Assembly: GCA_040878225.1 (NCBI GenBank) | Contig: JBBDMR010000165.1 | Location: 1 to 48,005 of the forward strand | Source of the DNA: Acidimicrobiia bacterium | GTDB lineage: Bacteria; Actinomycetota; Acidimicrobiia; Spongiisociales; ZC4RG35 | Length of the DNA: 48,005 bases | Reading direction: 5' to 3' | Part shown: positions 1-48,005 of the stretch, piece after piece | Layout: each line of letters opens with the position of its first letter | Position numbering within the stretch: the stretch's first letter is position 1 | Notes under the pieces: model-generated | Told to the model about the DNA's origin: nothing | The model's input: the letters and a program-made list of their open reading frames with translations, nothing else | Databases searched by the model: none | Made by a program: the position numbers and the translations under genes

Positions 1-561
1 TTCGCTGACGATGCAATGCAGTACTCCAAGCAGTTGTATGCCGCTGCGATGCGGATGACCCGCAATCCGGCGGACGCCGAAGACCTGGTCCAGGAGACCT
101 TCCTCAAGGCTTATCGCGCCTATGACAGCTTCACCGCCGGGACCAATCTCAAGGCGTGGTTGTACCGGATCCTGACCAACACCTACATCAACAAGTACCG
201 CAAAGCAGCGCGCCGTCCCGACGAGGTGGATCTCGGCGACGTCGAGGACCTTTACCTGTATCGGCGCATCGGGTCCGAGGAGTCGGCCGAGGCGTCAAGA
301 ACGACCGAGGACAGAGTGCTCGACGGGCTCGTCGAGTCAGACATCAAGAGGGCAGTGGAGAGTCTTCCCGAGAACTTCCGTATCCCCGTTTTGCTCGCCG
401 ATCTCGAGGGTCTGTCGTATCAGGAGATCGCCGACATCCTCGATGTCCCGATCGGGACTGTGATGTCCAGGCTGCATCGTGGAAGAAAAGCGATGCAGAA
501 AACGTTGTGGGAGTTTGCAAGCACACGCGGACTACTCCCGGAGAATGCGGAGAGGCCATGA
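1..561 (+). CDS. sigH: ECF sigma factor, SigH/SigR-like; 5' end runs off the window
   Basis: Frame is open from nt 1. The sigma-70 region 2 string '[17 protein letters not shown]...[17 protein letters not shown]' and region 4 string '[23 protein letters not shown]' closely resemble mycobacterial SigH. The stop overlaps the next gene's start (ATGA at 558-561). Confidence 0.85.
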
Positions 562-827
562 CGGACAACGACTGCGTCGACACCGGCGCGCACAACTGTG
601 ACGAAGCCCTGGAACGTCTCTACGAATATCTCGATGAAGAGATGGACCAGGCGACGGCGGACGGCATCAGGTCTCATCTCGAGGGCTGCAGCCCATGCAC
701 CAGCGGTTTCGACTTCGAGCGCCGGCTGAAGGTCGTAGTCAGGGTGCGACTGTCGGAGGAAGTCCCCGATGCCTTCCTCATCAAGTTACGGAAGGCCCTC
801 GATGACGAGGCCGCCCATCGTCGATAG
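558..827 (+). CDS. rshA: Zinc-associated anti-sigma factor (RshA/RsrA family)
   Basis: Carries the ZAS motif H-x3-C-x2-C ('HLEGCSPC') plus an upstream Cys. Small protein translationally coupled to sigH. The longer track ORF from 156 is rejected because its 5' part is out of frame inside sigH. Confidence 0.85.
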
Positions 828-891
828 CGGTTCGGCCCCCGATACGCGCAAGGTTCGACTCAGGTCGCAGGCGTGGGTATTCTGAACACTG

Positions 892-1200
892 ATGACGAAA
901 TCCGCTCGCTTCGCTTCCCTCTTCCTCGCAACCATGCTGGCGGTGGTCTTTCTCGCCCTGCCGGTGTTAGCCACAGAGGGAGACGACCCCGAAGAGGTCG
1001 GGGAAACCCCCCCGATCACAACTGATATCAGCCCCGCCGTCGAGGTGACCACCCCTCCACCCGACATTGCCGCGGCTGACTGGACCTATCGCTACCTCGT
1101 CCCGACGGGAATCGCCCTGGCCATCCTGGTCGTCATCGCGACCACCGGGCAGTACTTCACCAATGTGGTGAGGAAGCGATACCGAATCGTCGAAGAGTGA
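892..1200 (+). CDS. Small secreted/membrane-anchored hypothetical protein
   Basis: N-terminal signal-like hydrophobic segment, a Pro/Thr/Glu-rich linker, a C-terminal TM helix and a basic tail. GTGA overlap with the next gene. Confidence 0.5.
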   Translation: MTKSARFASLFLATMLAVVFLALPVLATEGDDPEEVGETPPITTDISPAVEVTTPPPDIAAADWTYRYLVPTGIALAILVVIATTGQYFTNVVRKRYRIVEE

Positions 1201-2222
1201 CCGCGGAGTCGTCTCAGGCAAGCGGTATCGCCGGACGGATTGCGGGCCAGTATCCCCTCGCCGCCACCTATCACTTTGCAGCTCTCGAAGCCGACATGGC
1301 GAGGATCACTCCTATCGTCTCCGAGCTCGTCGCCGCAGGTACCGGCCTCGCCCTGACCGGGACGCCGAGCACCAATGTCATCGAGCGCACCGAATGGGTG
1401 GAGCGGAACCTCGCCAGCTTCAAACACCTGGTCGAGCCCGCCACACGCAGGCTCACCGAGTCCAGGGGTGAAGCACAGACCGCAAACGTCGAGAAGTTGG
1501 TCGACAGGGAGAGCAGTGCGCTGCTCGGCGTCTTATCCCGGAGGGTGCTCGGCCAGTACGAACTAGTTTTGCCGACCGGTGAGGACGGCGACAGCGTCGT
1601 CTATGTGGGACCGAACCTCTTGCAGATGGAACGAATCCATCAGTTCCGGCCTTCGGAGTTCCGTTTCTGGGTCGCTCTGCACGAGTTGACCCACCGTGCC
1701 CAGTTCACGGGAGTTCCCTGGCTCCGCGGCTACTTTCGCGGCCTGGTCGAGGAGCTTGTCCAGGCTTCCGGCCCGGAGCCTGGACGGCTCGGGGCAATCG
1801 TCGGTGAAGTGATCGACCGGCGCCGTAGAGGGGAGCCGTTGATCGACGAAAGAGGGATCTTCGGCCTGGTGGCCACCTCGGAGCAGACCGAGATCGTCAA
1901 CCGGGTCCAGGCACTGATGACGGTGCTCGAAGGCCACGGCCACTACGTGATGGACAGGATCGGGGCCGACCACCTCAAATCCCAGGCGAGGATGAGCCGG
2001 GTCCTGAAGGAACGGAGGAAGGACAAGAGGACTGCCGCGTTCTTCCGGATTACCGGGCTCGAGATGAAGGTCAACCAATACGCAAAGGGCGAGCGATTCA
2101 TGAAGACAGTGGAACGCGAGGCGGGTTGGAGTGCAGTCAACCTGGCTTTCCGGGGGGCGGGGTCGCTTCCAACCCTCGACGAGATCGAGAGCCCGAAATT
2201 GTGGCTGAGCCGCGTCGCCTGA
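1197..2222 (+). CDS. Zinc-dependent metalloprotease-like protein (DUF2342-type, HExxH)
   Basis: Contains the motif 'ALHELTHRAQF'. Its position directly upstream of tilS matches what I recall for actinobacteria. Confidence 0.72.
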   Translation: MTAESSQASGIAGRIAGQYPLAATYHFAALEADMARITPIVSELVAAGTGLALTGTPSTNVIERTEWVERNLASFKHLVEPATRRLTESRGEAQTANVEKLVDRESSALLGVLSRRVLGQYELVLPTGEDGDSVVYVGPNLLQMERIHQFRPSEFRFWVALHELTHRAQFTGVPWLRGYFRGLVEELVQASGPEPGRLGAIVGEVIDRRRRGEPLIDERGIFGLVATSEQTEIVNRVQALMTVLEGHGHYVMDRIGADHLKSQARMSRVLKERRKDKRTAAFFRITGLEMKVNQYAKGERFMKTVEREAGWSAVNLAFRGAGSLPTLDEIESPKLWLSRVA

Positions 2223-3142
2223 AGGAACTTGCCGACGCAATCAACCAGCGGGCGCGTTTTCCGGCGGAACCCCACGTAGTAGCCCTTTCGGGGGGTGCAG
2301 ACTCTGCGGCCCTCGCTTTCATAGCTGACCTGGATTCGCGCACCAAGCCGCGCTGTGTCCATGTTCACCACGGGCTCCCGGCCTCCGACAGACTGGCTGA
2401 GGCAGCCCGGGAAATCGCTGAGATGCTGGATATGGCATGCGACGTGGTCAGCGTCGACGTGCCGGAAGGGCCTTCACCTGAGGCCATGGCCCGGGAGGTT
2501 CGCTACCGGGAGCTCGAAAGTGCAGTAGCCCGAGATGAAAACCTGCTGCTGGGGCATACCCGAAACGATCAGGCGGAGACTGTGCTGCTCAACCTGATTC
2601 GCGGTGCCGGCCTCAGGGGCCTCTCCGGCATGCCGTATCAGCGCACTTCGCGGATGTACCGCCCCTTTCTCGACGTGTTCCGGGAGGAGACCCGGGAGCT
2701 GGCCACTCTCCACGCCTTGCCTTTCGTTGACGATCCGACCAACACCGATCTCGAGCTGCGCCGCAACTTCGTGCGGCTCGAGCTGATGCCCCGTATGGAA
2801 GAGCTCAACCCGAACATGGTCGACTCCCTCGCTCGCACAGCGGAACATGTTCGGGGTGACTCCGAATTTCTCGACCAATTGCATCCCGCCCCGATAGCCA
2901 CCGACGGTGGAACTGCCCGGGTTGCCACCGGAATCCTCTTCACTCTCGACCCCCCGCTCAGAGCGCGGGCAATTGCAGCACTTGTCGGAACGTTCCGCGA
3001 GAAGGCCGCCGTCTCAGCCGCAGAGTTGGCCAGGGTCGCGGAGGTCTTGAGCGGTGCAAGCGCGGGTGCCGAGTTGGAAGGAGGGCTCACTGTCACCAAG
3101 CAGGGCGCCTATCTCGTCGTCACTCCGGGGGACGTGCGTTGA
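2201..3142 (+). CDS. tilS: tRNA(Ile)-lysidine synthetase
   Basis: PP-loop 'ALSGGADSAALAF'. GTG at 2201 is the last in-frame start before the motif. The ATG at 2126 would overlap the upstream gene by about 100 nt. Confidence 0.85.
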   Translation: MAEPRRLKELADAINQRARFPAEPHVVALSGGADSAALAFIADLDSRTKPRCVHVHHGLPASDRLAEAAREIAEMLDMACDVVSVDVPEGPSPEAMAREVRYRELESAVARDENLLLGHTRNDQAETVLLNLIRGAGLRGLSGMPYQRTSRMYRPFLDVFREETRELATLHALPFVDDPTNTDLELRRNFVRLELMPRMEELNPNMVDSLARTAEHVRGDSEFLDQLHPAPIATDGGTARVATGILFTLDPPLRARAIAALVGTFREKAAVSAAELARVAEVLSGASAGAELEGGLTVTKQGAYLVVTPGDVR

Positions 3143-3206
3143 CGGTTGGCAGAACACAGATAAATCGGGCTACCTTCTAAGCCTCACCGAACCTGAAAGT
3201 GCATCC

Positions 3207-3731
3207 ATGGCCATCAAACCCCTGATCACCACAGAGGAGATCGAAGCGAAACTCACAGAGTTGGGCGCTCAGATCACCGAAGACTACAAGGGGGAGAGTG
3301 TCCTGCTGGTGGGTGTGTTGCGCGGGGCTTTCATGGTCATGGCCGACCTCGCCCGCAAGATCGACCTTCCGGTGGAATTCGACTTCATGGCAGTCAGCTC
3401 TTACGGCGCATCAACTCAGACTTCCGGAGTGGTCCGGATCCTGAAGGATCTCGACGAAGAAATCGAGGGACGCCATGTACTCATCGTCGAGGACATCATC
3501 GACTCCGGCCTGACACTCAACTACCTGTTGAAGAGCCTCAAGGTGCGCAAGCCCGCTTCGCTGGAAATCGCCACCCTTCTCCTCAAGGAGGGGATCCAGC
3601 GGGTTCCGATTGACGTCAAGTACGTGGGTTTCGCCATCGGACCCGAGTTCGTGGTCGGTTATGGCCTCGACTACGCAGGTAAGTACCGGAACCTCCCCTA
3701 CGTCGGTGTGATGGGGCCCGAACTTCTCTGA
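3207..3731 (+). CDS. hpt: Hypoxanthine phosphoribosyltransferase
   Basis: PRPP-binding loop 'VLIVEDIIDSGLTL' and 'GVLRGAFMVMADL'. ATG at 3207 gives a typical ~174-aa length. The upstream extension to 3054 overlaps tilS. Confidence 0.9.
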   Translation: MAIKPLITTEEIEAKLTELGAQITEDYKGESVLLVGVLRGAFMVMADLARKIDLPVEFDFMAVSSYGASTQTSGVVRILKDLDEEIEGRHVLIVEDIIDSGLTLNYLLKSLKVRKPASLEIATLLLKEGIQRVPIDVKYVGFAIGPEFVVGYGLDYAGKYRNLPYVGVMGPELL

Positions 3732-3808
3732 TTCGGGGTTCGACTACGACGCTATCTGACGTAGCATTACGCCTACGAACCTTTTCTCAACCTTGAATCG
3801 AGGTAGTT

Positions 3809-5821
3809 GTGAACCGAACCCTGCGAACCCTGCTCATTTATGGGGTCTCCATAATCATGTTGGCCGTGGTGGCGCAGTGGTGGTTCGACACGGTTGCAGG
3901 CCCCGAGGAGGTCTCCCTTTCCGAATTCGTAACGACCATGGAAAGACGTGGGTTTGAGGAGGTCCAGTTCCTCGAGCGGTCCAACGAGATTCAGGGTCGG
4001 GTAGAAGGAACCACCTCCGATGCACCGGAAGGTGCGTGGGACCAGATCGCCCCCTACCCGGACGGTTTTGAAGGCGAGCTCACAGCAACTGCGATCGCCA
4101 CCGGGACCCCGGTTTCCGTCGACTCCCAGCCCCCCGGTTTCTTCGACTACTTGATCAGCTTCCTGCCGTGGTTGTTCCTACTCGGGTTCATGGTCTTCAT
4201 CTTCATGCAGATGCAAGGCGGCGGGAACCGCGTCATGCAGTTCGGAAAGTCGAAGGCAAAGCTAGTCGGCAAAGAGCAGCCAAAGGTCACCTTCGACGAC
4301 GTCGCCGGGCTCGAAGAGGCCAAGGAGGAGCTCGAAGAGATCAAGGACTTCCTCGCCAACCCGGACAAGTACCGCCAGATGGGGGCGAAGATCCCCAAGG
4401 GTGTCCTCCTGTTCGGCCCCCCGGGCACGGGTAAGACCCTGCTCGCCAAGGCAGTTGCCGGTGAGGCCGGTGTTCCGTTCATGACGATCTCCGGGTCCGA
4501 TTTCGTCGAAATGTTTGTCGGTGTCGGTGCGGCCAGAGTCCGTGACCTCTTCGAGCAGGCGAAAGCAACCGCGCCCGCCATCGTCTTCATCGACGAGATC
4601 GATGCAGTCGGGCGCCACCGTGGCGCCGGCCTCGGTGGTGGTCATGATGAGCGGGAACAGACACTGAACCAGCTGCTCGTCGAACTCGATGGTTTCGAAG
4701 GCAATTCCGGGGTAATCGTCATGGCCGCGACCAACCGGCCCGACATCCTCGACCCCGCCCTGCTCCGGCCGGGTCGGTTCGACCGGCAGATCGTTGTCGA
4801 TGCTCCCGATCTGGAAGGGCGGGCTGCCATCCTCGAAGTTCATTCCAAAGGCAAGCCGCTGGCCCCCGAGATCGACCTGATGGTCCTCGCCCGCCGCACC
4901 CCGGGCTTCACCGGAGCCGACCTCGCCAACCTCATCAACGAAGCTGCCCTGCTCACTGCACGCCGCAAGAAGAAGAAGATCGGCATGTCGGAGCTGGAAG
5001 AGGCAATCGAGCGGGTCATCGCCGGTCCGGAGCGCAAGTCGCGGGTCATGTCCGACGAAGAGAAGAAGTTGATCGCCTACCACGAGACGGGTCACGCCCT
5101 CGTCGGCTTCGCATTGCCGAACACCGACCCGGTGCACAAGGTGACAATCGTGGCCCGGGGACGTTCCCTCGGCCACACACTGGCGCTGCCCACCCACGAC
5201 CGCTATCTGATCCGCAGGTCAGAGCTCGTCGACCAGCTGGCGATGTTGCTCGGCGGCCGCACTGCCGAGGAGCTGATCTTCGCCGACCCGACCAGCGGCG
5301 CCGCCAACGACATCGAGAAGGCGACCCAGATCGCCCGCAAGATGGTCATGGAGTACGGGATGAGCGACAAGCTCGGCCCGATGCAGTACGGGAAGGCGAA
5401 CGGTGAGGTCTTCTTGGGCCGCGACTACTCCCGGCAACAGGACTACTCCGACGAGGTGGCTGCCTTCATCGACGAAGAGGTGAGGAAGATGATCAACGCA
5501 GCCCACGAGGAGGCACGTGTCATCTTGAGCCATCACCAGGAGGCCATGGAGCGGATGGTCGTCGAACTTCTCGAACACGAGACCGTCGATCGCGAGCGTG
5601 TCGCCGAGATCTTTTCGGACATTCCCAAGTGGGAGCACACCGAAAGCGGTTCGCTGCGAATCCGGTATCCGGAGAACCCGGTCCTGCCTCAGCCCCGCGA
5701 AGAAGAGCAGGTCGCTGCAGCCAAGAAGGCCGAGGAGCCCGAAGACGCCGAGGCCCCGAGCTCAGCGCGGGCCAAGAAGGGTTTTCGCCCGACCGGGCGC
5801 CCGGCAGACGCCGGCGCCTAG
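3809..5821 (+). CDS. ftsH: ATP-dependent zinc metalloprotease FtsH
   Basis: Two N-terminal TM segments, Walker A 'GPPGTGKT', the SRH region, the zinc site 'HETGHAL' and an acidic/basic C-terminal tail. Confidence 0.95.
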
Positions 5822-5898
5822 TGGTCTGTCGGTCAAATAGGGCCGTCAGTAATTGGGCTACAGGCCACTAACACTCGCTACCCGATTCGGCTGTGGGG

Positions 5899-6678
5899 CT
5901 AGACCCTACGGACTTTGAGATCGCCGGAGACGAGTTTCACCTTGAGGTCCACCGTCCCCGCTGCCGTTGCATCGGAGGGCGTATCCCGGGGTTCGGGGAG
6001 GATGATTTCGCCGGACAGCGTGGTGGCCTCCACGTCGACACTGCTACCTGCAGGAAGCCCGATGTCGACCGAACCGGACATCGACTTGGCAGCAAAGTCG
6101 TCGCCGCCGAATCTACGGACCTGGACATCGCCGGACATCGTCGAGGTTATGACCGGCCCCGAGGCTTCGCCGATCTGGATGTCACCTGAAGCCGTGGAAA
6201 TCGAAGCGCGATCACCGATCGACTCGACGTGGAGGTCTCCCGACGCACTGACGAAGTGGAGTTTCCCGCTGACCTTGTGGCCGTGAACGTCGCCGCTTGC
6301 GGTCTTGACCGTCAGCTCTCCCGCGTCTGTGAATCGGATGTCGCCGGAGGCTGAGTTGACGTTGATCCGGGCCGAGGGCGGTTCGCACTCGAAGTCGGCG
6401 GAGGCGACATTGACGTCGATATCGATGCCTTCGGGGACTTCGATGGATAGGTATACGGATCGACCCACACCGATATGGATCCTTTTGGAGATCTGCGTCG
6501 AACGCGGCTCGGAAGACACCCAGACCGTGGAACCGTGTTGCTCAACGCTGAGATTGCCGGTGTCTCCCCGGCCACTGACCACGATGACGCCCTCCTGGCC
6601 CCGCTTGACCTCGACCTTCCCGGAAGCGATCCGCACGTCGAGAGCGCCGTCAGCGCCTACCTGAAATGACTTCTCCAT
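5899..6678 (-). CDS. DUF4097-type beta-strand-repeat protein (putative adhesin-like fold)
   Basis: Many repeats of 'SG[DES][IVL]' strands (SGDIRF, SGDVHG, SGDLHV, SGDIQI, SGDVQV, SGSVDI, SGEIIL). Its start overlaps the stop of the upstream gene by 1 nt. Confidence 0.7.
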   Translation of the reverse strand: MEKSFQVGADGALDVRIASGKVEVKRGQEGVIVVSGRGDTGNLSVEQHGSTVWVSSEPRSTQISKRIHIGVGRSVYLSIEVPEGIDIDVNVASADFECEPPSARINVNSASGDIRFTDAGELTVKTASGDVHGHKVSGKLHFVSASGDLHVESIGDRASISTASGDIQIGEASGPVITSTMSGDVQVRRFGGDDFAAKSMSGSVDIGLPAGSSVDVEATTLSGEIILPEPRDTPSDATAAGTVDLKVKLVSGDLKVRRV

Positions 6679-7145
6679 CAGAGCTGGATCTTGCGGTTGA
6701 CGGACTTCTTCGGATTTGTCGGCGGGGTAGCAGTGCGCAGGGCGTCCACGACATAGGAGTTCACCGAGTCACCAGCGTTCCGGGCCGCATCAGCGATTAT
6801 CTCCTTGAGATACCCGGGGATCCGCAAAGTGATCCTGGCCTCGTCGAATGCCTCGGCCTCAGGTGCGTCGGGCGCCTCGGGTGGTGGCGGCGGTGGGGGA
6901 GCGGCGGCCGTGGTCACGATCAGCTCCGGGTCGCCATCCACCAATCGGATTTCGACGGCCTGGCCGGTCAGCTGTGAGTTGATCTCGGCCAGTGCCGTCT
7001 CGACCACACGGAACAGCGTCTGTCGCACCGCGGGGTTGATCACCTCGAGCACGTCGCTGATCAAATCGACCTTCAGCGGGTCGGCGAAGCGGAGTTGGCT
7101 GTCGACCTGCTGTTCCAGTTCGACGAGTAGATGGTCTATTTGCAT
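6678..7145 (-). CDS. Hypothetical protein with poly-Pro linker and C-terminal ribbon-helix-helix (Arc/HicB-like) segment
   Basis: The C-terminal string 'ARITLRIPGYLKEIIADAARNAGDSVNSYVVDALR' looks like an RHH strand-helix-helix, preceded by 'PPPPPPPEAPDAPEAE'. Co-transcribed with the DUF4097 gene. Confidence 0.55.
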   Translation of the reverse strand: MQIDHLLVELEQQVDSQLRFADPLKVDLISDVLEVINPAVRQTLFRVVETALAEINSQLTGQAVEIRLVDGDPELIVTTAAAPPPPPPPEAPDAPEAEAFDEARITLRIPGYLKEIIADAARNAGDSVNSYVVDALRTATPPTNPKKSVNRKIQL

Positions 7146-7356
7146 GGGCCTATCACTTTGTGTTGCGGAAATGCCTGATGCGCTCGTTCAGTTGAGCTTC
7201 GAGGCTATCGGTGGATCGTATCCAGATCATTGGTCCTTCTCCTTTGTCTCTGTGATGCCGGTTTGACTGTCTTGTGACATCACTATGACATCATTATGCC
7301 GTCAAGCAGAGAGTTTGTCAAGGGGTCAGAAACAACAACAGGGTTAGGCTTGCCCG

Positions 7357-7947
7357 ATGGCAGATATCGATGAGGGCAAAGTAGATAAGGGCAGGATCGA
7401 AAAGGCAGTTCGGGAGATCCTCGAGGCGATCGGTGACGACCCCGATCGGGAAGGGCTCCGAGAGACACCCGAACGCGTCGCCCGTTTCTATGCCGAGGTC
7501 TTCTCGAACATCGGCAATGACCCCGGCGAAGTCGTCGACGCCTTCTTTGGCGACGAGCACTACCAGGAGATCGTCATCGTCCGCGAGATCCCGTTCTACT
7601 CGATGTGTGAGCACCATCTCGTTCCGTTCCACGGCCAGGCCCACGTCGGCTACATGCCCAGGGGACGGGTCACCGGATTGTCGAAGCTCGCCCGCTTGGT
7701 CGACGGTTTCGCCCGAAGGCCACAGATGCAGGAGCGGTTGACGGCACAGGTGGCGGACAGCCTATGTGAGCGTCTCGACCCGCTCGGGGTGATCGTGGTC
7801 ATCGAAGCAGAACATCTGTGCATGTCGATGCGCGGTGTACGCAAGCCAGGCGCCAAGACTGTCACCTCGGCTGTGCGCGGGGTTATGGAGTCGAACGCCA
7901 AGACCAGATCGGAGGCGATGGCGCTCCTGTTCGGAACCGGGAGGTAG
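7357..7947 (+). CDS. folE: GTP cyclohydrolase I
   Basis: Contains '[20 protein letters not shown]' and '[12 protein letters not shown]'. Confidence 0.92.
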
Positions 7948-7998
7948 GCCATCAGCGTCTGGAAGACCGGGTCGGCCGAGCACTCCCTGGACCGGGGG

Positions 7999-8808
7999 TT
8001 GCTGGTCGGGATCCTCAACGTCACGCCAGACTCGTTCTCCGACGGGGGCGACTTCCTCGATGTCGACGAAGCCGTTGCCGCCGGTGAGGCGATGATCTCC
8101 GAAGGGGCCACGATCATCGACGTTGGCGGGGAGTCGACCCGGCCGGGAGCCCGCACGGTTCCCGCCGTCGAAGAGGCCGATCGGGTGCTCCCTGTGGTCA
8201 AGGGCCTGGTCGATCGCGGTGTGCCCGTGAGCATCGACACATCGAAGCCGGAGGTGGCGGCACTCGCCATCGCCTCAGGTGCTTCCGTCATCAATGACGT
8301 CACGGGCTTCCGCAATCCCGACATGATCGACATCGCTGCGGTTTCCCGATCCGGTGTCGTGGTGATGCACATGCTCGGTGATCCCCGGACCATGCAGAAT
8401 GAGCCGCGCTACAACGACGTGGTCGACGAAGTGAAAGCCTTTGTCGTAGGTCAGGCGCTGCGTCTGGTCGACGCCGGCGTCGACCCATCCGCTGTGGTAA
8501 TCGACCCCGGTTTCGGTTTCGGAAAGACAACCCGCCACAATCTCGAACTCGTGAACCGGCTTGGGGAGATCGTTGCCTCCGGGTTTCCGGTGATGCTCGG
8601 AGCCTCACGCAAGTCGACCCTGAAGACGTTGACCGGCGAGGAAGACCCCAAGCGACGCGATGGGCACTCAGCAGTCCTGACCGCGATGGGCTTCGACCGC
8701 GGCGCCCGGCTATTTCGGGTACACGATGTGGGCCAATCCCGGGATGCGCTCAGGATTGCCGCCGCTATCGTGAACCCACAGAGATGGGAAGAATGGCAGC
8801 AGGACTAA
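7999..8808 (+). CDS. folP: Dihydropteroate synthase
   Basis: Contains 'GILNVTPDSFSDGG', 'IIDVGGESTRPG' and 'DPGFGFGK'. TTG start taken from the ORF track; the exact start is uncertain. Confidence 0.9.
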   Translation: MLVGILNVTPDSFSDGGDFLDVDEAVAAGEAMISEGATIIDVGGESTRPGARTVPAVEEADRVLPVVKGLVDRGVPVSIDTSKPEVAALAIASGASVINDVTGFRNPDMIDIAAVSRSGVVVMHMLGDPRTMQNEPRYNDVVDEVKAFVVGQALRLVDAGVDPSAVVIDPGFGFGKTTRHNLELVNRLGEIVASGFPVMLGASRKSTLKTLTGEEDPKRRDGHSAVLTAMGFDRGARLFRVHDVGQSRDALRIAAAIVNPQRWEEWQQD

Positions 8809-9275
8809 AGCCCCGGGGATTCACCTGGGTGATCAATGAGCGCCTGGCTGTTTCCGAGCGCGTCGGAGGATCAGGGTTCCAGCACCGGAAGGTGCGGCGG
8901 GAGGAGGAAATCACCTGGCTGGTGGAGGAGGCCCGGATCAACACGGTTGTCTCCATGCTCCCCGGAAACCAGAACGTGGCGGCCTACCGGGAGGCTGGCA
9001 TCGCAACCTACACGGTGCCTCTCAACGGCTCTCTCGGCCAACGCGACCAGATCGTCTTCTTCAAGACCCTCGACCTAGCCATGGCACGCAAGAAGTCCCG
9101 GGTGCTCGTCCATAGAGAGTCGGTCGACGATACGGTCGGTGGCCTGCTCGGCGGATTCCTGGTCAACTCCGGTCTGGTCGAAGACCCGATCCTTGCCCTT
9201 GCGGTCATACAGCAGATTCTGGGAAGGGCGCTGGGCCCGGAAGGTCGCTCGCTGATCCCCTCCGTCATGAGTTGA
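8784..9275 (+). CDS. Dual-specificity-phosphatase-like protein lacking the catalytic Cys/Arg (putative pseudophosphatase)
   Basis: DSP-like layout ('FTWVINERLAVS', 'INTVVSML', 'YTVPL'), but the P-loop position reads 'VLVHRESVDDTVGG' instead of HCxxGxxR. Overlaps the folP end and the folB start (ATGA). Confidence 0.55.
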   Translation: MGRMAAGLKPRGFTWVINERLAVSERVGGSGFQHRKVRREEEITWLVEEARINTVVSMLPGNQNVAAYREAGIATYTVPLNGSLGQRDQIVFFKTLDLAMARKKSRVLVHRESVDDTVGGLLGGFLVNSGLVEDPILALAVIQQILGRALGPEGRSLIPSVMS

Positions 9276-9634
9276 TGACCGACCGGATCCGCATTTCCGG
9301 TATCGAAGTGCTCGCCAGACACGGGGTCCTCGACTCCGAGAAGCAGAACGACCAGAAGTTCCTCATCGACCTCGACCTGACCCTCGATCTCGGTGCGGCC
9401 GCCGCCACCGATCGGCTGGAGGATACGGTCGACTACGGAGAGCTCTCGCAACGAACTCACGACTACGTGGCCTCCAACAGCTTTGACCTGATCGAGCGGC
9501 TCGCCCACGGCGTAGCCGACCTGGCGATGGAGTATCCGAAGGTGGAGGCTGTGGAAGTGACGGTCCACAAGCCCGATGCACCTATCGAAGTGCCGTTTGA
9601 AGATGTTTCGGTGACTGTCAGCCGGGAGAGATGA
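9272..9634 (+). CDS. folB: Dihydroneopterin aldolase
   Basis: 120 aa. The string 'RHGVLDSEKQNDQKFLIDLDL...DYGEL' is typical of FolB. Overlaps both neighbouring genes. Confidence 0.88.
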   Translation: MMTDRIRISGIEVLARHGVLDSEKQNDQKFLIDLDLTLDLGAAAATDRLEDTVDYGELSQRTHDYVASNSFDLIERLAHGVADLAMEYPKVEAVEVTVHKPDAPIEVPFEDVSVTVSRER

Positions 9635-10587
9635 CTCGATTCGCCATCTCGATGGGGTCGAATCTCGGTGACCGAATCGGACACTTGCGTTGGGCAATCG
9701 ACGAGCTCTCCGAAAGCGCCTCGATCGAGTCGATCTCGTCTCTATACGAGACCACTCCGGTGGGAGGGCCCGACCAAGGCCCCTACCTCAACGCAGTCGT
9801 CGTCCTCACGACCGAAACCGATGCCCATGGCCTGCTGGCCCTCCTGCACCAGATCGAGGCCGGGCGGGGGAGGAAACGAGACGTCCACTGGGGCCCGCGC
9901 ACCCTCGACCTCGACATCGTCGCCACAGACGGAGACCCGGTCGACGACGGCCCGGAACTGATCGTGCCCCATCCCCGAGCCGGCGAGCGTCGCTTTGTTC
10001 TCGAGCCACTCGCCGAGGTCTGGCCGGACGCTGATCTCGGCGGTGCCACCGCCGGTCATCGGCTCGCTCAACTCGAAGGACAGGAGGTCGACTACCTCGC
10101 TCGTGCATGGGTCACGGCCTCGCGCCGCGGTCGGATCTGGGTCGGGGCGCAACTGGTTGCCTTCGCATTGATTGGATTGGCCATCGTCTGGCAGGGCTCA
10201 CTCCCTGAGACGGTCACCCCATGGGGCGTCGGCGGGGCGATCTTGGCTGTGACCGGGGTGGGGTTGATGTTGTGGAGCGCGCGCAGTCTCGGGCGCAACC
10301 TAACAGCCCTTCCCGAGCCGGTGATGGCGGGTGAGCTGGTCACCTCTGGCCCGTACCGGTGGGTGCGACACCCGATGTACACAGCGGTATTTTTGTTGTT
10401 CCTGGGTGTCTCGTTCGTGTTCGACTCTCTAGCCGCGTTGCTTCTGTCCGCACTTCTCGTCGGCTTCTTTGCCTTGAAGTCACGCTATGAGGAGCGCCAA
10501 CTCCGGATCTCCTATCCGGGTTACGGCTCTTATCTCGAGCGGGTGCCCGGCCGATTCCTTCCTTCGCGTCCGCCAGACCACCAGTGA
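9631..10587 (+). CDS. folK: HPPK (FolK) fused to a C-terminal ICMT/PEMT-like membrane methyltransferase domain
   Basis: The N-terminal ~160 aa is HPPK ('SMGSNLGDR', 'GPRTLDLDIV', 'VPHPRAGERRFVLEPL'). The C-terminal ~150 aa has 4-5 TM segments and the motif 'GPYRWVRHPMYTAVFLLFLG ... RYEERQL', typical of isoprenylcysteine carboxyl methyltransferase-family proteins. Confidence 0.85.
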   Translation: MTRFAISMGSNLGDRIGHLRWAIDELSESASIESISSLYETTPVGGPDQGPYLNAVVVLTTETDAHGLLALLHQIEAGRGRKRDVHWGPRTLDLDIVATDGDPVDDGPELIVPHPRAGERRFVLEPLAEVWPDADLGGATAGHRLAQLEGQEVDYLARAWVTASRRGRIWVGAQLVAFALIGLAIVWQGSLPETVTPWGVGGAILAVTGVGLMLWSARSLGRNLTALPEPVMAGELVTSGPYRWVRHPMYTAVFLLFLGVSFVFDSLAALLLSALLVGFFALKSRYEERQLRISYPGYGSYLERVPGRFLPSRPPDHQ

Positions 10588-10705
10588 CCTTCGCCTCTAC
10601 CCGGATATTGCGTCTCGTGCTAGCTTTGGAATATGCGAAGAGGCCGCGGCCCGCCGACGCTCCTTCTGCGAACTGATTAGATCAGAACACAGGAGGTTCA
10701 TTTCG

Positions 10706-11047
10706 ATGGCCAAACGGTCCCGCAAAAATCGCAACCAGATTCCCGGCTACGACGAAAGTCGCCCATCGCGTGACGAGCGCAGACAGGAGCACCGTCGGGT
10801 ACGCCATGCCGCACATCAGATGCTGCACATGGTCGATGACCCCGAGGAAGTCGTGGCGCTGCCTGAGGTACGTCGGAGCAGGACACCCGATGTTCTGCCA
10901 GTGACCGACACGCCCTCCAAGCACCGCTTTCGAGTCTGGAAGACAAAGTTTTGGAAGCGGCGGGACCGTTATCAAGACATGAAGGCGGATCTCGATTCGA
11001 ATTGGCCGGTGATCACCTCCGAGCAGCTGCGTCACCACCAGCCCTAA
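10706..11047 (+). CDS. Highly basic hypothetical protein
   Basis: ATG at 10706 is preceded by AGGAGG at 10691-10696. The upstream part of the track ORF (10487-) overlaps folK. No recognisable domain. Confidence 0.5.
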   Translation: MAKRSRKNRNQIPGYDESRPSRDERRQEHRRVRHAAHQMLHMVDDPEEVVALPEVRRSRTPDVLPVTDTPSKHRFRVWKTKFWKRRDRYQDMKADLDSNWPVITSEQLRHHQP

Positions 11048-11094
11048 ATAGCCAAACACCCCGACCGCTACCCTGCGCATGTGACAGGTAACCA

Positions 11095-11886
11095 ATGCGG
11101 TTGGTGATCGTCGGCCCCGGACGGGCCGGAGGATCGATCGCGCGAGCCGCTCGGGCCGCCGACCACGAAATCGTCGGCGTCGTGTCAAGGTCCGGCGACG
11201 AGCGTTTCGGGCCGCCGCTGGCCATCGAAGAATCCTTGCCACCGGCCGACCTGGTCCTGATCTGCGTCAATGACGACCAGATCGAACCGGTTGCGACATC
11301 GATGGCGGGCGAGCTCGGGGAAATTCCGGTGGTTGCCCACGTCTCCGGATTCGTCCCGGTCACGGCGCTCAAGCCCCTGGCGTCTCCTGGCGTCTCACTC
11401 GGTGGGTTCCACCCGCTTCAGACCCTCCCCGACCCCGAACGCGGCGCGGCGGCGCTCGCCGATTCCTACGCAGGCATCGGTGGTGACGAGCTTGCCGAAG
11501 ACACGCTGATCCATTTCGCCATCTCGCTCGGTATGAAGCCATTTGCCCTCGATGACGCAGTCAGGCCGCTCTATCACGCCGCGTCGGCGGCAGCGGCGAA
11601 CTTCGTTGCAACTGCATTGGCCACCGCCTCTGACCTCTACGAAGCTGCAGGTATCGAACCGTCGGTCGCCGCGCCGCTCGTGTCCAGGGTTGTCGACAAC
11701 GTATTCGAGTCGGGGGGTCGTCAGTCTCTCACCGGGCCGATTTCCAGAGGCGACACCGACACGGTGATCGGGCATCTGGTGGCGGCCCACCAGGTTTCGG
11801 AGTCGGTCGGCAAGCAGTTTCGCCTCATGGCTGAGGCAACTGCGATACTTGCGGGCCGTTTCAACGAGGTGAAAGATTGGAAATAA
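11095..11886 (+). CDS. Rossmann-fold oxidoreductase with DUF2520-like C-terminal domain; possible PanG-type ketopantoate reductase
   Basis: N-terminal 'LVIVGPGRAGGSIA' dinucleotide-binding loop and 'GFHPLQT'/'LTGPISRGD' motifs. Overlaps the panC start. The PanG assignment is recalled from subsystem annotations and was not verified. Confidence 0.65.
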   Translation: MRLVIVGPGRAGGSIARAARAADHEIVGVVSRSGDERFGPPLAIEESLPPADLVLICVNDDQIEPVATSMAGELGEIPVVAHVSGFVPVTALKPLASPGVSLGGFHPLQTLPDPERGAAALADSYAGIGGDELAEDTLIHFAISLGMKPFALDDAVRPLYHAASAAAANFVATALATASDLYEAAGIEPSVAAPLVSRVVDNVFESGGRQSLTGPISRGDTDTVIGHLVAAHQVSESVGKQFRLMAEATAILAGRFNEVKDWK

Positions 11887-12764
11887 CGGAGACCTTCGCC
11901 GATACCAGGGCGCTCTATAAAGGGCGGATCGGGCTGCTCCCGACAATGGGATATTTCCACGAAGGCCATCTCTCATTGATCGACCTGCTCCGGAAGCAAT
12001 GCGACACACTGGTTGTTTCCAACTTTGTGAACCCGACACAATTCGACAAGGAGGCCGATCTCGTCGCCTACCCCCGGGATGTCGACCGTGACGGTGAGAT
12101 GGCGGCCGAGCATGGAACTGACATCCACTTCGTCCCTTCGGTCGAGGAGGTCTATCCGCCCGGCTCGTCGACCGAGGTGACCGTTGGAGCGGTCGCATTG
12201 GGGATGGAGGGAAAGTACCGCCCTTCGCATTTCGTCGGCGTGGCAACGGTCGTCGCCAAGTTATTTGCAGGACTCCGCCCCGATGTTGCAGTCTTCGGCA
12301 AGAAGGACGCCCAGCAAATTGCAGTCTTGAAGGGGATGGTCACCGATCTTCGCTTTCCGGTCGAAATCGTTGCGGCCCCCCTTGTGCGCGACCCGGACGG
12401 GTTGGCTCTCTCCAGTCGCAACGTCCGACTCACCCCTACCGACAGGGAGGCGGCACTGGCCATGAGCCGGGGCCTGTTCCAGGCGGCAATGCAAATCGAA
12501 GCAGGGGAGAGGGATCCGGCCCGCCTCGAAAGAACGGTGTCACGCTCGATGGCCAAGCTAGGCACCGACTATGTGGAGCTGGTGGCGGCCGACACCATGG
12601 AGCCAATACCCGTGCTCGATGGCCCGGCGGTGCTCGCGGTGGCCGCCCACGTCGGCCAGGTTCGCCTGATCGACAACCTCTCCATCGAGTGGGACAACGG
12701 CAAAGCAAAACCCGATCGGGGCATGATTCTCGAAGAGCCGAGCCGTCTCGGTACGCTGCACTGA
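11877..12764 (+). CDS. panC: Pantoate--beta-alanine ligase
   Basis: Contains 'LPTMGYFHEGHLSLI', 'FVNPTQF' and 'FGKKDAQQ'. Confidence 0.92.
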   Translation: MEITETFADTRALYKGRIGLLPTMGYFHEGHLSLIDLLRKQCDTLVVSNFVNPTQFDKEADLVAYPRDVDRDGEMAAEHGTDIHFVPSVEEVYPPGSSTEVTVGAVALGMEGKYRPSHFVGVATVVAKLFAGLRPDVAVFGKKDAQQIAVLKGMVTDLRFPVEIVAAPLVRDPDGLALSSRNVRLTPTDREAALAMSRGLFQAAMQIEAGERDPARLERTVSRSMAKLGTDYVELVAADTMEPIPVLDGPAVLAVAAHVGQVRLIDNLSIEWDNGKAKPDRGMILEEPSRLGTLH

Positions 12765-12782
12765 CCGCCAGTTAGGGACCTC

Positions 12783-14273
12783 TTGACCGAAGCAAACGAA
12801 CCACCAGACGCCCTGCAGGCGACGCGCCAGGAGCACCACCAGGAGATCCTCGCCGGAGCAGGCTATCCGACAAGATTCGTGCGCTCAGCTTGGGCATCCG
12901 ACCTCCACGAGAAGTTCCAAGGGCTCGAGCCCGGGACCCACACCGAAGAGCAGGTAGCCGTTGCAGGACGGGTGATGCTGCACCGCTCTTTTGGCAAGCT
13001 CCAGTTCGCCACCATCAGGGACATGACCGGGACCATCCAACTGTTCGTCGACCGCGGCCACATCGGAGACGACCTCGCCGCCGAGTTCGGGCGGCTCGAC
13101 CTCGGCGACTGGGTGGGGGCATCGGGAACTGTGATGACCACGAGGAAGGGCGAGCTCAGCGTACAAGTCGATGAGTTCGTCATCCTTCAGAAGAGCCTGC
13201 GGCCGCTTCCGGACAAGTTTCATGGACTCCAGGACGTCGAACAGCGGAGCCGGCGGCGGTACCTCGACCTGATGGTCAATGACGATGCATTCGAAACCGC
13301 CATGACCCGGGCCCGGGTGCTGTCCGAACTGCGAAGAGAGTTCGAGAACCGCGGCTTCATCGAAGTGGAGACGCCGGTGCTGCTCTCCCAGGCGACGGGT
13401 GCGAATGCGAGGCCATTCGCCACCCGGCATGAGGCGCTTGATATGGAGATGTTCCTCCGAATCGCAACGGAGCTGCATCTGAAACGGCTGGTCATAGGAG
13501 GCATCGAGCGGGTGTTCGAGATCGGGAGGATCTTCAGGAACGAAGGCATCGATGCCACCCACAATCCCGAGTTCACCATGCTCGAGGCCTATCAGGCCCT
13601 TGCCGACTACAACGACATCATGGTGTTGGTCGAGGATGTCGTCTCCTCGGTGGCGGTCAAGGTGACCGGGTCGGAGACGATCACCTATCGCGACCGCGAG
13701 TTGTCGCTGTCCGCCCCGTTCCGTCGGGCGACGCTCGTCGACCTGGTGTCGGAGGTGGTGGGAGAGCCCGTCGACCTCGACACCCCGGTCGGGCGCCTCA
13801 TCGAAATCGCCGGAGAGAAAGGTGTGCCCCTCGAATCGGATTGGACACCGGGACGGGTCCTCCTCGAGCTCTACGAAGAGTTGGTCGAGCCGACCATCTG
13901 GGAGCCGACGTTCGTAACCCACCAGCCGGTGGAGGTCTCACCGCTTTCACGGCGGAACCAAAACGACCCCCGGCTCGCCGACCGCTTCGAGCTGGTCATC
14001 GCAGGCTCCGAATACGCAAATGCTTTCAGCGAGCTCAACGACGCCGACGACCAGCTGAGCCGGTTCGAGGCACAGGCCCGCGCCCGACTCGCCGGCGACG
14101 ATGAGGCCCACCCGGTCGACACCGACTACATAGAAGCCCTCGAATACGGCCTGCCCCCAACCGGCGGCCTGGGTATCGGAGTCGATCGCCTGGTGATGCT
14201 CCTGACCAATCAAACCCACATCAGAGAGGTAATCCTCTTCCCCACAATGCGAGCTGTTCCCCCAGAGACCTAG
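12783..14273 (+). CDS. lysS: Lysine--tRNA ligase (class II)
   Basis: OB-fold N-terminal domain, class II motifs ('FRNEGID..HNPEFTMLE', 'GLGIGVDRLVMLL'). The last ~7 codons lie inside repeat copy A. Confidence 0.95.
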   Translation: MTEANEPPDALQATRQEHHQEILAGAGYPTRFVRSAWASDLHEKFQGLEPGTHTEEQVAVAGRVMLHRSFGKLQFATIRDMTGTIQLFVDRGHIGDDLAAEFGRLDLGDWVGASGTVMTTRKGELSVQVDEFVILQKSLRPLPDKFHGLQDVEQRSRRRYLDLMVNDDAFETAMTRARVLSELRREFENRGFIEVETPVLLSQATGANARPFATRHEALDMEMFLRIATELHLKRLVIGGIERVFEIGRIFRNEGIDATHNPEFTMLEAYQALADYNDIMVLVEDVVSSVAVKVTGSETITYRDRELSLSAPFRRATLVDLVSEVVGEPVDLDTPVGRLIEIAGEKGVPLESDWTPGRVLLELYEELVEPTIWEPTFVTHQPVEVSPLSRRNQNDPRLADRFELVIAGSEYANAFSELNDADDQLSRFEAQARARLAGDDEAHPVDTDYIEALEYGLPPTGGLGIGVDRLVMLLTNQTHIREVILFPTMRAVPPET

Positions 14274-14510
14274 CGACCGGAGGGAGCGGCTGTTCCCCCA
14301 GAGACGAAGTCGAATGGGGGAAAGGTCCCTGCGCCCGACGAAGGAGGGCGGAGGTAAGGGGGACTGAGACTCTCCAAGTTGAGATCTAGCGCGCCAGGGC
14401 GCACCCCGAGCACCGTTGGTGGGATCGCCCCACCCTCCCCTCCGACCTAAAGGTCGGAGGTACTCCCTCCGCAAGCGGAGGGAGAGTTGCAAGCGGAGGG
14501 AGAGCGTCGC
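14251..14510. repeat. Mosaic hairpin-rich intergenic repeat, copy A
   Basis: Shares conserved blocks with 43078-43400, including an identical 34-nt core 'ggtaagggggactgagactctccaagttgagatc' (14353-14386), 'agggagcggctgttccccc', 'gaagtcgaa.gggggaaaggtc' and 'ctccctccgcaagcggagggagagt'. Lies between the convergent genes lysS and the polyprenyl synthase. Confidence 0.85.
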
Positions 14511-14525
14511 ATGATGCAGGTGGGC

Positions 14526-15515
14526 TCAGTCCCGGGCGCGTTCTACACGGGCTAGTAGGTAGGTGCCTAGCTCGGTCAGGATCTCGTGGGCGGGGCCCGG
14601 CTCGATGGATTCGAGGGCTGCCTCGGCTTTGGTGAGGCGGTCGGTGGCTGCGGTCAGGGCGTTTTCGATGTGGCCGCCCCGGCGGACCAGGGAAATGACT
14701 TCGGTGACTGTGTCGTCGTCGTAGGGGATGCCGGGCTTCAGAAGTTCCCGCACCCGTTCCCCATCAGGGCCCGCCGCTGCGGCCAGCACCGGCATGGTGA
14801 ATGTCCCCTCCCTGATGTCGGAGCCGGCTGGCTTGCCGATCGTGGACTCGTCGGCGACGAGGTCGAGGGCGTCGTCGGCGATCTGAAAGACCATCCCCAC
14901 TTCCCAACCCCAGGTCGAAAGGGCCTCGACCGTCTCGGGTGGGGCTTCTGCGGCCATCGCCCCGAGCCGGGCCGACGTCCGCACCAGGGAGGCGGTCTTC
15001 CCGCCGATCACTTTCTCGTAGTCGTCGAAGCCGTGGGTGAAGTCGCCTTCGAGCTGAAGCTCACGGGTCTGGCCCTCTACGAGTTCGGCGTAGGTGGCGG
15101 CGAGGAGACGGACCGACTCCTGGCTGAGATGGGTCGCAGCCACCTCCGAGGCTCGGGCCATAAGGAAGTCGCCGGCGAGAATGGCCACGGTGTTGGACCA
15201 GTTGGCATTGACCGACGCGGCCCCGCGCCGGGTATCGGATTCGTCGATCACGTCGTCGTGGTAGAGCGAGCCGACATGAATCAACTCGACTGACACCGCC
15301 GCTTCGACGGGCCGGCCGTCGCCCCGCGGCCCGAATTCGGCGGCCAGAAGAGCGAGAAGGGGCCGGAACCTCTTCCCGCCTGCGAGCAGAAGGTGCTGAG
15401 CGATCTTGGTGAGGTAGGCGTCGTCCGCGGTGGCTGCCTCCAGCAGCCTCTCCTCGACCGAGGCGAGAGAGTCCCAGATTCGAGGAATGCGAATGATGCT
15501 TTGGAGGTCGTCCAT
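14526..15515 (-). CDS. Polyprenyl diphosphate synthase (trans-IPPS family)
   Basis: Two Asp-rich motifs, 'LYHDDVIDE' and 'FQIADDALD'. Chain length cannot be judged by eye. Confidence 0.9.
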   Translation of the reverse strand: MDDLQSIIRIPRIWDSLASVEERLLEAATADDAYLTKIAQHLLLAGGKRFRPLLALLAAEFGPRGDGRPVEAAVSVELIHVGSLYHDDVIDESDTRRGAASVNANWSNTVAILAGDFLMARASEVAATHLSQESVRLLAATYAELVEGQTRELQLEGDFTHGFDDYEKVIGGKTASLVRTSARLGAMAAEAPPETVEALSTWGWEVGMVFQIADDALDLVADESTIGKPAGSDIREGTFTMPVLAAAAGPDGERVRELLKPGIPYDDDTVTEVISLVRRGGHIENALTAATDRLTKAEAALESIEPGPAHEILTELGTYLLARVERARD

Positions 15516-15617
15516 TGCTGCCGATGGTATTACGTTGTGAGTCAGAGCAGGATTCAGGTCAGTTGGGAAAGATACGGTCGATGGTAAACTCGGGTATGCC
15601 AGGCATAGGAGTTGAAG

Positions 15618-18110
15618 GTGTTTGAACGGTTCACCGACCGTGCCCGCCGTGTGGTCGTCCTGGCCCAGGAAGAGGCTCGGTTACTAAATCACAATTACAT
15701 AGGGACCGAGCACATTCTCCTCGGTTTGCTCAACGAGGGCGAGGGCATCGCCGCCCAGGCGCTCGAGAGCCTCGACATCGATCTCGCTTCGGTCCGCGAG
15801 GAAGTCGTCAAGATCATCGGTCAGGGGAAGCAGTCGCCGTCAGGTCACATTCCGTTCACGCCCCGCGCCAAGAAAGTCCTCGAGCTCAGTCTCCGCGAAG
15901 CGCTCCAGCTCGGACACAACTACATCGGAACCGAGCACATCCTCCTCGGTCTGATCCGGGAGGGCGAAGGTGTTGCCGCACAGGTCCTCCAGCAGCTCGG
16001 CGCCGAGCTCCAGAAGGTTCGCCAGACAGTAATCCAGCTTCTCTCCGGCCCTGGTGGCAGTGAGGAGCAAGGGCCGCAGCCCGCCGGGGCCAGCGGCCGC
16101 GAAGCTTCATCGTCAGGATCGACGGTCCTCGACCAGTTCGGCCGCAACCTCACCGGTCTTGCCCGGGAAGGAAAACTCGACCCGGTGATCGGACGTCAGC
16201 GTGAGATCGAGCGCGTCATGCAGATCCTCTCCCGTCGGACCAAGAACAACCCTGTCCTCATTGGAGAGCCAGGCGTCGGCAAGACTGCGATCGTCGAGGG
16301 CCTCGCTCAGAAGATCATCGCCAAAGAAGTGCCCGAGAACCTAGATGGCAAGAGCCTCTACACGCTAGACCTCGGCGCCCTTGTCGCCGGGTCGCGCTAC
16401 CGGGGTGATTTCGAGGAGCGCCTGAAGAAGGTCCTCAAGGAGATCAAGAACCGGGGCGACATCATCCTCTTCATCGACGAGATCCATACACTGGTCGGGG
16501 CCGGGGCTGCAGAAGGCGCTATCGACGCTGCCTCCATTCTCAAGCCGATGCTCGCCCGCGGTGAGCTGCAGACAGTCGGGGCCACCACTCTCGAGGAGTA
16601 CCGCAAGTACCTGGAGAAGGATTCCGCCCTCGAGCGCCGCTTCCAACCGGTGCAGGTGGAGGAGCCGTCCGTTGCCGACACGATCCAGATCTTGCTCGGC
16701 CTGAAGGACCGCTACGAAGCCCACCACTCGGTGCGCTTCACCGACCAGGCAATCGTCTCGGCGGCCAACCTCGCCGACCGGTACCTCGCCGACCGCTTCC
16801 TCCCGGACAAGGCAATCGACCTAATCGACGAGGCAGGTTCCCGCACCCGGATCCACCGCCCCAGCGACGACCCCGAGATCCTCGAGCTCGACGTACAACT
16901 GTCCTCGGTCCGCCTCGACAAACAGGATGCCGTGGGCACCGAGAACTACGAACGTGCAGCGAGCCTGCGCGACCAGGAGCGCACGCTCCTCGCCGAGCGC
17001 GCCGACCGCGAAGCTGCAAACGCCGAGGGTGGATGGGTGATCGACGAAGAGGGAATCGCAGAAGTTCTCGCCCAGTGGACGGGCATCCCGGTTCACCGCC
17101 TCACCGACGAGGAGACAGCCCGCCTCATCCACATGGAGTCGGAGCTGCACAAGAGGATTATCGGACAACACGATGCTATCGAGGCCGTGTCCAAGGCGAT
17201 CCGCCGCACCCGGGCCGGGCTCAAGGACCCGCGCCGGCCGGCCGGCTCTTTCATCTTCCTCGGTCCGTCGGGAGTCGGCAAGACCGAGACCGCCAAGGCA
17301 TTGACCGAGTTCCTGTTCGGTCAGGAAGACGCCCTCATCCAGCTCGACATGTCCGAGTACATGGAGAAGCACACCGTCAGCCGTCTGGTGGGCTCACCTC
17401 CCGGATACGTCGGTTACGACGAAGGTGGACAGCTCACCGAAGCGGTGCGCCGCAAGCCCTTCTCGGTCGTTCTCTTTGACGAGATCGAAAAGGCCCACCC
17501 GGATGTGTTCAACACCCTCCTCCAGATTCTCGAAGAAGGGCGTCTCACCGATGCCCAGGGACGGATGGTCGACTTCAAGAACACCGTGATCATCATGACC
17601 TCGAACCTGGGGACCAGAGACCTTCACAAGAAGGCCGTCGGTTTCCATGCCAGTGACGACGAGATGGACTACGAATACATGAAGGAAAAGGTCACCGACG
17701 AGCTGAAGAAGCACTTCCGCCCCGAGTTCATCAACCGCATCGACGACATCATCGTCTTCCATGAGCTCGAAATGGCTGAGTTGAAGGAGATCGTCGACCT
17801 GATGCTGGCCCGGGTCAGGACCCAGCTGATGACACAGAAGCTCGACCTCGTGCTCACCGATGACGCCAAGGAACACCTCGGAAAGCAGGGCTATGACCCC
17901 GAAATGGGGGCGAGGCCGCTTCGCCGTGCCATCCAGAGGCTCCTCGAAGACCCGCTTTCGGAGCGGGTGTTGCTCGGCGAGTTCAAAGCCGGCTCGACGA
18001 TTCTGGTCGGTTTCGACACCGCAAATGAAGAGCTCACCTTCGAATCGTTCAATCCGACGGACACCCCACCGGTAGAACTGGCCGGTACCGAAGGGTCCGG
18101 AACAGCTTAA
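15618..18110 (+). CDS. clpC: ATP-dependent Clp protease ATP-binding subunit ClpC
   Basis: Canonical '[21 protein letters not shown]' N-terminus if GTG 15618 is used (AGGAG 6 nt upstream). Duplicated Clp-N repeats and two AAA+ modules ('GEPGVGKT', 'GPSGVGKT'). The track ORF starts 2 codons earlier at TTG 15612. Confidence 0.95.
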
Positions 18111-18150
18111 GGCTGGCCGCCTAACGGCCGAATAGACATGAGCAACAAGA

Positions 18151-18807
18151 TTGTCCATGTTTATTCTCTCCCTCGTCTTCGCCCTTTCCGTGGCCGGCTC
18201 GCCCGCCGCAACCGAACTCGTCCCTGCGGGTGAAGAGGCCCTCACCTTCGACCTGGTCATCGACGGCTACAAGAACGGCTACATGACAAGAGAGCGTCTG
18301 ATGACGTTCAACGGCTGCACCCTGGAACGGGACGCTGCATACACCTATGCCCTCTTGATGGAGGCCGCCGCGATCGACGGGGTGTTCCTGGCCCCGATCG
18401 ATTGTTACCGCACCTTCAACGAGCAGAAGGGCGCCTACAACCGGCGCTGCCCGTACGTCGATACCGCCGTTTACGAACGCGACCCGATCACCGGCGACCA
18501 ATACGAAGTCGGTACCAAGTCAGTCCGAAACTGCACCGGGCCTCCCACGGCACGCGCCGGATACTCGAACCACGGTTGGGGTCGTGCAGTTGACTTCTCC
18601 GGCGGAAGCAGCACGCTTGGTTGCCGGGACCGGGGATTTATCTGGCTGCAGTCGAATGCTTCACGTTTTGGCTGGGTCCATCCCCCATGGGCGCACTGCG
18701 GGCGTGCCACTGCCGAGCCGTGGCACTGGGAGTACGCCAGTCTCATCGATGTGGACCTCCTCCCCACGGTCGGGATCAGTCTCGGCCTCGAAGGCATCCT
18801 CGAGTAA
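18151..18807 (+). CDS. Secreted peptidase M15 (VanY/D-Ala-D-Ala carboxypeptidase-like)
   Basis: Signal peptide, plus 'SNHGWGRAVDF' and 'EPWHWEY' metal-ligand motifs. Confidence 0.8.
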   Translation: MSMFILSLVFALSVAGSPAATELVPAGEEALTFDLVIDGYKNGYMTRERLMTFNGCTLERDAAYTYALLMEAAAIDGVFLAPIDCYRTFNEQKGAYNRRCPYVDTAVYERDPITGDQYEVGTKSVRNCTGPPTARAGYSNHGWGRAVDFSGGSSTLGCRDRGFIWLQSNASRFGWVHPPWAHCGRATAEPWHWEYASLIDVDLLPTVGISLGLEGILE

Positions 18808-18880
18808 ACAGCGGTGCTGGCGGCGTAAGCACCAGCGCCTTACTTCCGTGGCCATCGTCTCACGGTTAGCGTGACCGCCC

Positions 18881-19786
18881 ATGGGATTCGATGTGGTCGT
18901 CATAGGTTCGGTCAACAACGACGTCACTGTCATGACCCCGCGTCTGCCCCGGCCGGGTGAGACCGTCATCGGTACCCGGCACTTCATCGGTCCTGGCGGA
19001 AAAGGGGCAAATCAGGCTGTGGCTGTTGCCCGACTGGGCGGCAAGGTCGCTTTGGTGGCCGTCGTGGGAGCTGACGAGTTGGGGGAGGCGATGCTAGCGG
19101 GGCTTGTCGCCGAAGGCGTCGACACCTCTGCTGTTGACATCGATCCGTCGGCATCCACCGGAATCGCAGTCATCACCGTGGACGCCGACGCTGAGAACAC
19201 GATCGTCGTCAGCCCGGGGGCAAACCGTCTTCTCACTCCCGATGTAATCGGCCGCCACGCCGCAGAAATCTCCAGCGCCCAGGTGGTCATCGCCCAACTC
19301 GAGGTGCCTGTTGATGCTGTGTTGGCGGCGGCGCAGGTCAGCACCGGCATCTTCTGCTTGAACCCGGCCCCCGCGCAGGCCCTTCCCTCGGAACTGCTCG
19401 AACGGGTAGACGTTCTCGTCCCCAACCGGTCGGAGCTTTCCGTGCTCGCCGGCAGGGACGACATTGTCCGGAACGCTGACGTTCCTGCTGCCGCCCGGGC
19501 CATCCGCCCGAACGGAACCACCGTGGTCACGCTGGGAAGCGATGGGACAATGCTCGTCAGTCAGGAGTCGGTCGAGCGGTACGAGGCATTCCCCGTCGAG
19601 GCGGTGGACCCGACCGGGGCGGGCGACGCCTTCTGTGGCGCCCTCGCCTACTCCTTGAGTCGGGGCAACGACATCGAGCATGCGGTTGCGTTTTCATCGG
19701 CGGCCGGAGCGCTCGCAGTGACCCGGCCAGGAGCCCAGGCAGGAATGCCATCGCTGGCCGAGGTTGAGGCCCTCCTCAGCCGTTGA
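18881..19786 (+). CDS. rbsK: Ribokinase
   Basis: Contains 'GGKGANQAVA' and the PfkB signature 'DPTGAGDAFCGAL'. Confidence 0.88.
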   Translation: MGFDVVVIGSVNNDVTVMTPRLPRPGETVIGTRHFIGPGGKGANQAVAVARLGGKVALVAVVGADELGEAMLAGLVAEGVDTSAVDIDPSASTGIAVITVDADAENTIVVSPGANRLLTPDVIGRHAAEISSAQVVIAQLEVPVDAVLAAAQVSTGIFCLNPAPAQALPSELLERVDVLVPNRSELSVLAGRDDIVRNADVPAAARAIRPNGTTVVTLGSDGTMLVSQESVERYEAFPVEAVDPTGAGDAFCGALAYSLSRGNDIEHAVAFSSAAGALAVTRPGAQAGMPSLAEVEALLSR

Positions 19787-19798
19787 TACTCTGCCGGA

Positions 19799-20734
19799 AT
19801 CGCCCGACCCATCATCATCGACACCGACCCCGGACAGGACGACGCCGTCGCCATCCTGGTCGCACTCGCGTCCCATGACGACCTCGAAGTCCTGGCGATA
19901 ACTGCGGTGGCGGGAAATGTCCCGCTGGACCTGACCGTCAAGAACAGCCTTGCCCTGGTTGAGTTGGCCGGGAGACAGGACGTGCCGGTGTATCGAGGAT
20001 CCGTTCGGCCGATGGTCCGTCAGCTGGTCACGGCCGAATATGTGCACGGGCCCACCGGGCTCGACGGCGCCGATCTCCCCGACCCCGTCATCGAGGAAGC
20101 TCCGGGCCACGCGGTGGACAAGATCATCGAGATAGTGGGAGCTTCGGAGCACCCGGTGACCCTTTGCACTCTCGGTCCCCTCACCAACGTCGGGCTTGCC
20201 CTGGTGCGAGAGCCAGGGATTGTCGACGGCATCGAGCAGATCGTCATGATGGGCGGCGGATTCTTCGAAGGTGGGAACACGACACCGGCCGCCGAGTTCA
20301 ACATCTACGTCGACCCGCACGCGGCGCACGTGGTCTTCAGCAGCGGCATACCCATTGTGATGATGCCCCTCGACGTCACCCACAAGGCCCTGACAACCCC
20401 GGATCGTCTGCAGAGATTCAAGGACATCGATACTGCGGCAGGGTCGGCTGTAGCGGGGATGCTCGGTTTCTACGATCGATGGGACGTGGCGAAATACGAC
20501 CTTCCCGGAGGCCCGCTTCACGATCCAACGGTGATCGCCTACCTCCTCGAACCAGGCCTGTTCTCCGGCAAGGAGACCTCGGTGGAGATCGACATCGCGC
20601 CGGGACCTACCCTGGGAATGACGGTCGTCGATTGGTGGGGGGTCACCGACCGGGAACCCAACGCGCTCGTGATGAATGAGGTCGACGCCGACGGGTTTTT
20701 CAATCTTCTGGTTGACCGCATTTCCCGGCTCTGA
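19799..20734 (+). CDS. Inosine/uridine-preferring nucleoside hydrolase; start codon unresolved
   Basis: The family N-terminal signature 'IIIDTDPGQDDAVAI' is encoded at 19811-19855. That is upstream of the first canonical start (GTG 19907) and in frame with the rbsK TGA stop. 19799 (ATC) is only a placeholder; the minimal canonical ORF is 19907-20734. Confidence 0.75.
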   Translation: MARPIIIDTDPGQDDAVAILVALASHDDLEVLAITAVAGNVPLDLTVKNSLALVELAGRQDVPVYRGSVRPMVRQLVTAEYVHGPTGLDGADLPDPVIEEAPGHAVDKIIEIVGASEHPVTLCTLGPLTNVGLALVREPGIVDGIEQIVMMGGGFFEGGNTTPAAEFNIYVDPHAAHVVFSSGIPIVMMPLDVTHKALTTPDRLQRFKDIDTAAGSAVAGMLGFYDRWDVAKYDLPGGPLHDPTVIAYLLEPGLFSGKETSVEIDIAPGPTLGMTVVDWWGVTDREPNALVMNEVDADGFFNLLVDRISRL

Positions 20735-20867
20735 ACGACGAACGGCCGGTCCTGTCGCCCCACACGGTTGCCCCGATCTGAGGCGTAGAGCCGCTCGACC
20801 TACTAACCTGCGCAGCGGTCGGGTTGACCCCGCCCACACTTAAAAAACCAACGGAGGAATATTCAAC

Positions 20868-22019
20868 GTGAAACGTTATATGAGGCTCGTCGCGCTTATC
20901 GCGGTACTGGGCCTGGTGCTTGCCGCCTGTGGCGATGACGATGGTGGAGAAACCACCACCACCGCACCCGTCGAGGAAGAGACCACCACCACGGAGGCAA
21001 TGGAAGAGACCACAACCACTGAAGCGATGGTCGACGGCGAAGCCGTCGTCACCTGCCTGGTGACCGACCTTGCCGGAGTCGATGACCGCAGTTTCAACGC
21101 CGCGGCATGGCAGGGCGTGCTCGATGCGGTTGATTCAGGTGCGGCAGCCGCCGACCCGATTCTCCTCGAGTCAGACGACCAGGCCGACTACCAGCCGAAT
21201 ATCGACCAGTGCATCACCCAGGGTGCCCAGCACATCGTGACGGTCGGTTTCGAGTTGGGCGACGCAACGGCAACCAATGCTGCAGCCAACCCCGACGTCA
21301 ACTGGACGATCGTCGACTTCGCATACGACCCTGAGATCCCGAACGTCCGTGGACTGGTCTACCAGACCGACGAAGCCGCTTTCGCAGCCGGCTATCTCGC
21401 TGCTGGCGTGACCGAGACCGGTGTTGTCGGGACCTACGGTGGGTTGAACATCCCGCCGGTGTCGATCTTCATGGATGGATTCGCCAAGGGTGTCGCCCAC
21501 TACAACGAGGTCAAGGGCACGGACGTGCGTGTGATCGGTTGGAATGTCGACGACGTAGACGGGACCTTCACCGGTACATTCGACCCCGCCAACCCGACTG
21601 TCCGCTCCACGTGTGAGAGCATCCTCGACGAGGGCGCCGACATCATGCTGCCCGTTGGTGGTGCGATCAACCTGCCTTGTGGCACGGCGATCCAGGACCG
21701 CGGAATCGATGCAGCACTCATCGGTGTTGACCAGGACGCTTTCCTGGCCGCCCCCGCCGAGTACCAGGATCTGTGGCTGACCACGATCGAGAAGGGCATC
21801 GCTATCCAGGTGCAGCGCTCGATCGAGGACCAGGCAACTGGCAGCTGGACCCCCGGAGTGGCCAACGGAACCCTCGAGAATGAGGGTGTCAGCCTGTCCG
21901 AGTACCACTCGTGGTCCGACCGAGTCCCGGCAGAGCTTGCTGCTGAAGTTGATCAGATCCTCGCCGATATCGCTTCGGGAGACCTCGACTTCCCCAGGTA
22001 TGCACCCGCACCCGAGTAG
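20868..22019 (+). CDS. BMP-family (PnrA/NupN-like) nucleoside-binding lipoprotein of an ABC importer
   Basis: Lipobox 'LVLAAC', a Thr/Glu-rich linker with duplicated 'EETTTTEAM', and a BMP-type periplasmic binding fold. GGAGG precedes the GTG start. Confidence 0.85.
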   Translation: MKRYMRLVALIAVLGLVLAACGDDDGGETTTTAPVEEETTTTEAMEETTTTEAMVDGEAVVTCLVTDLAGVDDRSFNAAAWQGVLDAVDSGAAAADPILLESDDQADYQPNIDQCITQGAQHIVTVGFELGDATATNAAANPDVNWTIVDFAYDPEIPNVRGLVYQTDEAAFAAGYLAAGVTETGVVGTYGGLNIPPVSIFMDGFAKGVAHYNEVKGTDVRVIGWNVDDVDGTFTGTFDPANPTVRSTCESILDEGADIMLPVGGAINLPCGTAIQDRGIDAALIGVDQDAFLAAPAEYQDLWLTTIEKGIAIQVQRSIEDQATGSWTPGVANGTLENEGVSLSEYHSWSDRVPAELAAEVDQILADIASGDLDFPRYAPAPE

Positions 22020-22034
22020 TCGATAGGCAATATC

Positions 22035-22080
22035 AGAACGCACCGGAGCCCCAGCCCACGCTGGGGCTCCGGTGCGTTCT
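22035..22080 (+). terminator. Perfect 21-bp stem / 4-nt loop between the binding-protein gene and the ABC ATPase gene (partial terminator or mRNA-stabilising hairpin)
   Basis: 'agaacgcaccggagccccagc-ccac-gctggggctccggtgcgttct'. No T-tract follows. Confidence 0.7.
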
Positions 22081-22118
22081 AAGGTATCGTGCGGCGGATC
22101 AGCTGAGAAGGAGACGGT

Positions 22119-23621
22119 TTGGCACTTGTTCTGGAAGGAATCACCAAGCGATTCCCTGGTGTCATTGCCAATGACGACGTTTCCCTATCCGTCGCTCCGG
22201 GTGAGGTGGTTGCCCTGCTCGGTGAGAACGGAGCCGGTAAGAGCACGCTGATGAACATCCTCTACGGCCTCTACTCGGCGGACGAGGGGAAGATCACCAT
22301 CGACGGCCAGGAAATGACGTTTGACTCCTCGGCCGACGCCATCGCCGCCGGAATCGGGATGGTCCACCAGCACTTCATGCTCGTCCCCGTCTTCACAGTG
22401 ACCGAGAACGTGGTCCTGGGCCAGGAGCCAACCAGGTTCGGGGGAATGATCGACCGCGAGACCGCCCGCGACACGGTGATGAATATCTCCGAGCGTTACA
22501 ACCTCAGAGTCGACCCTGACGCGTTGATCGAGAACATCTCTGTGGGTGTCCAACAGAGAGTCGAGATCATCAAGGTCATGAACCGCGAGGCGCAGTTCGT
22601 CATCTTCGACGAGCCGACAGCCGTGCTGACTCCCCAAGAGGTCGAGGAGTTTTTCGGCATACTCGAGGGGTTGAAGGCTGATGGCAAGGGGATCGTGTTC
22701 ATCACCCACAAACTGGGTGAGGCGATCAGGGTTGCGGATCGGATAGTTGTGATGCGTGGCGGGAAGGTGGTAGGGGAGGCGCTTCCGGCGGACACCACAC
22801 AACAGGACCTTGCCAACATGATGGTCGGGCGGTCAGTCGATCTGACGGTGTCCAAAGCCACGGCCTCTCCAGGCGACCTGGTGCTGGAGGTCCGGGACCT
22901 GGTCGTCCTCGACAGCAGGAACGTGAAGGCAGTCGATGGCGTCAGCTTCGACGTTCGCGCCGGTGAGATCGTCGGAATCGCGGGTGTTCAGGGCAATGGC
23001 CAGACCGAGTTGATCGAGGGCATCACAGGGCTCCGCCCGGTGATGTCCGGGTCGGTGCGCATGGGACCCGCCGACATAACCGACGCCCTCCCTCGCGACC
23101 TCCATCAGCTGGGAGTCTCCCACATCCCCGAAGACCGCCAGGGGAGCGGCCTCGTCCTCGACTTCAGCGTTATGGAAAACCTGATTCTCGACTCCTACTA
23201 CGACCGGCCATTCTCGAGAGGTGTGGTCATGGAATGGGTTGCAACCCGCGAGACGGCCCAGGACCTGGTCACGCAGTACGACGTCCGAACCCCTGGCGTC
23301 GACGTCCCGGTCTCGACCCTCTCCGGGGGAAACCAGCAAAAGGTCATCGTCGCCCGCGAGTTCGCACGGGAGGTGGAGTTGGTGATTGCCGCCCAGCCCA
23401 CCCGCGGGATCGATGTCGGATCCATCGAATACATCCACAATCAGATTGTCGCAAAGCGCGATGCCGGGGCTGCTGTGCTCCTGGTGTCGTCCGAGCTAGA
23501 CGAGGTGAGGGCACTTGCCGATCGGATCATCGTGCTCTACCACGGACGGGTCGCAGGTGAGTTCGCCCCCGATGCCGAAGTTACGGACATTGGCCTGGCG
23601 ATGTTGGGATCGGCCCCGTGA
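22119..23621 (+). CDS. ABC transporter ATP-binding protein, duplicated ATPase (nucleoside/sugar type)
   Basis: 'GENGAGKST' Walker A and 'LSVGVQQRVEI', plus a second half with 'LSGGNQQK'. 500 aa. GAAGGAG lies upstream of the TTG start. Confidence 0.92.
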   Translation: MALVLEGITKRFPGVIANDDVSLSVAPGEVVALLGENGAGKSTLMNILYGLYSADEGKITIDGQEMTFDSSADAIAAGIGMVHQHFMLVPVFTVTENVVLGQEPTRFGGMIDRETARDTVMNISERYNLRVDPDALIENISVGVQQRVEIIKVMNREAQFVIFDEPTAVLTPQEVEEFFGILEGLKADGKGIVFITHKLGEAIRVADRIVVMRGGKVVGEALPADTTQQDLANMMVGRSVDLTVSKATASPGDLVLEVRDLVVLDSRNVKAVDGVSFDVRAGEIVGIAGVQGNGQTELIEGITGLRPVMSGSVRMGPADITDALPRDLHQLGVSHIPEDRQGSGLVLDFSVMENLILDSYYDRPFSRGVVMEWVATRETAQDLVTQYDVRTPGVDVPVSTLSGGNQQKVIVAREFAREVELVIAAQPTRGIDVGSIEYIHNQIVAKRDAGAAVLLVSSELDEVRALADRIIVLYHGRVAGEFAPDAEVTDIGLAMLGSAP

Positions 23622-24826
23622 CCGACACTCGCGCCCCGGAGAAGGAGCCGACGCCCCCGCAGCGCAGCCCGCTGATGGACAGGGCCACCGGAGTAGGCAC
23701 GTCGGTAGCCCGATCTCTGGTCCTTCCCACCCTGGCCATGGTGACCGCCTTGATTATCGGGGCGATCATCATCGCCCTTTCCGATATCGACATCCTGAGG
23801 CTTCTCTTCGAAGACCCCGGTGCTGCATTCGGCCAGATGGTGAACGAGGTGAGCCGGGCGTACCGGGCTCTCTTCCGGGGATCACTGGGCTCGATACGAG
23901 CCCTGTCGGAGAGCCTTTTCTCTGCCACTCCATTGCTTCTGGCGGGGCTCAGTGTCGCTCTCGGCTTCCGAGCCGGTCTGTTCAATATCGGGGCGCAGGG
24001 CCAGATGTTGATGGGAGGGCTGGCGGCAACCTACGTCGGGATCTACGTGAGCCTTCCGGGGATCATCCATATCCCCCTGACCCTGCTGGCCGGATTCGCC
24101 GGAGGGATGATCTGGGGTGGGCTGGCAGGGCTATTGAAGGCGCGGACGGGAGCCCACGAGGTGATCACCACGATCATGGGTAACTTCATTGCCATGTTCT
24201 TCATGCAATGGATCCTGACCACTCCTGGCCTCCAGGACCCGGGACGTAACAATCCGGTGTCCGCCGAGCTTGCTGCAACAGCCCGTCTGCCCCGCCTCTT
24301 CGGGGCCGATTACAGGGTGACGATCGGCCTCCTGATCGCGATTGCCCTCGTGTTCGCGGTCCACTGGCTCCTCTATCGCTCCTCTATCGGCTTCGAGTTC
24401 CGGGCTGTTGGCTCCAATCCGAAGGCGGGTCGTTATGCAGGCATGAACGTTGCGCTCGTGGTGACATTGGCAATGGCCCTGGCCGGTGGCCTCGCCGGAA
24501 TGGCCGGTGCCAACCAGGTGATGGGCCTCGAGCCGTACAAGGCGACGCCGGCGCTTGCCGGTGCGGTGGGATTCGACGCCATCACCGTTGCCCTCCTCGG
24601 GAGATCGAATCCGGTGGGAGTCCTCTGGGCCGCTTTGCTGTTTGGTGCGCTTACCGCGGGGGGCCGGGAGATGCAGGGGGCGGCCCAGGTACCGATCGAT
24701 CTCGTGGTCGTGCTCCAGGCTCTCATCGTGATCTTCGTTGCTGCACCGGGCATGATACGGGCCATCTATCGGGTCAAGGGCGCCGATGAGAAGCCGACCC
24801 AACTAACCACGGGGTGGGGATCGTGA
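23618..24826 (+). CDS. ABC transporter permease (NupP/RnsC-like)
   Basis: Polytopic membrane protein whose start overlaps the ATPase stop. Confidence 0.85.
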   Translation: MTDTRAPEKEPTPPQRSPLMDRATGVGTSVARSLVLPTLAMVTALIIGAIIIALSDIDILRLLFEDPGAAFGQMVNEVSRAYRALFRGSLGSIRALSESLFSATPLLLAGLSVALGFRAGLFNIGAQGQMLMGGLAATYVGIYVSLPGIIHIPLTLLAGFAGGMIWGGLAGLLKARTGAHEVITTIMGNFIAMFFMQWILTTPGLQDPGRNNPVSAELAATARLPRLFGADYRVTIGLLIAIALVFAVHWLLYRSSIGFEFRAVGSNPKAGRYAGMNVALVVTLAMALAGGLAGMAGANQVMGLEPYKATPALAGAVGFDAITVALLGRSNPVGVLWAALLFGALTAGGREMQGAAQVPIDLVVVLQALIVIFVAAPGMIRAIYRVKGADEKPTQLTTGWGS

Positions 24827-26106
24827 CAGTCATGGACAAGGTGGAGACCACCACACCGGAAGTGGTGCTGCGGACCAGCGTCGAGGAGCGGAGGGCGACG
24901 ATCATCGGGATCGTCCTCATGGCCCTCGCCGCGGTCGTCATGGGGGTCTTCGCATTTGGCGTTCCTCCGGACGCCTCGTCTACTTTCAACCTCAGCCTGC
25001 CTACCGATGCCATCCAGGGCGTGGCGTGGACTTTCAACTCCCGCATCTTCTCCGCCGTGGCCGGAGTCCTCATCTTTGCTCTCGGTGCCAACAGCCTCCG
25101 CCGCCGGAACCTGGAACGGACCAATCTCGCTCTCGGAATAGGACTGCTCCTATTCGTGCTGGCTTTGCTGGCATGGGCAGCAGCCGATAGCGCGTTCAGC
25201 CTGGTGGGCATGCTCCGCTCAACGGTCATTTCTTCGATCGTGATCACCCTCGGTGCTCTCACCGGCCTCACCTGTGAGCGCGTCGGAGTCATCAACATCG
25301 GGATCGAGGGCCAGCTTCTCACGGGTGCTTTTGTGGCTGTGATCCTGTCCAGTGCCTTCGGCACGTGGGCCGGGGTGGCCGGTGCCATGGTGGCTGGTGC
25401 TTTGCTCGGAGCTCTGCTTTCCTGGCTGGCGATCAGGTTCAGCGTCGACCAGATCATTGCCGGAGTAGTGATCAACATCCTCGCGGTCGGCCTCACTTCT
25501 TTCCTGGCGACCCGTGTGCTGGCCGAAGCCCAAGACCTCAATGCTCCCGCCCGGGTCCTGTCGACCAGGATCCCGATCCTCGCAGACATCCCGGTGATCG
25601 GACCGATGTTCTTCGATCACACGTTTTTCGTCTACGTGACTTTCATCCTCGTGGTTGCCCTGCATATCGGGTTCTTCAGGACCCGGTGGGGTCTACGCGC
25701 CAGGTCCGTCGGGGAGCACCCGAAGGCCGCCGACACGCTTGGCATCGACGTCCTCAGGGTGCGGTACCAAAACGTGATTGGTGCCGGGCTCATCGCAGGG
25801 TTTGGAGGGGCGTTCCTGGCTCTGGCCCAAATTTCCCGGTTCGAGGAGAACATGACCGGTGGGATCGGGTTCATCGGCCTCGCCGCGATGATATTCGGGA
25901 GATGGCTGCCCTTTGGCGCCCTCGCCGCAGGCCTGGTCTTCGGGTTCTCCGGTGCGCTGGCCCAGAAGGTCGGGATCCTCGGGACGGGCATACCCTCAGA
26001 GTTCATGCTCATGCTGCCCTACGTCGCCACAGTCATCGTGGTTGCCGGGCTCGTCGGCCATGCCCGGGCGCCGGCCGCCGACGGACAGCCGTATATCAAG
26101 CAATAG
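24814..26106 (+). CDS. ABC transporter permease (NupQ/RnsD-like)
   Basis: Polytopic membrane protein overlapping the previous permease gene. Confidence 0.85.
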   Translation: MGIVTVMDKVETTTPEVVLRTSVEERRATIIGIVLMALAAVVMGVFAFGVPPDASSTFNLSLPTDAIQGVAWTFNSRIFSAVAGVLIFALGANSLRRRNLERTNLALGIGLLLFVLALLAWAAADSAFSLVGMLRSTVISSIVITLGALTGLTCERVGVINIGIEGQLLTGAFVAVILSSAFGTWAGVAGAMVAGALLGALLSWLAIRFSVDQIIAGVVINILAVGLTSFLATRVLAEAQDLNAPARVLSTRIPILADIPVIGPMFFDHTFFVYVTFILVVALHIGFFRTRWGLRARSVGEHPKAADTLGIDVLRVRYQNVIGAGLIAGFGGAFLALAQISRFEENMTGGIGFIGLAAMIFGRWLPFGALAAGLVFGFSGALAQKVGILGTGIPSEFMLMLPYVATVIVVAGLVGHARAPAADGQPYIKQ

Positions 26107-26129
26107 CGGCGCCAAGGGGCGACCGCGCC

Positions 26130-27104
26130 CTATGGAGCAGTCGTTGAGGTGGTTGCCGTGGTGTTGGTGGCGGCGGCCTGGGGGCGGCCGATGATGGTGA
26201 TCTCGTCGATTGCCATCTCTTTGAACACGTTGCCTTCGGTGACTGACGCCACCCACGCACTGGTTATTTCGAACTCGATCCAGTTGGCGCCGACAGCGGC
26301 ATGGGGGAACACCTGCTCACCCGGAACATCCTCCAACTCGTGGGCGACGTCGGAGATGGCATCGGAGGCGGCGATGACGAGGCCCCGCGGCCTGTAGTTC
26401 TGCTGGAAGCGGACCGAGTCGGTGAGATTCCTCCAAATTATCTGCTGAACAATCATGGGCTGGTCGAACGTGAGCCGGATCGTGATGATTCCGCCTTCGG
26501 CCTGCAGTTCCTCCCAGTTGACCTGGTAGGAGTCCTCGGTCCCGGAGGTCAGGTTGGCGCAGACGAACGATGAGATGCCTTCGACGGAGCATGACTCGCT
26601 GATAACGGGGATCGGCCCATTCTCTTCCACGGTTGGTGCGGTGGTCGAGGTTGCGGCAACGGTTGTCGACGTCGGGGTGTCATCGCCGCCGAGCACGTTG
26701 AAGGCCAGGGCCACGATCACCACACCGAAGAGGAGCCCGCTTATGGCCAGCGCGGCACGGACACCGGCAGTGGCCTGGACGGCAGGGCGCGGGGCGGTAG
26801 GGAGAGGGGCCTGGCTGAGTCGGGCGCCACATTCCTCGCAGTGACGGTTCGACGACGGGTTGGCGGCTCCGCAGGACGGGCACTGGATCGAGTTGCCGGG
26901 CCCGTGGGTGCCTCGCTCGGGGCGTCGCTTTGGCTCCTCCGGAGGCTCGCGGAGCTGGAAAGTCTCAAAGCCGCTGGAGCTAACCGAAATGATGTTGCCG
27001 TGGCTCTCAGGGGTGAGGGGGTCCATGAAGGCACCACAATTGGGGCAGAACTGCTCGTCTGCAGCGACGCTCGCGTCGCACTGTCTACATCTGCGTACCG
27101 CCAC
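26130..27104 (-). CDS. Double zinc-ribbon / single-TM protein with extracytoplasmic beta-rich domain
   Basis: Two zinc ribbons, 'CRQCDASVAADEQFCPNCG' and 'CPSCGAANPSSNRHCEECG', then a TM segment 'ALAISGLLFGVVIVALAF', a Thr-rich linker and a ~170-aa C-terminal domain of unknown family. Confidence 0.65.
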   Translation of the reverse strand: MAVRRCRQCDASVAADEQFCPNCGAFMDPLTPESHGNIISVSSSGFETFQLREPPEEPKRRPERGTHGPGNSIQCPSCGAANPSSNRHCEECGARLSQAPLPTAPRPAVQATAGVRAALAISGLLFGVVIVALAFNVLGGDDTPTSTTVAATSTTAPTVEENGPIPVISESCSVEGISSFVCANLTSGTEDSYQVNWEELQAEGGIITIRLTFDQPMIVQQIIWRNLTDSVRFQQNYRPRGLVIAASDAISDVAHELEDVPGEQVFPHAAVGANWIEFEITSAWVASVTEGNVFKEMAIDEITIIGRPQAAATNTTATTSTTAP

Positions 27105-27276
27105 AACCCTCCTTCGCAGTTATTGTGCCACGGACATGCTTGTGTTCGCCATCAGGACTTACGAACCGTGGACCTGGTCGTCGGCCCTCGGGGGCATGGC
27201 ACTACTCCTGGCAGGAGCGGCAGTCTTGATTGTTACCAACAAACTGCGTAATCGTTAAACGAGAACATTCCAAACT

Positions 27277-28566
27277 ATGGCTTTCCGATGCGACTCTTGT
27301 GGACACGGCTCCCCGAAATGGATGGGGTTCTGCCCACAGTGTGGCGTTGACCGTCCCCTAACCGAGGAATCTTCTGTGGTGCGGCGCAATCAGACCGTTG
27401 CCACCGCGGTCGGGCTCGACGAGGCGAGGGACACCATCGGAGAGCGATTCCACACCGGCTGGGGTGAGATCGACCGTGTCCTCGGCGGCGGTCTCGTTGC
27501 CGGTTCGGTGATCCTCGTTGGTGGCGAGCCCGGGGTGGGCAAATCGACACTGCTGCTTCAGGTTGCAGGTTTTGTGTCCGGCAAAGGCGGTTCGGTGCTC
27601 ATCGCCAGTGCCGAGGAGTCGGCGCACCAGGTGGCGATGAGGGCGAAGCGTCTCGGGATCGAAGGTGACTCGATCCAGCTGGTCTCCGACGACGACACCG
27701 ATGCAATTGCAGCCCTCGCCGAGAAGACGAGGCCCGATCTCCTCGTGATCGATTCGATTCAGACCGTCGGGGTGCGCGAACTTTCGGGAGCCCCGGGGGG
27801 CGTGGCCCAGGTGCGGGAGTCCGCGGCCCGACTGGTTCGTCTGGCCAAGGAGTCGAGCATCCCGGTCGTGCTGGTTGGTCACGTGACCAAAGACGGCGGT
27901 ATCGCCGGGCCCAAGCTCCTCGAGCACATGGTCGACGTCGTCCTCTATCTCGAAGGCGACCCCGACCGGGGTTTTCGTGTCCTCCGCTCGCTGAAGAACC
28001 GTTTCGGTCCTACCCATGTCTCCGGAATGTTCGATATGCAGAACGAGGGTCTGGTAGAGGTAGACGATCCGTCCAAGGTGTTCCTGTCCGGGTGGGAATC
28101 CGAGGTGTCGGGCACGGTGGTCTACCCGGCGGTCGAAGGGCGACGGGCCGTACTTGTGGAGATCCAGGCACTGGTGACGGAGACCAACCAGGTGCAGCCC
28201 CGCCGCTCGATCCGCGGCCTGGATCCGACCAGGGTCAACCAGGTGATCGCCGTGCTCGACAGGCACACCGGGCTCAAGCTCTACCAACACGAGGTGTACG
28301 TCAACGTGGTCGGCGGTTGGAGGATCAACGACCCCGGATGTGACCTTGCGGTGGCGCTGGCAATCGCTTCCTCCCGGGTCGATCGACCCCTGGGGCGGGT
28401 GGCTGCATACGGCGAAGTCGGCCTCGCCGGTGAGGTGCGCGGGATCCCGTTTGAATCGCGGCGGGTCGAAGAGCTGGACCGGATGGGTGTGACCCGGCGC
28501 ATCTCACCCGGTGCGGGAGAGCCGATCCGGCTCAGAGACGCTCTCAGCAGCGGTGGCCTGATCTGA
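27277..28566 (+). CDS. radA: DNA repair protein RadA/Sms
   Basis: Zinc finger 'CDSCGHGSPKWMGFCPQCG', Walker A 'GGEPGVGKST', 'LKNRFGP' and a Lon-like C-terminal domain. Confidence 0.93.
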   Translation: MAFRCDSCGHGSPKWMGFCPQCGVDRPLTEESSVVRRNQTVATAVGLDEARDTIGERFHTGWGEIDRVLGGGLVAGSVILVGGEPGVGKSTLLLQVAGFVSGKGGSVLIASAEESAHQVAMRAKRLGIEGDSIQLVSDDDTDAIAALAEKTRPDLLVIDSIQTVGVRELSGAPGGVAQVRESAARLVRLAKESSIPVVLVGHVTKDGGIAGPKLLEHMVDVVLYLEGDPDRGFRVLRSLKNRFGPTHVSGMFDMQNEGLVEVDDPSKVFLSGWESEVSGTVVYPAVEGRRAVLVEIQALVTETNQVQPRRSIRGLDPTRVNQVIAVLDRHTGLKLYQHEVYVNVVGGWRINDPGCDLAVALAIASSRVDRPLGRVAAYGEVGLAGEVRGIPFESRRVEELDRMGVTRRISPGAGEPIRLRDALSSGGLI

Positions 28567-28602
28567 ATGACCGATGCGATGCTCAGGTGATAGCCTGAGC
28601 CC

Positions 28603-29664
28603 GTGGGTGGCCAATCGATCCAGGAAATGCTCGAACGTCTTGCGCCCGGTACCCCGATGCGGCGTGCGCTCGAGCGCATAATCCAGCAGGGCAAGGGCGG
28701 CCTCGTCGTGCTCGGCCACGGCCCTGAGGTCGACGAAGCCAGCTCCGGAGGGTTTGCCTTGCGCTCGTCCTCGTTCACTCCGGCACGCCTCGCCGAATTG
28801 TCCAAGATGGACGGCGGGATCGTTCTCGACGACTCATGGAACCGAATCGTCAGCGCTGCGGTGCACTTCATCCCTGACGGGTCGATCGACACCGACGAGA
28901 CGGGGGCGAGGCACCGTACGGCAGAGCGTCTTGCAGTGCATACCGGGAAAGCAGTGATCGCGGTCAGCGAGGGACGTCACATTGCAACTCTTTTCTACAA
29001 CGGGCAGAAGGTCGAGCTGGCCAATCCGACCGAGGTCGCAGCCCACGTCAATCAGGAGCTGCAGAGCCTCGACCGTCTCCGCCGCCGGCTCGATGACGCC
29101 GAAATGCGCCTGACCCGCTTCGAAGTCTCCGGGCTGGCAACATACCGCCCCGTTCTCACCGTCATCCAGCGTGCGATTCTGGTCGAGCGGCTCGGAGACC
29201 TGGTGGCGGCAAGGGCTTCGACGCTCGGAGACGAGGGTCGGATTGTCTCCCTGCAGCTGCACGACTTGCTCGTCGGAGTCGAGGCAACGATACGCCTGAC
29301 CTTGCAGGACTATGTGAAGCCGATGCGGTCGGGTTCGGTTCAGAAGGCGTATGAGAACCTGGCCGCACTTCAGGGAAGTGACCTGGAAGACCTGGCGCGG
29401 ATCGGACATGAGCTGGGATTTGCCGACATCGACGACCCAGCTGAGCCGCGTGGGCACCGTATCCTATCCCAGGCGGGCCGTCTACCCGATCAGGTGAGGT
29501 ACGACCTGGTCAGGCACTTCAAGACGCTGGGACGGATCCTCAGGGCACACAAAGAAGACCTGATATCGGTGGAGGGTGTCGGGGAGACCCGGGCCGACCA
29601 GCTTCTCACCTACTTCGAGCGTCTGCGGTCGATGGCCGATGAATGGCAGCCGCTGACGGGTTGA
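28603..29664 (+). CDS. disA: DNA integrity scanning protein DisA (diadenylate cyclase)
   Basis: DAC domain strings 'GKGGLVVLG', 'DGGIVLDD' and 'GARHRTAERL', plus a C-terminal HhH region. Confidence 0.92.
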   Translation: MGGQSIQEMLERLAPGTPMRRALERIIQQGKGGLVVLGHGPEVDEASSGGFALRSSSFTPARLAELSKMDGGIVLDDSWNRIVSAAVHFIPDGSIDTDETGARHRTAERLAVHTGKAVIAVSEGRHIATLFYNGQKVELANPTEVAAHVNQELQSLDRLRRRLDDAEMRLTRFEVSGLATYRPVLTVIQRAILVERLGDLVAARASTLGDEGRIVSLQLHDLLVGVEATIRLTLQDYVKPMRSGSVQKAYENLAALQGSDLEDLARIGHELGFADIDDPAEPRGHRILSQAGRLPDQVRYDLVRHFKTLGRILRAHKEDLISVEGVGETRADQLLTYFERLRSMADEWQPLTG

Positions 29665-29695
29665 GGCTGGCGCTCGTTACAATACGTTTCCGTAT

Positions 29696-30211
29696 ATGGC
29701 AACAAAAACTGCAAGGTATTCCAACGGCGACAAAGTCGTTCACCCCCAGCACGGGGCGGCAACAGTCCTGAAGAAGGTCAAACAGGAGTTCGCCGGCGAA
29801 AAGATCGACTACTACATACTCGAGATCGCTACCGAGCAGCTCACCGTGATGGTCCCCCTCGACAAGGCAGAAGACCTGATCCGGCCCGTTATCTCCAAGA
29901 CGAAGTCACGCGAGGTTTTGAAGTCGTTGAAGGAAGAACCTGAAGAGGCCGGGTCGAACTGGAGCCGTTGGTATAAGGTGCTCACCGAGAAAATGACCTC
30001 GGGTGACATCTTCCAGGTTGCCGAAGTCGTCCGCGATCTCTCGTATGCCCAGCAGACCAAAGGCATCAGCCCTGCCCTGAAGCGAATGCTCTCCAAGGCC
30101 CGCACCACATTGAGCTCCGAAATCGCATTCAGCCTCCAGGTCGACGAGGACGAGGCGATCAAGAAGATCGACCGGGCCCTGCCCGAGATCGAGATAGAAG
30201 ACGAAAGTTGA
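29696..30211 (+). CDS. carD: CarD-family RNA-polymerase-binding transcription regulator
   Basis: 'GDKVVHPQHGAATV...IDYYILEI...LTVMVPLDKAE' followed by 'WSRWYK' and a leucine-zipper-like C-terminus. Confidence 0.92.
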   Translation: MATKTARYSNGDKVVHPQHGAATVLKKVKQEFAGEKIDYYILEIATEQLTVMVPLDKAEDLIRPVISKTKSREVLKSLKEEPEEAGSNWSRWYKVLTEKMTSGDIFQVAEVVRDLSYAQQTKGISPALKRMLSKARTTLSSEIAFSLQVDEDEAIKKIDRALPEIEIEDES

Positions 30212-30711
30212 GTCCGGAGCCCCCGGTGGCCACAACCAGGGTTGGCTGGGGGTTCGATGCCCATGCCCTCAACGACGAGCCACCACTCCTGCTCGGCGGC
30301 GTCGAAGTCTCCGACAGTTCCGGCCTGGCGGCCACCTCCGATGGTGATGTCCTCGCCCATGCGATAACCGACGCAATTCTCGGTGCCTGTGTCCTCGGCG
30401 ACCTCGGCGAGCACTTCCCGTCCACCGACCCTCGGTTTCACGGAGTCTCCTCGCTCAGCCTCCTCAGCGAGGCGGCAGGGATGGCTGCCAATTCGGGATT
30501 TGCCGTATCCCATGTCGATGCAACGGTCATCGCCGAGCGGATCAGAGTCGCTCCGCACCGTCAGGCGATTCGGGAGAACATCGCGGCGGCTCTCGGCATC
30601 CCCACCGATCTCATCTCTGTCAAAGCGACCAGCACCGACGGCCTCGGCTTCACCGGCACTTCCCAGGGCGTCGCCGCAGTAGCGGTGGTCACTGTGATCA
30701 CGACTTCATAG
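30208..30711 (+). CDS. ispF: 2-C-methyl-D-erythritol 2,4-cyclodiphosphate synthase
   Basis: 'VGWGFDAHAL' and 'SDGDVLAHAITDAILGA'. Overlaps the carD stop. No ispD lies between carD and ispF. Confidence 0.92.
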   Translation: MSPEPPVATTRVGWGFDAHALNDEPPLLLGGVEVSDSSGLAATSDGDVLAHAITDAILGACVLGDLGEHFPSTDPRFHGVSSLSLLSEAAGMAANSGFAVSHVDATVIAERIRVAPHRQAIRENIAAALGIPTDLISVKATSTDGLGFTGTSQGVAAVAVVTVITTS

Positions 30712-30720
30712 TCCGGATTC

Positions 30721-30903
30721 TCTTCACATCGTTGCACTGTGCACCGGGTTGCGGCTTTCGGCCCGTTTTGCACAACGATCCTCTTCACATCGTTGCACTG
30801 TGCACCGGGTTGCGGTTTCCGCCCCGTTTTGCACGGCGTCCCTCCTCACATCGGTGCACTGTGCACCGGGTTGCGGTTTTCGGCCCGTTTTGCACGACGT
30901 GGT
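30721..30903. repeat. Tandem repeat, 3 x 61 bp, filling the ispF-cysS spacer
   Basis: Units start at 30721, 30782 and 30843 ('tc[tc]tcacatcg[gt]tgcactgtgcaccgggttgcgg.tt.cg.cccgttttgcac....'). The period is not divisible by 3, and the same peptide string appears in all three frames of the ORF track. Confidence 0.92.
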
Positions 30904-30936
30904 TTCTGTTCTGATTCCCCTTAACATCATGCACCG

Positions 30937-32331
30937 ATGCTCCAGGTCTACAACACGCTCGGTCGCACCCTCCAGCCCTTCCTGCCTCGTGATGAGGGCA
31001 AAGTCGGTATCTACCTTTGCGGGCCGACGGTGCAGTCGGAGCCCCACGTCGGCCATGGTCGGTCGGCCGTCGCCTTCGATGTGATACGCCGTTATCTCAT
31101 CTGGAAGGGATACGATGTGACGCTGGTCCGCAACGTCACCGACATCGAGGACAAGATCATCAAGGCAGCCGAGGAGTCGGGTATCCCGGTACAGGAGCTG
31201 GCTGCGACGATGACCGAGCGTTTCGCCAACGGGTACGCTTCACTTGGCGTTGCCGCACCGGACTATGAGCCGAAGGCCACCGAAACCATCGCCGAGATCA
31301 TTGACCTGGTCAAACACCTGATCGATCGAGGGCTTGCCTACGAATCGGACGGCGATGTCTACTTTGCGGTGAGGGCCCTGCAGTCGTACGGGAAGCTCTC
31401 CGGCCACAACCCGGACGAGCTCCGATCGGGCTACCGGATCGAGGTTGGTGAGGCGAAACACGACCCGCTCGACTTCGCCCTGTGGAAAGGGACGAAACCG
31501 GGCGAGCCGTGGTGGGACTCGCCCTGGGGCGCGGGCCGGCCGGGTTGGCATATCGAGTGCTCGGCAATGGCCGAGAAGTACCTCGGGCATGGTTTCGACA
31601 TCCACGGCGGTGGTACCGACCTCATCTTCCCCCACCATGAGAACGAGATCGCCCAGTCGGAGGGAGCGTCGGGGGAAACCTTCGCCCGTTATTGGCTTCA
31701 CAACGGGATGGTGAACCTGGGCGGGGAGAAGATGGCGAAGTCGACCGGCCGCGTCGTCGACCTCGACTCCCTTGCCAGGAAGGTGGGCGGTCGTGCCCTG
31801 CGCATGCTGATGGTGCGCGCCCACTACCGATCGCCACTCGAATACACCGAGGACCTGGTCGAGGAGGCGGCTGAGTCGCTGGATCGCCTCGACCGGCTCC
31901 GAGAACGCGGTGTCGCCGGCGACCCGGACCCCGAGGTCATGGCCCGCTTCGAGGCAGCCATGGACGACGACTTCGGCACACCTCAGGCGGTATCGGTTCT
32001 TTTCGAAGCGGTCCGGGAGGGCAACAAGGCGCTCGACGACGGCGGAGATGCGTCGGCGTTGCTCGGCGCCGTCGAGGAGATTGTGGATGTCCTCGGTCTC
32101 GACGAAGGGACCCTCCCCAAAGAGGCAGCTATCGACCTTGGTGGCCTTGCCTCCAGGTTCGATGTCGGAGGCGGCGACCTCGAAGCGACCGTCAGCGCCC
32201 TCATCGAGAAGAGATCCGAGGCGCGGGCAGAGCGGCGCTTCGACGACGCAGATGCAATCAGAGACGGGCTCGACGCCGCCGGCATCCTTCTGGAGGACGG
32301 GCCTGATGGCACCCGCTGGCTACGGAAGTAG
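30937..32331 (+). CDS. cysS: Cysteine--tRNA ligase
   Basis: '[16 protein letters not shown]' (HIGH motif) and 'KMAKSTG' (KMSKS motif). Confidence 0.95.
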
Positions 32332-33025
32332 GGTCGAGGGCCTCCATGCCGTTGCCGCTGCTGTCGCAGCCGGTCGGGTGGAATGGCTCACGGTCGAGCG
32401 AAAACGTAGATCGCGAGAGGAGATCGCCCGGCTCATCGACGCAGTAGGCGAGGCGAGAACGCTGCTCGTGGACGACACCCGCACCATCGCTGAGACCGAG
32501 GCCCCGCAAGGAGTGGTGGCCGACTGCACCCCGATACTTCCCGTTGAGCTCGACTCCCTGGCCACAGAGACTGCCTCGGTGCTGGTTCTCGACCATCTCG
32601 AAGATCCGCAGAACGTGGGTGCCATCGCCAGGAGTGCCCTGGCCGGCGGATGCTCCGGCCTGGTGATGTCGGGCCGGCGTTCGGCGCCGCTGTCCGCTGC
32701 AGCGTTCAAGGCTGCCGCCGGCGCCCTGGAGCGTCTCCCAGTGGCGGTCGTCGGGTCGATCCCCGAGGCGCTGCAGCGACTAAAGGCGCAGGGTGTCTGG
32801 GCGGTGGGTCTCGACGCCGGAGGCGACCAGTCGTTATTCGGCCTCGCATTGCTGACCGAGCCGGTGGCGATCGTGATCGGGGCCGAAGGGGAGGGCCTCA
32901 GCCACCTCACCGCAAAGCGCTGCGATGTGATCGCCGCCATCCCGATGACAGCGGAGACCGAGTCTCTGAATGCGTCGGTTTCCGCTGCGTTGGCGATATT
33001 TGAGATAATGCGGGCTCGCACCTAG
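32306..33025 (+). CDS. rlmB: SpoU/TrmH-family RNA 2'-O-methyltransferase (RlmB-like)
   Basis: 'LDHLEDPQNVGAIARSA', 'IVIGAEGEGLS' and 'IPMTAETESLNASVSAAL'. ATG 32306 overlaps the cysS end by 26 nt. The track ORF from 31910 runs out of frame inside cysS. Confidence 0.82.
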   Translation: MAPAGYGSRVEGLHAVAAAVAAGRVEWLTVERKRRSREEIARLIDAVGEARTLLVDDTRTIAETEAPQGVVADCTPILPVELDSLATETASVLVLDHLEDPQNVGAIARSALAGGCSGLVMSGRRSAPLSAAAFKAAAGALERLPVAVVGSIPEALQRLKAQGVWAVGLDAGGDQSLFGLALLTEPVAIVIGAEGEGLSHLTAKRCDVIAAIPMTAETESLNASVSAALAIFEIMRART

Positions 33026-33035
33026 CTGCGACCAG

Positions 33036-33111
33036 GCCGGGTTAGCTCAGTTGGTAGAGCAGCTGATTTGTAATCAGCAGGTCATCGGTTCAAATCCGGT
33101 ACCCGGCTCCA
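33036..33111 (+). tRNA. tRNA-Thr (anticodon UGU), CCA encoded
   Basis: Hand-folded cloverleaf: acceptor GCCGGGT/ACCCGGC, D-arm GCTC/GAGC, anticodon stem GCTGA/TCAGC with loop TT-TGT-AA, T-arm ATCGG-TTCAAAT-CCGGT. Confidence 0.92.
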
Positions 33112-33490
33112 GCACATGCAGGGAGTTTGTGGCCACTACCAGGGAAAATAGCTTCACCGTCATCCCTGACCTCTCTCAACGCCTAGCGTCGTTTCGCACC
33201 ATTTTTGGGCGTCTCGTGGCCTCGGTGTGGCCCAGATGTGGCCCAGCCACGTGTCTTTTGAGAGCTGTGTTGTACCGTCGCTGGCCAAAGGCAGCGGGAT
33301 TTCTAGGCGGACCTTTTCGACGAGAGCTTTCGTTGGGCAGCCTGTTTCGCGGTGCCGATCAGGCTGAGTTCGTCTCTCGGTTGAGGGGTCTTGCCGCTGA
33401 TCGGGTGCTGCTGATTCCTGTCGATGTGGGAAGCGGTCGGCGATGGCGGACGGTCTCAGATGTGGGCGACTCCGCCCTCGACAGGCGGGT

Positions 33491-33751
33491 TCATACGTCT
33501 AGCGTGACCTCCGAGAACGGCAGTTCGGGTTCTCCATGCGCGACGAGAGCACCGTTCCAAGTCTTAATCCAACGCTGACCCCAAGTATCGACAAAGGTGA
33601 GGTCAACGTCAGGCTGTCCCGTTTCGGGCATCCCGACGGGCCACTCGAAGTTGTACGACCGGTGGCTCTCAGGAAAGAGCGTTCCCACTGAGGCTCTGGT
33701 CGTCAGGTCATCAGGCGATCCAGCGTTACTTCCCATCGATCGGACGACCAA
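33491..33751 (-). CDS. Hypothetical protein (islet); possibly the 3' part of a frameshifted gene
   Basis: 86-aa ORF with no recognisable motif. Overlaps the ORF 33726-34007 in a frame offset by one nucleotide. Confidence 0.3.
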   Translation of the reverse strand: MVVRSMGSNAGSPDDLTTRASVGTLFPESHRSYNFEWPVGMPETGQPDVDLTFVDTWGQRWIKTWNGALVAHGEPELPFSEVTLDV

Positions 33752-34007
33752 ACTGATCCGCCAGGAACCGAATAGGCGAGCAATATGCCGCTATGCGCTC
33801 TTCAGCAGTCGGATCGTTATCCAGCGAGATCTGGTGATCTGCGCTGCCAAGGCCCAGGGTGGTGGCGGCCTGGGATGTGGTCGGCCCGTTCGGGTCGGGT
33901 GAGGAAGCGTGGTGTACGACGCAAGTGGTTTCGGTGCCAAACCCGGCCACCCCACGCTCCCGGCGCCAGACTCTCCCTGGTGGATTCACTCGCTCCCTAT
34001 GGAGCAA
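33726..34007 (-). CDS. Hypothetical protein (islet); possibly the 5' part of a frameshifted gene
   Basis: 93-aa ORF with a TTG start and no clear RBS. Confidence 0.25.
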   Translation of the reverse strand: MLHRERVNPPGRVWRRERGVAGFGTETTCVVHHASSPDPNGPTTSQAATTLGLGSADHQISLDNDPTAEERIAAYCSPIRFLADQFGRPIDGK

Positions 34008-34200
34008 GCCCTCGTGTTAGGGATCGGACGCCGCAGTCACGGGTTGTGGCACCGCACGAAAACGGAGTTGCAGGAGTATTACGACGCCGCGCGTAGCGGC
34101 GGGGCGTTCGGTTAGGCAGGCCGGGGGTTTTCTTCTATGGGTTGGCCCTTTAGCGCGCGATCTGAGGCGACCTCAGCGATGTGAGGGGAACAGTGTGGAG

Positions 34201-34452
34201 TTACGTGTTTGAGCGAAGTGGTCCGTTGCCCTCCCCTAACCGCTGCAAGTGGCGTATAGCAAACGGAGGCTGCGGAGCCCTCTCTCGAAAACCGTCAATG
34301 GGAATCGGCATCCATCCGCCACCGCTCTCTTCCTGCCCCTCTAGCGCCTCGATCGCATGGTCTCGGCACACGGATCCCGCTGGTGTGATGAAGGAGGCCT
34401 GCCCGTCGCATAAGCGGCAGGCAATCCGACTAAACGTCCGAGTGAATGGCAT
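34201..34452 (-). CDS. Hypothetical small Cys-rich protein (islet)
   Basis: 83 aa, with 'CRLCDG...x13...CRDH' suggesting a small zinc-binding knuckle. No obvious SD sequence. Confidence 0.35.
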   Translation of the reverse strand: MPFTRTFSRIACRLCDGQASFITPAGSVCRDHAIEALEGQEESGGGWMPIPIDGFRERAPQPPFAIRHLQRLGEGNGPLRSNT

Positions 34453-34598
34453 GCAGTCAGTTTTGCTGGCCGACCTAGCTTGTCGCCTACTAAATCACAG
34501 GCACAGGTTTGCACTAGTCACCGGACAAGCCAGGGGTTCAGCCTGGTAGTCTCGGTCCCGTCCGCGGCGTCACATTCACAAGGCCACCCTGGACGCAA

Positions 34599-34655
34599 AA
34601 GAACCCCCGGTAGACCGTCCAAGCATCTCGCAAGGCAGGGCCGACCGGGGTTCTT
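34599..34655 (-). terminator. Long stem-loop downstream of the DUF3892-like gene
   Basis: Arms 'aagaacccc(c)gg' and 'ccggggttctt' give 11 bp with one bulge. On the - strand the stem runs into 'cttttgcg'. Confidence 0.5.
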
Positions 34656-34665
34656 CTATTGACGG

Positions 34666-34917
34666 TTAACAGTCAGGGAGATTGTCGAGGTTATTAGCCT
34701 TCGTTGAGTCCCCTTCGGTCTGCAAGTGACCGTCGCTGGTCAAGTATACGTCTGTCTTGTAGCCGCCCTCGTTGACATAGTAAGAGTGGGTACCATTCTT
34801 AATGTCGCTGATTGCCTCCGCCTTCAACCGTGGGGACCAGGACTCCCCAGAGTTGCAAAGGGATGTGATATCTCCGTCGTCGTCTTTGCCCGTTCGTCGC
34901 ACCCTGCGATCAGCCAT
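34666..34917 (-). CDS. DUF3892-like small protein
   Basis: 83 aa. GGAGGG lies 6 nt upstream of the ATG. 'ITSLCNSGESWSPRLKAEAISDIKNGTHSYYV ... NNLDNLPDC' resembles the DUF3892 pattern as I recall it. Confidence 0.7.
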   Translation of the reverse strand: MADRRVRRTGKDDDGDITSLCNSGESWSPRLKAEAISDIKNGTHSYYVNEGGYKTDVYLTSDGHLQTEGDSTKANNLDNLPDC

Positions 34918-35053
34918 GATGGACCCTCCTCGGTCGCTTCATGCCAACCCTACGCGTATCCCCGCCGAGGATGCGTGGCCCTGGGGAAAGAACATCGGTG
35001 TAGGGTTCTCCAGGTCCAGCGCCAACCTCCCCCACCCTACGGCCCTGGACGCG

Positions 35054-35107
35054 GAAGACCCCCCGGTCGGCGTGCCCATTTGCAGCTTGCCGGCCCGAGG
35101 GGTCTTC
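35054..35107. terminator. Stem-loop downstream of the two-gene operon, related in sequence to 34599-34655
   Basis: Arms 'gaagacccc' and 'ggggtcttc' (9 bp) with a ~36-nt interior. A T-rich run ('tttgttt') follows only on the + strand. Confidence 0.4.
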
Positions 35108-35117
35108 TTTGTTTCGG

Positions 35118-35417
35118 CTATCCGCGCCAGCCGACCCAACGACCCCCAATCTCGTGTTGAATCATTTGGAGCAGGAAGCGGATTGCGGAACCTGTCGACT
35201 CTTCTGATGATTCGTCGTCGTCCGGGTCGCCCCAGTGGTCGAGGAGCCCGTACCGAAGTTCGAGCAGGTCCTTCTCGTCCAGCCGTTTCAGGATTCCACT
35301 CCACGTAACCCCGGCATCCTCCTCATAGGCTGAGGCGTCCAACTCGACCAGGCCGTGGTCGAGCATGTCCGTTTTGTTGTGGTCGTCCAGAGGGACGGGA
35401 ATCATCGAAGCCGTCAT
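35118..35417 (-). CDS. Small strongly acidic hypothetical protein (islet, second gene of the pair)
   Basis: 99 aa. By my count it has 22 Asp/Glu versus 8 Lys/Arg, including 'GDPDDDESSEES'. GAGGAG lies upstream, and the start overlaps the upstream stop (ATGA). Confidence 0.6.
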   Translation of the reverse strand: MTASMIPVPLDDHNKTDMLDHGLVELDASAYEEDAGVTWSGILKRLDEKDLLELRYGLLDHWGDPDDDESSEESTGSAIRFLLQMIQHEIGGRWVGWRG

Positions 35418-35713
35418 ACTCGCTCCTCTTCGGGCTCGAGTGTGGCGGCCGCGTTGAGCATGAGCGCCCGGGCGAACCCGGCGGCGATGTGCTGCCCGTC
35501 GTCTCGGCGCATGTGCTTCGGAACGTTCACCTGGAAGCCGTCCATCACGGAGGCCACCACGGCGACCGTGTTCTCATAGCCCAGCTCCTCATAGGAGCGC
35601 GCGTAGTGGTACAGCTCTTTGCCGATGTCCCGTAGCCGGTTCTCGTCGCTGATAGCGTCCCAGTCGATGGAGTCGATCTCCTGCCGGATTTGCTCTTCGG
35701 TTTTCGTGGTCAT
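35414..35713 (-). CDS. Small hypothetical protein (islet, first gene of the pair)
   Basis: 99 aa. GGAGGG lies 7 nt upstream of the ATG. No recognisable domain. Confidence 0.65.
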   Translation of the reverse strand: MTTKTEEQIRQEIDSIDWDAISDENRLRDIGKELYHYARSYEELGYENTVAVVASVMDGFQVNVPKHMRRDDGQHIAAGFARALMLNAAATLEPEEERV

Positions 35714-35806
35714 TTCTTACCCTCCTAGAGAGTGGATGACTTTGCCGTTTGGCTGGTTCGTGACCAGGGCTTTCACCCTGGTAGCACACCGTTTTCCCCG
35801 TCATAC

Positions 35807-35850
35807 TTTGTTATCAGCAGGTCATCGGTTCAAATCCGGTACCCGGCTCC
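35807..35850 (+). repeat. Displaced tRNA-Thr 3' fragment (att-like direct repeat)
   Basis: 'tttgtTatcagcaggtcatcggttcaaatccggtacccggctcc' versus 33067-33110 'tttgtAatcag...'. Identity is 43/44. Confidence 0.9.
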
Positions 35851-35937
35851 TAGAGACATCTCAGTAAGGCCAGGTGAGCCGGGGGGTTTCTGTGTAGGGG
35901 CCTCCCGTCCGGGTCGGATCGCATACGTTCCGGACTG

Positions 35938-35990
35938 GTAAGAACCCCCGGACCCCATTCCCCCAAAAATTCGGGGGTTCTTACTTTTGT
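35938..35990 (+). terminator. Intrinsic-terminator-like hairpin following the displaced tRNA 3' fragment
   Basis: 12-bp stem 'gtaagaaccccc'/'gggggttcttac' followed by 'ttttgt', with a C-rich 23-nt loop. Consistent with the original tRNA-Thr terminator. Confidence 0.6.
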
Positions 35991-36228
35991 AAACGCCGCC
36001 TGGAGCGGTTAAGACACTCCCACCGCCCACATCGTGAAAAAAAGGGGCACACCCGCGCGTGCTGGGGCAACATCGTCGAGTGAGAGCGACATGGTGGGTA
36101 AATGCCTCCCCGCGGCGAAACCCCCCGAAAGACCACCCGCCGAACAGCTCAGTTGGGCCGGCCAGTCGTTGTTTGGTACCCGCACGCCATACTGCGCTGC
36201 TCCGTGCCAGATATTTCGGTGGAGCGAG

Positions 36229-36291
36229 TCAGAACAGCAAGTTGAGCAGCACCGTCAATACCACGGAAACGATCACCGATATGAGCACCAT
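36229..36291 (-). CDS. Candidate 20-aa hydrophobic peptide MVLISVIVSVVLTVLLNLLF
   Basis: Below the ORF-track cutoff. This frame has G/C at the third position in 16 of 20 codons. The overlapping 50-codon frame has mostly A/T third positions. The SD is weak. Confidence 0.3.
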   Translation of the reverse strand: MVLISVIVSVVLTVLLNLLF

Positions 36292-36352
36292 TGTCAGGCA
36301 TCCCCGGCCGCCCCCGAGGGGCCGGATCGTCATTCGCTTCTGGTTCAACTGT

Positions 36353-36701
36353 CTATGCCCTTGAGTTGGCGATGGCGAGTCCCATGAATACGCCGACTAC
36401 GAAGCCGGCAGCGCCAGCAACGACCGAGGACGCCCAGGCCAGCGATGCTGGCTGCACCGACGGCCGCTCCACCTTGGCGAACAGGTAAAGCCCGAAGATT
36501 TCCAGGATTGTCAGCAAAGGAGCTCCCGCTTTTATCCTTGTAGGCATCGAGATGGTGTTTCACTAACGGAAACGTGAAAAGGTCCAGTTCGCCTCGCACA
36601 TCGATCACCCAAGTGGATGGTTCTTCGGTCACTGCGACGACGAGAGGAGGAGGGTCGTAACCGGATAGGCCACCCCCTAATTCGGAAGTGGTGAAGGTCA
36701 T
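36353..36701 (-). pseudogene. Small membrane-protein gene interrupted by a frame change at an A4 run
   Basis: Strong RBS (AAGGAGAGG) and ATG at 36701 open frame A. Hydrophobic, high-GC3 coding continues only in the frame shifted by one nucleotide (track ORF 36353-36547, two TM segments). The frames can be joined at 'gataaaagc' (36530-36533). Confidence 0.4.
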
Positions 36702-36919
36702 GTCCTGGCCTCTCCTTAGATGGTAAGAGTACGCCGGGGTCTAGGGCAGAAGTGCGGGTTGCGCTTGTCCACCACTATACACCGGCGCATCCGCTCCACG
36801 GAAAAACGGGAAAATTAGCTCTAACTGCTCGCCTCTGCGAAGAAGAACACTCCGCCGTTCTCGTGGCGACAGATCGGATTAACACCCGGCTGAGTATATG
36901 GATACGCCGGGCAGCCTCT

Positions 36920-37050
36920 ATCATCGACTCGCAACGCCGAGCCCGGTCAATAAGCCGGGACGGGGAACCCAAATTTGGGGCGTATCCCGGTCAAATGGCC
37001 GGGTAGAGCACCTTCCAGCTCGAGCCCGTCAGCTAACCCCGTAGGCCTGA
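36920..37050 (+). promoter_or_regulatory. ydaO/kimA-type c-di-AMP riboswitch-like leader
   Basis: 'ACGGGGAACCCA' (36960-71), 'GGGGCGUAUC' (36977-86) and 'CCCGUCAGCUAACCCCGUAGGCC' (37025-47) match my recollection of the ydaO consensus (GGGGAnCCCA ... GGGGUGAAUC ... CCGnCAGCUAACCUCGUAAGC). Two near-identical hairpins, CCCGG-N8-CCGGG (36942-59 and 36986-37003), give pseudo-twofold symmetry. It ends at the SD (GAGGAAGGG) of the antiporter gene. Confidence 0.7.
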
Positions 37051-37065
37051 GGAAGGGATGGTTCA

Positions 37066-39162
37066 ATGGAACCTTTTGCTGGAATAGCCCACGAGGACCT
37101 GCTCAAACTCGTCCTGTCAGTGGCGCTACTCCTCGGCGCTGCCCGACTGCTCGGCGGCCTCATGGAACGATTCAAACAGCCTGCCGTCATCGGGGAGATC
37201 ATGGCCGGGGTCATTCTCGGCCCGTCGGTACTTGGAGGGATATTTCCTGCTTTCGGGCGGCTGGTAGTGCCCCAGACCCTGATCCAATCGCAGTTGCTCG
37301 ACGTGGTCGCCCTGATCGGTGTGATGACACTGATCCTGATGGTCGGGATGGAGACAGACCTGGGACTGATCCGGGCCAGGCTGAAGAGCGCCACGGCCGT
37401 CGGGCTGGGAGGGCTGCTCATCCCTTTTGCCTTCGGGCTGGCGCTGGGTAATTGGCTCCCTGACTCACTGTTGGGTTCGGCGTCGAACCGGGCTGCGTTC
37501 AATATGTTCCTCGCCGTGGCTCTCGCACTTTCGGCGATACCGGTCCTCGCAAAGATCCTCTCCGATCTCCGTCTCTTGCGCAGCGAGTTCGGCCAGACCG
37601 CACTTGCCGCCGGAATGATCGACGACGTGCTCGGCTGGACCCTCCTCGGCCTGGTCACCTCGCTGGCGACTGCCGGTGCCGTGACGTTGGGAGACTTCGC
37701 CTCCACGCTCGGTGCCGTGATCGTGTTCATCGCGCTCACCGTCCTCATCATCGGGCCCGCTACCCGGTGGAGCCTCGACCTGGTCCTCGACCGGGTGCAG
37801 ATCAGGGACCGGGTCCTCACCCTCGTGATCGTCTTCGCCTTCGGCTGGGGTGCGTTCACCCAGGCGCTCCATCTCGAGCCGATCCTCGGGGCGTTCGCGG
37901 TCGGGATGATGTTCGGTCGGCTGCGCCGCCTTCCCGTGGAGACCGGGCGCCAACTGGAAAGTCTCACTTATGGGATCTTCGCTCCCATCTTCCTGGCTAC
38001 TGCCGGGCTCCGGCTCGACATCGGCGTTCTCTTCGAGGGCAGTCTGCTCTGGATCACCGGCGCAATGCTGGCCACGGCTGCTGCCGGGAAACTGATCGGC
38101 TCGTACCTGGGCGCAAGGCTTCTCGGAGGGATCGGGAACCGTCATGCCTGGGCGTACGGGGTTGCCCTGAACGCCAGAGGAGTGCTCGGGGTGATCGTTG
38201 CCAGCATCGGGCTCTCGATGGGCATCTTCGGAGTCGAGCTCTACACAATGCTGGTTGTCGTGTCGCTTGCAACCTCGGTGATGGCTCCTATCGGGCTCCG
38301 CTACCTGATGAAGGATGAGGTCGAGGCCACCGTGAGCGGAGAACCCGCTCTTGCCCTGAACCGAATTCTCGCCCCGGTCCGTCTGCGCGAGGACGGGTCG
38401 ACGCGCTCGTTCGATCCCGCCATCCTGGGAAGTCTCCGGGGCGAATCGCCCGGCGTGACTCTGATGACCGTAGTGAGCCCGGAGGAACGCAAGACCGCCG
38501 GGCAGTACCTATCCGACCTGGCGGACCGGATTCCTGAAGGGCTCGAGGTGACGAAACGGGTGGCGACAGGAGATCCGGTCGAAGCCATCGTCAGGGAGGC
38601 TGAGACAGGGTATGACATGGTCGTGCTGGGCGCACCTGACCCCAAGGCTGGGCCCGACTACCTGTTCGAAGCCACTCTCGACGAGATTGTCCGGTTGGTT
38701 TCTTGCCCGAGCATGATCTTCTCATCGCGGGGCAGCCAATGGCCTCCCCGGCGGATCATGGTCCCCACAGGTGGTGCCGATGCTGCCTCCCGTGCGGCCG
38801 ATCTGGCGTTCGCGCTGAGTGATGAACACAGCCAGGTCCTCTTGTTCCACTCCATCGACCCGGAATCAGCAACCGAAATGGCGATGTCGCTGCAAACCAC
38901 GCCGGCCTCGCGGCTCGAAGTCGGCCACGGCGTGGTCAGCGCCCTCCGGGCCGTTGGCGAAAGGATGGGAGTGTCTGTGGCCACCGAGGTTGTGATGGGA
39001 TCGGGTGTGGTCGATTCGATACTCGAAAGAGCAGCACAGGACATCGACCTGCTCATCATCGGAACGAATGTCAGAGCCGGCTCGCATCGTCTCTACCTGG
39101 GCTCGAAGGTAGAACGGCTGCTCGTCGAGGCTCCGTGCTCGACGATCGTCTTCAACGTCTGA
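37066..39162 (+). CDS. Cation:proton antiporter (CPA2 family) fused to two C-terminal universal-stress-protein domains
   Basis: N-terminal 'QPAVIGEIMAGVILGPSVLG' and ~12 TM segments. The C-terminal ~280 aa contains two USP-like halves ('VTKRVATGDPVEAIVREAETGYDMVVLGA' and 'ATEVVMGSGVVDSILERAAQDIDLLIIGT'). Confidence 0.88.
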   Translation: MEPFAGIAHEDLLKLVLSVALLLGAARLLGGLMERFKQPAVIGEIMAGVILGPSVLGGIFPAFGRLVVPQTLIQSQLLDVVALIGVMTLILMVGMETDLGLIRARLKSATAVGLGGLLIPFAFGLALGNWLPDSLLGSASNRAAFNMFLAVALALSAIPVLAKILSDLRLLRSEFGQTALAAGMIDDVLGWTLLGLVTSLATAGAVTLGDFASTLGAVIVFIALTVLIIGPATRWSLDLVLDRVQIRDRVLTLVIVFAFGWGAFTQALHLEPILGAFAVGMMFGRLRRLPVETGRQLESLTYGIFAPIFLATAGLRLDIGVLFEGSLLWITGAMLATAAAGKLIGSYLGARLLGGIGNRHAWAYGVALNARGVLGVIVASIGLSMGIFGVELYTMLVVVSLATSVMAPIGLRYLMKDEVEATVSGEPALALNRILAPVRLREDGSTRSFDPAILGSLRGESPGVTLMTVVSPEERKTAGQYLSDLADRIPEGLEVTKRVATGDPVEAIVREAETGYDMVVLGAPDPKAGPDYLFEATLDEIVRLVSCPSMIFSSRGSQWPPRRIMVPTGGADAASRAADLAFALSDEHSQVLLFHSIDPESATEMAMSLQTTPASRLEVGHGVVSALRAVGERMGVSVATEVVMGSGVVDSILERAAQDIDLLIIGTNVRAGSHRLYLGSKVERLLVEAPCSTIVFNV

Positions 39163-39245
39163 CCGCTACTTTGCCGGTGCCTCCGCCGGCTGCGGCATGG
39201 GATCCGGCTCGGCTGGGGCCGGCACGGGAATTTCGGGCTCGACCT

Positions 39246-40040
39246 CTATAACTCGTTGGGGCTTTCCAATATCCATCCTGTCTGTTTCCTTTCTTGCTCT
39301 TTCATGTAGGCGGCCATGTTGTCCTCAAACCGACCGTTCACCGATCGGTCTGGCTCTCCATTCAGGTGCCATTCGTCCGAAAGCCCGATCCCCTGGAAGA
39401 GAATCTCGATCTCTTCTGGGTCTTCGGTGGCAAAAATTCTCCCGCGCCTGACGAACGTGAGAGCGAGGACGGTGACACGTTTCGCCCGCCAACCTTGCTC
39501 GTGCTCCACCACTTTCCCTGTCATGGCGACCAGGCCGATCGCCATCGACCCGACGCCGGCGTGAGAGGAGATGAGCCGGTCGACATCCTTCGCTGCATAG
39601 ATGCCACACGGTGGGTCGGCACATTGGCCGTCGGTGTGGGGGACGTCCTCGTTGGTGACACCCCCGGCGCAGATTGCAGACAGAGTGCGGTGCTCCCAGC
39701 GGACCCTGTAGCCGTGGAATTGGCCGTTCTTCATCTCCCACATCCGGAAGCCCAGCATCGGCACCGGTGACCAGGACGGGCCATGCTCGCTCTCTATCTG
39801 CCTGATTACATCGCTCAGGAAGAAGCGGATGGTCTTGTCCAGCCCGCTGACCTCGACATCGAGGGCATCGACTTCGGCCTGGATGACGGCAAGCCGGGCT
39901 CGTAGGTCCCGGAGTCGCGCGTGTTTGCGGCGCAAAGTGAGGAGCAGGCGATCGAGGCTGGGCGGGGAGCCGGAAATCCTGTATTTGAGGCGCAGCCGTT
40001 CCCATTCACGATTCAACCGGTGAACGCTGATGTCGGACAT
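39246..40040 (-). CDS. Hypothetical protein: N-terminal coiled coil plus C-terminal Cys/His domain; candidate SOS-regulated gene
   Basis: 264 aa. 'RLRDLRARLAVIQAEVDALDVEVSGLDKTI' is followed by 'GFRMWEM..GYRVRWE..AICAGGVTNEDVPHTDGQCADPPCGIYAAKD' (C-x10-H-x4-C-x4-C). I could not assign a family. Confidence 0.75.
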   Translation of the reverse strand: MSDISVHRLNREWERLRLKYRISGSPPSLDRLLLTLRRKHARLRDLRARLAVIQAEVDALDVEVSGLDKTIRFFLSDVIRQIESEHGPSWSPVPMLGFRMWEMKNGQFHGYRVRWEHRTLSAICAGGVTNEDVPHTDGQCADPPCGIYAAKDVDRLISSHAGVGSMAIGLVAMTGKVVEHEQGWRAKRVTVLALTFVRRGRIFATEDPEEIEILFQGIGLSDEWHLNGEPDRSVNGRFEDNMAAYMKEQERKQTGWILESPNEL

Positions 40041-40064
40041 CGTCCCGACAACCTAGCGGGCGGG

Positions 40065-40080
40065 TCGAACAAATGTTCGA
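40065..40080. promoter_or_regulatory. LexA (SOS) box, TCGAAC-AAAT-GTTCGA
   Basis: Perfect match to the actinobacterial/mycobacterial SOS-box consensus TCGAAC-N4-GTTCGA. It lies 24 nt upstream of the 39246-40040 start codon and 98 nt upstream of the DUF3263 gene. Confidence 0.8.
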
Positions 40081-40178
40081 TCAATCCACAGCCAGGTTTT
40101 CGCGATCTCTGCCGAGAGTCGCCCCAGAGGCGCCGGTGGCCGGCCCTGACAAACCAGGCTAAATGCACCGGTAAGAAC

Positions 40179-40433
40179 ATGACTGTAAATACGCTGGATT
40201 CGATGCTCGACGACATGGACAGGGCTGTCCTCGACTACGAGAGGGGATGGTCCAATCAATCAGGTCCCAAGGACCGGTCAATCGAGATGGACCTCGGGCT
40301 TACCGCCGGGGCTTACTACGCGCGTCTCAGAAGGCTGATTTCCGATAGCCGGGCCACCACCTATGATCCATTGACAGTGCTGCGACTCCGGCGAATTATC
40401 GATCCTCCGGACCCGGCAGAGGCGGTTGGGTGA
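40179..40433 (+). CDS. DUF3263-like small protein
   Basis: 'AVLDYERGWSNQSGPKDRSIEMDLGLTAGAYYARLRRLISDSRATTYDPLTVLRLRR' fits the DUF3263 pattern as I recall it. ATG at 40179. The upstream part of the track ORF is antisense to the neighbouring gene. Confidence 0.72.
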   Translation: MTVNTLDSMLDDMDRAVLDYERGWSNQSGPKDRSIEMDLGLTAGAYYARLRRLISDSRATTYDPLTVLRLRRIIDPPDPAEAVG

Positions 40434-40990
40434 TGGCAAACAAGGGGCGTCATGCGGGGGAGGACGGAAACTTCTACCGCGATTTGGCAATCATGGTCGG
40501 GGCGATCGTAGGCGTGGGTGCGCTGGTCTTCTTCCTCCTTTTCGTATTCGCAGGTGACACGGTCTCAGAGACGACCACCACAAGCTCGACCACATCGACG
40601 ACAACTTCGACGACGGTCGGGGAAAGCTCCACGACCCAGCCGACGGTTGAGACCAGCACCACGACAACCGCCACCACGATCCCGGTGCGGGCCAACGAAG
40701 ATGTGCGGGTTGTGGTGCTGAACTCGGTTGCGATCAGCGGGGCTGCGGGGCGGTTCACCCAGGCTCTTGCAGACCTCGGGTATCAGACGCTGCAGGCTGA
40801 TGACTTCCGCCCCGAACAGGATCCGACCCGGATCTGGTTCCGGGAAGGCTTCTCGGCTGAGGCCAACACGCTTGCCGAGTTCATGCTCGAGGACAGCGGC
40901 ACCGTGACTCTCGTCGAGCCGTTGCCCGACGAGACGCTGAAGCCGGGAGCAGATCTCGTGGTCGTGCTGGGTACCGGATACCAGGAATGA
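40430..40990 (+). CDS. LytR_C-domain membrane protein
   Basis: One TM segment, a Thr/Ser-rich linker, and the C-terminal string 'VRVVVLNSVAISGAAGRFTQALADLGY...DLVVVLG'. Confidence 0.78.
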   Translation: MMANKGRHAGEDGNFYRDLAIMVGAIVGVGALVFFLLFVFAGDTVSETTTTSSTTSTTTSTTVGESSTTQPTVETSTTTTATTIPVRANEDVRVVVLNSVAISGAAGRFTQALADLGYQTLQADDFRPEQDPTRIWFREGFSAEANTLAEFMLEDSGTVTLVEPLPDETLKPGADLVVVLGTGYQE

Positions 40991-41844
40991 CCCATGCCGC
41001 TCCCCGGAAACGGGGCGGTAGGACCTGGATTCTGCCCGCATCCACAGCCCTCGTTGTCTTGGGTCTGGTCCTCATAGGTTTCCTCAGCCGGGCGATCGTG
41101 GTGGATTTTGCCTCCTGGTGGCCAATGTGGTTGGCCCTGGTTGCAATCGGGACCTGGGCAAGGGGCAGGAAGGTGGGCTCATTTCGACTCGGGGGGTTGG
41201 TGGCGGTTGCATCAGTCGGGGTGGCGGTGGTGTTCGTCCTCGCCCATCTTCAGGGCTGGGCGCTAATGCCGTCATCCGCGGGTCTCCTCACAGGAAGCTC
41301 CGACTCCGCTTTCAACTCCGCCGGCCTTTCTGCGCGGGTGCCCGGAGGCGAGCTCATCGTCGGAACGGGGTCGACGGGTGTCCTCTACACCGTCGAACCG
41401 CTGCGTCGCGGCGGTGACATCGCGGCGCCTTTTGCTGTTGAGCGCTCCCAGGACGGTGATGTTTCTGTGGTGCTTACGGCATCCGAGGACCCCGGCCTGT
41501 TCCGGTGGGCTGGTTGGAGTGTCCGGCTTTCGGCGCTGCCGTCGTGGACCCTCACCCTCGAAGGTCAGTTGGATGCAGACCTGACCGAGCTAACTGTGGA
41601 CAACCTGCAGTTGACGGGGGGCGGTGAGGTGCACCTCGGTACTGCCACCCAGAGCACGCCGGTGACAGTCTCAGGGGATTTCGTGGTCCATTTCCCCGAA
41701 GGTGTCCCGGTGCGGGTCGTCGGTCCCGCCGAAATCCCAGCCGATTGGACCCGCACCGATACCGGGGCCTCGTCGCCTACTGGCGGCCAGGGGTGGGTGG
41801 TTTCGATAGCCGATGGCGCCGTGGTGGAGATTCGCGTCCGGTGA
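40987..41844 (+). CDS. Membrane protein with beta-rich C-terminal domain (LiaF/DUF2154-like guess)
   Basis: 3-4 N-terminal TM segments, then a ~190-aa soluble domain. ATGA overlap with the previous gene. Confidence 0.6.
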   Translation: MTHAAPRKRGGRTWILPASTALVVLGLVLIGFLSRAIVVDFASWWPMWLALVAIGTWARGRKVGSFRLGGLVAVASVGVAVVFVLAHLQGWALMPSSAGLLTGSSDSAFNSAGLSARVPGGELIVGTGSTGVLYTVEPLRRGGDIAAPFAVERSQDGDVSVVLTASEDPGLFRWAGWSVRLSALPSWTLTLEGQLDADLTELTVDNLQLTGGGEVHLGTATQSTPVTVSGDFVVHFPEGVPVRVVGPAEIPADWTRTDTGASSPTGGQGWVVSIADGAVVEIRVR

Positions 41845-41868
41845 TGGGCGCATAGGTACACTCGCCGG

Positions 41869-43104
41869 GTGCCTTCGGATCGCCTCAGACGTAGCGCCCT
41901 GATCGTCTGGACGACGGTCGGGGGAATCGCTCTCTTCGCAGTCTTCCTCTATGTCGCCGAGTCGGTCCGGATCATCTGGCTCCCGCTGGCATTTGCCGCA
42001 GGACTCGTATTCATCCTCGAGCCGACCGTCCGGGCCTTCGACCGTATCGGGTTCCGTAGGGTGTTCAGCGCCATTTTTGCCCTGGTTGCCCTCGCCGGGC
42101 TGATTGTTGCCATCGTCGTGCTGGTTTTGCCCACGATTCGGGAGCAGGGTGCTGAGTTCATCGGAGACCTCCCCCGACTTTGGGGTGGCATCGTCGACGG
42201 TCTTCGCGACCTCGCCGAACGCTTCGGATACGACGGTGAGGAACTGCTGAGCCAGGGGACCATCGAGGAGTGGCTCAACGACCCGACGAATCAGGAGACT
42301 CTGCAAGAGTTGCTCTTCGGTTTCGGCGCCGGCGCCGGGACCGTGATCAGGGGCGTGACGGAGGCAGTTCTGGTGCTGGTACTGGCCCCGGTGCTTGCCC
42401 TTTACATCCTCATCGACCTCGACAAATACCGGGCTCAGGTACTGGAACTGACTCCCCCCGAGCACAGAGCAGAAATCGCCTTTGTCGGTGGCGAGGTGGG
42501 GACGGCTCTGGGATCCTTCGTTCGCGGCCAGCTGCTCGTGGCGCTCATCGTCGGCATACTCTCCAGTCTCGGTATGTGGGCGATCGATCTCCCGTTCTGG
42601 CTGCTGATCGGCATGGTCGCCGGCCTGCTCAACCTCATCCCCTTTCTCGGGCCCTTCGTCGGCGGTGCCCTGGCCGCAGGGGTGGCGCTCCTGGCCGGAA
42701 ACCTAACTCAGGCGATCTGGGCCGTAGTCATCTTTACTGCCATCCAGCAGGTCGACAACCACGTGATCACGCCTCTGGTGCAGCGGACGAGAGTGAAGCT
42801 CTCACCGCTTGTAATCGTGCTGGCGCTGATCATCGGAGGCTCGATCGCCGGCCTGTTGGGTGTCCTCATCGCTGTCCCGGTCACGGCGGCGGTCCGCATC
42901 ATCGTCGGCCACCTCTGGCGGACCAGGGTCCTCGGACAATCGTGGGAAGAGGCCAGCGAGGCAATGATCGAAGTGACCCCGCCCCCGGACCGAATCGCCA
43001 ACCTGCGGAGACGGAACGTAGACCAGTCGCGACTGTTCGACACCGCCGAAATGCAGAGCTGGTCAGAAGGCGACGCACCCCCGGAAGACCCCCAGCGACC
43101 GTAG
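41869..43104 (+). CDS. AI-2E family transporter (PerM/UPF0118)
   Basis: Polytopic, with the 'IPFLGPFVGG' and 'QQVDNHVITPLV' motifs typical of the family. The last ~9 codons lie inside repeat copy B. Confidence 0.88.
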   Translation: MPSDRLRRSALIVWTTVGGIALFAVFLYVAESVRIIWLPLAFAAGLVFILEPTVRAFDRIGFRRVFSAIFALVALAGLIVAIVVLVLPTIREQGAEFIGDLPRLWGGIVDGLRDLAERFGYDGEELLSQGTIEEWLNDPTNQETLQELLFGFGAGAGTVIRGVTEAVLVLVLAPVLALYILIDLDKYRAQVLELTPPEHRAEIAFVGGEVGTALGSFVRGQLLVALIVGILSSLGMWAIDLPFWLLIGMVAGLLNLIPFLGPFVGGALAAGVALLAGNLTQAIWAVVIFTAIQQVDNHVITPLVQRTRVKLSPLVIVLALIIGGSIAGLLGVLIAVPVTAAVRIIVGHLWRTRVLGQSWEEASEAMIEVTPPPDRIANLRRRNVDQSRLFDTAEMQSWSEGDAPPEDPQRP

Positions 43105-43400
43105 GGAGCGGCTGTTCCCCCGGAGGCCCAGCGACCGTAGGGAGCGGCTGTTCCCCCGGAGATGAAGTCGAACGGGGGAAAGGTCGGTGTCGGCCCGAAA
43201 GGCCGAGAGGTAAGGGGGACTGAGACTCTCCAAGTTGAGATCGAGTCGCGTGTGCGGCGGTGCGAGAGGAGTGTTGGTGGGAACTCCCCACCCTCCCGGC
43301 TCCTTCGTCGCCGGCGCTCCCTCCGCAAGCGGAGGGAGAGTGGCAAGCGGAGGGAGAGTTGCAAGCGGAGGGAGAGTGGCAAGCGGAGGGCGAGACGCGC
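43078..43400. repeat. Mosaic hairpin-rich intergenic repeat, copy B
   Basis: Same block order as copy A. The core 43209-43242 is identical to 14353-14386. It has an extra 35-nt 5' unit and four (versus two) 18-nt 'gcaagcggagggagagtk' tandem units. Lies between the convergent AI-2E and livF genes. Confidence 0.85.
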
Positions 43401-43547
43401 TGTGGGAGAGCAATAGGGGGTCGCCTCCCCTGGCGGCGCGGTTTGGATCGCCAATCCGACCGCATTTCGACGTGTATCCCAGGCCGTTTGCGACGCCATC
43501 CAACTTGTCGGGGGGATATATGGGGGGTCGTCCCCCCTTGCCATCGT

Positions 43548-44276
43548 CTAGATATCGCCGAGGTAGGCCGCGCGCATTTGGGGGTTGGCCATCAGGGCTT
43601 CGGCGGTGTCGCTGAGCACAATGCGCCCGGTCTGGAGCACATAACCCCTGTCTGCGATGGAAAGGGCCATGTTGGCGTTCTGCTCCACTACGAACACTGT
43701 CGTGCCAGCCTTGTTGATCTGCTCGATCACCTCGAAGTTCTGCGCCACCAACACCGGTGCCAATCCCATCGATGGCTCATCCATGAGGAGCACTTTGGGC
43801 CGAGCCATCAAGGCTCGTCCCATCGCGACCATCTGCTGCTCACCTCCGGAGAGGGTGCCGGCACGTTGGCTGAGCCTTTCTTTGACCCTGGGGAACATCT
43901 CGAATATCCGCTCCATGTCCTCGGCGGTGGACTCCCCACGACGGAGATAAGAGCCCATCTCGAGATTCTCCTTCACCGTCATGCGCTTGAACAAGCGCCG
44001 GTTCTCGGGGACCATCGTGATCCCGTTCCCGACGCGGTCAGCGGTGGTCCAGTCGTTGATGTTCTCGCCATCGATGAACACGCCTCCCGACGTAGGTTTC
44101 ACGTAGCCGAGGATCGTCTTGAGGGTCGTGGTCTTGCCCGAGGCGTTGCCCCCGAGCAGACACACCATCTCCCCTTCGTAGATGTCGATGTCGACGTCTC
44201 TGAGGATGTGCGCCGGGCCGTAGTGGGTGTTGACGTCCTTGAGCGCGAGTAGCGGACTGCGGTTGGAGTCGCTCAT
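43548..44276 (-). CDS. livF: Branched-chain amino acid ABC transporter ATP-binding protein
   Basis: 'GGNASGKTTT', 'LSGGEQQM' and 'LLMDEPS'. 242 aa. Confidence 0.9.
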   Translation of the reverse strand: MSDSNRSPLLALKDVNTHYGPAHILRDVDIDIYEGEMVCLLGGNASGKTTTLKTILGYVKPTSGGVFIDGENINDWTTADRVGNGITMVPENRRLFKRMTVKENLEMGSYLRRGESTAEDMERIFEMFPRVKERLSQRAGTLSGGEQQMVAMGRALMARPKVLLMDEPSMGLAPVLVAQNFEVIEQINKAGTTVFVVEQNANMALSIADRGYVLQTGRIVLSDTAEALMANPQMRAAYLGDI

Positions 44277-45058
44277 GCGGTCCCGGCCGGGCGGCCCAGA
44301 TAGGCTTCGATCACCTGTTGATTCGTCGACACCTTGTCGTACGAACCTTCGGCGATCTTCTCTCCGTGGTCGAGCACGACCACCCTGTCAGAGACATTGC
44401 GGACCACCTGCATGTCGTGCTCGATGAGAACGATGGTGTAGCCCTTCTCGTCTCGAAGCCGCCCGATCAGGTCGGTTAGCTCAACGGTTTCTCTGGGGTT
44501 CATCCCGGCCGTGGGCTCGTCGAGGAGAAGGATCTTAGGATCGGTCGCCATCGCCCGGGCGATTTCGAGCCGGCGGCGGTTGGCATATGAGAGCACGAAG
44601 GCAGGCTGATCGTGACGATACCCGGCGAGCCTCGTCCCAAAGAACGAGAGCACCTCTTGAGCTCTCTGATCGATCTCCTCCTCCTCCTTGCGCTGGGAAG
44701 GCATCTTGAAGATTGCCCCGAGCAACCCGGCCTTGGTCCGACTGTGCTGGCCGATCATGACGTTCTCTTTCACGGTCATCGACGGGAAGAGCCGGACGTT
44801 CTGAAAGGTGCGGGCCAGGCCGAGCTCGAGGATCTGGTTGGGTCGGAGCCCGACCAGCTGCTGGCCATCGAATTCGATGCTGCCCTCATCGGGCACCTCC
44901 ATCCCGGTGATGAGGTTGAAGAACGTCGTCTTCCCTGCCCCGTTGGGCCCGATCACGCTGACCACTTCGTTCGGCTCGACATGGAAATCGACGCCATTGA
45001 TGGCACGGAGGCCGCCGAACGACTTCTGGAGACCTGTGATCTGGAGGTATGTGGTCAT
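44273..45058 (-). CDS. livG: Branched-chain amino acid ABC transporter ATP-binding protein
   Basis: 'GPNGAGKTT', the LivG-type insertion, and 'LLLDEPTAGMNP'. Confidence 0.9.
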   Translation of the reverse strand: MTTYLQITGLQKSFGGLRAINGVDFHVEPNEVVSVIGPNGAGKTTFFNLITGMEVPDEGSIEFDGQQLVGLRPNQILELGLARTFQNVRLFPSMTVKENVMIGQHSRTKAGLLGAIFKMPSQRKEEEEIDQRAQEVLSFFGTRLAGYRHDQPAFVLSYANRRRLEIARAMATDPKILLLDEPTAGMNPRETVELTDLIGRLRDEKGYTIVLIEHDMQVVRNVSDRVVVLDHGEKIAEGSYDKVSTNQQVIEAYLGRPAGTA

Positions 45059-46866
45059 AGCTGCAGCTTCTCGGTGCCCGGCTCGGTGGGAGCGCCCTCT
45101 TTGCCATAAATCTCCAGCCAGTCATCCTGGCGCATCTCGTCCTGATGGAGTTCTTGGGCTCGCCGCTTGCTAGGGATGAAGCCTTCCGGCTTGTTCAACA
45201 TCATCACGATAAGCAGGACACCGTAGAAGAGGAACTGGTACTCCGAGAACTCGCGCAAGAGGTTGGGCAGCCCGATCAGCGCCAGGGCGCCGACCGCGAC
45301 ACCCGGAACGCTGCCCATCCCACCCACGATGATGATGACCAGCACAGTGATCGAGACCACGATGTCGAACGAGTGGGGGAAGACCGATCCGATCTGGGCG
45401 GCGAATAGGGCGCCGCCAACACTGGCGAGAACGGCTCCGATCATGAAGGCGGAGAGCTTGGCGGTGACGATATTGATCCCCATCGCCTCCGCAACTGACT
45501 CGTCTTCGCGCATCGCCATCCATGCCCGGCCCCAGCGCGACTTCTCCAAGGCATAGGTGATATAGGCGGCAACGAGCACGAACAGGAAGATCGGGTAGAA
45601 GTAGTCCTCGGGGCTATTGAAGGTGAGCGGGCCGATCGACAGATTTGGGATGTTGGTGATCCCCTGGGCCCCGCCGAACACCGGAGCCAGCCACTCGGAG
45701 TTGAGCAGGATCCGCGCGATCTCACCAAATCCTAGAGTGACGATCGCCAGGTAGTCGCCCCTCATCCGGATGACCGGAGTGGCCACCATAATCCCGGCTA
45801 TCGCGGCAGCCAGGAGCACCGCCGGGAGTGCCGCCAGGAACGCGATCTCCGGTGTGAAGGCCGGCGACTGCGCTGAAGTCAGGATCGCCATTGTGTACGC
45901 ACCCACGGCGAAGAACGCGACGTAACCGAGGTCGAGCAGTCCGGCGTAGCCGACGACGATATTGAGCCCGAGGGCCATCAGAAGATAGATACCGGCCGTG
46001 TCGAGGACCTGGCTGACGAACGGGCCCATCACGGAGGGCAGGAACCACAGAACCAAGACGATTGCAAGGGCCGCGACTGCGGTCCACCTGGTTCGTTCGG
46101 TCCGGGGCAACACACCGAAATGCTCCCGGAACGTCCTCTCTCGCCCCCCGAGATACCAGTACACAGCGAAGAACACGACGAATACAATGGTCGCCCCTCC
46201 AATGCTCAGCGGGCCCCCGCGGCGGCCATAGAAGAAGTCGGTCCCAGCCTCGAAGTTGATTCCGAAGAAGAACTGGCTGACCAGGTCGGACATAAGGCTG
46301 AATATGAGCACCCACATCAATGCGGGCATCAGCGCGTGGCGCAGCCGCACCGGGAGGACGTGAACCCCGCCTCCGAGGGCCCCGGCGACTGTGGCGACAA
46401 TGACGATCAACGGGATCGCCACGGGGAGCGATTCGCCGAAGCTGAGGATCTCGGCGAGCTCCGGCGACAGCTCCACGAAAACGCCGCGGAGGTTGAAGTT
46501 CTGGATTAGCACGAGCAGAATCGCAGCTGCGACTCCGCCGATGGCTCCAGCGATCATCCCGGCCAACGCATTACGCGGCCCGGTGGCCGCAGCGGCGAAG
46601 CCCTCCTTTGCCTTCGGTGGGCTTCCGGCCGTCCAACCGATGGCAAATGGGACCAGGTACAAGAAGAGGATGCCCAGCGGAAGGAATGGGTCGATGACGA
46701 GCCGATCCTGGAACGTGGCCACAATTCCGGTTGCGGCGACCAGGACCATCCCGGCGGCGGCCGCCCCTCCCTTGGATACGGCCCGACCGAGATCCACGGG
46801 CGGCGCCTCCCGCAGTTCCGGATCTACAGTCGCCCTCTCGGATGCGGTCACGTCGATATCGGCCAT
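45055..46866 (-). CDS. livM: Branched-chain amino acid ABC transporter permease with ~250-aa extra N-terminal membrane domain
   Basis: The C-terminal ~330 aa is LivM-like ('LNIVVGYAGLLDLGYVAFFAVGAY'). The N-terminal region adds several further TM segments. Confidence 0.85.
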   Translation of the reverse strand: MADIDVTASERATVDPELREAPPVDLGRAVSKGGAAAAGMVLVAATGIVATFQDRLVIDPFLPLGILFLYLVPFAIGWTAGSPPKAKEGFAAAATGPRNALAGMIAGAIGGVAAAILLVLIQNFNLRGVFVELSPELAEILSFGESLPVAIPLIVIVATVAGALGGGVHVLPVRLRHALMPALMWVLIFSLMSDLVSQFFFGINFEAGTDFFYGRRGGPLSIGGATIVFVVFFAVYWYLGGRERTFREHFGVLPRTERTRWTAVAALAIVLVLWFLPSVMGPFVSQVLDTAGIYLLMALGLNIVVGYAGLLDLGYVAFFAVGAYTMAILTSAQSPAFTPEIAFLAALPAVLLAAAIAGIMVATPVIRMRGDYLAIVTLGFGEIARILLNSEWLAPVFGGAQGITNIPNLSIGPLTFNSPEDYFYPIFLFVLVAAYITYALEKSRWGRAWMAMREDESVAEAMGINIVTAKLSAFMIGAVLASVGGALFAAQIGSVFPHSFDIVVSITVLVIIIVGGMGSVPGVAVGALALIGLPNLLREFSEYQFLFYGVLLIVMMLNKPEGFIPSKRRAQELHQDEMRQDDWLEIYGKEGAPTEPGTEKLQL

Positions 46867-46867
46867 G

Positions 46868-47953
46868 TCAGGTTCGCTCTCTGGCCAGACGCTCGCCGAG
46901 GATGCCCGAAGGCCGGAATATCAACACCAACACCAGCGCTGAGTAGGCAACGACATCCTTCAATTGAGAAAAGGCCGGGATTTCATATCCGGCAAGAACG
47001 AGGCTCGGGCCTACTGATTCGAAAATCCCGAGACTCACTCCACCCAGCATGGCGCCGACGATGTTCCCGATCCCGCCGAGCACCGCAGCGGTGAAAGCCT
47101 TGATACCGGGGAGGAATCCGGAGAAGAAGTTGAGGCTGGGGAATACCAATCCCCAAAGAGCGCCAGCGACACCAGCCATGGCACCACCGACGCCGAAAAC
47201 GGTGACGATGGTCCGGTCGACATTGATACCCATCAAGGCGGCGGTCTCCGGGTCTTCGGACACCGCCCGCATCGCTCGGCCGGTCCTGGTCCTCTCCACG
47301 AACAGGTAGAGGGCCGCCATCATCACCAGGGCGGCGACAATGACCACCACCTGTGACTTAAGGATGACTACCCCAAAGATCTCCATCGTGCCCCGCAATG
47401 GCTCGACCCTAGGAAATGCCTTGGTGCTCGGGCCGACGAGGCCCCGGACGATGTATTGGAGGGTGAAAGAGGCGCCGATCGAAGTGATCAGGGGAATAAG
47501 GCGCGGGGCTCCACGCAACGGACGATATGCGACGCGCTCAATGATTACCGCGGTGGCGGTGGAGGCAATCATCGAGGCAAGGAGGACGATAAGCAAAGCG
47601 ATGACGATATTGTCGGTCCACAGGGCGGTTTGGGACAGGCCGTCGGCAACGAGGAAAGCGGTCATTGCCCCGATCATGAAGACCTCGCCGTGGGCGAAGT
47701 TGATGAACCGGAGGACGCCGTAGACCATCGTGTAGCCCAGGGCGATGAGCGCGTAGACCGATCCTGTCGATATCCCGAAGACGAACAGGTCCTGCCACTG
47801 CGACGCAGTCAGGCGCCCGGACGAGAGGCTCTGGAAGGCTCCATAGAGCACCACGGCTGCCGCCAGGGCCCGGAGAAGCCAGAGAAAGACAGTGGTTGGT
47901 GTGACCCGCGAGACGCGTCTTGTCTGGCGGCCGTTGGCGGTGGCTTGGGTCAT
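46868..47953 (-). CDS. livH: Branched-chain amino acid ABC transporter permease
   Basis: 'INFAHGEVFMIGA' is typical of LivH. Has a ~30-aa N-terminal extension. Confidence 0.88.
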   Translation of the reverse strand: MTQATANGRQTRRVSRVTPTTVFLWLLRALAAAVVLYGAFQSLSSGRLTASQWQDLFVFGISTGSVYALIALGYTMVYGVLRFINFAHGEVFMIGAMTAFLVADGLSQTALWTDNIVIALLIVLLASMIASTATAVIIERVAYRPLRGAPRLIPLITSIGASFTLQYIVRGLVGPSTKAFPRVEPLRGTMEIFGVVILKSQVVVIVAALVMMAALYLFVERTRTGRAMRAVSEDPETAALMGINVDRTIVTVFGVGGAMAGVAGALWGLVFPSLNFFSGFLPGIKAFTAAVLGGIGNIVGAMLGGVSLGIFESVGPSLVLAGYEIPAFSQLKDVVAYSALVLVLIFRPSGILGERLARERT

Positions 47954-47984
47954 CGGACGGGCAGTCTAGCCAGAAAAGAAAGAG

Positions 47985-48004
47985 CGGTGCCGGCGAGCCG
48001 GCAC
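47985..48004 (-). terminator. GC-rich hairpin plus U-tract at the window edge, upstream of livH
   Basis: 'ggtgccgg-cgag-ccggcacc'. On the - strand it is followed by 'gctctttcttttct'. It probably follows a gene outside the window, perhaps the binding-protein gene. Confidence 0.4.
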
Positions 48005-48005
48005 C

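What the first reader, a model, noticed from the sequence alone, without database searches (positions are those of the whole stretch)
14251..14510. Mosaic structured repeat present twice, with conserved junctions and divergent but still self-complementary hairpins
The regions 14251-14510 and 43078-43400 share the same ordered conserved blocks, including an identical 34-nt core. The conserved hairpin TTCCCCC-N16-GGGGGAA is present in both. The GGTGGG-N5-CCCACC hairpin keeps its stem while its loop differs (atcgc versus aactc). At least two intervening segments differ completely in sequence yet each still folds. Segment 1 has cgccc/gggcg in copy A versus tcggcc/ggccga in copy B. Segment 3 has cctccgacc/ggtcggagg in copy A versus ccggc/gccgg in copy B. 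Both copies end in the hairpin CTCCCTCCG-CAAG-CGGAGGGAG. Preserving structure while sequence changes is what a functional RNA, or a BIME/REP-like mosaic element built from palindromic units, would show. Both copies lie between convergent genes. I cannot match the element to a described family.
Basis: seen in the sequence. Interest (0 to 1): 0.65.

Follow-up and report, generated by a model that had tools for sequence, protein, structure and literature searches.

The report
Mosaic hairpin repeat family of Acidimicrobiia
The two look-alike stretches are copies of an apparently undescribed, many-copy DNA repeat built from six small hairpins that has spread into the ends of genes in soil and sediment actinobacteria; it is a new family of a familiar kind (like REP/BIME, BOX or TRIT repeats), not a one-off RNA gene.

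Summary
Copy A (14253-14504) and copy B (about 43078-43394) share the same ordered blocks, including a 36-nt identical core, and no Rfam family matches. They are not a private pair. A 22-mer of the core and a degenerate hairpin pattern recovered 47 further loci from Acidimicrobiia MAGs and soil or sediment metagenomes. A covariance model found about 70 units in them. Every unit has the same grammar: (U)n-A-b-C-d-E-F-G, six co-oriented GC-rich hairpins joined by conserved purine-rich linkers. Modules come in alternative versions, and there are partial units, tandem arrays and amplified half-hairpins at both ends. Hairpin b has 23 sequence versions, and all of them fold. The family behaves like selfish REP/BIME- or BOX-like DNA:
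- It sits at gene 3' ends and supplies the last codons and stop of lysS.
- One unit-sized empty-site allele exists.
- Orthologous sites carry different versions, or opposite orientations.
- An IS110-family element is inserted exactly in hairpin G.
- Intact DUF559 (Vsr-like) nuclease genes sit antisense inside arrays at five independent loci.
The element appears in metatranscriptome assemblies, but I found no evidence for a discrete RNA. Best reading: a new mosaic interspersed repeat family, co-transcribed as 3'-UTR hairpins. How it moves is unknown; the DUF559 link is the interesting lead.

The parts
14253..14270 (+). Copy A: leading partial unit, made of the 5' arm of hairpin A plus AGAGACC. 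It encodes the last codons of lysS (…AVPPET).
   Evidence: (family D2). The lysS ORF 12783-14273 was identified by Pfam.
14271..14289 (+). Copy A: U unit (TAGCGACCGGAGGGAGCGG). Its first three bases are the lysS stop codon. The unit resembles the 3' arm of hairpin G.
14293..14322 (+). Copy A: hairpin A, version A1 (TTCCCCC-N16-GGGGGAA).
   Evidence: helix 1: 6 of 10 pairs have double changes between versions A1 and A2.
14332..14350 (+). Copy A: hairpin b (CGCCC-GACGAAGGA-GGGCG). This is the commonest of the 23 versions.
   Evidence: (helix 2).
14351..14386 (+). Copy A: conserved core, module C version C1. It is identical in copy B and holds the 22-mer that matches exactly at 10 loci of two MAGs.
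14387..14417 (+). Copy A: variable spacer d. Its length and sequence differ in every copy. In other loci this is where a DUF559 gene sits.
14418..14438 (+). Copy A: hairpin E (GGTGGG-ATCGC-CCCACC) plus the conserved CTCC tail.
   Evidence: helix 4, nearly invariant.
14439..14460 (+). Copy A: hairpin F, version F2 (CCTCCGACC-TAAA-GGTCGGAGG).
   Evidence: The same version occurs in L001, L007, L012, L024, L025 and L053.
14463..14504 (+). Copy A: terminal hairpin G (CTCCCTCCG-CAAG-CGGAGGGAG) followed by one extra 18-nt copy of its loop and 3' arm.
   Evidence: (family D1).
43078..43150 (+). Copy B: a degenerate leading arm and two 36-nt U units (43091-43161 by TRF). The TAG at 43102-43104 inside a U unit is the stop codon of the AI-2E transporter gene.
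43151..43180 (+). Copy B: hairpin A, version A1.
43190..43206 (+). Copy B: hairpin b, version TCGGCC-CGAAA-GGCCGA.
43207..43242 (+). Copy B: conserved core, module C1.
43243..43275 (+). Copy B: variable spacer d. It is unique sequence; its depth in metagenomes (about 10-28) is close to that of the single-copy flanks.
43276..43295 (+). Copy B: hairpin E (loop AACTC) plus its tail.
43296..43314 (+). Copy B: hairpin F, version F1 (CCGGC-TCCTTCGTC-GCCGG). This is the commonest version in the family.
43317..43394 (+). Copy B: terminal hairpin G followed by three more 18-nt copies of its loop and 3' arm.

Best explanation
Both regions are members of a previously undescribed family of mosaic, hairpin-rich interspersed repeats of Acidimicrobiia-type actinobacteria.

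A unit is about 165-220 nt. It consists of six co-oriented GC-rich stem-loops in a fixed order (A, b, C, E, F, G), joined by conserved purine-rich linkers, with a free-length spacer d between C and E. Modules exist in interchangeable versions: A1/C1 or A2/C2, F1 or F2, and many versions of b. Hairpin A2 is an inverted relative of hairpin G, so the ends resemble palindromic terminal inverted repeats.

Shown here:
- The family is dispersed at high copy number in gene 3' ends.
- Units are gained or lost as blocks.
- Units are shuffled and amplified in tandem, plausibly through the repeated GGAGGGAG microhomologies.
- Orthologous sites carry different versions or opposite orientations.
- Units can replace the last codons of a gene.
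- Units attract other mobile DNA: an IS110-family element and DUF559 nuclease genes.

Inferred:
- The family spreads at the DNA level as a non-autonomous, selfish or semi-domesticated element.
- Its hairpins are maintained because the single-stranded fold, mainly of the + strand, is what is recognised or selected.
- Once inserted it is co-transcribed with the upstream gene. Its hairpins then act as 3'-end structures (a transcript stop or an exonuclease block) between convergent genes that otherwise have no U-tract terminator.

The enzyme that moves it is not identified.
For: Copy number and spread:
- 10 exact core matches in two Acidimicrobiia MAGs.
- 37 metagenome loci found with a hairpin-E pattern.
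- About 70 forward covariance-model matches of at least 60 bits in 281 kb of loci.
- Module k-mers are 50-100 times deeper than the single-copy flanks in metagenomes that hold this genome.

Architecture:
- The module order and orientation are fixed, with partial and tandem units such as C2-E-F1-G x3.

Location:
- By a crude GC3-based ORF context, 15 arrays lie between convergent genes, 9 between tandem genes and 2 between divergent genes.
- The stop codons of lysS and of the AI-2E gene lie inside the element.

Mobility and turnover:
- In X4, a contig that joins L023 827 to 1013 skips exactly one unit (185 nt). Its depth (24) equals that of the flanks.
- L013/L018 and L027/L028 carry arrays in opposite orientation at orthologous sites. 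L005/L034, L009/L011 and L010/L035 carry different subfamilies.
- An IS110-family element is inserted precisely in hairpin G (L052 against L051). REP sequences are known IS targets (PMC1525189).

Hairpin maintenance:
- 95.7% of cells are paired, and 120 cells carry double changes against 37 in shuffles.
- All 23 versions of b fold, and 20 of them have G...A purine loops on the + strand.
- G·T exceeds A·C in helices 1-3.

Transcription and terminators:
- Metatranscriptome contigs cover the whole unit and run from coding sequence into module A.
- No canonical terminator or promoter was found in either intergenic region.
- No Rfam family matches.
Against: - No transposase, target-site duplication or conserved target was identified, so the mode of spread is inferred only.
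- The one empty allele could be a precise deletion rather than the pre-insertion state.
- All related sequences come from MAGs and metagenome contigs, which break at repeats. True per-genome copy numbers and orientation statistics are therefore unknown, and the gene contexts rest on a crude GC3-based ORF call.
- The + strand asymmetry (G-U pairs, GNRA-like loops) and the near-perfect conservation of the unpaired linkers across species could instead reflect selection on an RNA.
- The terminator or stabiliser role is untested. Mycobacterial RNA polymerase needs a U-tract in vitro (PMC3993855), and none is present here.
- The RNA runs are unstranded contig assemblies and may contain DNA.
Confidence: 0.72

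Rival explanations
1. The elements are non-autonomous derivatives of, or homing targets for, a selfish element whose enzyme is the small DUF559 (Vsr-like PD-(D/E)XK) endonuclease. Modules A-b-C and E-F-G would be the two ends, and spacer d the cargo site. The nuclease would nick or cut folded or mismatched hairpins, and repair would copy units to new places.
For: Intact DUF559 ORFs of 116-123 aa (Pfam E 1e-28; PDB 3HRL relative) lie inside arrays at five independent loci, and always antisense to the modules. The loci are next to recR, sufC, LOR, PNP/cyclase and Pyr_redox genes.

At two of these loci the architecture is the same: [A2-b-C2-d] <-DUF559 [d-E-F2-G].

The genes are under strong purifying selection (dN/dS 0.08-0.14) although dS is 0.66 to saturated. 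The gene-plus-module association has therefore outlived much divergence and relocation.

Spacer d is the most variable part of every unit.

In E. coli K-12 the DUF559 gene ycjD also has a repeat within 200 nt of its 3' end. That repeat has a median of 15 places per genome.
Against: - Only one occupied site in about 70 units was recovered by searching for the repeat.
- The position of the gene relative to the modules is not constant: inside d at two loci, between units at two others, and mixed at the Pyr_redox locus (L059), with d-E-F-G on one side and a G end on the other.
- Arrays also collect IS110 and IS481 elements, so they may simply be safe landing pads.
- No DUF559 gene is in the 48-kb window.
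- No nuclease activity or recognition site is known, and I found no literature link.
Confidence: 0.2
2. The unit is primarily a host-selected transcript-end signal, a multi-hairpin and largely bidirectional terminator or 3'-end protector comparable to the mycobacterial TRIT motif. On this reading it is spread and homogenised by recombination, not by selfish transposition.
For: - Units lie at gene ends, mostly between convergent genes.
- They often overlap the stop codon, as reported for TRIT (PMC3152330).
- There is no alternative terminator in either window site.
- Orthologous sites stay occupied across species even when version and orientation change.
- Both ends present the same kind of hairpin to incoming polymerase: G(CUUG)C on the + strand at A2 and on the - strand at G.
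- The unit is present in RNA assemblies.
Against: - There is no U-tract.
- Units are far larger and more complex than a terminator needs to be.
- Arrays of up to three or more units, truncated units and a unit-sized empty allele look like parasitic dynamics.
- The RNA depth profile shows no drop across the unit that would mark a termination point.
Confidence: 0.3
3. The unit is a trans- or cis-acting structured non-coding RNA (an sRNA, a protein sponge or a 3'-UTR regulator) whose function depends on the conserved purine-rich, Shine-Dalgarno-like linkers.
For: - Compensatory changes occur in helices A, b and F.
- 20 of 23 b loops are G...A purine loops on the + strand.
- G·T exceeds A·C on the + strand in the 5' half.
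- The fold is more stable than shuffles: z = -4.2 on the + strand and -3.1 on the - strand.
- The linkers are identical across species.
- The unit is transcribed.
Against: - Orientation is opposite at orthologous sites, and 3 of 9 units in tandem-gene contexts are antisense.
- Truncated and shuffled units are common.
- There is no promoter.
- Units overlap coding ends.
- The apparent excess of the 5' half in RNA disappeared when a reference with the common module versions was used.
- No Rfam match.
- Double changes in DNA palindromes can arise by template switching without selection on RNA. That point is my own knowledge and was not tested.
Confidence: 0.1

Closest known systems
REP / BIME (bacterial interspersed mosaic elements) of Escherichia coli and other Proteobacteria
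   Same: Both are high-copy extragenic palindromic units combined with conserved linker motifs into mosaics and tandem clusters. Both lie at gene 3' ends and between convergent genes, and both are co-transcribed. Both are specific insertion targets of IS110-family and other IS elements (PMC1525189; here).
   Different: REPs are single 20-40 nt palindromes that alternate in orientation within a BIME. Here six different hairpins are co-oriented in a fixed order in a unit of about 190 nt. No RAYT-type transposase or GTAG motif was seen. The host is a high-GC Gram-positive lineage, and there is no sequence similarity.
BOX elements of Streptococcus pneumoniae (boxA-boxB(n)-boxC), with RUP and SPRITE
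   Same: Both are modular repeats with fixed module order, a variable number of internal or terminal modules and extensive secondary structure. Both are intergenic, co-transcribed and thought to be parasitic, with no identified transposase. Both modify gene ends (PMC3049150).
   Different: The sequence and taxon are unrelated. BOX has three modules and amplifies only boxB. Here half-hairpin units amplify at both ends, modules have alternative versions, and a nuclease gene is associated.
TRIT (Tuberculosis Rho-independent terminator) motif of Mycobacterium
   Same: Both are actinobacterial, sequence- and structure-conserved, multi-copy palindromic motifs tightly associated with gene termini. 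Both commonly overlap the stop codon and lack a canonical U-tract (PMC3152330).
   Different: TRIT is a single hairpin motif reported as restricted to Mycobacterium. This element is a six-hairpin mosaic with arrays and module swapping. Terminator activity is not shown for this element.
MITEs and IS200/IS605-derived or RAYT-mobilised palindromic elements (Correia, ERIC, PATE, REPIN)
   Same: Both are small, non-coding and structured, with related inverted ends: hairpin A2 resembles the reverse complement of hairpin G. Both show unit-sized presence/absence polymorphism and insert at or into gene ends.
   Different: No target-site duplication, no conserved target and no cognate transposase were found. 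The ends are themselves palindromes, so the similarity to terminal inverted repeats is weak evidence.
E. coli repeat next to ycjD (I recall it as the 'box C' repeat; the name is from memory and was not verified)
   Same: It is a C-run/G-run hairpin repeat (…CCCTCTCCCCAGAGGGGCGAGGGG…) present at a median of 15 places per E. coli genome. It lies within 200 nt of the 3' end of the DUF559 gene ycjD. This parallels the DUF559-repeat association seen here.
   Different: It is a single short unit with no demonstrated homology to the modules here. It is one locus only, so the association could be coincidence.

Membership tests
Any Rfam RNA family | Covariance-model match at or above the family's gathering score | tested here: not met
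   The whole-window gathering scan found only a c-di-AMP riboswitch and a tRNA. A permissive scan of 14150-14600 gave only chance-level hits; the best was HgcC at 17.9 bits against a threshold of 50.
REP/BIME | High-copy extragenic palindromic units at gene 3' ends, clustered into mosaics with conserved linkers | tested here: met
REP/BIME | Palindromic units of one type alternating in orientation within a cluster | tested here: not met
   All modules of an array share one orientation and a fixed order. Only A2 and G are inverted relatives of each other.
REP/BIME | Cognate RAYT (Y1 transposase) gene and a conserved GTAG next to the hairpin | not tested
   I ran no systematic search for Y1 transposases, and whole genomes were not available. 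No GTAG is conserved at the module borders in the alignments.
REP/BIME | Used as a specific target by IS elements | tested here: met
   An IS110-family element of about 1.3 kb is inserted between GGGTGGG and GGGAGTA of hairpin G in L052, compared with L051.
MITE | Terminal inverted repeats | tested here: inconclusive
   CTGTCCTCCCGCTTGCGGGAGGA (A2) resembles the reverse complement of the G end, CTCTCCCTCCGCTTGCGGAGGGAG. Both are palindromes, however, and version A1 is different.
MITE | Target-site duplication flanking each copy | tested here: not met
   No direct repeat was found at the borders of single units or at the empty/occupied pair of L023.
MITE | An autonomous partner with the same ends that encodes a transposase | tested here: inconclusive
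   The only gene found between element ends is DUF559, a nuclease and not a known transposase, and its position varies.
BOX-like modular repeat | Fixed module order with a variable number of repeated modules; no coding capacity; extensive structure; intergenic | tested here: met
   There is no sequence relation to pneumococcal BOX, so this is a resemblance in kind only.
TRIT-like terminator motif | Conserved hairpin motif concentrated at gene termini and overlapping stop codons | tested here: met
   compared with PMC3152330.
TRIT-like terminator motif | Causes transcript 3' ends | not testable with these tools
   Only unstranded contig assemblies of metatranscriptomes were available. Their depth profile shows no clear drop across the unit.
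Structured ncRNA (general) | Covariation beyond what relatedness explains, one transcribed strand, discrete ends | tested here: inconclusive
   Double changes exceed the shuffled and slid controls, but most are inherited module swaps. Orientation relative to genes is not fixed. No discrete RNA is evident.

The most novel reading that the evidence does not exclude
DUF559 proteins, small Vsr-like PD-(D/E)XK endonucleases of unknown function that are widespread in bacteria, are the enzymes of a so far unrecognised class of selfish element. On this reading they home into, or mobilise, G/C-run hairpin repeats. The Acidimicrobiia mosaic repeat would be the gene-less, MITE-like form, and the E. coli ycjD-adjacent repeat a distant parallel. 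The conserved G·T-containing hairpins would be the nuclease's folded-DNA substrate.
Probability: 0.15. Interest if true: 0.8.

Novelty: new variant of a known kind. Interest (0 to 1): 0.5.

Why it matters
Small structured interspersed repeats (REP/BIME, BOX, Correia, TRIT) shape transcript ends, mRNA stability, genome rearrangement and IS targeting, but they have been studied almost only in a few cultivated pathogens.

This family shows that uncultivated, environmentally widespread Acidimicrobiia carry an elaborate six-hairpin mosaic version at tens of copies per genome. It breaks metagenome assemblies, rewrites gene C-termini and serves as a landing pad for IS110-family (bridge-RNA) elements.

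The repeated, selection-maintained embedding of DUF559 nuclease genes in the arrays gives a concrete and testable hypothesis for two open questions: what DUF559 proteins do, and how transposase-less repeats spread.

A covariance model of the unit would also improve the annotation of these genomes by masking repeats, correcting gene 3' ends and marking likely transcript ends.

Tried and rejected
1. A discrete RNA from the 5' half (A-b-C). Metatranscriptome contigs laid on copy A showed depth of 900-2800 over A-b-C against 35-70 over E-G. On a reference with the common versions (F1, standard E and G), E and F were as deep as b, with RNA/DNA ratios of about 0.3-0.4 across A2-b-E-F; only hairpin G ran lower. 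The first result was therefore a variant-mismatch artefact.
2. A hammerhead-like reading of CUGAGA in the core. It does not fit the CUGANGA core, is absent from version C2, and has no Rfam hit.
3. A small ORF behind the Shine-Dalgarno-like GGAGG motifs. There is no ATG or GTG, and the frame is destroyed by indels in d.
4. Long-range pairing that closes the unit, as in the single-sequence minimum-energy fold. The consensus fold does not keep it; that fold contains only six local hairpins.
5. Sense orientation relative to the upstream gene as evidence for a 3'-UTR function. This is trivial for convergent gene pairs. Tandem contexts are 6 sense to 3 antisense, and two orthologous sites are inverted.
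6. Target-site duplication or a conserved target. TAG often precedes CTGTTCCCCC, but it is usually just the stop codon of the neighbouring gene. No duplication was found at the L023 empty/occupied pair.
7. Replication-strand bias. The window holds no origin, so this could not be assessed.
8. Literature searches for Acidimicrobiia repeats, RAYT/REPIN in Actinobacteria, and DUF559 or ycjD linked to repeats found nothing relevant.
9. I looked for DNA runs from the same ice study as the RNA runs, to normalise RNA depth. None was listed.
Full report
**1. The observation**

I read both regions and aligned them. They share the same ordered blocks at 80% identity.

- The identical core is 36 nt, at 14351-14386 and 43207-43242. 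It has only these two matches in the window at up to 3 mismatches, against none in 100 shuffles.
- Both copies lie between convergent genes. Copy A is between lysS(+) and a polyprenyl synthase(-). Copy B is between an AI-2E-family transporter(+) and an ABC ATPase(-).
- The elements are longer than stated: 14253-14504 and about 43078-43394.
- Both ends carry tandem half-hairpin units. There is a 36-nt unit x2 and an 18-nt unit x3.9 in copy B, and one extra of each in copy A.
- The 5' end of copy A supplies the last codons (…AVPPET) and the TAG stop of lysS. A TAG inside a U unit ends the transporter gene next to copy B.
- Independent metagenome assemblies that contain this genome at about 10x reproduce copy B exactly.

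**2. Not a known RNA**

Rfam at gathering thresholds finds only a c-di-AMP riboswitch and tRNA-Thr in the window. A permissive scan of copy A returns only chance-level hits.

**3. A large family**

A 22-mer from the core matched exactly at 10 loci in two Acidimicrobiia MAGs, 8 in JTS-RE118 and 2 in al_S4C811. A degenerate pattern for hairpin E found 37 metagenome contigs from soils and sediments.

Mapping nine module probes on all loci showed one grammar everywhere: (U)n-A-b-C-d-E-F-G, always in this order and orientation.

- There are two linked versions of A and C. A1 goes with C1, as in the window; A2 goes with C2.
- There are two unrelated versions of F.
- Units can be partial, and arrays run head to tail, for example C2-E-F1-G x3 in L011 and L038.

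A covariance model built from 20 full units found about 70 forward-strand matches of at least 60 bits in 281 kb of loci. In the window it found just the two known copies, at 195 and 166 bits.

In metagenomes that hold this genome, module k-mers are 50-100 times deeper than the single-copy flanks. This is an upper bound for copies per genome, because related organisms share the modules. Word-index searches show the element in soil, sediment, lake, rhizosphere and ice samples.

**4. Anatomy**

The consensus fold is six local hairpins with no supported long-range pairing.

- Hairpin A2 (TCCTCCC-GCTTGC-GGGAGGA) is an inverted relative of hairpin G (CTCCCTCC-GCAAGC-GGAGGGAG). The unit therefore has palindromic ends that resemble terminal inverted repeats.
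- The U unit looks like a G 3' arm fused to an A 5' arm.
- The 10-mer GGAGGGAGAG occurs in both C2 and G, about 127 nt apart. That spacing is the period of the C2-to-G tandem arrays, which suggests amplification by slippage or unequal exchange at microhomologies. This is my inference.

**5. Covariation**

On 46 full units aligned to the model, 95.7% of cells are paired. Sixteen of 43 pairs carry double changes, in 120 cells against 37 in shuffles. No shuffle in 500 reached this, and all slid controls were far lower.

The support is in helices A, b and F; E and G are almost invariant. Much of the signal is inherited version swapping. Hairpin b is the exception: it has 23 distinct sequences in 51 instances, and all fold.

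Twenty of the 23 b loops start with G and end with A on the + strand. G·T mismatches outnumber A·C in helices 1-3, by 43:1, 6:1 and 43:3, but not in helices 4-6. The + strand of the 5' half is therefore the strand that folds. These data cannot separate RNA from single-stranded DNA. The alignment was also fitted to the model, which biases it towards the structure.

**6. Behaviour as DNA**

- *Context.* By a crude GC3-filtered ORF call, 15 arrays lie between convergent genes, 9 between tandem genes (6 sense, 3 antisense) and 2 between divergent genes.
- *Orthologous sites.* L005/L034, L009/L011 and L010/L035 carry different subfamilies or unit numbers at the same site. L013/L018 and L027/L028 carry arrays in opposite orientation, filling the whole spacer from the stop codon to the next conserved flank.
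- *Empty site.* In sediment run X4, a contig joins L023 position 827 to 1013 and skips one unit plus about 20 nt (185 nt in all). Its depth is 24, the same as the flanks, so that population lacks the unit. I saw no target duplication.
- *IS target.* L052 differs from the otherwise 99.6% identical L051 by an IS110-family element of about 1.3 kb (DEDD_Tnp_IS110 plus Transposase_20). It is inserted between GGGTGGG and GGGAGTA of hairpin G. REP sequences are used as targets in the same way (PMC1525189).

**7. DUF559 genes**

One locus (L039, L025, L056, L057) has about 425 bp inserted in spacer d. On the opposite strand this encodes a 123-aa DUF559 protein (Pfam E 1.2e-28; NCBIfam PRK09767-like; PDB 3HRL relative). 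The L025 copy is frameshifted.

Homologues at 77-89% identity lie at four further, unrelated loci. All are intact, all are antisense, and all are inside arrays.

- At the recR locus (L053/L058) and the PNP/cyclase locus (L056), the architecture is the same: [A2-b-C2-d] <-DUF559 [d-E-F2-G].
- At the sufC locus (L050/L054) and the LOR locus (L049), the gene lies between a G end and an A1 start.
- At the Pyr_redox locus (L059) the arrangement is mixed: d-E-F1-G lies on the gene's start side and a G end on its stop side.
- dN/dS is 0.08-0.14 and dS is 0.66 or higher. The protein is functional and the association is old.

I found no paper linking DUF559 to repeats.

As a side test I looked at E. 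coli K-12 ycjD, a DUF559 gene. It has a C-run/G-run hairpin repeat about 160 nt beyond its 3' end, and a partial inverted copy at its stop codon. That repeat occurs at a median of 15 places per E. coli genome. This is a lead and does not demonstrate a link.

**8. RNA**

Only unstranded contig assemblies of metatranscriptomes were available. They contain the element, including contigs that run from a coding 3' end into module A.

An apparent 30-fold excess of A-b-C over E-G on copy A vanished on a reference unit with the common versions. There, E and F were as deep as b, and RNA/DNA ratios were about 0.3-0.4 across A2-b-E-F; only hairpin G ran lower. I therefore withdraw the idea of a discrete sub-RNA.

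The pattern scans find no sigma-70-like promoter and no U-tract terminator in either intergenic region. The unit folds better than shuffles on both strands, with z = -4.2 on + and -3.1 on -.

**9. Interpretation**

The best-supported reading is a new family of mosaic, hairpin-rich interspersed repeats that spreads and turns over at the DNA level and is tolerated at gene ends. There it is co-transcribed and probably serves as 3'-end structure.

It works like REP/BIME, pneumococcal BOX (PMC3049150) and mycobacterial TRIT (PMC3152330). It is not a member of any of them, for three reasons:
- Its units do not alternate in orientation.
- No RAYT gene or GTAG motif was seen.
- There is no sequence relation.

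The functional-RNA reading is weakened by inverted orthologous sites, truncated units and the empty allele. The mobilising activity is unknown; the DUF559 nuclease is the most interesting candidate.

**10. Limits**

- All relatives come from fragmented MAGs and contigs.
- Gene contexts rest on a heuristic ORF call.
- The covariation counts are not phylogeny-aware.
- The RNA data are unstranded assemblies from other communities.
- I did not search for Y1 transposases or compare against IS/MITE databases.
- That the window's organism is an Acidimicrobiia-type actinobacterium is inferred from the MAG titles of the related loci. It is also supported by actinobacterial gene order (panC-lysS, clpC, radA-disA, carD-ispF-cysS) and by the c-di-AMP riboswitch.

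Noticed in passing
L039 3021-3389 (-); L056 3854-4225; L053 3854-4222; L049 2746-3096; L054 3854-4204; L059 858-1220: Intact DUF559 (Vsr-like endonuclease) genes are embedded antisense in arrays of the repeat at five unrelated loci. Two of the loci share the architecture [A2-b-C2-d]<-gene[d-E-F2-G]. dN/dS is 0.08-0.14. The automatic gene calls for several of them are truncated (67-74 aa) or start falsely inside the repeat (157 aa).
   Followed up: partly
L052 about 887-2196, compared with L051 about 810: An IS110-family insertion sequence of about 1.3 kb is inserted precisely inside hairpin G of a repeat unit, between GGGTGGG and GGGAGTA. In MAG JTS-RE118 (L054) the same site also holds an IS481-family element.
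   Followed up: partly
L023 828-1012, compared with run X4: A metagenome contig joins position 827 to 1013, so it lacks exactly one repeat unit (185 nt). Its depth equals that of the flanks. This is an empty-site allele with no obvious target duplication.
   Followed up: partly
L060 (E. coli K-12 NC_000913.3) 7178-7252 and 7390-7420: The E. coli DUF559 gene ycjD has a C-run/G-run hairpin repeat about 160 nt beyond its 3' end, and a partial inverted copy at its stop codon. The repeat has a median of 15 places per E. coli genome. I recall it as the 'box C' repeat, but that name is from memory.
   Followed up: partly
L048 2500-2690 and 3488-3984: A 2.6-Mb closed metagenomic genome carries a distantly related repeat (hairpins CTCTCCCCCCGGAGGAACGACGGGGGGAG, weak model hits of 25-29 bits) on both sides of a DUF559 gene. 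The site, downstream of pknB, is orthologous to one that holds the family in L047.
   Followed up: no
window 33036-33111 and 35807-35850: The last 44 nt of tRNA-Thr(TGT) are repeated at 98% identity 2.7 kb downstream. The ORFs in between have no Pfam match and local GC is lower. This looks like a small element integrated at the tRNA, or the remnant of one.
   Followed up: partly
window 30716-30898: There are three tandem copies of a 61-nt unit (89-90% identical) in the spacer between ispF (30208-30711) and cysS (30937-32331). Their function is unknown.
   Followed up: no
window 36925-37062: A c-di-AMP (ydaO/yuaA) riboswitch (81 bits, E 1.8e-17) lies directly upstream of a 698-aa ORF (37066-39162) that I did not analyse.
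   Followed up: no
window 43522-43537; L011 (- strand, oriented positions about 2545-2600): A different small hairpin, GGGGGGTCGTCCCCCC with a TTGC flank, lies 130 nt downstream of copy B. It recurs twice in tandem as TTGCAAGGGGGGACGACCCCCC next to an array in L011. It may be a second, smaller repeat family.
   Followed up: no
L009 161-347 compared with L011 5070-5487 (upstream of a nucS-like gene): The same intergenic site in two related species holds one A1/C1 unit in one species. In the other it holds an A2/C2 unit followed by two extra C2-E-F1-G repeats.
   Followed up: yes

What the first reader, a model, noticed from the sequence alone, without database searches (positions are those of the whole stretch)
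33036..35990. 2.7-kb integrase-less islet at tRNA-Thr, flanked by 44-bp tRNA-derived direct repeats
The segment from the anticodon loop to the 3' end of tRNA-Thr (33067-33110) is repeated at 35807-35850 (43/44 identical). The right-hand copy is followed by a strong terminator-like hairpin (35938-35990). This is the arrangement expected if an element inserted into the tRNA gene and displaced the original 3' end and terminator. The enclosed 2.7 kb has no ORF resembling a tyrosine or serine recombinase. It carries only six small - strand ORFs, one DUF3892-like and the rest unknown, separated by long hairpins. The sequence next to the tRNA (33112-33490) is non-coding and contains a tandem 'gtggcccag' motif (33229-33248). 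This is either a decayed island or a minimal element mobilised in trans. Either way its cargo is uncharacterised.
Basis: partly seen in the sequence, partly recalled or inferred. Interest (0 to 1): 0.65.

Follow-up and report, generated by a model that had tools for sequence, protein, structure and literature searches.

The report
Decayed integrative-element remnant at tRNA-Thr
The 2.7-kb stretch is what is left of a mobile element that once inserted into a threonine tRNA gene and later lost its own insertion enzyme; this is an ordinary kind of genomic scar, in a poorly sampled actinobacterial lineage whose tRNA gene is a repeatedly used landing site.

Summary
tRNA-Thr(TGT) lies at 33036-33111. 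Its last 44 nt recur at 35807-35850 (43/44). No recombinase is detectable in between. The repeat is a true integration scar. In a related Actinomycetota MAG (locus L084) the same rlmB-tRNA-Thr site carries a 10.16-kb element. That element is bounded by a perfect 43-nt repeat of the same tRNA segment and encodes a tyrosine integrase, a replication-initiator-like protein and a small-terminase-like protein. It shares the window's right-end arm and first gene (O6). A closer relative (JGI contigs L093-L098) has a smaller (~2.07 kb), also integrase-less, version. In two samples an integrase-bearing element sits in tandem next to it. In the window only O4 (DUF3892), O5 and O6 look like genes. O1 is a gene fragment, and O2 and O3 are unsupported. 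An allele common in the source population has lost 180 bp, including half of attR. The "displaced terminator" hairpin lies in a 1.06-kb segment that relatives lack, probably an older remnant. Best reading: stacked, decaying, CIME-like remnants at a tRNA hotspot. A trans-mobilised mini-element is possible but less likely. This is a new member of a known kind, of modest interest.

The parts
33036..33111 (+). tRNA-Thr(TGT), intact. Its 3' part is attL.
   Evidence: ARAGORN; Rfam RF00005 at 72.9 bits. It is 100% identical to the tRNA in relative L097.
33067..33110 (+). attL core: the tRNA segment from the anticodon loop to the 3' end
   Evidence: Direct repeat family D1. The same segment forms the 43-nt repeat around the 10.16-kb element in L084.
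33112..33490 (.). Non-coding left end. It holds three GTGGCC(C/T)(A/C)G copies at an 11-nt period (33216-33246) and a terminator-like hairpin at 33236-33252 (+).
   Evidence: Flat GC1/2/3; no family hit in six frames; motif; hairpin. Contigs about 91-94% identical exist in other samples or strains: X4 covers 33140-33348 and X2 covers 33264-33420.
33491..33751 (-). O1: a 3' fragment of a longer gene (pseudogene-like)
   Evidence: Only 33479-33717 matches (89% nt) the 3' part of a 117-aa gene (P0006, locus L087), which sits next to a different downstream ORF. The flanks are unrelated.
33909..34115 (+). 68-codon + strand ORF ('P68'). It coincides with the only left-half segment shared with the close relative (33915-34106, 93% nt). 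33914/33915 is a mosaic breakpoint.
   Evidence: blastn. In the alignment, 7 of about 12 substitutions are synonymous in this frame, but the relative has two compensating 1-nt indels. An X9 contig is identical over 33811-33914 and then diverges. There is no Pfam hit. The overlapping - strand ORF O2 (33726-34007) has no support.
34135..34526 (.). 'O3 module': a widely distributed, conserved segment lying between two half-hairpin arms (34121-34134 / 34597-34610). The annotated O3 ORF (34201-34452, -) is not supported.
   Evidence: Inverted repeat I3. The segment is present at 90-98% identity in many soil, sand and sediment runs. The codon phase of substitutions does not fit O3 (hand count). No Rfam hit.
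34599..34655 (.). Long terminator-like hairpin with stem AAGAACCCCCGG
   Evidence: L086 986-1098 matches window 34544-34655, which includes this hairpin (71%).
34666..34917 (-). O4: DUF3892 protein (83 aa)
   Evidence: PF13031, E = 1.4e-7, 32.3 bits against a cut-off of 22.3. Coding-like GC3. Absent from the relative's islet.
35055..35106 (.). Long terminator-like hairpin after O5
   Evidence: -41.7 kcal/mol, z = -2.6; repeat family D2.
35118..35417 (-). O5: acidic 99-aa protein, a conserved cargo gene
   Evidence: GC2 0.38 / GC3 0.72. Six homologues at 67-85% identity, all in small tRNA-linked islets. The AF2 model is helical but of low confidence.
35414..35713 (-). O6: 99-aa protein, the first gene of the right-end module. 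It overlaps O5 by 4 nt.
   Evidence: GC3 0.85. Homologues in L084 (57%) and L086 (69%). Only 9 cluster representatives among 1.84 billion proteins. The AF2 model is of low confidence and has no fold match.
35728..35806 (.). Conserved right arm next to attR (an attP arm and/or the O6 promoter-leader)
   Evidence: 76-82% identical to the arm in L084/L085 and in L093-L098. It also aligns with arms that flank a tRNA-Asn-derived core in L086 and L106.
35807..35850 (+). attR core: the displaced copy of the tRNA 3' part (43/44)
   Evidence: In relative L093/L095 the equivalent copy is 44/44.
35652..35831 (.). 180-bp segment missing in a co-existing allele. The deletion removes the O6 start, the right arm and 25 nt of attR.
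   Evidence: Contig L001. Joint 35651>35832 at depth 13.6, against about 5 for the undeleted form, in run X3.
35851..36906 (.). 1.06-kb segment absent from relatives, probably an older element remnant. It includes hairpin 35940-35982, a - strand terminator at 36047-36062, and the weak ORF O7 (36345-36701).
   Evidence: In L093 the core is joined to 36921 through 37 nt. X6 and X10 show joints 35850>36907 and 35850>36906. 35915-36042 is 75% identical to the left end of an islet at tRNA-Leu in L089. No third degenerate core was found.

Best explanation
The islet is a decayed, integrase-less derivative of a tRNA-Thr-targeting integrative element. It is 'CIME-like': the att sites are kept and the recombination module is lost. 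It sits at an integration hotspot that holds at least two stacked remnants.

Inferred history:
1. An older element integrated into tRNA-Thr and decayed to 35851-36906, losing its distal att site.
2. A second element of the family seen intact in L084 then integrated. A tyrosine integrase recombined an attP core, which copies the tRNA from the anticodon loop to the 3' end, with the tRNA gene. This rebuilt the tRNA (attL) and pushed the old 3' part to 35807-35850 (attR).
3. Deletions and recombination with related elements removed the integrase, replication and packaging genes. What remains is the conserved right arm, the O6-O5 operon, a DUF3892 gene, terminator hairpins, and a left half made of non-coding and fragmentary pieces.

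The islet cannot excise by itself. It could move only if an incoming element with a matching integrase lands beside it, as seen in relatives. O4, O5 and O6 are probably retained accessory (moron-like, possibly defence-related) genes. That function is a guess.

Shown: the repeat; the absence of an integrase; homology of the right end to an integrase-bearing element at the same site; the tandem arrangement in relatives; the deletion allele.
Inferred: the order of events; loss by deletion; the gene functions.
For: - Same site, same core segment, same right end in an intact element. L084 has rlmB, tRNA-Thr(TGT), a tyrosine integrase (PF00589; phrog_1, E = 1.9e-51), a replication-initiator-like protein and a TerS-like protein. 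Its distal end carries an O6 homologue, the conserved arm and a perfect 43-nt repeat, followed by DUF3263. The window homologue of DUF3263 is at 40203-40424.
- The arm plus an O6-like gene also occur next to a tRNA-Asn-derived core, so this is a bona fide element terminus.
- The close relative (L093-L098) has a ~2.07-kb integrase-less islet between the same tRNA and the same antiporter backbone, with a 44/44 repeat.
- In L095 and L096, from two samples, the islet is followed by only 55 nt of the tRNA and then the 3' end of a tyrosine-integrase gene. The fragment hits PF00589 positions 143-168 and is 72% identical to a 398-aa PF00589 protein. This is tandem accretion.
- Signs of decay: flat coding statistics for O1-O3; O1 is a gene fragment; there are mosaic breakpoints; a 180-bp deletion allele that removes half of attR is the majority form in one sample.
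- Islet depth equals flank depth in three samples, for example 13.1 / 13.6 / 13.6.
- The left ends of the window, L097 and L084 do not align beyond the core.
Against: - No truly empty tRNA-Thr site was found in a close relative. Only distant relatives (54-58% CysS identity) lack a second core copy.
- Small integrase-less islets carrying the same O5/O6-type module recur at tRNA-Thr and at tRNA-Leu (L089). A right end of the same module with a tRNA-Asn core also occurs on two short contigs (L086, L106). An 853-nt piece is 95% identical between the Thr and Leu islets. That recurrence is more than simple independent decay predicts.
- attR is still 43/44 here and 44/44 in the relative.
- Only Logan contigs (k = 31), not reads, were available, so excised circles or repaired sites could not be seen.
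- Only 48 kb of the genome is available, so a cognate integrase elsewhere cannot be excluded.
Confidence: 0.7

Rival explanations
1. The islet is a functional miniature element: an integrase-less hitchhiker. It keeps both att sites and is excised, transferred and re-integrated in trans or in cis by the integrase of a full-length relative (L084-type or the tandem 'E2' element). This would be analogous to a MITE relative to a transposon.
For: - Small integrase-less islets of about 2-2.7 kb with the same module occur at tRNA-Thr (window, L093-L098) and tRNA-Leu (L089-L092). A right end with a tRNA-Asn core occurs on two short contigs (L086, L106).
- The right arm is conserved.
- attR is 43/44 in the window and 44/44 in the relative.
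- An 853-nt piece is 95% identical between islets at different tRNAs.
- An integrase-bearing element lies in tandem in L095 and L096.
- The left end carries three phased 9-mers that could be protein-binding sites. It is conserved at about 91% in a more abundant relative in X4.
Against: - Left ends are not conserved between the two tRNA-Thr islets, or with L084.
- Islet content differs greatly between relatives.
- A half-attR deletion allele is frequent.
- Depth shows no excess over the flanks.
- L089's arms are unrelated to this family's arm.
- No O5 or O6 relatives were found in IMG/VR.
Confidence: 0.17
2. The islets in the window lineage and in the L093 lineage descend from one ancient insertion that has been fixed and is maintained for its cargo (a domesticated O5/O6/DUF3892 cassette). 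The repeat is an inert relic with no remaining link to mobile elements.
For: - The same position between the tRNA and the antiporter backbone in both lineages. O5 divergence (83% nt) is similar to backbone divergence (78% nt).
- O5 and O6 show strong coding signatures and are conserved.
Against: - The window has 1.06 kb between attR and the backbone that the relatives lack. This is hard to reconcile with one shared insertion event.
- Gene content differs: DUF3892 and the O3 module occur only in the window, and the 102-, 77- and 116-aa genes only in the relative.
- The P68 segment is 93% identical and another piece is 95% identical to an islet at a different tRNA. This indicates recent exchange.
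- O6 is truncated in a major allele.
Confidence: 0.1
3. The 44-nt repeat arose by a local duplication or rearrangement unrelated to site-specific integration.
For: None beyond the absence of an integrase.
Against: - The repeat starts in the anticodon loop and ends at the tRNA 3' end. The same holds for the repeat around the integrase-bearing L084 element.
- A conserved element arm abuts the core.
- The islet has lower GC than its flanks (0.56-0.64 against 0.64-0.685).
Confidence: 0.02

Closest known systems
CIMEs (cis-mobilizable elements) and tandem accretion, as defined for ICESt1/ICESt3-related elements of Streptococcus thermophilus (review PMC5704250, read; it cites Pavlovic 2004 and Bellanger 2011)
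   Same: [quoted passage not shown] A newer integrase-bearing element lands next to it, giving attL-element-attI-remnant-attR. That arrangement is seen here in L095 and L096.
   Different: The parent family here is not shown to be conjugative; the intact relative looks satellite- or phage-like. The host is an uncultured actinobacterium and the target is a tRNA. Mobilisation is not shown. One att site is being lost in part of the population.
PICI-type phage satellites (five core components listed in PMC10085698, read)
   Same: The intact relative L084 is about 10 kb and is integrated at a tRNA. It has an integrase, a replication-initiator-like protein and a small-terminase-like protein, with accessory genes at the distal end. 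No capsid, tail or lysis genes were recognised.
   Different: L084 shows only 3 of the 5 core functions, at modest E-values. The window islet has none of the five, so it is not a satellite itself.
Actinomycete integrative and conjugative elements such as pSAM2, SLP1 and pSE101 (from my own knowledge, not tested here)
   Same: An actinobacterial host, a tyrosine integrase, and integration into the 3' part of tRNA genes with an identity segment of some tens of nt running from the anticodon loop to the 3' end.
   Different: No Rep, FtsK-like Tra, Nudix or Spd genes were recognised in L084 or in the window.
Cryptic prophage or genomic-island remnants ('islets') at tRNA hotspots
   Same: Flanking partial tRNA repeat, lower GC, orphan small genes, mosaicism, stacked remnants.
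   Different: None of substance. This is the class it belongs to.

Membership tests
tRNA-integrated island made by tyrosine-recombinase site-specific integration | An intact tRNA at one end and a direct repeat of its 3' part at the other | tested here: met
tRNA-integrated island made by tyrosine-recombinase site-specific integration | An integrase gene inside the element | tested here: not met
   No hit in ORF or six-frame family scans, or in a tblastn with the L084 integrase.
tRNA-integrated island made by tyrosine-recombinase site-specific integration | Homologous elements with an integrase at the same attachment site | tested here: met
   L084: a 10.16-kb element with a 43-nt repeat of the same tRNA segment, a shared arm and a shared O6 gene.
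tRNA-integrated island made by tyrosine-recombinase site-specific integration | An unoccupied site in related genomes | tested here: inconclusive
   Distant relatives L004-L006 have a single core copy. Closer relatives carry variant islets. Contigs in X6 and X10 join a core directly to the backbone, but unitigs cannot tell a tRNA from an attR.
CIME (cis-mobilizable element) | [quoted passage not shown] | tested here: met
   definition from PMC5704250. Caveat: a frequent allele has only 19 nt of attR left.
CIME (cis-mobilizable element) | Derived from an ICE or IME | tested here: inconclusive
   The intact relative L084 shows no recognisable conjugation or mobilisation genes. It looks satellite-like.
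CIME (cis-mobilizable element) | Accretion with an incoming element, and excision of the composite | not testable with these tools
   The tandem arrangement is seen in L095 and L096. Excision needs reads or an experiment.
PICI-type phage satellite | The core set: integrase, regulator, primase-replicase, capsid-morphogenesis gene, small terminase (PMC10085698) | tested here: not met
   None of the five is in the window islet. L084 has three candidates.
Miniature non-autonomous element mobilised in trans | Both element ends conserved among copies and with the autonomous partner | tested here: not met
   The right arm is conserved. The left ends do not align.
DUF3892 (PF13031) protein | A match to the Pfam model above the gathering score | tested here: met
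   O4: 32.3 bits against 22.3.

The most novel reading that the evidence does not exclude
The 2-2.7-kb integrase-less islets that carry the O5/O6-type module, seen at tRNA-Thr and tRNA-Leu (and as a right end with a tRNA-Asn core) in uncultured Actinomycetota, could be a family of non-autonomous mini-elements. They would hitchhike on the integrases of full-length satellite-like elements. Conserved terminator hairpins would serve as the module boundaries at which cargo is swapped.
Probability: 0.15. Interest if true: 0.6.

Novelty: new member of a known kind. Interest (0 to 1): 0.3.

Why it matters
In itself the finding matters little. It is a textbook outcome of integration, decay and accretion at a tRNA gene. 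Its value is local.
- It shows that cysS-rlmB-tRNA-Thr(TGT) is an active landing site in a deeply branching, poorly sampled actinobacterial lineage.
- It links a rare gene pair (O5/O6; the O6 family has 9 cluster representatives among 1.84 billion proteins) to the distal, accessory end of small integrase-bearing, satellite-like elements.
- It gives natural examples of three states of the locus: the full element, the remnant, and the remnant with an incoming element beside it.

If the cargo (DUF3892, O5, O6) proves to be phage-defence related, the locus would be an example of a host retaining accessory genes from a mobile element.

Tried and rejected
- Family scans (Pfam, PHROGs, NCBIfam, PADLOC) of all islet ORFs gave only DUF3892.
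- A six-frame Pfam scan of 33100-34700 gave no recombinase remnant.
- blastn against the phage and plasmid collections matched only the DUF3892 gene.
- Rfam on the islet, including a lax run, found only the tRNA.
- The genome-contig scan with CysS found nearest genomes only 54-58% identical, so there is no close empty site.
- The metagenome and IMG/VR scans with O6 and O5 alignments found almost nothing.
- An IMG/VR exact search for the E2 junction gave 0 hits.
- AF2 models of O5 and O6 had pLDDT 62-63. Foldseek against the PDB gave no match below E = 1. PDB sequence searches were empty.
- A search for a third, degenerate core copy in 35856-40400 found nothing above the null.
- The scripting machine was lost. 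The codon-phase counts for the O3 module are therefore hand counts.
- I considered whether 35938-35990 is the original tRNA terminator and rejected it.


Full report
**1. The observation**

The window has a single tRNA gene, tRNA-Thr(TGT), at 33036-33111 on the + strand (Rfam 72.9 bits). It lies downstream of cysS (30937-32331) and a SpoU/RlmB-type methyltransferase gene that ends at 33025.

The 44 nt from the anticodon loop to the CC of the 3' end (33067-33110) recur at 35807-35850 with one mismatch (33072 A / 35812 T). The 24-nt 3' core occurs exactly twice in 48 kb, with none expected by chance.

The hairpins, the DUF3892 hit and the tandem motif are all real. The motif is three copies at an 11-nt period (33216-33246).

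**2. What is inside the islet**

Only O4 (DUF3892, 34666-34917), O5 (35118-35417) and O6 (35414-35713) have the low-GC2, high-GC3 pattern of the flanking housekeeping genes. O1, O2 and O3 are flat.

- O1 is a fragment. Only 33479-33717 matches, at 89% nt, the 3' part of a 117-aa gene found elsewhere (P0006, L087), next to a different downstream ORF and with unrelated flanks.
- The only left-half segment shared with a close relative is 33915-34106 (93% nt). It coincides with a + strand 68-codon ORF in which most substitutions are synonymous. Two compensating 1-nt indels in the relative leave its status open.
- The 'O3' stretch (34135-34526) lies between two half-hairpin arms. It is present at 90-98% identity in many unrelated soil, sand and sediment runs. 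The phase of its substitutions does not fit O3. I could not explain it.
- No recombinase remnant is detectable. This holds for ORF-level searches, a six-frame Pfam scan of 33100-34700 at E<=10, and a tblastn with the integrase of the related element.

**3. An intact relative at the same site**

O6 has very few homologues: 4 in the 5.8-billion-protein search and 9 cluster representatives among 1.84 billion proteins.

One homologue (57% identity) lies in an Actinomycetota MAG (GCA_046537785.1, locus L084). In window orientation that locus reads as follows:
- rlmB and tRNA-Thr(TGT);
- a tyrosine integrase about 100 nt downstream (PF00589; phrog_1, E = 1.9e-51);
- a phrog_2842 protein;
- an HTH_36 replication-initiator-like protein (phrog_270, E = 8e-8);
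- small ORFs, including a small-terminase-like protein (phrog_1496, E = 8.5e-11);
- a 644-aa BNR_4 protein and a membrane protein;
- a 145-aa gene, the O6 homologue and a 100-aa gene;
- a perfect 43-nt copy of the same tRNA segment, 10,158 nt from the first copy;
- DUF3263, LytR_C, a 285-aa gene and an AI-2E transporter.

The window has the same backbone order from 40203 onward.

Besides O6, the roughly 80 nt between O6 and the core (window 35728-35806) are 76% identical to L084. The same arm aligns with contigs in which the adjacent core derives from a tRNA-Asn(GTT) (L086, L106). So the window's right end is a genuine terminus of a family of integrating elements whose members use different tRNA cores.

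L084 has three of the five PICI core functions listed in PMC10085698 and no recognised capsid, tail or lysis genes. It looks like a small satellite-type or similar integrative element. I do not claim more than that.

**4. A closer relative of the locus**

O5 homologues led to JGI metagenome contigs L093-L098. There the same antiporter-Usp gene (78% nt) is followed, after only 37 nt, by these features:
- a core copy that is 44/44 identical to the tRNA;
- the arm (82% over arm plus core);
- a 102-aa gene, a 77-aa gene and an O5 homologue (83% nt);
- a reverse 116- or 136-aa gene and hairpins;
- the 33915-34106 segment, then 36 nt, then the complete tRNA-Thr (L097).

That islet is 2,070 nt from core to core, also has no integrase, and has a different gene set. 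It lacks DUF3892, the O3 module, O1 and 33112-33914.

In L095 and L096, which come from two different samples, the same islet is followed by only 55 nt of the tRNA (33057-33111). Nine nt further on is the 3' end of a gene that reads toward the core and ends ...AVQRMLGHASAKMTLDTYGSLF.... This fragment matches PF00589 positions 143-168 (E = 0.006 for a 27-residue piece). It is 72% identical to the C-terminus of a 398-aa IMG/VR protein that is a clear PF00589 integrase.

This is the arrangement expected if a second, integrase-bearing element ('E2') integrated into the tRNA of a genome that already carried the islet. It matches the accretion structure described for CIMEs (PMC5704250). An assembly chimera through the 55-nt tRNA stretch cannot be fully excluded. 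However, the junction recurs in two samples with small sequence differences.

**5. Right of attR**

Relatives argue against that.
- L093 joins the core to window position 36921.
- Contigs in two other studies join 35850 to 36906 or 36907.
- 36925-37062 is a c-di-AMP riboswitch (81.3 bits, E = 1.5e-19) upstream of the antiporter.

So 35851-36906 is specific to the window lineage. Its hairpin shares stem and flank with the islet's internal hairpins. Also, 35915-36042 is 75% identical to the left end of another tRNA-flanked islet in L089.

The simplest reading is that this 1.06 kb is an older remnant whose distal att site is gone; no third core copy was found. On that reading, 35807-35850 was once the 3' part of the tRNA at that older element's attL.

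**6. The source population**

The window comes from a sediment metagenome. In three runs the islet's depth equals that of its flanks, for example 13.1 / 13.6 / 13.6 in X3. There is therefore no sign of extra copies or of a large islet-free subpopulation.

A second allele lacks 35652-35831. The deletion removes the O6 start, the arm and 25 nt of attR. In X3 this allele has depth 13.6, against about 5 for the undeleted form. Selection is evidently not holding attR or an intact O6 in place.

Because the runs are held only as k = 31 contigs and the repeat has 38 exact nt, circle or repaired-site junctions cannot be seen. This is the main gap in the evidence.

**7. A complication**

The same kind of module also lies in a 2.27-kb integrase-less islet flanked by a 46-nt copy of the 5' half of tRNA-Leu(TAG) in L089. 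That tRNA has a second 3-kb integrase-less islet on its other side, flanked by a 56-nt copy of its 3' half.

An 853-nt piece (the O5 homologue plus the 116-aa gene) is 95% identical between the tRNA-Leu islet and the tRNA-Thr islet of L095, while neighbouring genes are only 71% identical.

Four points weigh against it:
- The left ends of the window, L097 and L084 do not align beyond the core.
- The arms of L089 are unrelated to this family's arm.
- Islet contents differ widely between relatives.
- attR is being lost in part of the population.

I read the recurrence as repeated retention of the distal accessory module, plus homologous exchange with passing relatives. Conserved terminator hairpins would act as the module boundaries.

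**8. Mechanism and function**

- Integration by a tyrosine integrase at the anticodon-loop-to-3'-end segment is inferred from L084, and from established knowledge of tRNA-targeting integrases.
- Loss of the integrase by deletion is inferred.
- Possible cis-mobilisation after accretion is suggested by L095 and L096 but is untested.
- O6 and O5 overlap by 4 nt, are small, acidic and predicted helical, and have no recognisable relatives or fold matches.
- DUF3892 has been predicted, not shown, to be defence-linked (bioRxiv 10.1101/2022.04.27.489752, which cites Burroughs and Aravind 2020).
- Calling the cargo accessory or defence-like is a guess.

**9. Verdict**

The islet is an integration scar and a decaying, CIME-like remnant at a tRNA hotspot that holds at least two stacked remnants.

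| Reading | Confidence |
|---|---|
| Decayed, CIME-like remnant | 0.70 |
| Trans-mobilised mini-element | about 0.17 |
| One ancient insertion, fixed and domesticated | 0.10 |
| Duplication unrelated to integration | 0.02 |

It is a new member of a known kind. Interest is 0.3.

Noticed in passing
window 36925-37062 (+): A c-di-AMP riboswitch (RF00379, 81.3 bits, E = 1.5e-19) lies directly upstream of a 698-aa Na+/H+ exchanger fused to Usp domains (37066-39162). It marks where the conserved backbone resumes after the islets.
   Followed up: yes
window 34135-34526: A segment of about 390 nt is held at 90-98% identity by many unrelated soil, sand and sediment metagenomes. An ice metatranscriptome also holds part of it, with 6 differences over 34193-34390. 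Homology ends sharply at 34526. Eight substitutions at 34455-34491 fall in one codon phase, shared by the - strand ORF 34341-34514 and a + frame. The common variant 34449 G>T makes a TGA that overlaps the ATG of O3. The nature of this segment is unresolved.
   Followed up: partly
window 35652-35831; locus L001 (SRR27977658): A 180-bp deletion allele co-exists with the window's allele and is the majority form in one run. It fuses O6 to sequence right of attR (a 121-aa ORF, P0002) and leaves 19 nt of attR.
   Followed up: yes
L084:9562-19762 (GCA_046537785.1, contig JBKHKD010000007.1): A 10.16-kb element lies at tRNA-Thr in an Actinomycetota MAG. It has an integrase, a replication-initiator-like protein, a small-terminase-like protein and a 644-aa BNR_4 protein, with no recognised capsid, tail or lysis genes. 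It is a candidate actinobacterial phage satellite.
   Followed up: partly
L089:3996-9411 (JGI 3300031965): One tRNA-Leu(TAG) has integrase-less islets on both sides. One (2.27 kb) is bounded by a 46-nt copy of the tRNA's 5' half. The other (3 kb) is bounded by a 56-nt copy of its 3' half. Short repeated motifs lie near the att sites.
   Followed up: partly
L095:2138-2284 and L096:1617-1881: The 3' end of a tyrosine-integrase gene abuts a 55-nt tRNA-Thr-derived core next to the relative's islet. This second element uses the same tRNA with a longer core. Its body is not on the contigs.
   Followed up: partly
window 33914/33915: This is a mosaic breakpoint. One sediment run (X9) holds a contig identical over 33811-33914 that then diverges. 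The relative's homology (33915-34106) starts at the next base.
   Followed up: no
window 33140-33348: A 311-nt contig in run X4 matches this non-coding left-end stretch at about 91%, at roughly 30x depth. The rest of the islet there is at most about 6x or absent. The left end therefore exists in another, more abundant context that was not recovered.
   Followed up: no
window 36345-36701 (-): The N-terminal half of ORF O7 reads like a STAS/anti-sigma-antagonist fragment. Its frame overlaps a 64-codon membrane-like ORF (36353-36547). It has weak coding statistics and no family hit, so it is probably a pseudogene within the older remnant. The STAS reading is my own impression from the sequence and was not tested.
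   Followed up: no

Follow-up and report, generated by a model that had tools for sequence, protein, structure and literature searches.

A predicted LexA operator over the promoter of a single gene encoding an uncharacterised Acidimicrobiia protein with a phage-related beta domain

The gene, its operator and its promoter

The window, by which is meant the whole 48,005-nt stretch of Acidimicrobiia DNA that was analysed, contains on its minus strand an open reading frame for a 264-residue protein, preceded by a palindrome of the type bound by the SOS repressor LexA. The features of the locus are collected in Table 1. Sequence searches retrieved 52 homologues of the protein at 30–98% identity, and the differences between the gene and close orthologues fall mainly on third codon positions (13/13/57 and 24/16/72 at the three positions in turn), a pattern consistent with purifying selection. 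The homologues and the third-position bias together establish the gene as real. The preliminary description of this DNA had given the length of the reading frame correctly and had found no domain that could be named. Searches of the 264-aa protein against Pfam, NCBIfam, PHROGs and PADLOC bear this out, returning only sub-threshold coiled-coil noise, and sequence searches of the PDB with the protein and two profiles yielded coiled-coil entries or nothing, so that no characterised family emerged from any of these resources. A Pfam search of ten longer family members, seeking domain fusions, detected none.

Table 1 Features of the locus (positions in the window; residue numbers refer to the 264-aa protein).
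Position	Strand	Feature	Basis or remark
39246–40040	-	Protein-coding gene, 264 aa, uncharacterised Acidimicrobiia family	ORF, homologues, substitution pattern
39264–39329	-	C-terminal helix, residues 238–259	Model; pLDDT 96 for residues 241–250
39393–39782	-	All-beta globular domain, residues 87–216	Model; common to phage and mobile-element proteins
39486–39518	-	Hairpin motif GKVVEHExG(Y/W)R, residues 175–185	Invariant; alignment and models
39606–39671	-	Cys124-x10-His135-x4-Cys140-x4-Cys145, putative structural zinc site	Alignment
39783–39962	-	Long single helix, residues 27–86, predicted coiled coil	AlphaFold2, pLDDT 89–98
39891–40040	-	Basic N-terminal segment, residues 1–50	pI 11.9
40050–40055	-	Inferred -10 hexamer TAGGTT (TAnnnT), 9 nt before ATG	Box-aligned upstream regions
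40065–40080	.	LexA operator (SOS box) TCGAACAAATGTTCGA, perfect palindrome	Sequence and comparative
40097–40104	-	Second conserved element CGCGAAAA (TTTTCGCG on the plus strand)	Cross-locus alignment

The palindrome matches the consensus tCGAAC-N4-GTTCGa at 12 of 12 positions, as had been read from the sequence at the outset. A zero-mismatch search located this site and no other in the window, upholding an earlier impression gained by eye, and 100 dinucleotide-preserving shuffles produced no match; chance is thus rejected as the origin of the box. The second-best site, at 13504, carries one mismatch and lies within a long open reading frame. The box is separated by 24 nt (40041–40064) from the ATG (40040–40038) of the minus-strand gene, the distance previously stated. 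It agrees with the experimentally defined actinobacterial LexA site, for which the Streptomyces venezuelae motif tCGAAC-N4-GNNCGa was determined by ChIP-seq and SPR (PMC9380542).

Alignment of 43 loci on the box places a TAnnnT hexamer 5–9 nt past the box and 7–9 nt ahead of the ATG, and a TTGCGA sequence, assigned as the -35 element, overlaps the left arm of the box in most loci. The gap between the box and the -10 hexamer is 9 nt in the clade of the window versus 5–6 nt in the other loci, and the -35 overlap is therefore less clear-cut in that clade. Since no Shine-Dalgarno sequence or other ribosome-binding site is present between TAnnnT and the ATG in the box-aligned loci, the transcript probably has little or no leader. 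From these alignments the box would cover the -35/spacer region of a conserved promoter with a predicted transcription start, and the earlier suggestion that a LexA site would overlap the promoter region of the gene accords with the conserved hexamer between box and ATG. A scan for E. coli-type promoters and terminators between 39100 and 40300 returned nothing, and the promoter was derived from cross-species conservation instead.

The second conserved element has the core CGCGAAA, found some 27 nt upstream; in 28 of the 43 box-aligned loci it lies 20–30 nt before the box begins, and it is also present in loci L009, L010, L021 and L042. Some loci have two copies 23 nt apart, or a second copy in inverted orientation. 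The lexA and LysM promoters of the related loci lack the element, and elsewhere its frequency is that expected by chance. Its assignment as the -35 element of an ECF-type promoter was dropped, the spacing being unsuitable. A RecA-independent promoter of the PafBC type was likewise discarded: the TTTGTCAGG-like stretch near 40150 lacks the geometry of such a promoter and is part of the side of the divergent DUF3263 gene. The latter gene begins at 40179, the start given for it previously, and shares a 138-nt intergenic region with the 264-aa gene.

Conservation of the box across related loci

The comparison drew on 61 related loci, all from metagenome-assembled genomes, 53 of which were usable for comparing the box; the 55 loci of the coiled-coil type all belong to Acidimicrobiia or Actinomycetota that are uncultured, and the set contained no cultured carrier of the gene. 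Of the 53 usable loci, 48 have a CGAAC-N4-GTTCG box, with no more than one mismatch, shortly before the homologue: 37 have a perfect core and 11 a single core mismatch. The loci that carry it span approximately 30–89% protein identity. In answer to whether orthologues retain the box, a point raised in the preliminary description, the great majority do. Within the clade of the window the distance from box to ATG is 22–24 nt. The sequence flanking the box diverges between loci while the box is kept, and the box accompanies the 264-aa gene family even where the neighbouring genes vary.

The 452 kb of related loci contain 49 perfect CGAAC-N4-GTTCG cores, compared with ~0.4 expected by chance. Forty of these precede members of the 264-aa family and the remaining nine precede lexA and the adjacent LysM gene. 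The box stands directly before lexA in three Acidimicrobiia loci (at 4863 in L025, where lexA occupies 4890–5513, at 7212 in L020 and at 5290 in L060), each of which also carries a member of the 264-aa gene family, and double boxes precede the LysM gene adjoining lexA. On this comparative evidence the identification of the palindrome as a genuine LexA operator is well supported, as is, in silico, the regulation of the 264-aa gene by LexA. Retention of the box in ~90% of species-level genomes across deep divergence makes the family a promising candidate for a core role in the damage response of the class, and it is probably a real, functionally uncharacterised part of the Acidimicrobiia DNA-damage response.

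Architecture of the protein and relatives of its beta domain

The AlphaFold2 model of the full protein has a pLDDT of 84.8, and a model of residues 87–216 alone reaches a pLDDT of 88.1 and a pTM of 0.84. The N-terminal segment bears a family mean net charge of +4.6 and a conserved RR-x-AR patch, although its basic character is not universal among family members. The coiled coil anticipated in the first reading of the sequence appears in the model as the helix of residues 27–86; the profile search matches only coiled-coil entries in the PDB, including generic GCN4 ones, and a helix of ~60 residues in this model should mediate a dimer or higher oligomer. The all-beta domain is followed by a disordered acidic linker, with residues 227–234 modelled at a pLDDT below 50, and then by the C-terminal helix, in which Trp256 is invariant in the alignment.

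Two groups of invariant residues characterise the beta domain. The Cys/His cluster noted earlier was recovered on retranslation as C124, H135, C140 and C145, and all four residues are invariant among 33 sequences. When the Terriglobia proteins described below are added to the alignment, the first Cys, the His and C145 are still invariant, and a C-x-C replaces C140/C145 both in these proteins and in phage BRock. The site probably binds zinc. The second group is the hairpin motif, which reads GKVVEHEQGWR in the 264-aa protein itself and caps a long beta-hairpin in the full and the domain-only model alike; its invariant residues are G175, K176, V177, V178, E179, H180, G183 and R185.

Foldseek comparison of the full and domain-only models with the PDB gave best E values of 0.08–0.11, and no solved structure is alike. 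Hcp and split-barrel proteins among these PDB matches were rejected with probabilities of at most 0.1. Structure prediction and fold searching, which had been recommended for this protein, thus disclosed no confident match to a characterised family. Readings of the CGIYA and GKVVEHE segments as GIY-YIG, ASCH/PUA or papain-like motifs disagree with the order of secondary structure elements and with the fold searches. A Pfam scan of 24 beta-domain sequences at E values up to 10 returned nothing at all. The Pfam family DUF7666 of phages and giant viruses exhibits a weak fold likeness (Foldseek probability 0.98–0.99, E ~1e-2, ~100 columns); the DUF7666 Pfam model matches neither the full protein nor the 24 domain sequences at E values up to 10, and a literature search on DUF7666 returned no paper mentioning it.

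A search with the beta domain yielded 1569 relatives, none of them named. Foldseek matches in BFVD include an uncultured Caudovirales protein (E 5e-7) and a protein of Streptomyces phage BRock (E 1e-5). The latter, gp216, was found by tblastn (E 1e-3), and its beta domain resembles that of the 264-aa protein with an hhalign probability of 96.9% (E 1.5e-10) and, in the Foldseek superposition (E 1e-5), with an rmsd of 3.1 over 116 columns. The phage protein and the family share the segments G(F/Y)(R/K)xW, C...H...CxCGIYA and GK(I/V)V...G(F/Y)RA. Unlike the family, gp216 lacks the N-terminal coiled coil, and it differs in its C-terminal half and carries no annotation. Only K176, R185, R/K99, aromatic residues and the metal ligands are kept into the phage homologue, and E179-H180 is replaced by M-G. 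Stand-alone proteins of Terriglobia (Acidobacteriota) share the beta domain, the motif GKVVEHExG(W/Y)RA and the Cys/His site, but have neither the coiled coil nor a LexA box and carry an extra C-terminal domain. Their genes come after an overlapping 45-aa open reading frame, within islands that hold resolvase, GIY-YIG, HipA and DruA genes. PHROGs searches with gp216 and one Terriglobia homologue returned nothing.

The beta domain, which has neither a family name nor a solved structure, thus occurs also in actinophages and mobile islands, and this distribution makes acquisition from, or exchange with, phages or mobile elements its probable history. A scan of IMG/VR for the beta domain gave no confirmed relative, and the Acidimicrobiia form is therefore not evidently a prophage gene.

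Interpretation and comparison with known SOS systems

Taken as a whole, the locus is best explained, with a probability of about 0.8, as a LexA operator over a single-gene promoter that serves an uncharacterised SOS protein with a phage- or mobile-element-related beta domain, a member of a family spread throughout the Acidimicrobiia. In the undamaged cell a LexA dimer on the box would block access of RNA polymerase to the promoter; following DNA damage, RecA-stimulated self-cleavage of LexA would free the promoter and permit synthesis of the 264-aa protein. A beta domain of phage or mobile-element kinship would have become part of a chromosomal SOS gene in Acidimicrobiia. The perfect operator, predicted to be of high affinity, suggests tight repression until damage is severe.

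The function of the product is put forward tentatively and at less than even odds: a binding-type effector, not an enzyme, whose likeliest target is nucleic acid or the nucleoid. The basic N-terminus would make the contact, together with the Lys/Arg/aromatic face that is conserved on the beta domain. The Pfam, PDB and Foldseek searches returned no fold or family match to a DNA-binding or other characterised protein. A more elaborate proposal, which we regard as speculative and on balance unlikely, is that the protein is a core Acidimicrobiia SOS effector built on a zinc-binding beta fold, without a solved structure, that was taken over from phages or mobile elements, and that its promoter reads both LexA and a factor recognising CGCGAAA. 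The 264-aa protein might itself be this factor, by means of its basic N-terminus and coiled coil. If true, such a two-input effector would constitute a previously undescribed branch of the bacterial DNA-damage response.

A different effector role is conceivable, though the odds are clearly against it: an SOS-induced inhibitor of growth or the cell cycle, or a phage-derived toxin-like effector, that binds a division or replication protein and is analogous by role, not by sequence, to SulA, YneA, ChiZ, DivS and SidA. In E. coli, perfect-consensus LexA operators typically guard late or harmful functions, and the operator here is a perfect consensus. The family is lineage-specific, as is usual for SOS checkpoint proteins, its beta domain is common to phage and mobile-island proteins, and three loci have the gene within a few kb of lexA. 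However, in the lexA-linked loci the slot of YneA/ChiZ is already taken by another gene, which encodes a LysM membrane protein and is preceded by a double box. Pfam detects neither LysM nor any other known domain in the 264-aa protein, its modelled coiled-coil helix and globular domain do not suggest a membrane-protein layout, and it has no similarity to any known inhibitor.

The invariance of E179-H180 in Acidimicrobiia and Terriglobia would also suit catalysis, and on one reading the beta domain is enzymatic, perhaps a metal-dependent nuclease or hydrolase, with E179-H180 and the Cys/His site serving to process damaged DNA. The two residues are located at the end of a beta-strand, followed by a hairpin and a helix, with the putative Cys/His metal site nearby. 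We nonetheless judge this quite unlikely: the change of E-H to M-G in the BRock homologue speaks against a catalytic pair, there is no match to HNH, His-Me or any other nuclease family or fold (Pfam; PDB fold E values never below 0.08), and the loop that holds the four Cys/His ligands is of the kind usual for structural zinc sites.

The CGCGAAA element gives rise to a further reading, in which the product is a bZIP-style regulator that binds CGCGAAA above its own promoter, for autoregulation or as a second tier of the damage response. The element is family-specific and class-wide, is repeated in some loci, either directly at a 23-nt spacing or in inverted orientation, and is missing from the other SOS promoters seen, and the basic N-terminus is continuous with the coiled-coil helix of residues 27–86. 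The link between protein and element is one of co-occurrence, however, and CGCGAAA may instead represent an UP-like A-tract or be bound by an unrelated factor. In addition, the basic character is not shared by the whole family, no bZIP signature is found, and the GCN4 matches reflect a generic coiled coil. A regulator of this kind is improbable.

The preliminary description had also raised the possibility that the box, additionally or instead, represses the divergent operon at 40179, which encodes DUF3263, LytR_C, membrane-protein and AI-2E transporter genes. The divergent genes do share an intergenic region, in an arrangement that recurs in L001–L003 and L005. Against this, the end of the box falls 98 nt short of the DUF3263 ATG, and a conserved promoter-like stretch adjoins the DUF3263 start, far from the box. 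A UPF0014 gene intervenes in L004/L062, and the operon, a neighbour only in the five closest loci, is absent from most others, where the box keeps its distance to the 264-aa gene; some of the loci without the operon have a co-directional upstream gene. The box thus follows the 264-aa gene, and control of the operon is very improbable. Practically no weight attaches to a non-LexA regulator or a chance palindrome, given that none of the shuffles matched, that the same core precedes lexA in three Acidimicrobiia genomes, that the site is identical to the experimentally defined actinobacterial one, and that it is conserved across 48 loci.

The preferred reading, an uncharacterised LexA-regulated SOS protein, concerns a group of bacteria that is abundant in soil, freshwater and marine settings and mostly uncultured. 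SOS regulons are known in detail for few cultured lineages only, and a literature search on the SOS or LexA regulon of Acidimicrobiia found no description. The activity of the beta domain, once known, would annotate more than 1000 hypothetical proteins, and could show how a phage or mobile-element module joined a host stress response. Should the product be a minor accessory protein, the locus would still be a clean case of the recovery of a regulon member by phylogenetic footprinting.

The SOS genes of M. tuberculosis, C. glutamicum and S. venezuelae have the same 16-bp TCGAAC-N4-GTTCGA palindrome over the promoter, and the LexA regulons of these species include lineage-specific genes of unassigned function, as is the case here; the 264-aa family does not occur in any of the three. 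The small LysM membrane protein divergent from lexA that defines the YneA/ChiZ type is not what the model of the 264-aa protein suggests, and in L020 and L025 that slot is held by a different gene. The 264-aa protein has no sequence similarity to SulA, YneA, ChiZ/Rv2719c, DivS or SidA. The gene, as predicted here, nevertheless resembles those of these inhibitors, which are lineage-specific, repressed by LexA and often governed by strong operators.

The predicted LexA box and promoter of the 264-aa gene

The perfect SOS-box match claimed in the preliminary description is read in the window as the palindrome TCGAACAAATGTTCGA, 24 nt upstream of the ATG (position 40040) of a minus-strand gene encoding 264 amino acids. 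A zero-mismatch search of the 48,005 nt for the 16-mer TCGAAC-N4-GTTCGA returned this site alone, in agreement with the earlier scan by eye, and 100 dinucleotide-preserving shuffles contained none. The next-best site (13504) has one mismatch and lies within a long ORF. With up to two mismatches the 16-mer is commoner in the window than in the shuffles (13 versus 3.5 sites); all these sites except that at 40065 appear to fall within long ORFs, and codon usage or composition probably accounts for the excess. Every other sequence detail of the description was also correct. The protein has the segments C124-x10-H135-x4-C140-x4-C145 and GKVVEHEQGWR, and behind the divergent DUF3263 gene come genes for LytR_C, for a membrane protein and for an AI-2E transporter.

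Coordinates of features in the window and in related loci (L numbers)
Sequence	Feature	Position	Strand	Basis or remark
Window	tRNA-Thr(TGT)	33036-33111
Window	tRNA-Thr and region with short ORFs only	33036-36900
Window	c-di-AMP riboswitch	36925-37062	+	Rfam RF00379, 81 bits
Window	Na+/H+ exchanger gene	37066-39162
Window	264-aa gene	39246-40040	-
Window	Inferred -10, TAGGTT	40050-40055	-	alignment on box
Window	Predicted LexA box	40065-40080		read from window sequence
Window	CGCGAAA(A) element	40097-40104	-	CGCGAAAA
Window	DUF3263 gene	from 40179		divergent
L009	Two overlapping LexA-like boxes	3956-3986
L010	Two overlapping LexA-like boxes	3946-3976
L025	nrdR, LysM gene, lexA	3865-5513
L020	nrdR, LysM gene, lexA	4869-7858
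L060	nrdR, LysM gene, lexA	4280-5932

A promoter consensus was derived from 44 upstream regions of family homologues aligned on the box, and reads cgcgaaa, ~18 nt, TTgCGAACat.TGTTCGAt, 4-5 nt, TAnnnT, 7-9 nt, ATG. In the consensus the left arm of the box is partly shared with a -35-like TTGCGA, and the -10 comes after its right arm, which fits the proposal that LexA binding would overlap the promoter region. The -10 lies 9 nt from the box in the window, versus 5-6 nt at other loci. The short distance from the -10 to the ATG indicates that the mRNA would be leaderless or nearly so, and the 44 regions contain no Shine-Dalgarno sequence. An E. coli-type promoter scan detected none at the 264-aa gene, as expected since the host is a high-GC actinobacterium. 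In L009 and L010 the overlapping LexA-like boxes, GCGAACACATGTTCCC and CCGAACGTATGTTCTC, directly precede the ATG, and a -10-like TATGTT falls inside the second.

Conservation of the box among related loci

A profile-guided scan, with one genome per species, yielded 61 loci (452 kb in total). The coiled-coil type of the family is encoded at 55, all from uncultured Acidimicrobiia or Actinomycetota genomes, and the β domain alone at six, all from Terriglobia. The core CGAAC-N4-GTTCG occurs 49 times in the 452 kb, versus ~0.4 expected under uniform base composition. Thirty-nine of these perfect cores lie directly 5' of a family homologue, one precedes the second family copy in L053, and nine are found in L020, L025 and L060, each with one before lexA and two in tandem before a small LysM membrane-protein gene divergent from lexA; there are none elsewhere in the 452 kb. 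Counting boxes with one core mismatch (L009, L010, L019, L021, L034, L037, L039, L041, L042, L044 and L045), orthologues keep the box at 48 of the 53 loci with usable upstream sequence. The five lacking it (L016, L029, L050, L052 and L053) include second or third copies from genomes also holding a boxed copy. The motif matches that of S. venezuelae LexA, tCGAAC-N4-GNNCGa, obtained by ChIP-seq and SPR (PMC9380542). From core placement, conservation and this match we predict that LexA uses the palindrome as an operator, and that the family is a conserved SOS regulon member in the class Acidimicrobiia.

In several metagenome-assembled genomes the family has two or three paralogues (L037/L048/L050; L039/L046; L042/L044; L038/L052; L053 at 2470 and 4001). 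Most have their own box; L050 and L052 have neither box nor CGCGAAA. In L025, L020 and L060 the family gene lies just upstream of the nrdR-LysM-lexA cluster. The mycobacterial gene order is nrdR-chiZ-lexA, which L025 and L020 mirror.

Control of the divergent DUF3263 operon by the box, instead of or besides the 264-aa gene, had also been considered and is unlikely. The DUF3263, LytR_C, membrane-protein and AI-2E neighbours are confined to L001-L005, a UPF0014 gene separates the box from the DUF3263-side neighbours in L004 and L062, and the gene upstream of the homologue is co-directional in L020 and L025. The box nonetheless stays at a set distance from the homologue (within the window's clade, 22-24 nt before its ATG), and this fixed position despite changing neighbours argues that the operator belongs to the 264-aa gene.

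The second element, CGCGAAA, precedes the start of the box by ~27 nt, in the window and among L001-L054. It is present at 28 of 43 box-aligned loci and at four more with degenerate boxes, occasionally as two copies 23 nt apart or paired with inverted TTTTCGCG. The lexA and LysM promoters of the related loci lack it, and its frequency away from family promoters is at chance level. It is specific to the promoter of this gene family. It may serve as an UP-like element, as an activator site or in autoregulation.

The 264-aa protein and its relatives

Most substitutions relative to close orthologues fall in third codon positions, and at the sequence level this is a real, conserved gene. Searches of Pfam, NCBIfam, PHROGs, PADLOC and PDB sequences with the protein gave nothing above threshold. 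Close relatives numbered 52 in a word-seeded search; when 1.84 billion cluster representatives were searched with the full profile, 415 relatives came up (E <=1e-10), and the domain by itself retrieved 1569; all family relatives are unnamed or hypothetical except a few mis-named YajC, and the known carriers are all uncultured. Invariant in 33 sequences are W90, S91, P92, G97, R99, W101, G110, W115, C124, P134, H135, C140, C145, G146, Y148, A149, G175, K176, V177, V178, E179, H180, G183, R185 and W256. The AlphaFold2 model (pLDDT 84.8) opens with a short helix, followed by a single helix of 60 residues (27-86). Next come a β domain (95-205), with helix 208-215 at its end, an acidic linker that is disordered, and a C-terminal helix, 238-259. 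Residues 1-50 are strongly basic (pI 11.9; family mean net charge +4.6). The coiled coil would mediate oligomerisation, and the Cys-His-Cys-Cys cluster would bind zinc.

Foldseek identified no PDB neighbour of the β domain (best E 0.11, probability 0.10), nor of the full model. Modelled alone (pLDDT 88.1, pTM 0.84), the domain matches predicted viral structures, at E 5e-7 for a protein from an uncultured Caudovirales and at E 1e-5 for A0A1J0GW93 of Streptomyces phage BRock (116 columns, rmsd 3.1); DUF7666 proteins match more weakly (E about 1e-2). Profile comparison with the hypothetical protein BRock gp216 gave a probability of 96.9% (E 1.5e-10), with G(F/Y)(R/K)xW, C...H...CxCGIYA and GK(I/V)V...G(F/Y)RA motifs in common. 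Terriglobia proteins share the β domain but lack the coiled coil. At L055-L059, L061 and L063-L066 this stand-alone domain follows an overlapping 45-aa ORF (MQIGEP.RTIVVEPLE...), in islands that also encode resolvase, GIY-YIG, HipA and DruA proteins; these loci have no LexA box. A scan of IMG/VR viral contigs confirmed no relative of the domain, and the window's gene has a conserved housekeeping neighbourhood, in which radA, disA, carD, ispF and cysS lie on one side (L062); this indicates that the Acidimicrobiia form is resident in the chromosome.

Elsewhere in the window, the c-di-AMP riboswitch lies directly 5' of the gene for a Na+/H+ exchanger with fused universal-stress-protein domains, a typical target of this riboswitch class. 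The ~3.8 kb after tRNA-Thr has a GC content of 0.57-0.62, versus 0.64-0.67 on both flanks, and could be what is left of an integrated element.

Proposed regulation and function

Judged from the nucleotide sequence, a consensus LexA operator lies on the promoter and is conserved across the class. A LexA dimer bound there would occlude RNA polymerase and repress the 264-aa gene, and RecA-stimulated LexA cleavage after damage would derepress it, yielding a leaderless transcript. Our guess is that the product is a binding-type effector, because metal ligands, Lys/Arg and aromatic residues, not a catalytic set, are conserved through to the phage homologue; its target would most likely be nucleic acid or the nucleoid. 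Alternatively, it may be an inhibitor of checkpoint or toxin-like type, an enzyme dependent on E179/H180, or a DNA binder that recognises CGCGAAA and regulates its own gene. The E179-H180 pair, invariant in the 33 family sequences, is not kept in BRock gp216.

No paper was found on the Acidimicrobiia LexA regulon or on the β domain. The finding is well founded and of moderate interest: a predicted SOS gene conserved across a class, with an unnamed fold and an unexplained second promoter element. The regulatory logic is that of the classical SOS switch, so the gene would be a new SOS member and not a new regulatory kind.
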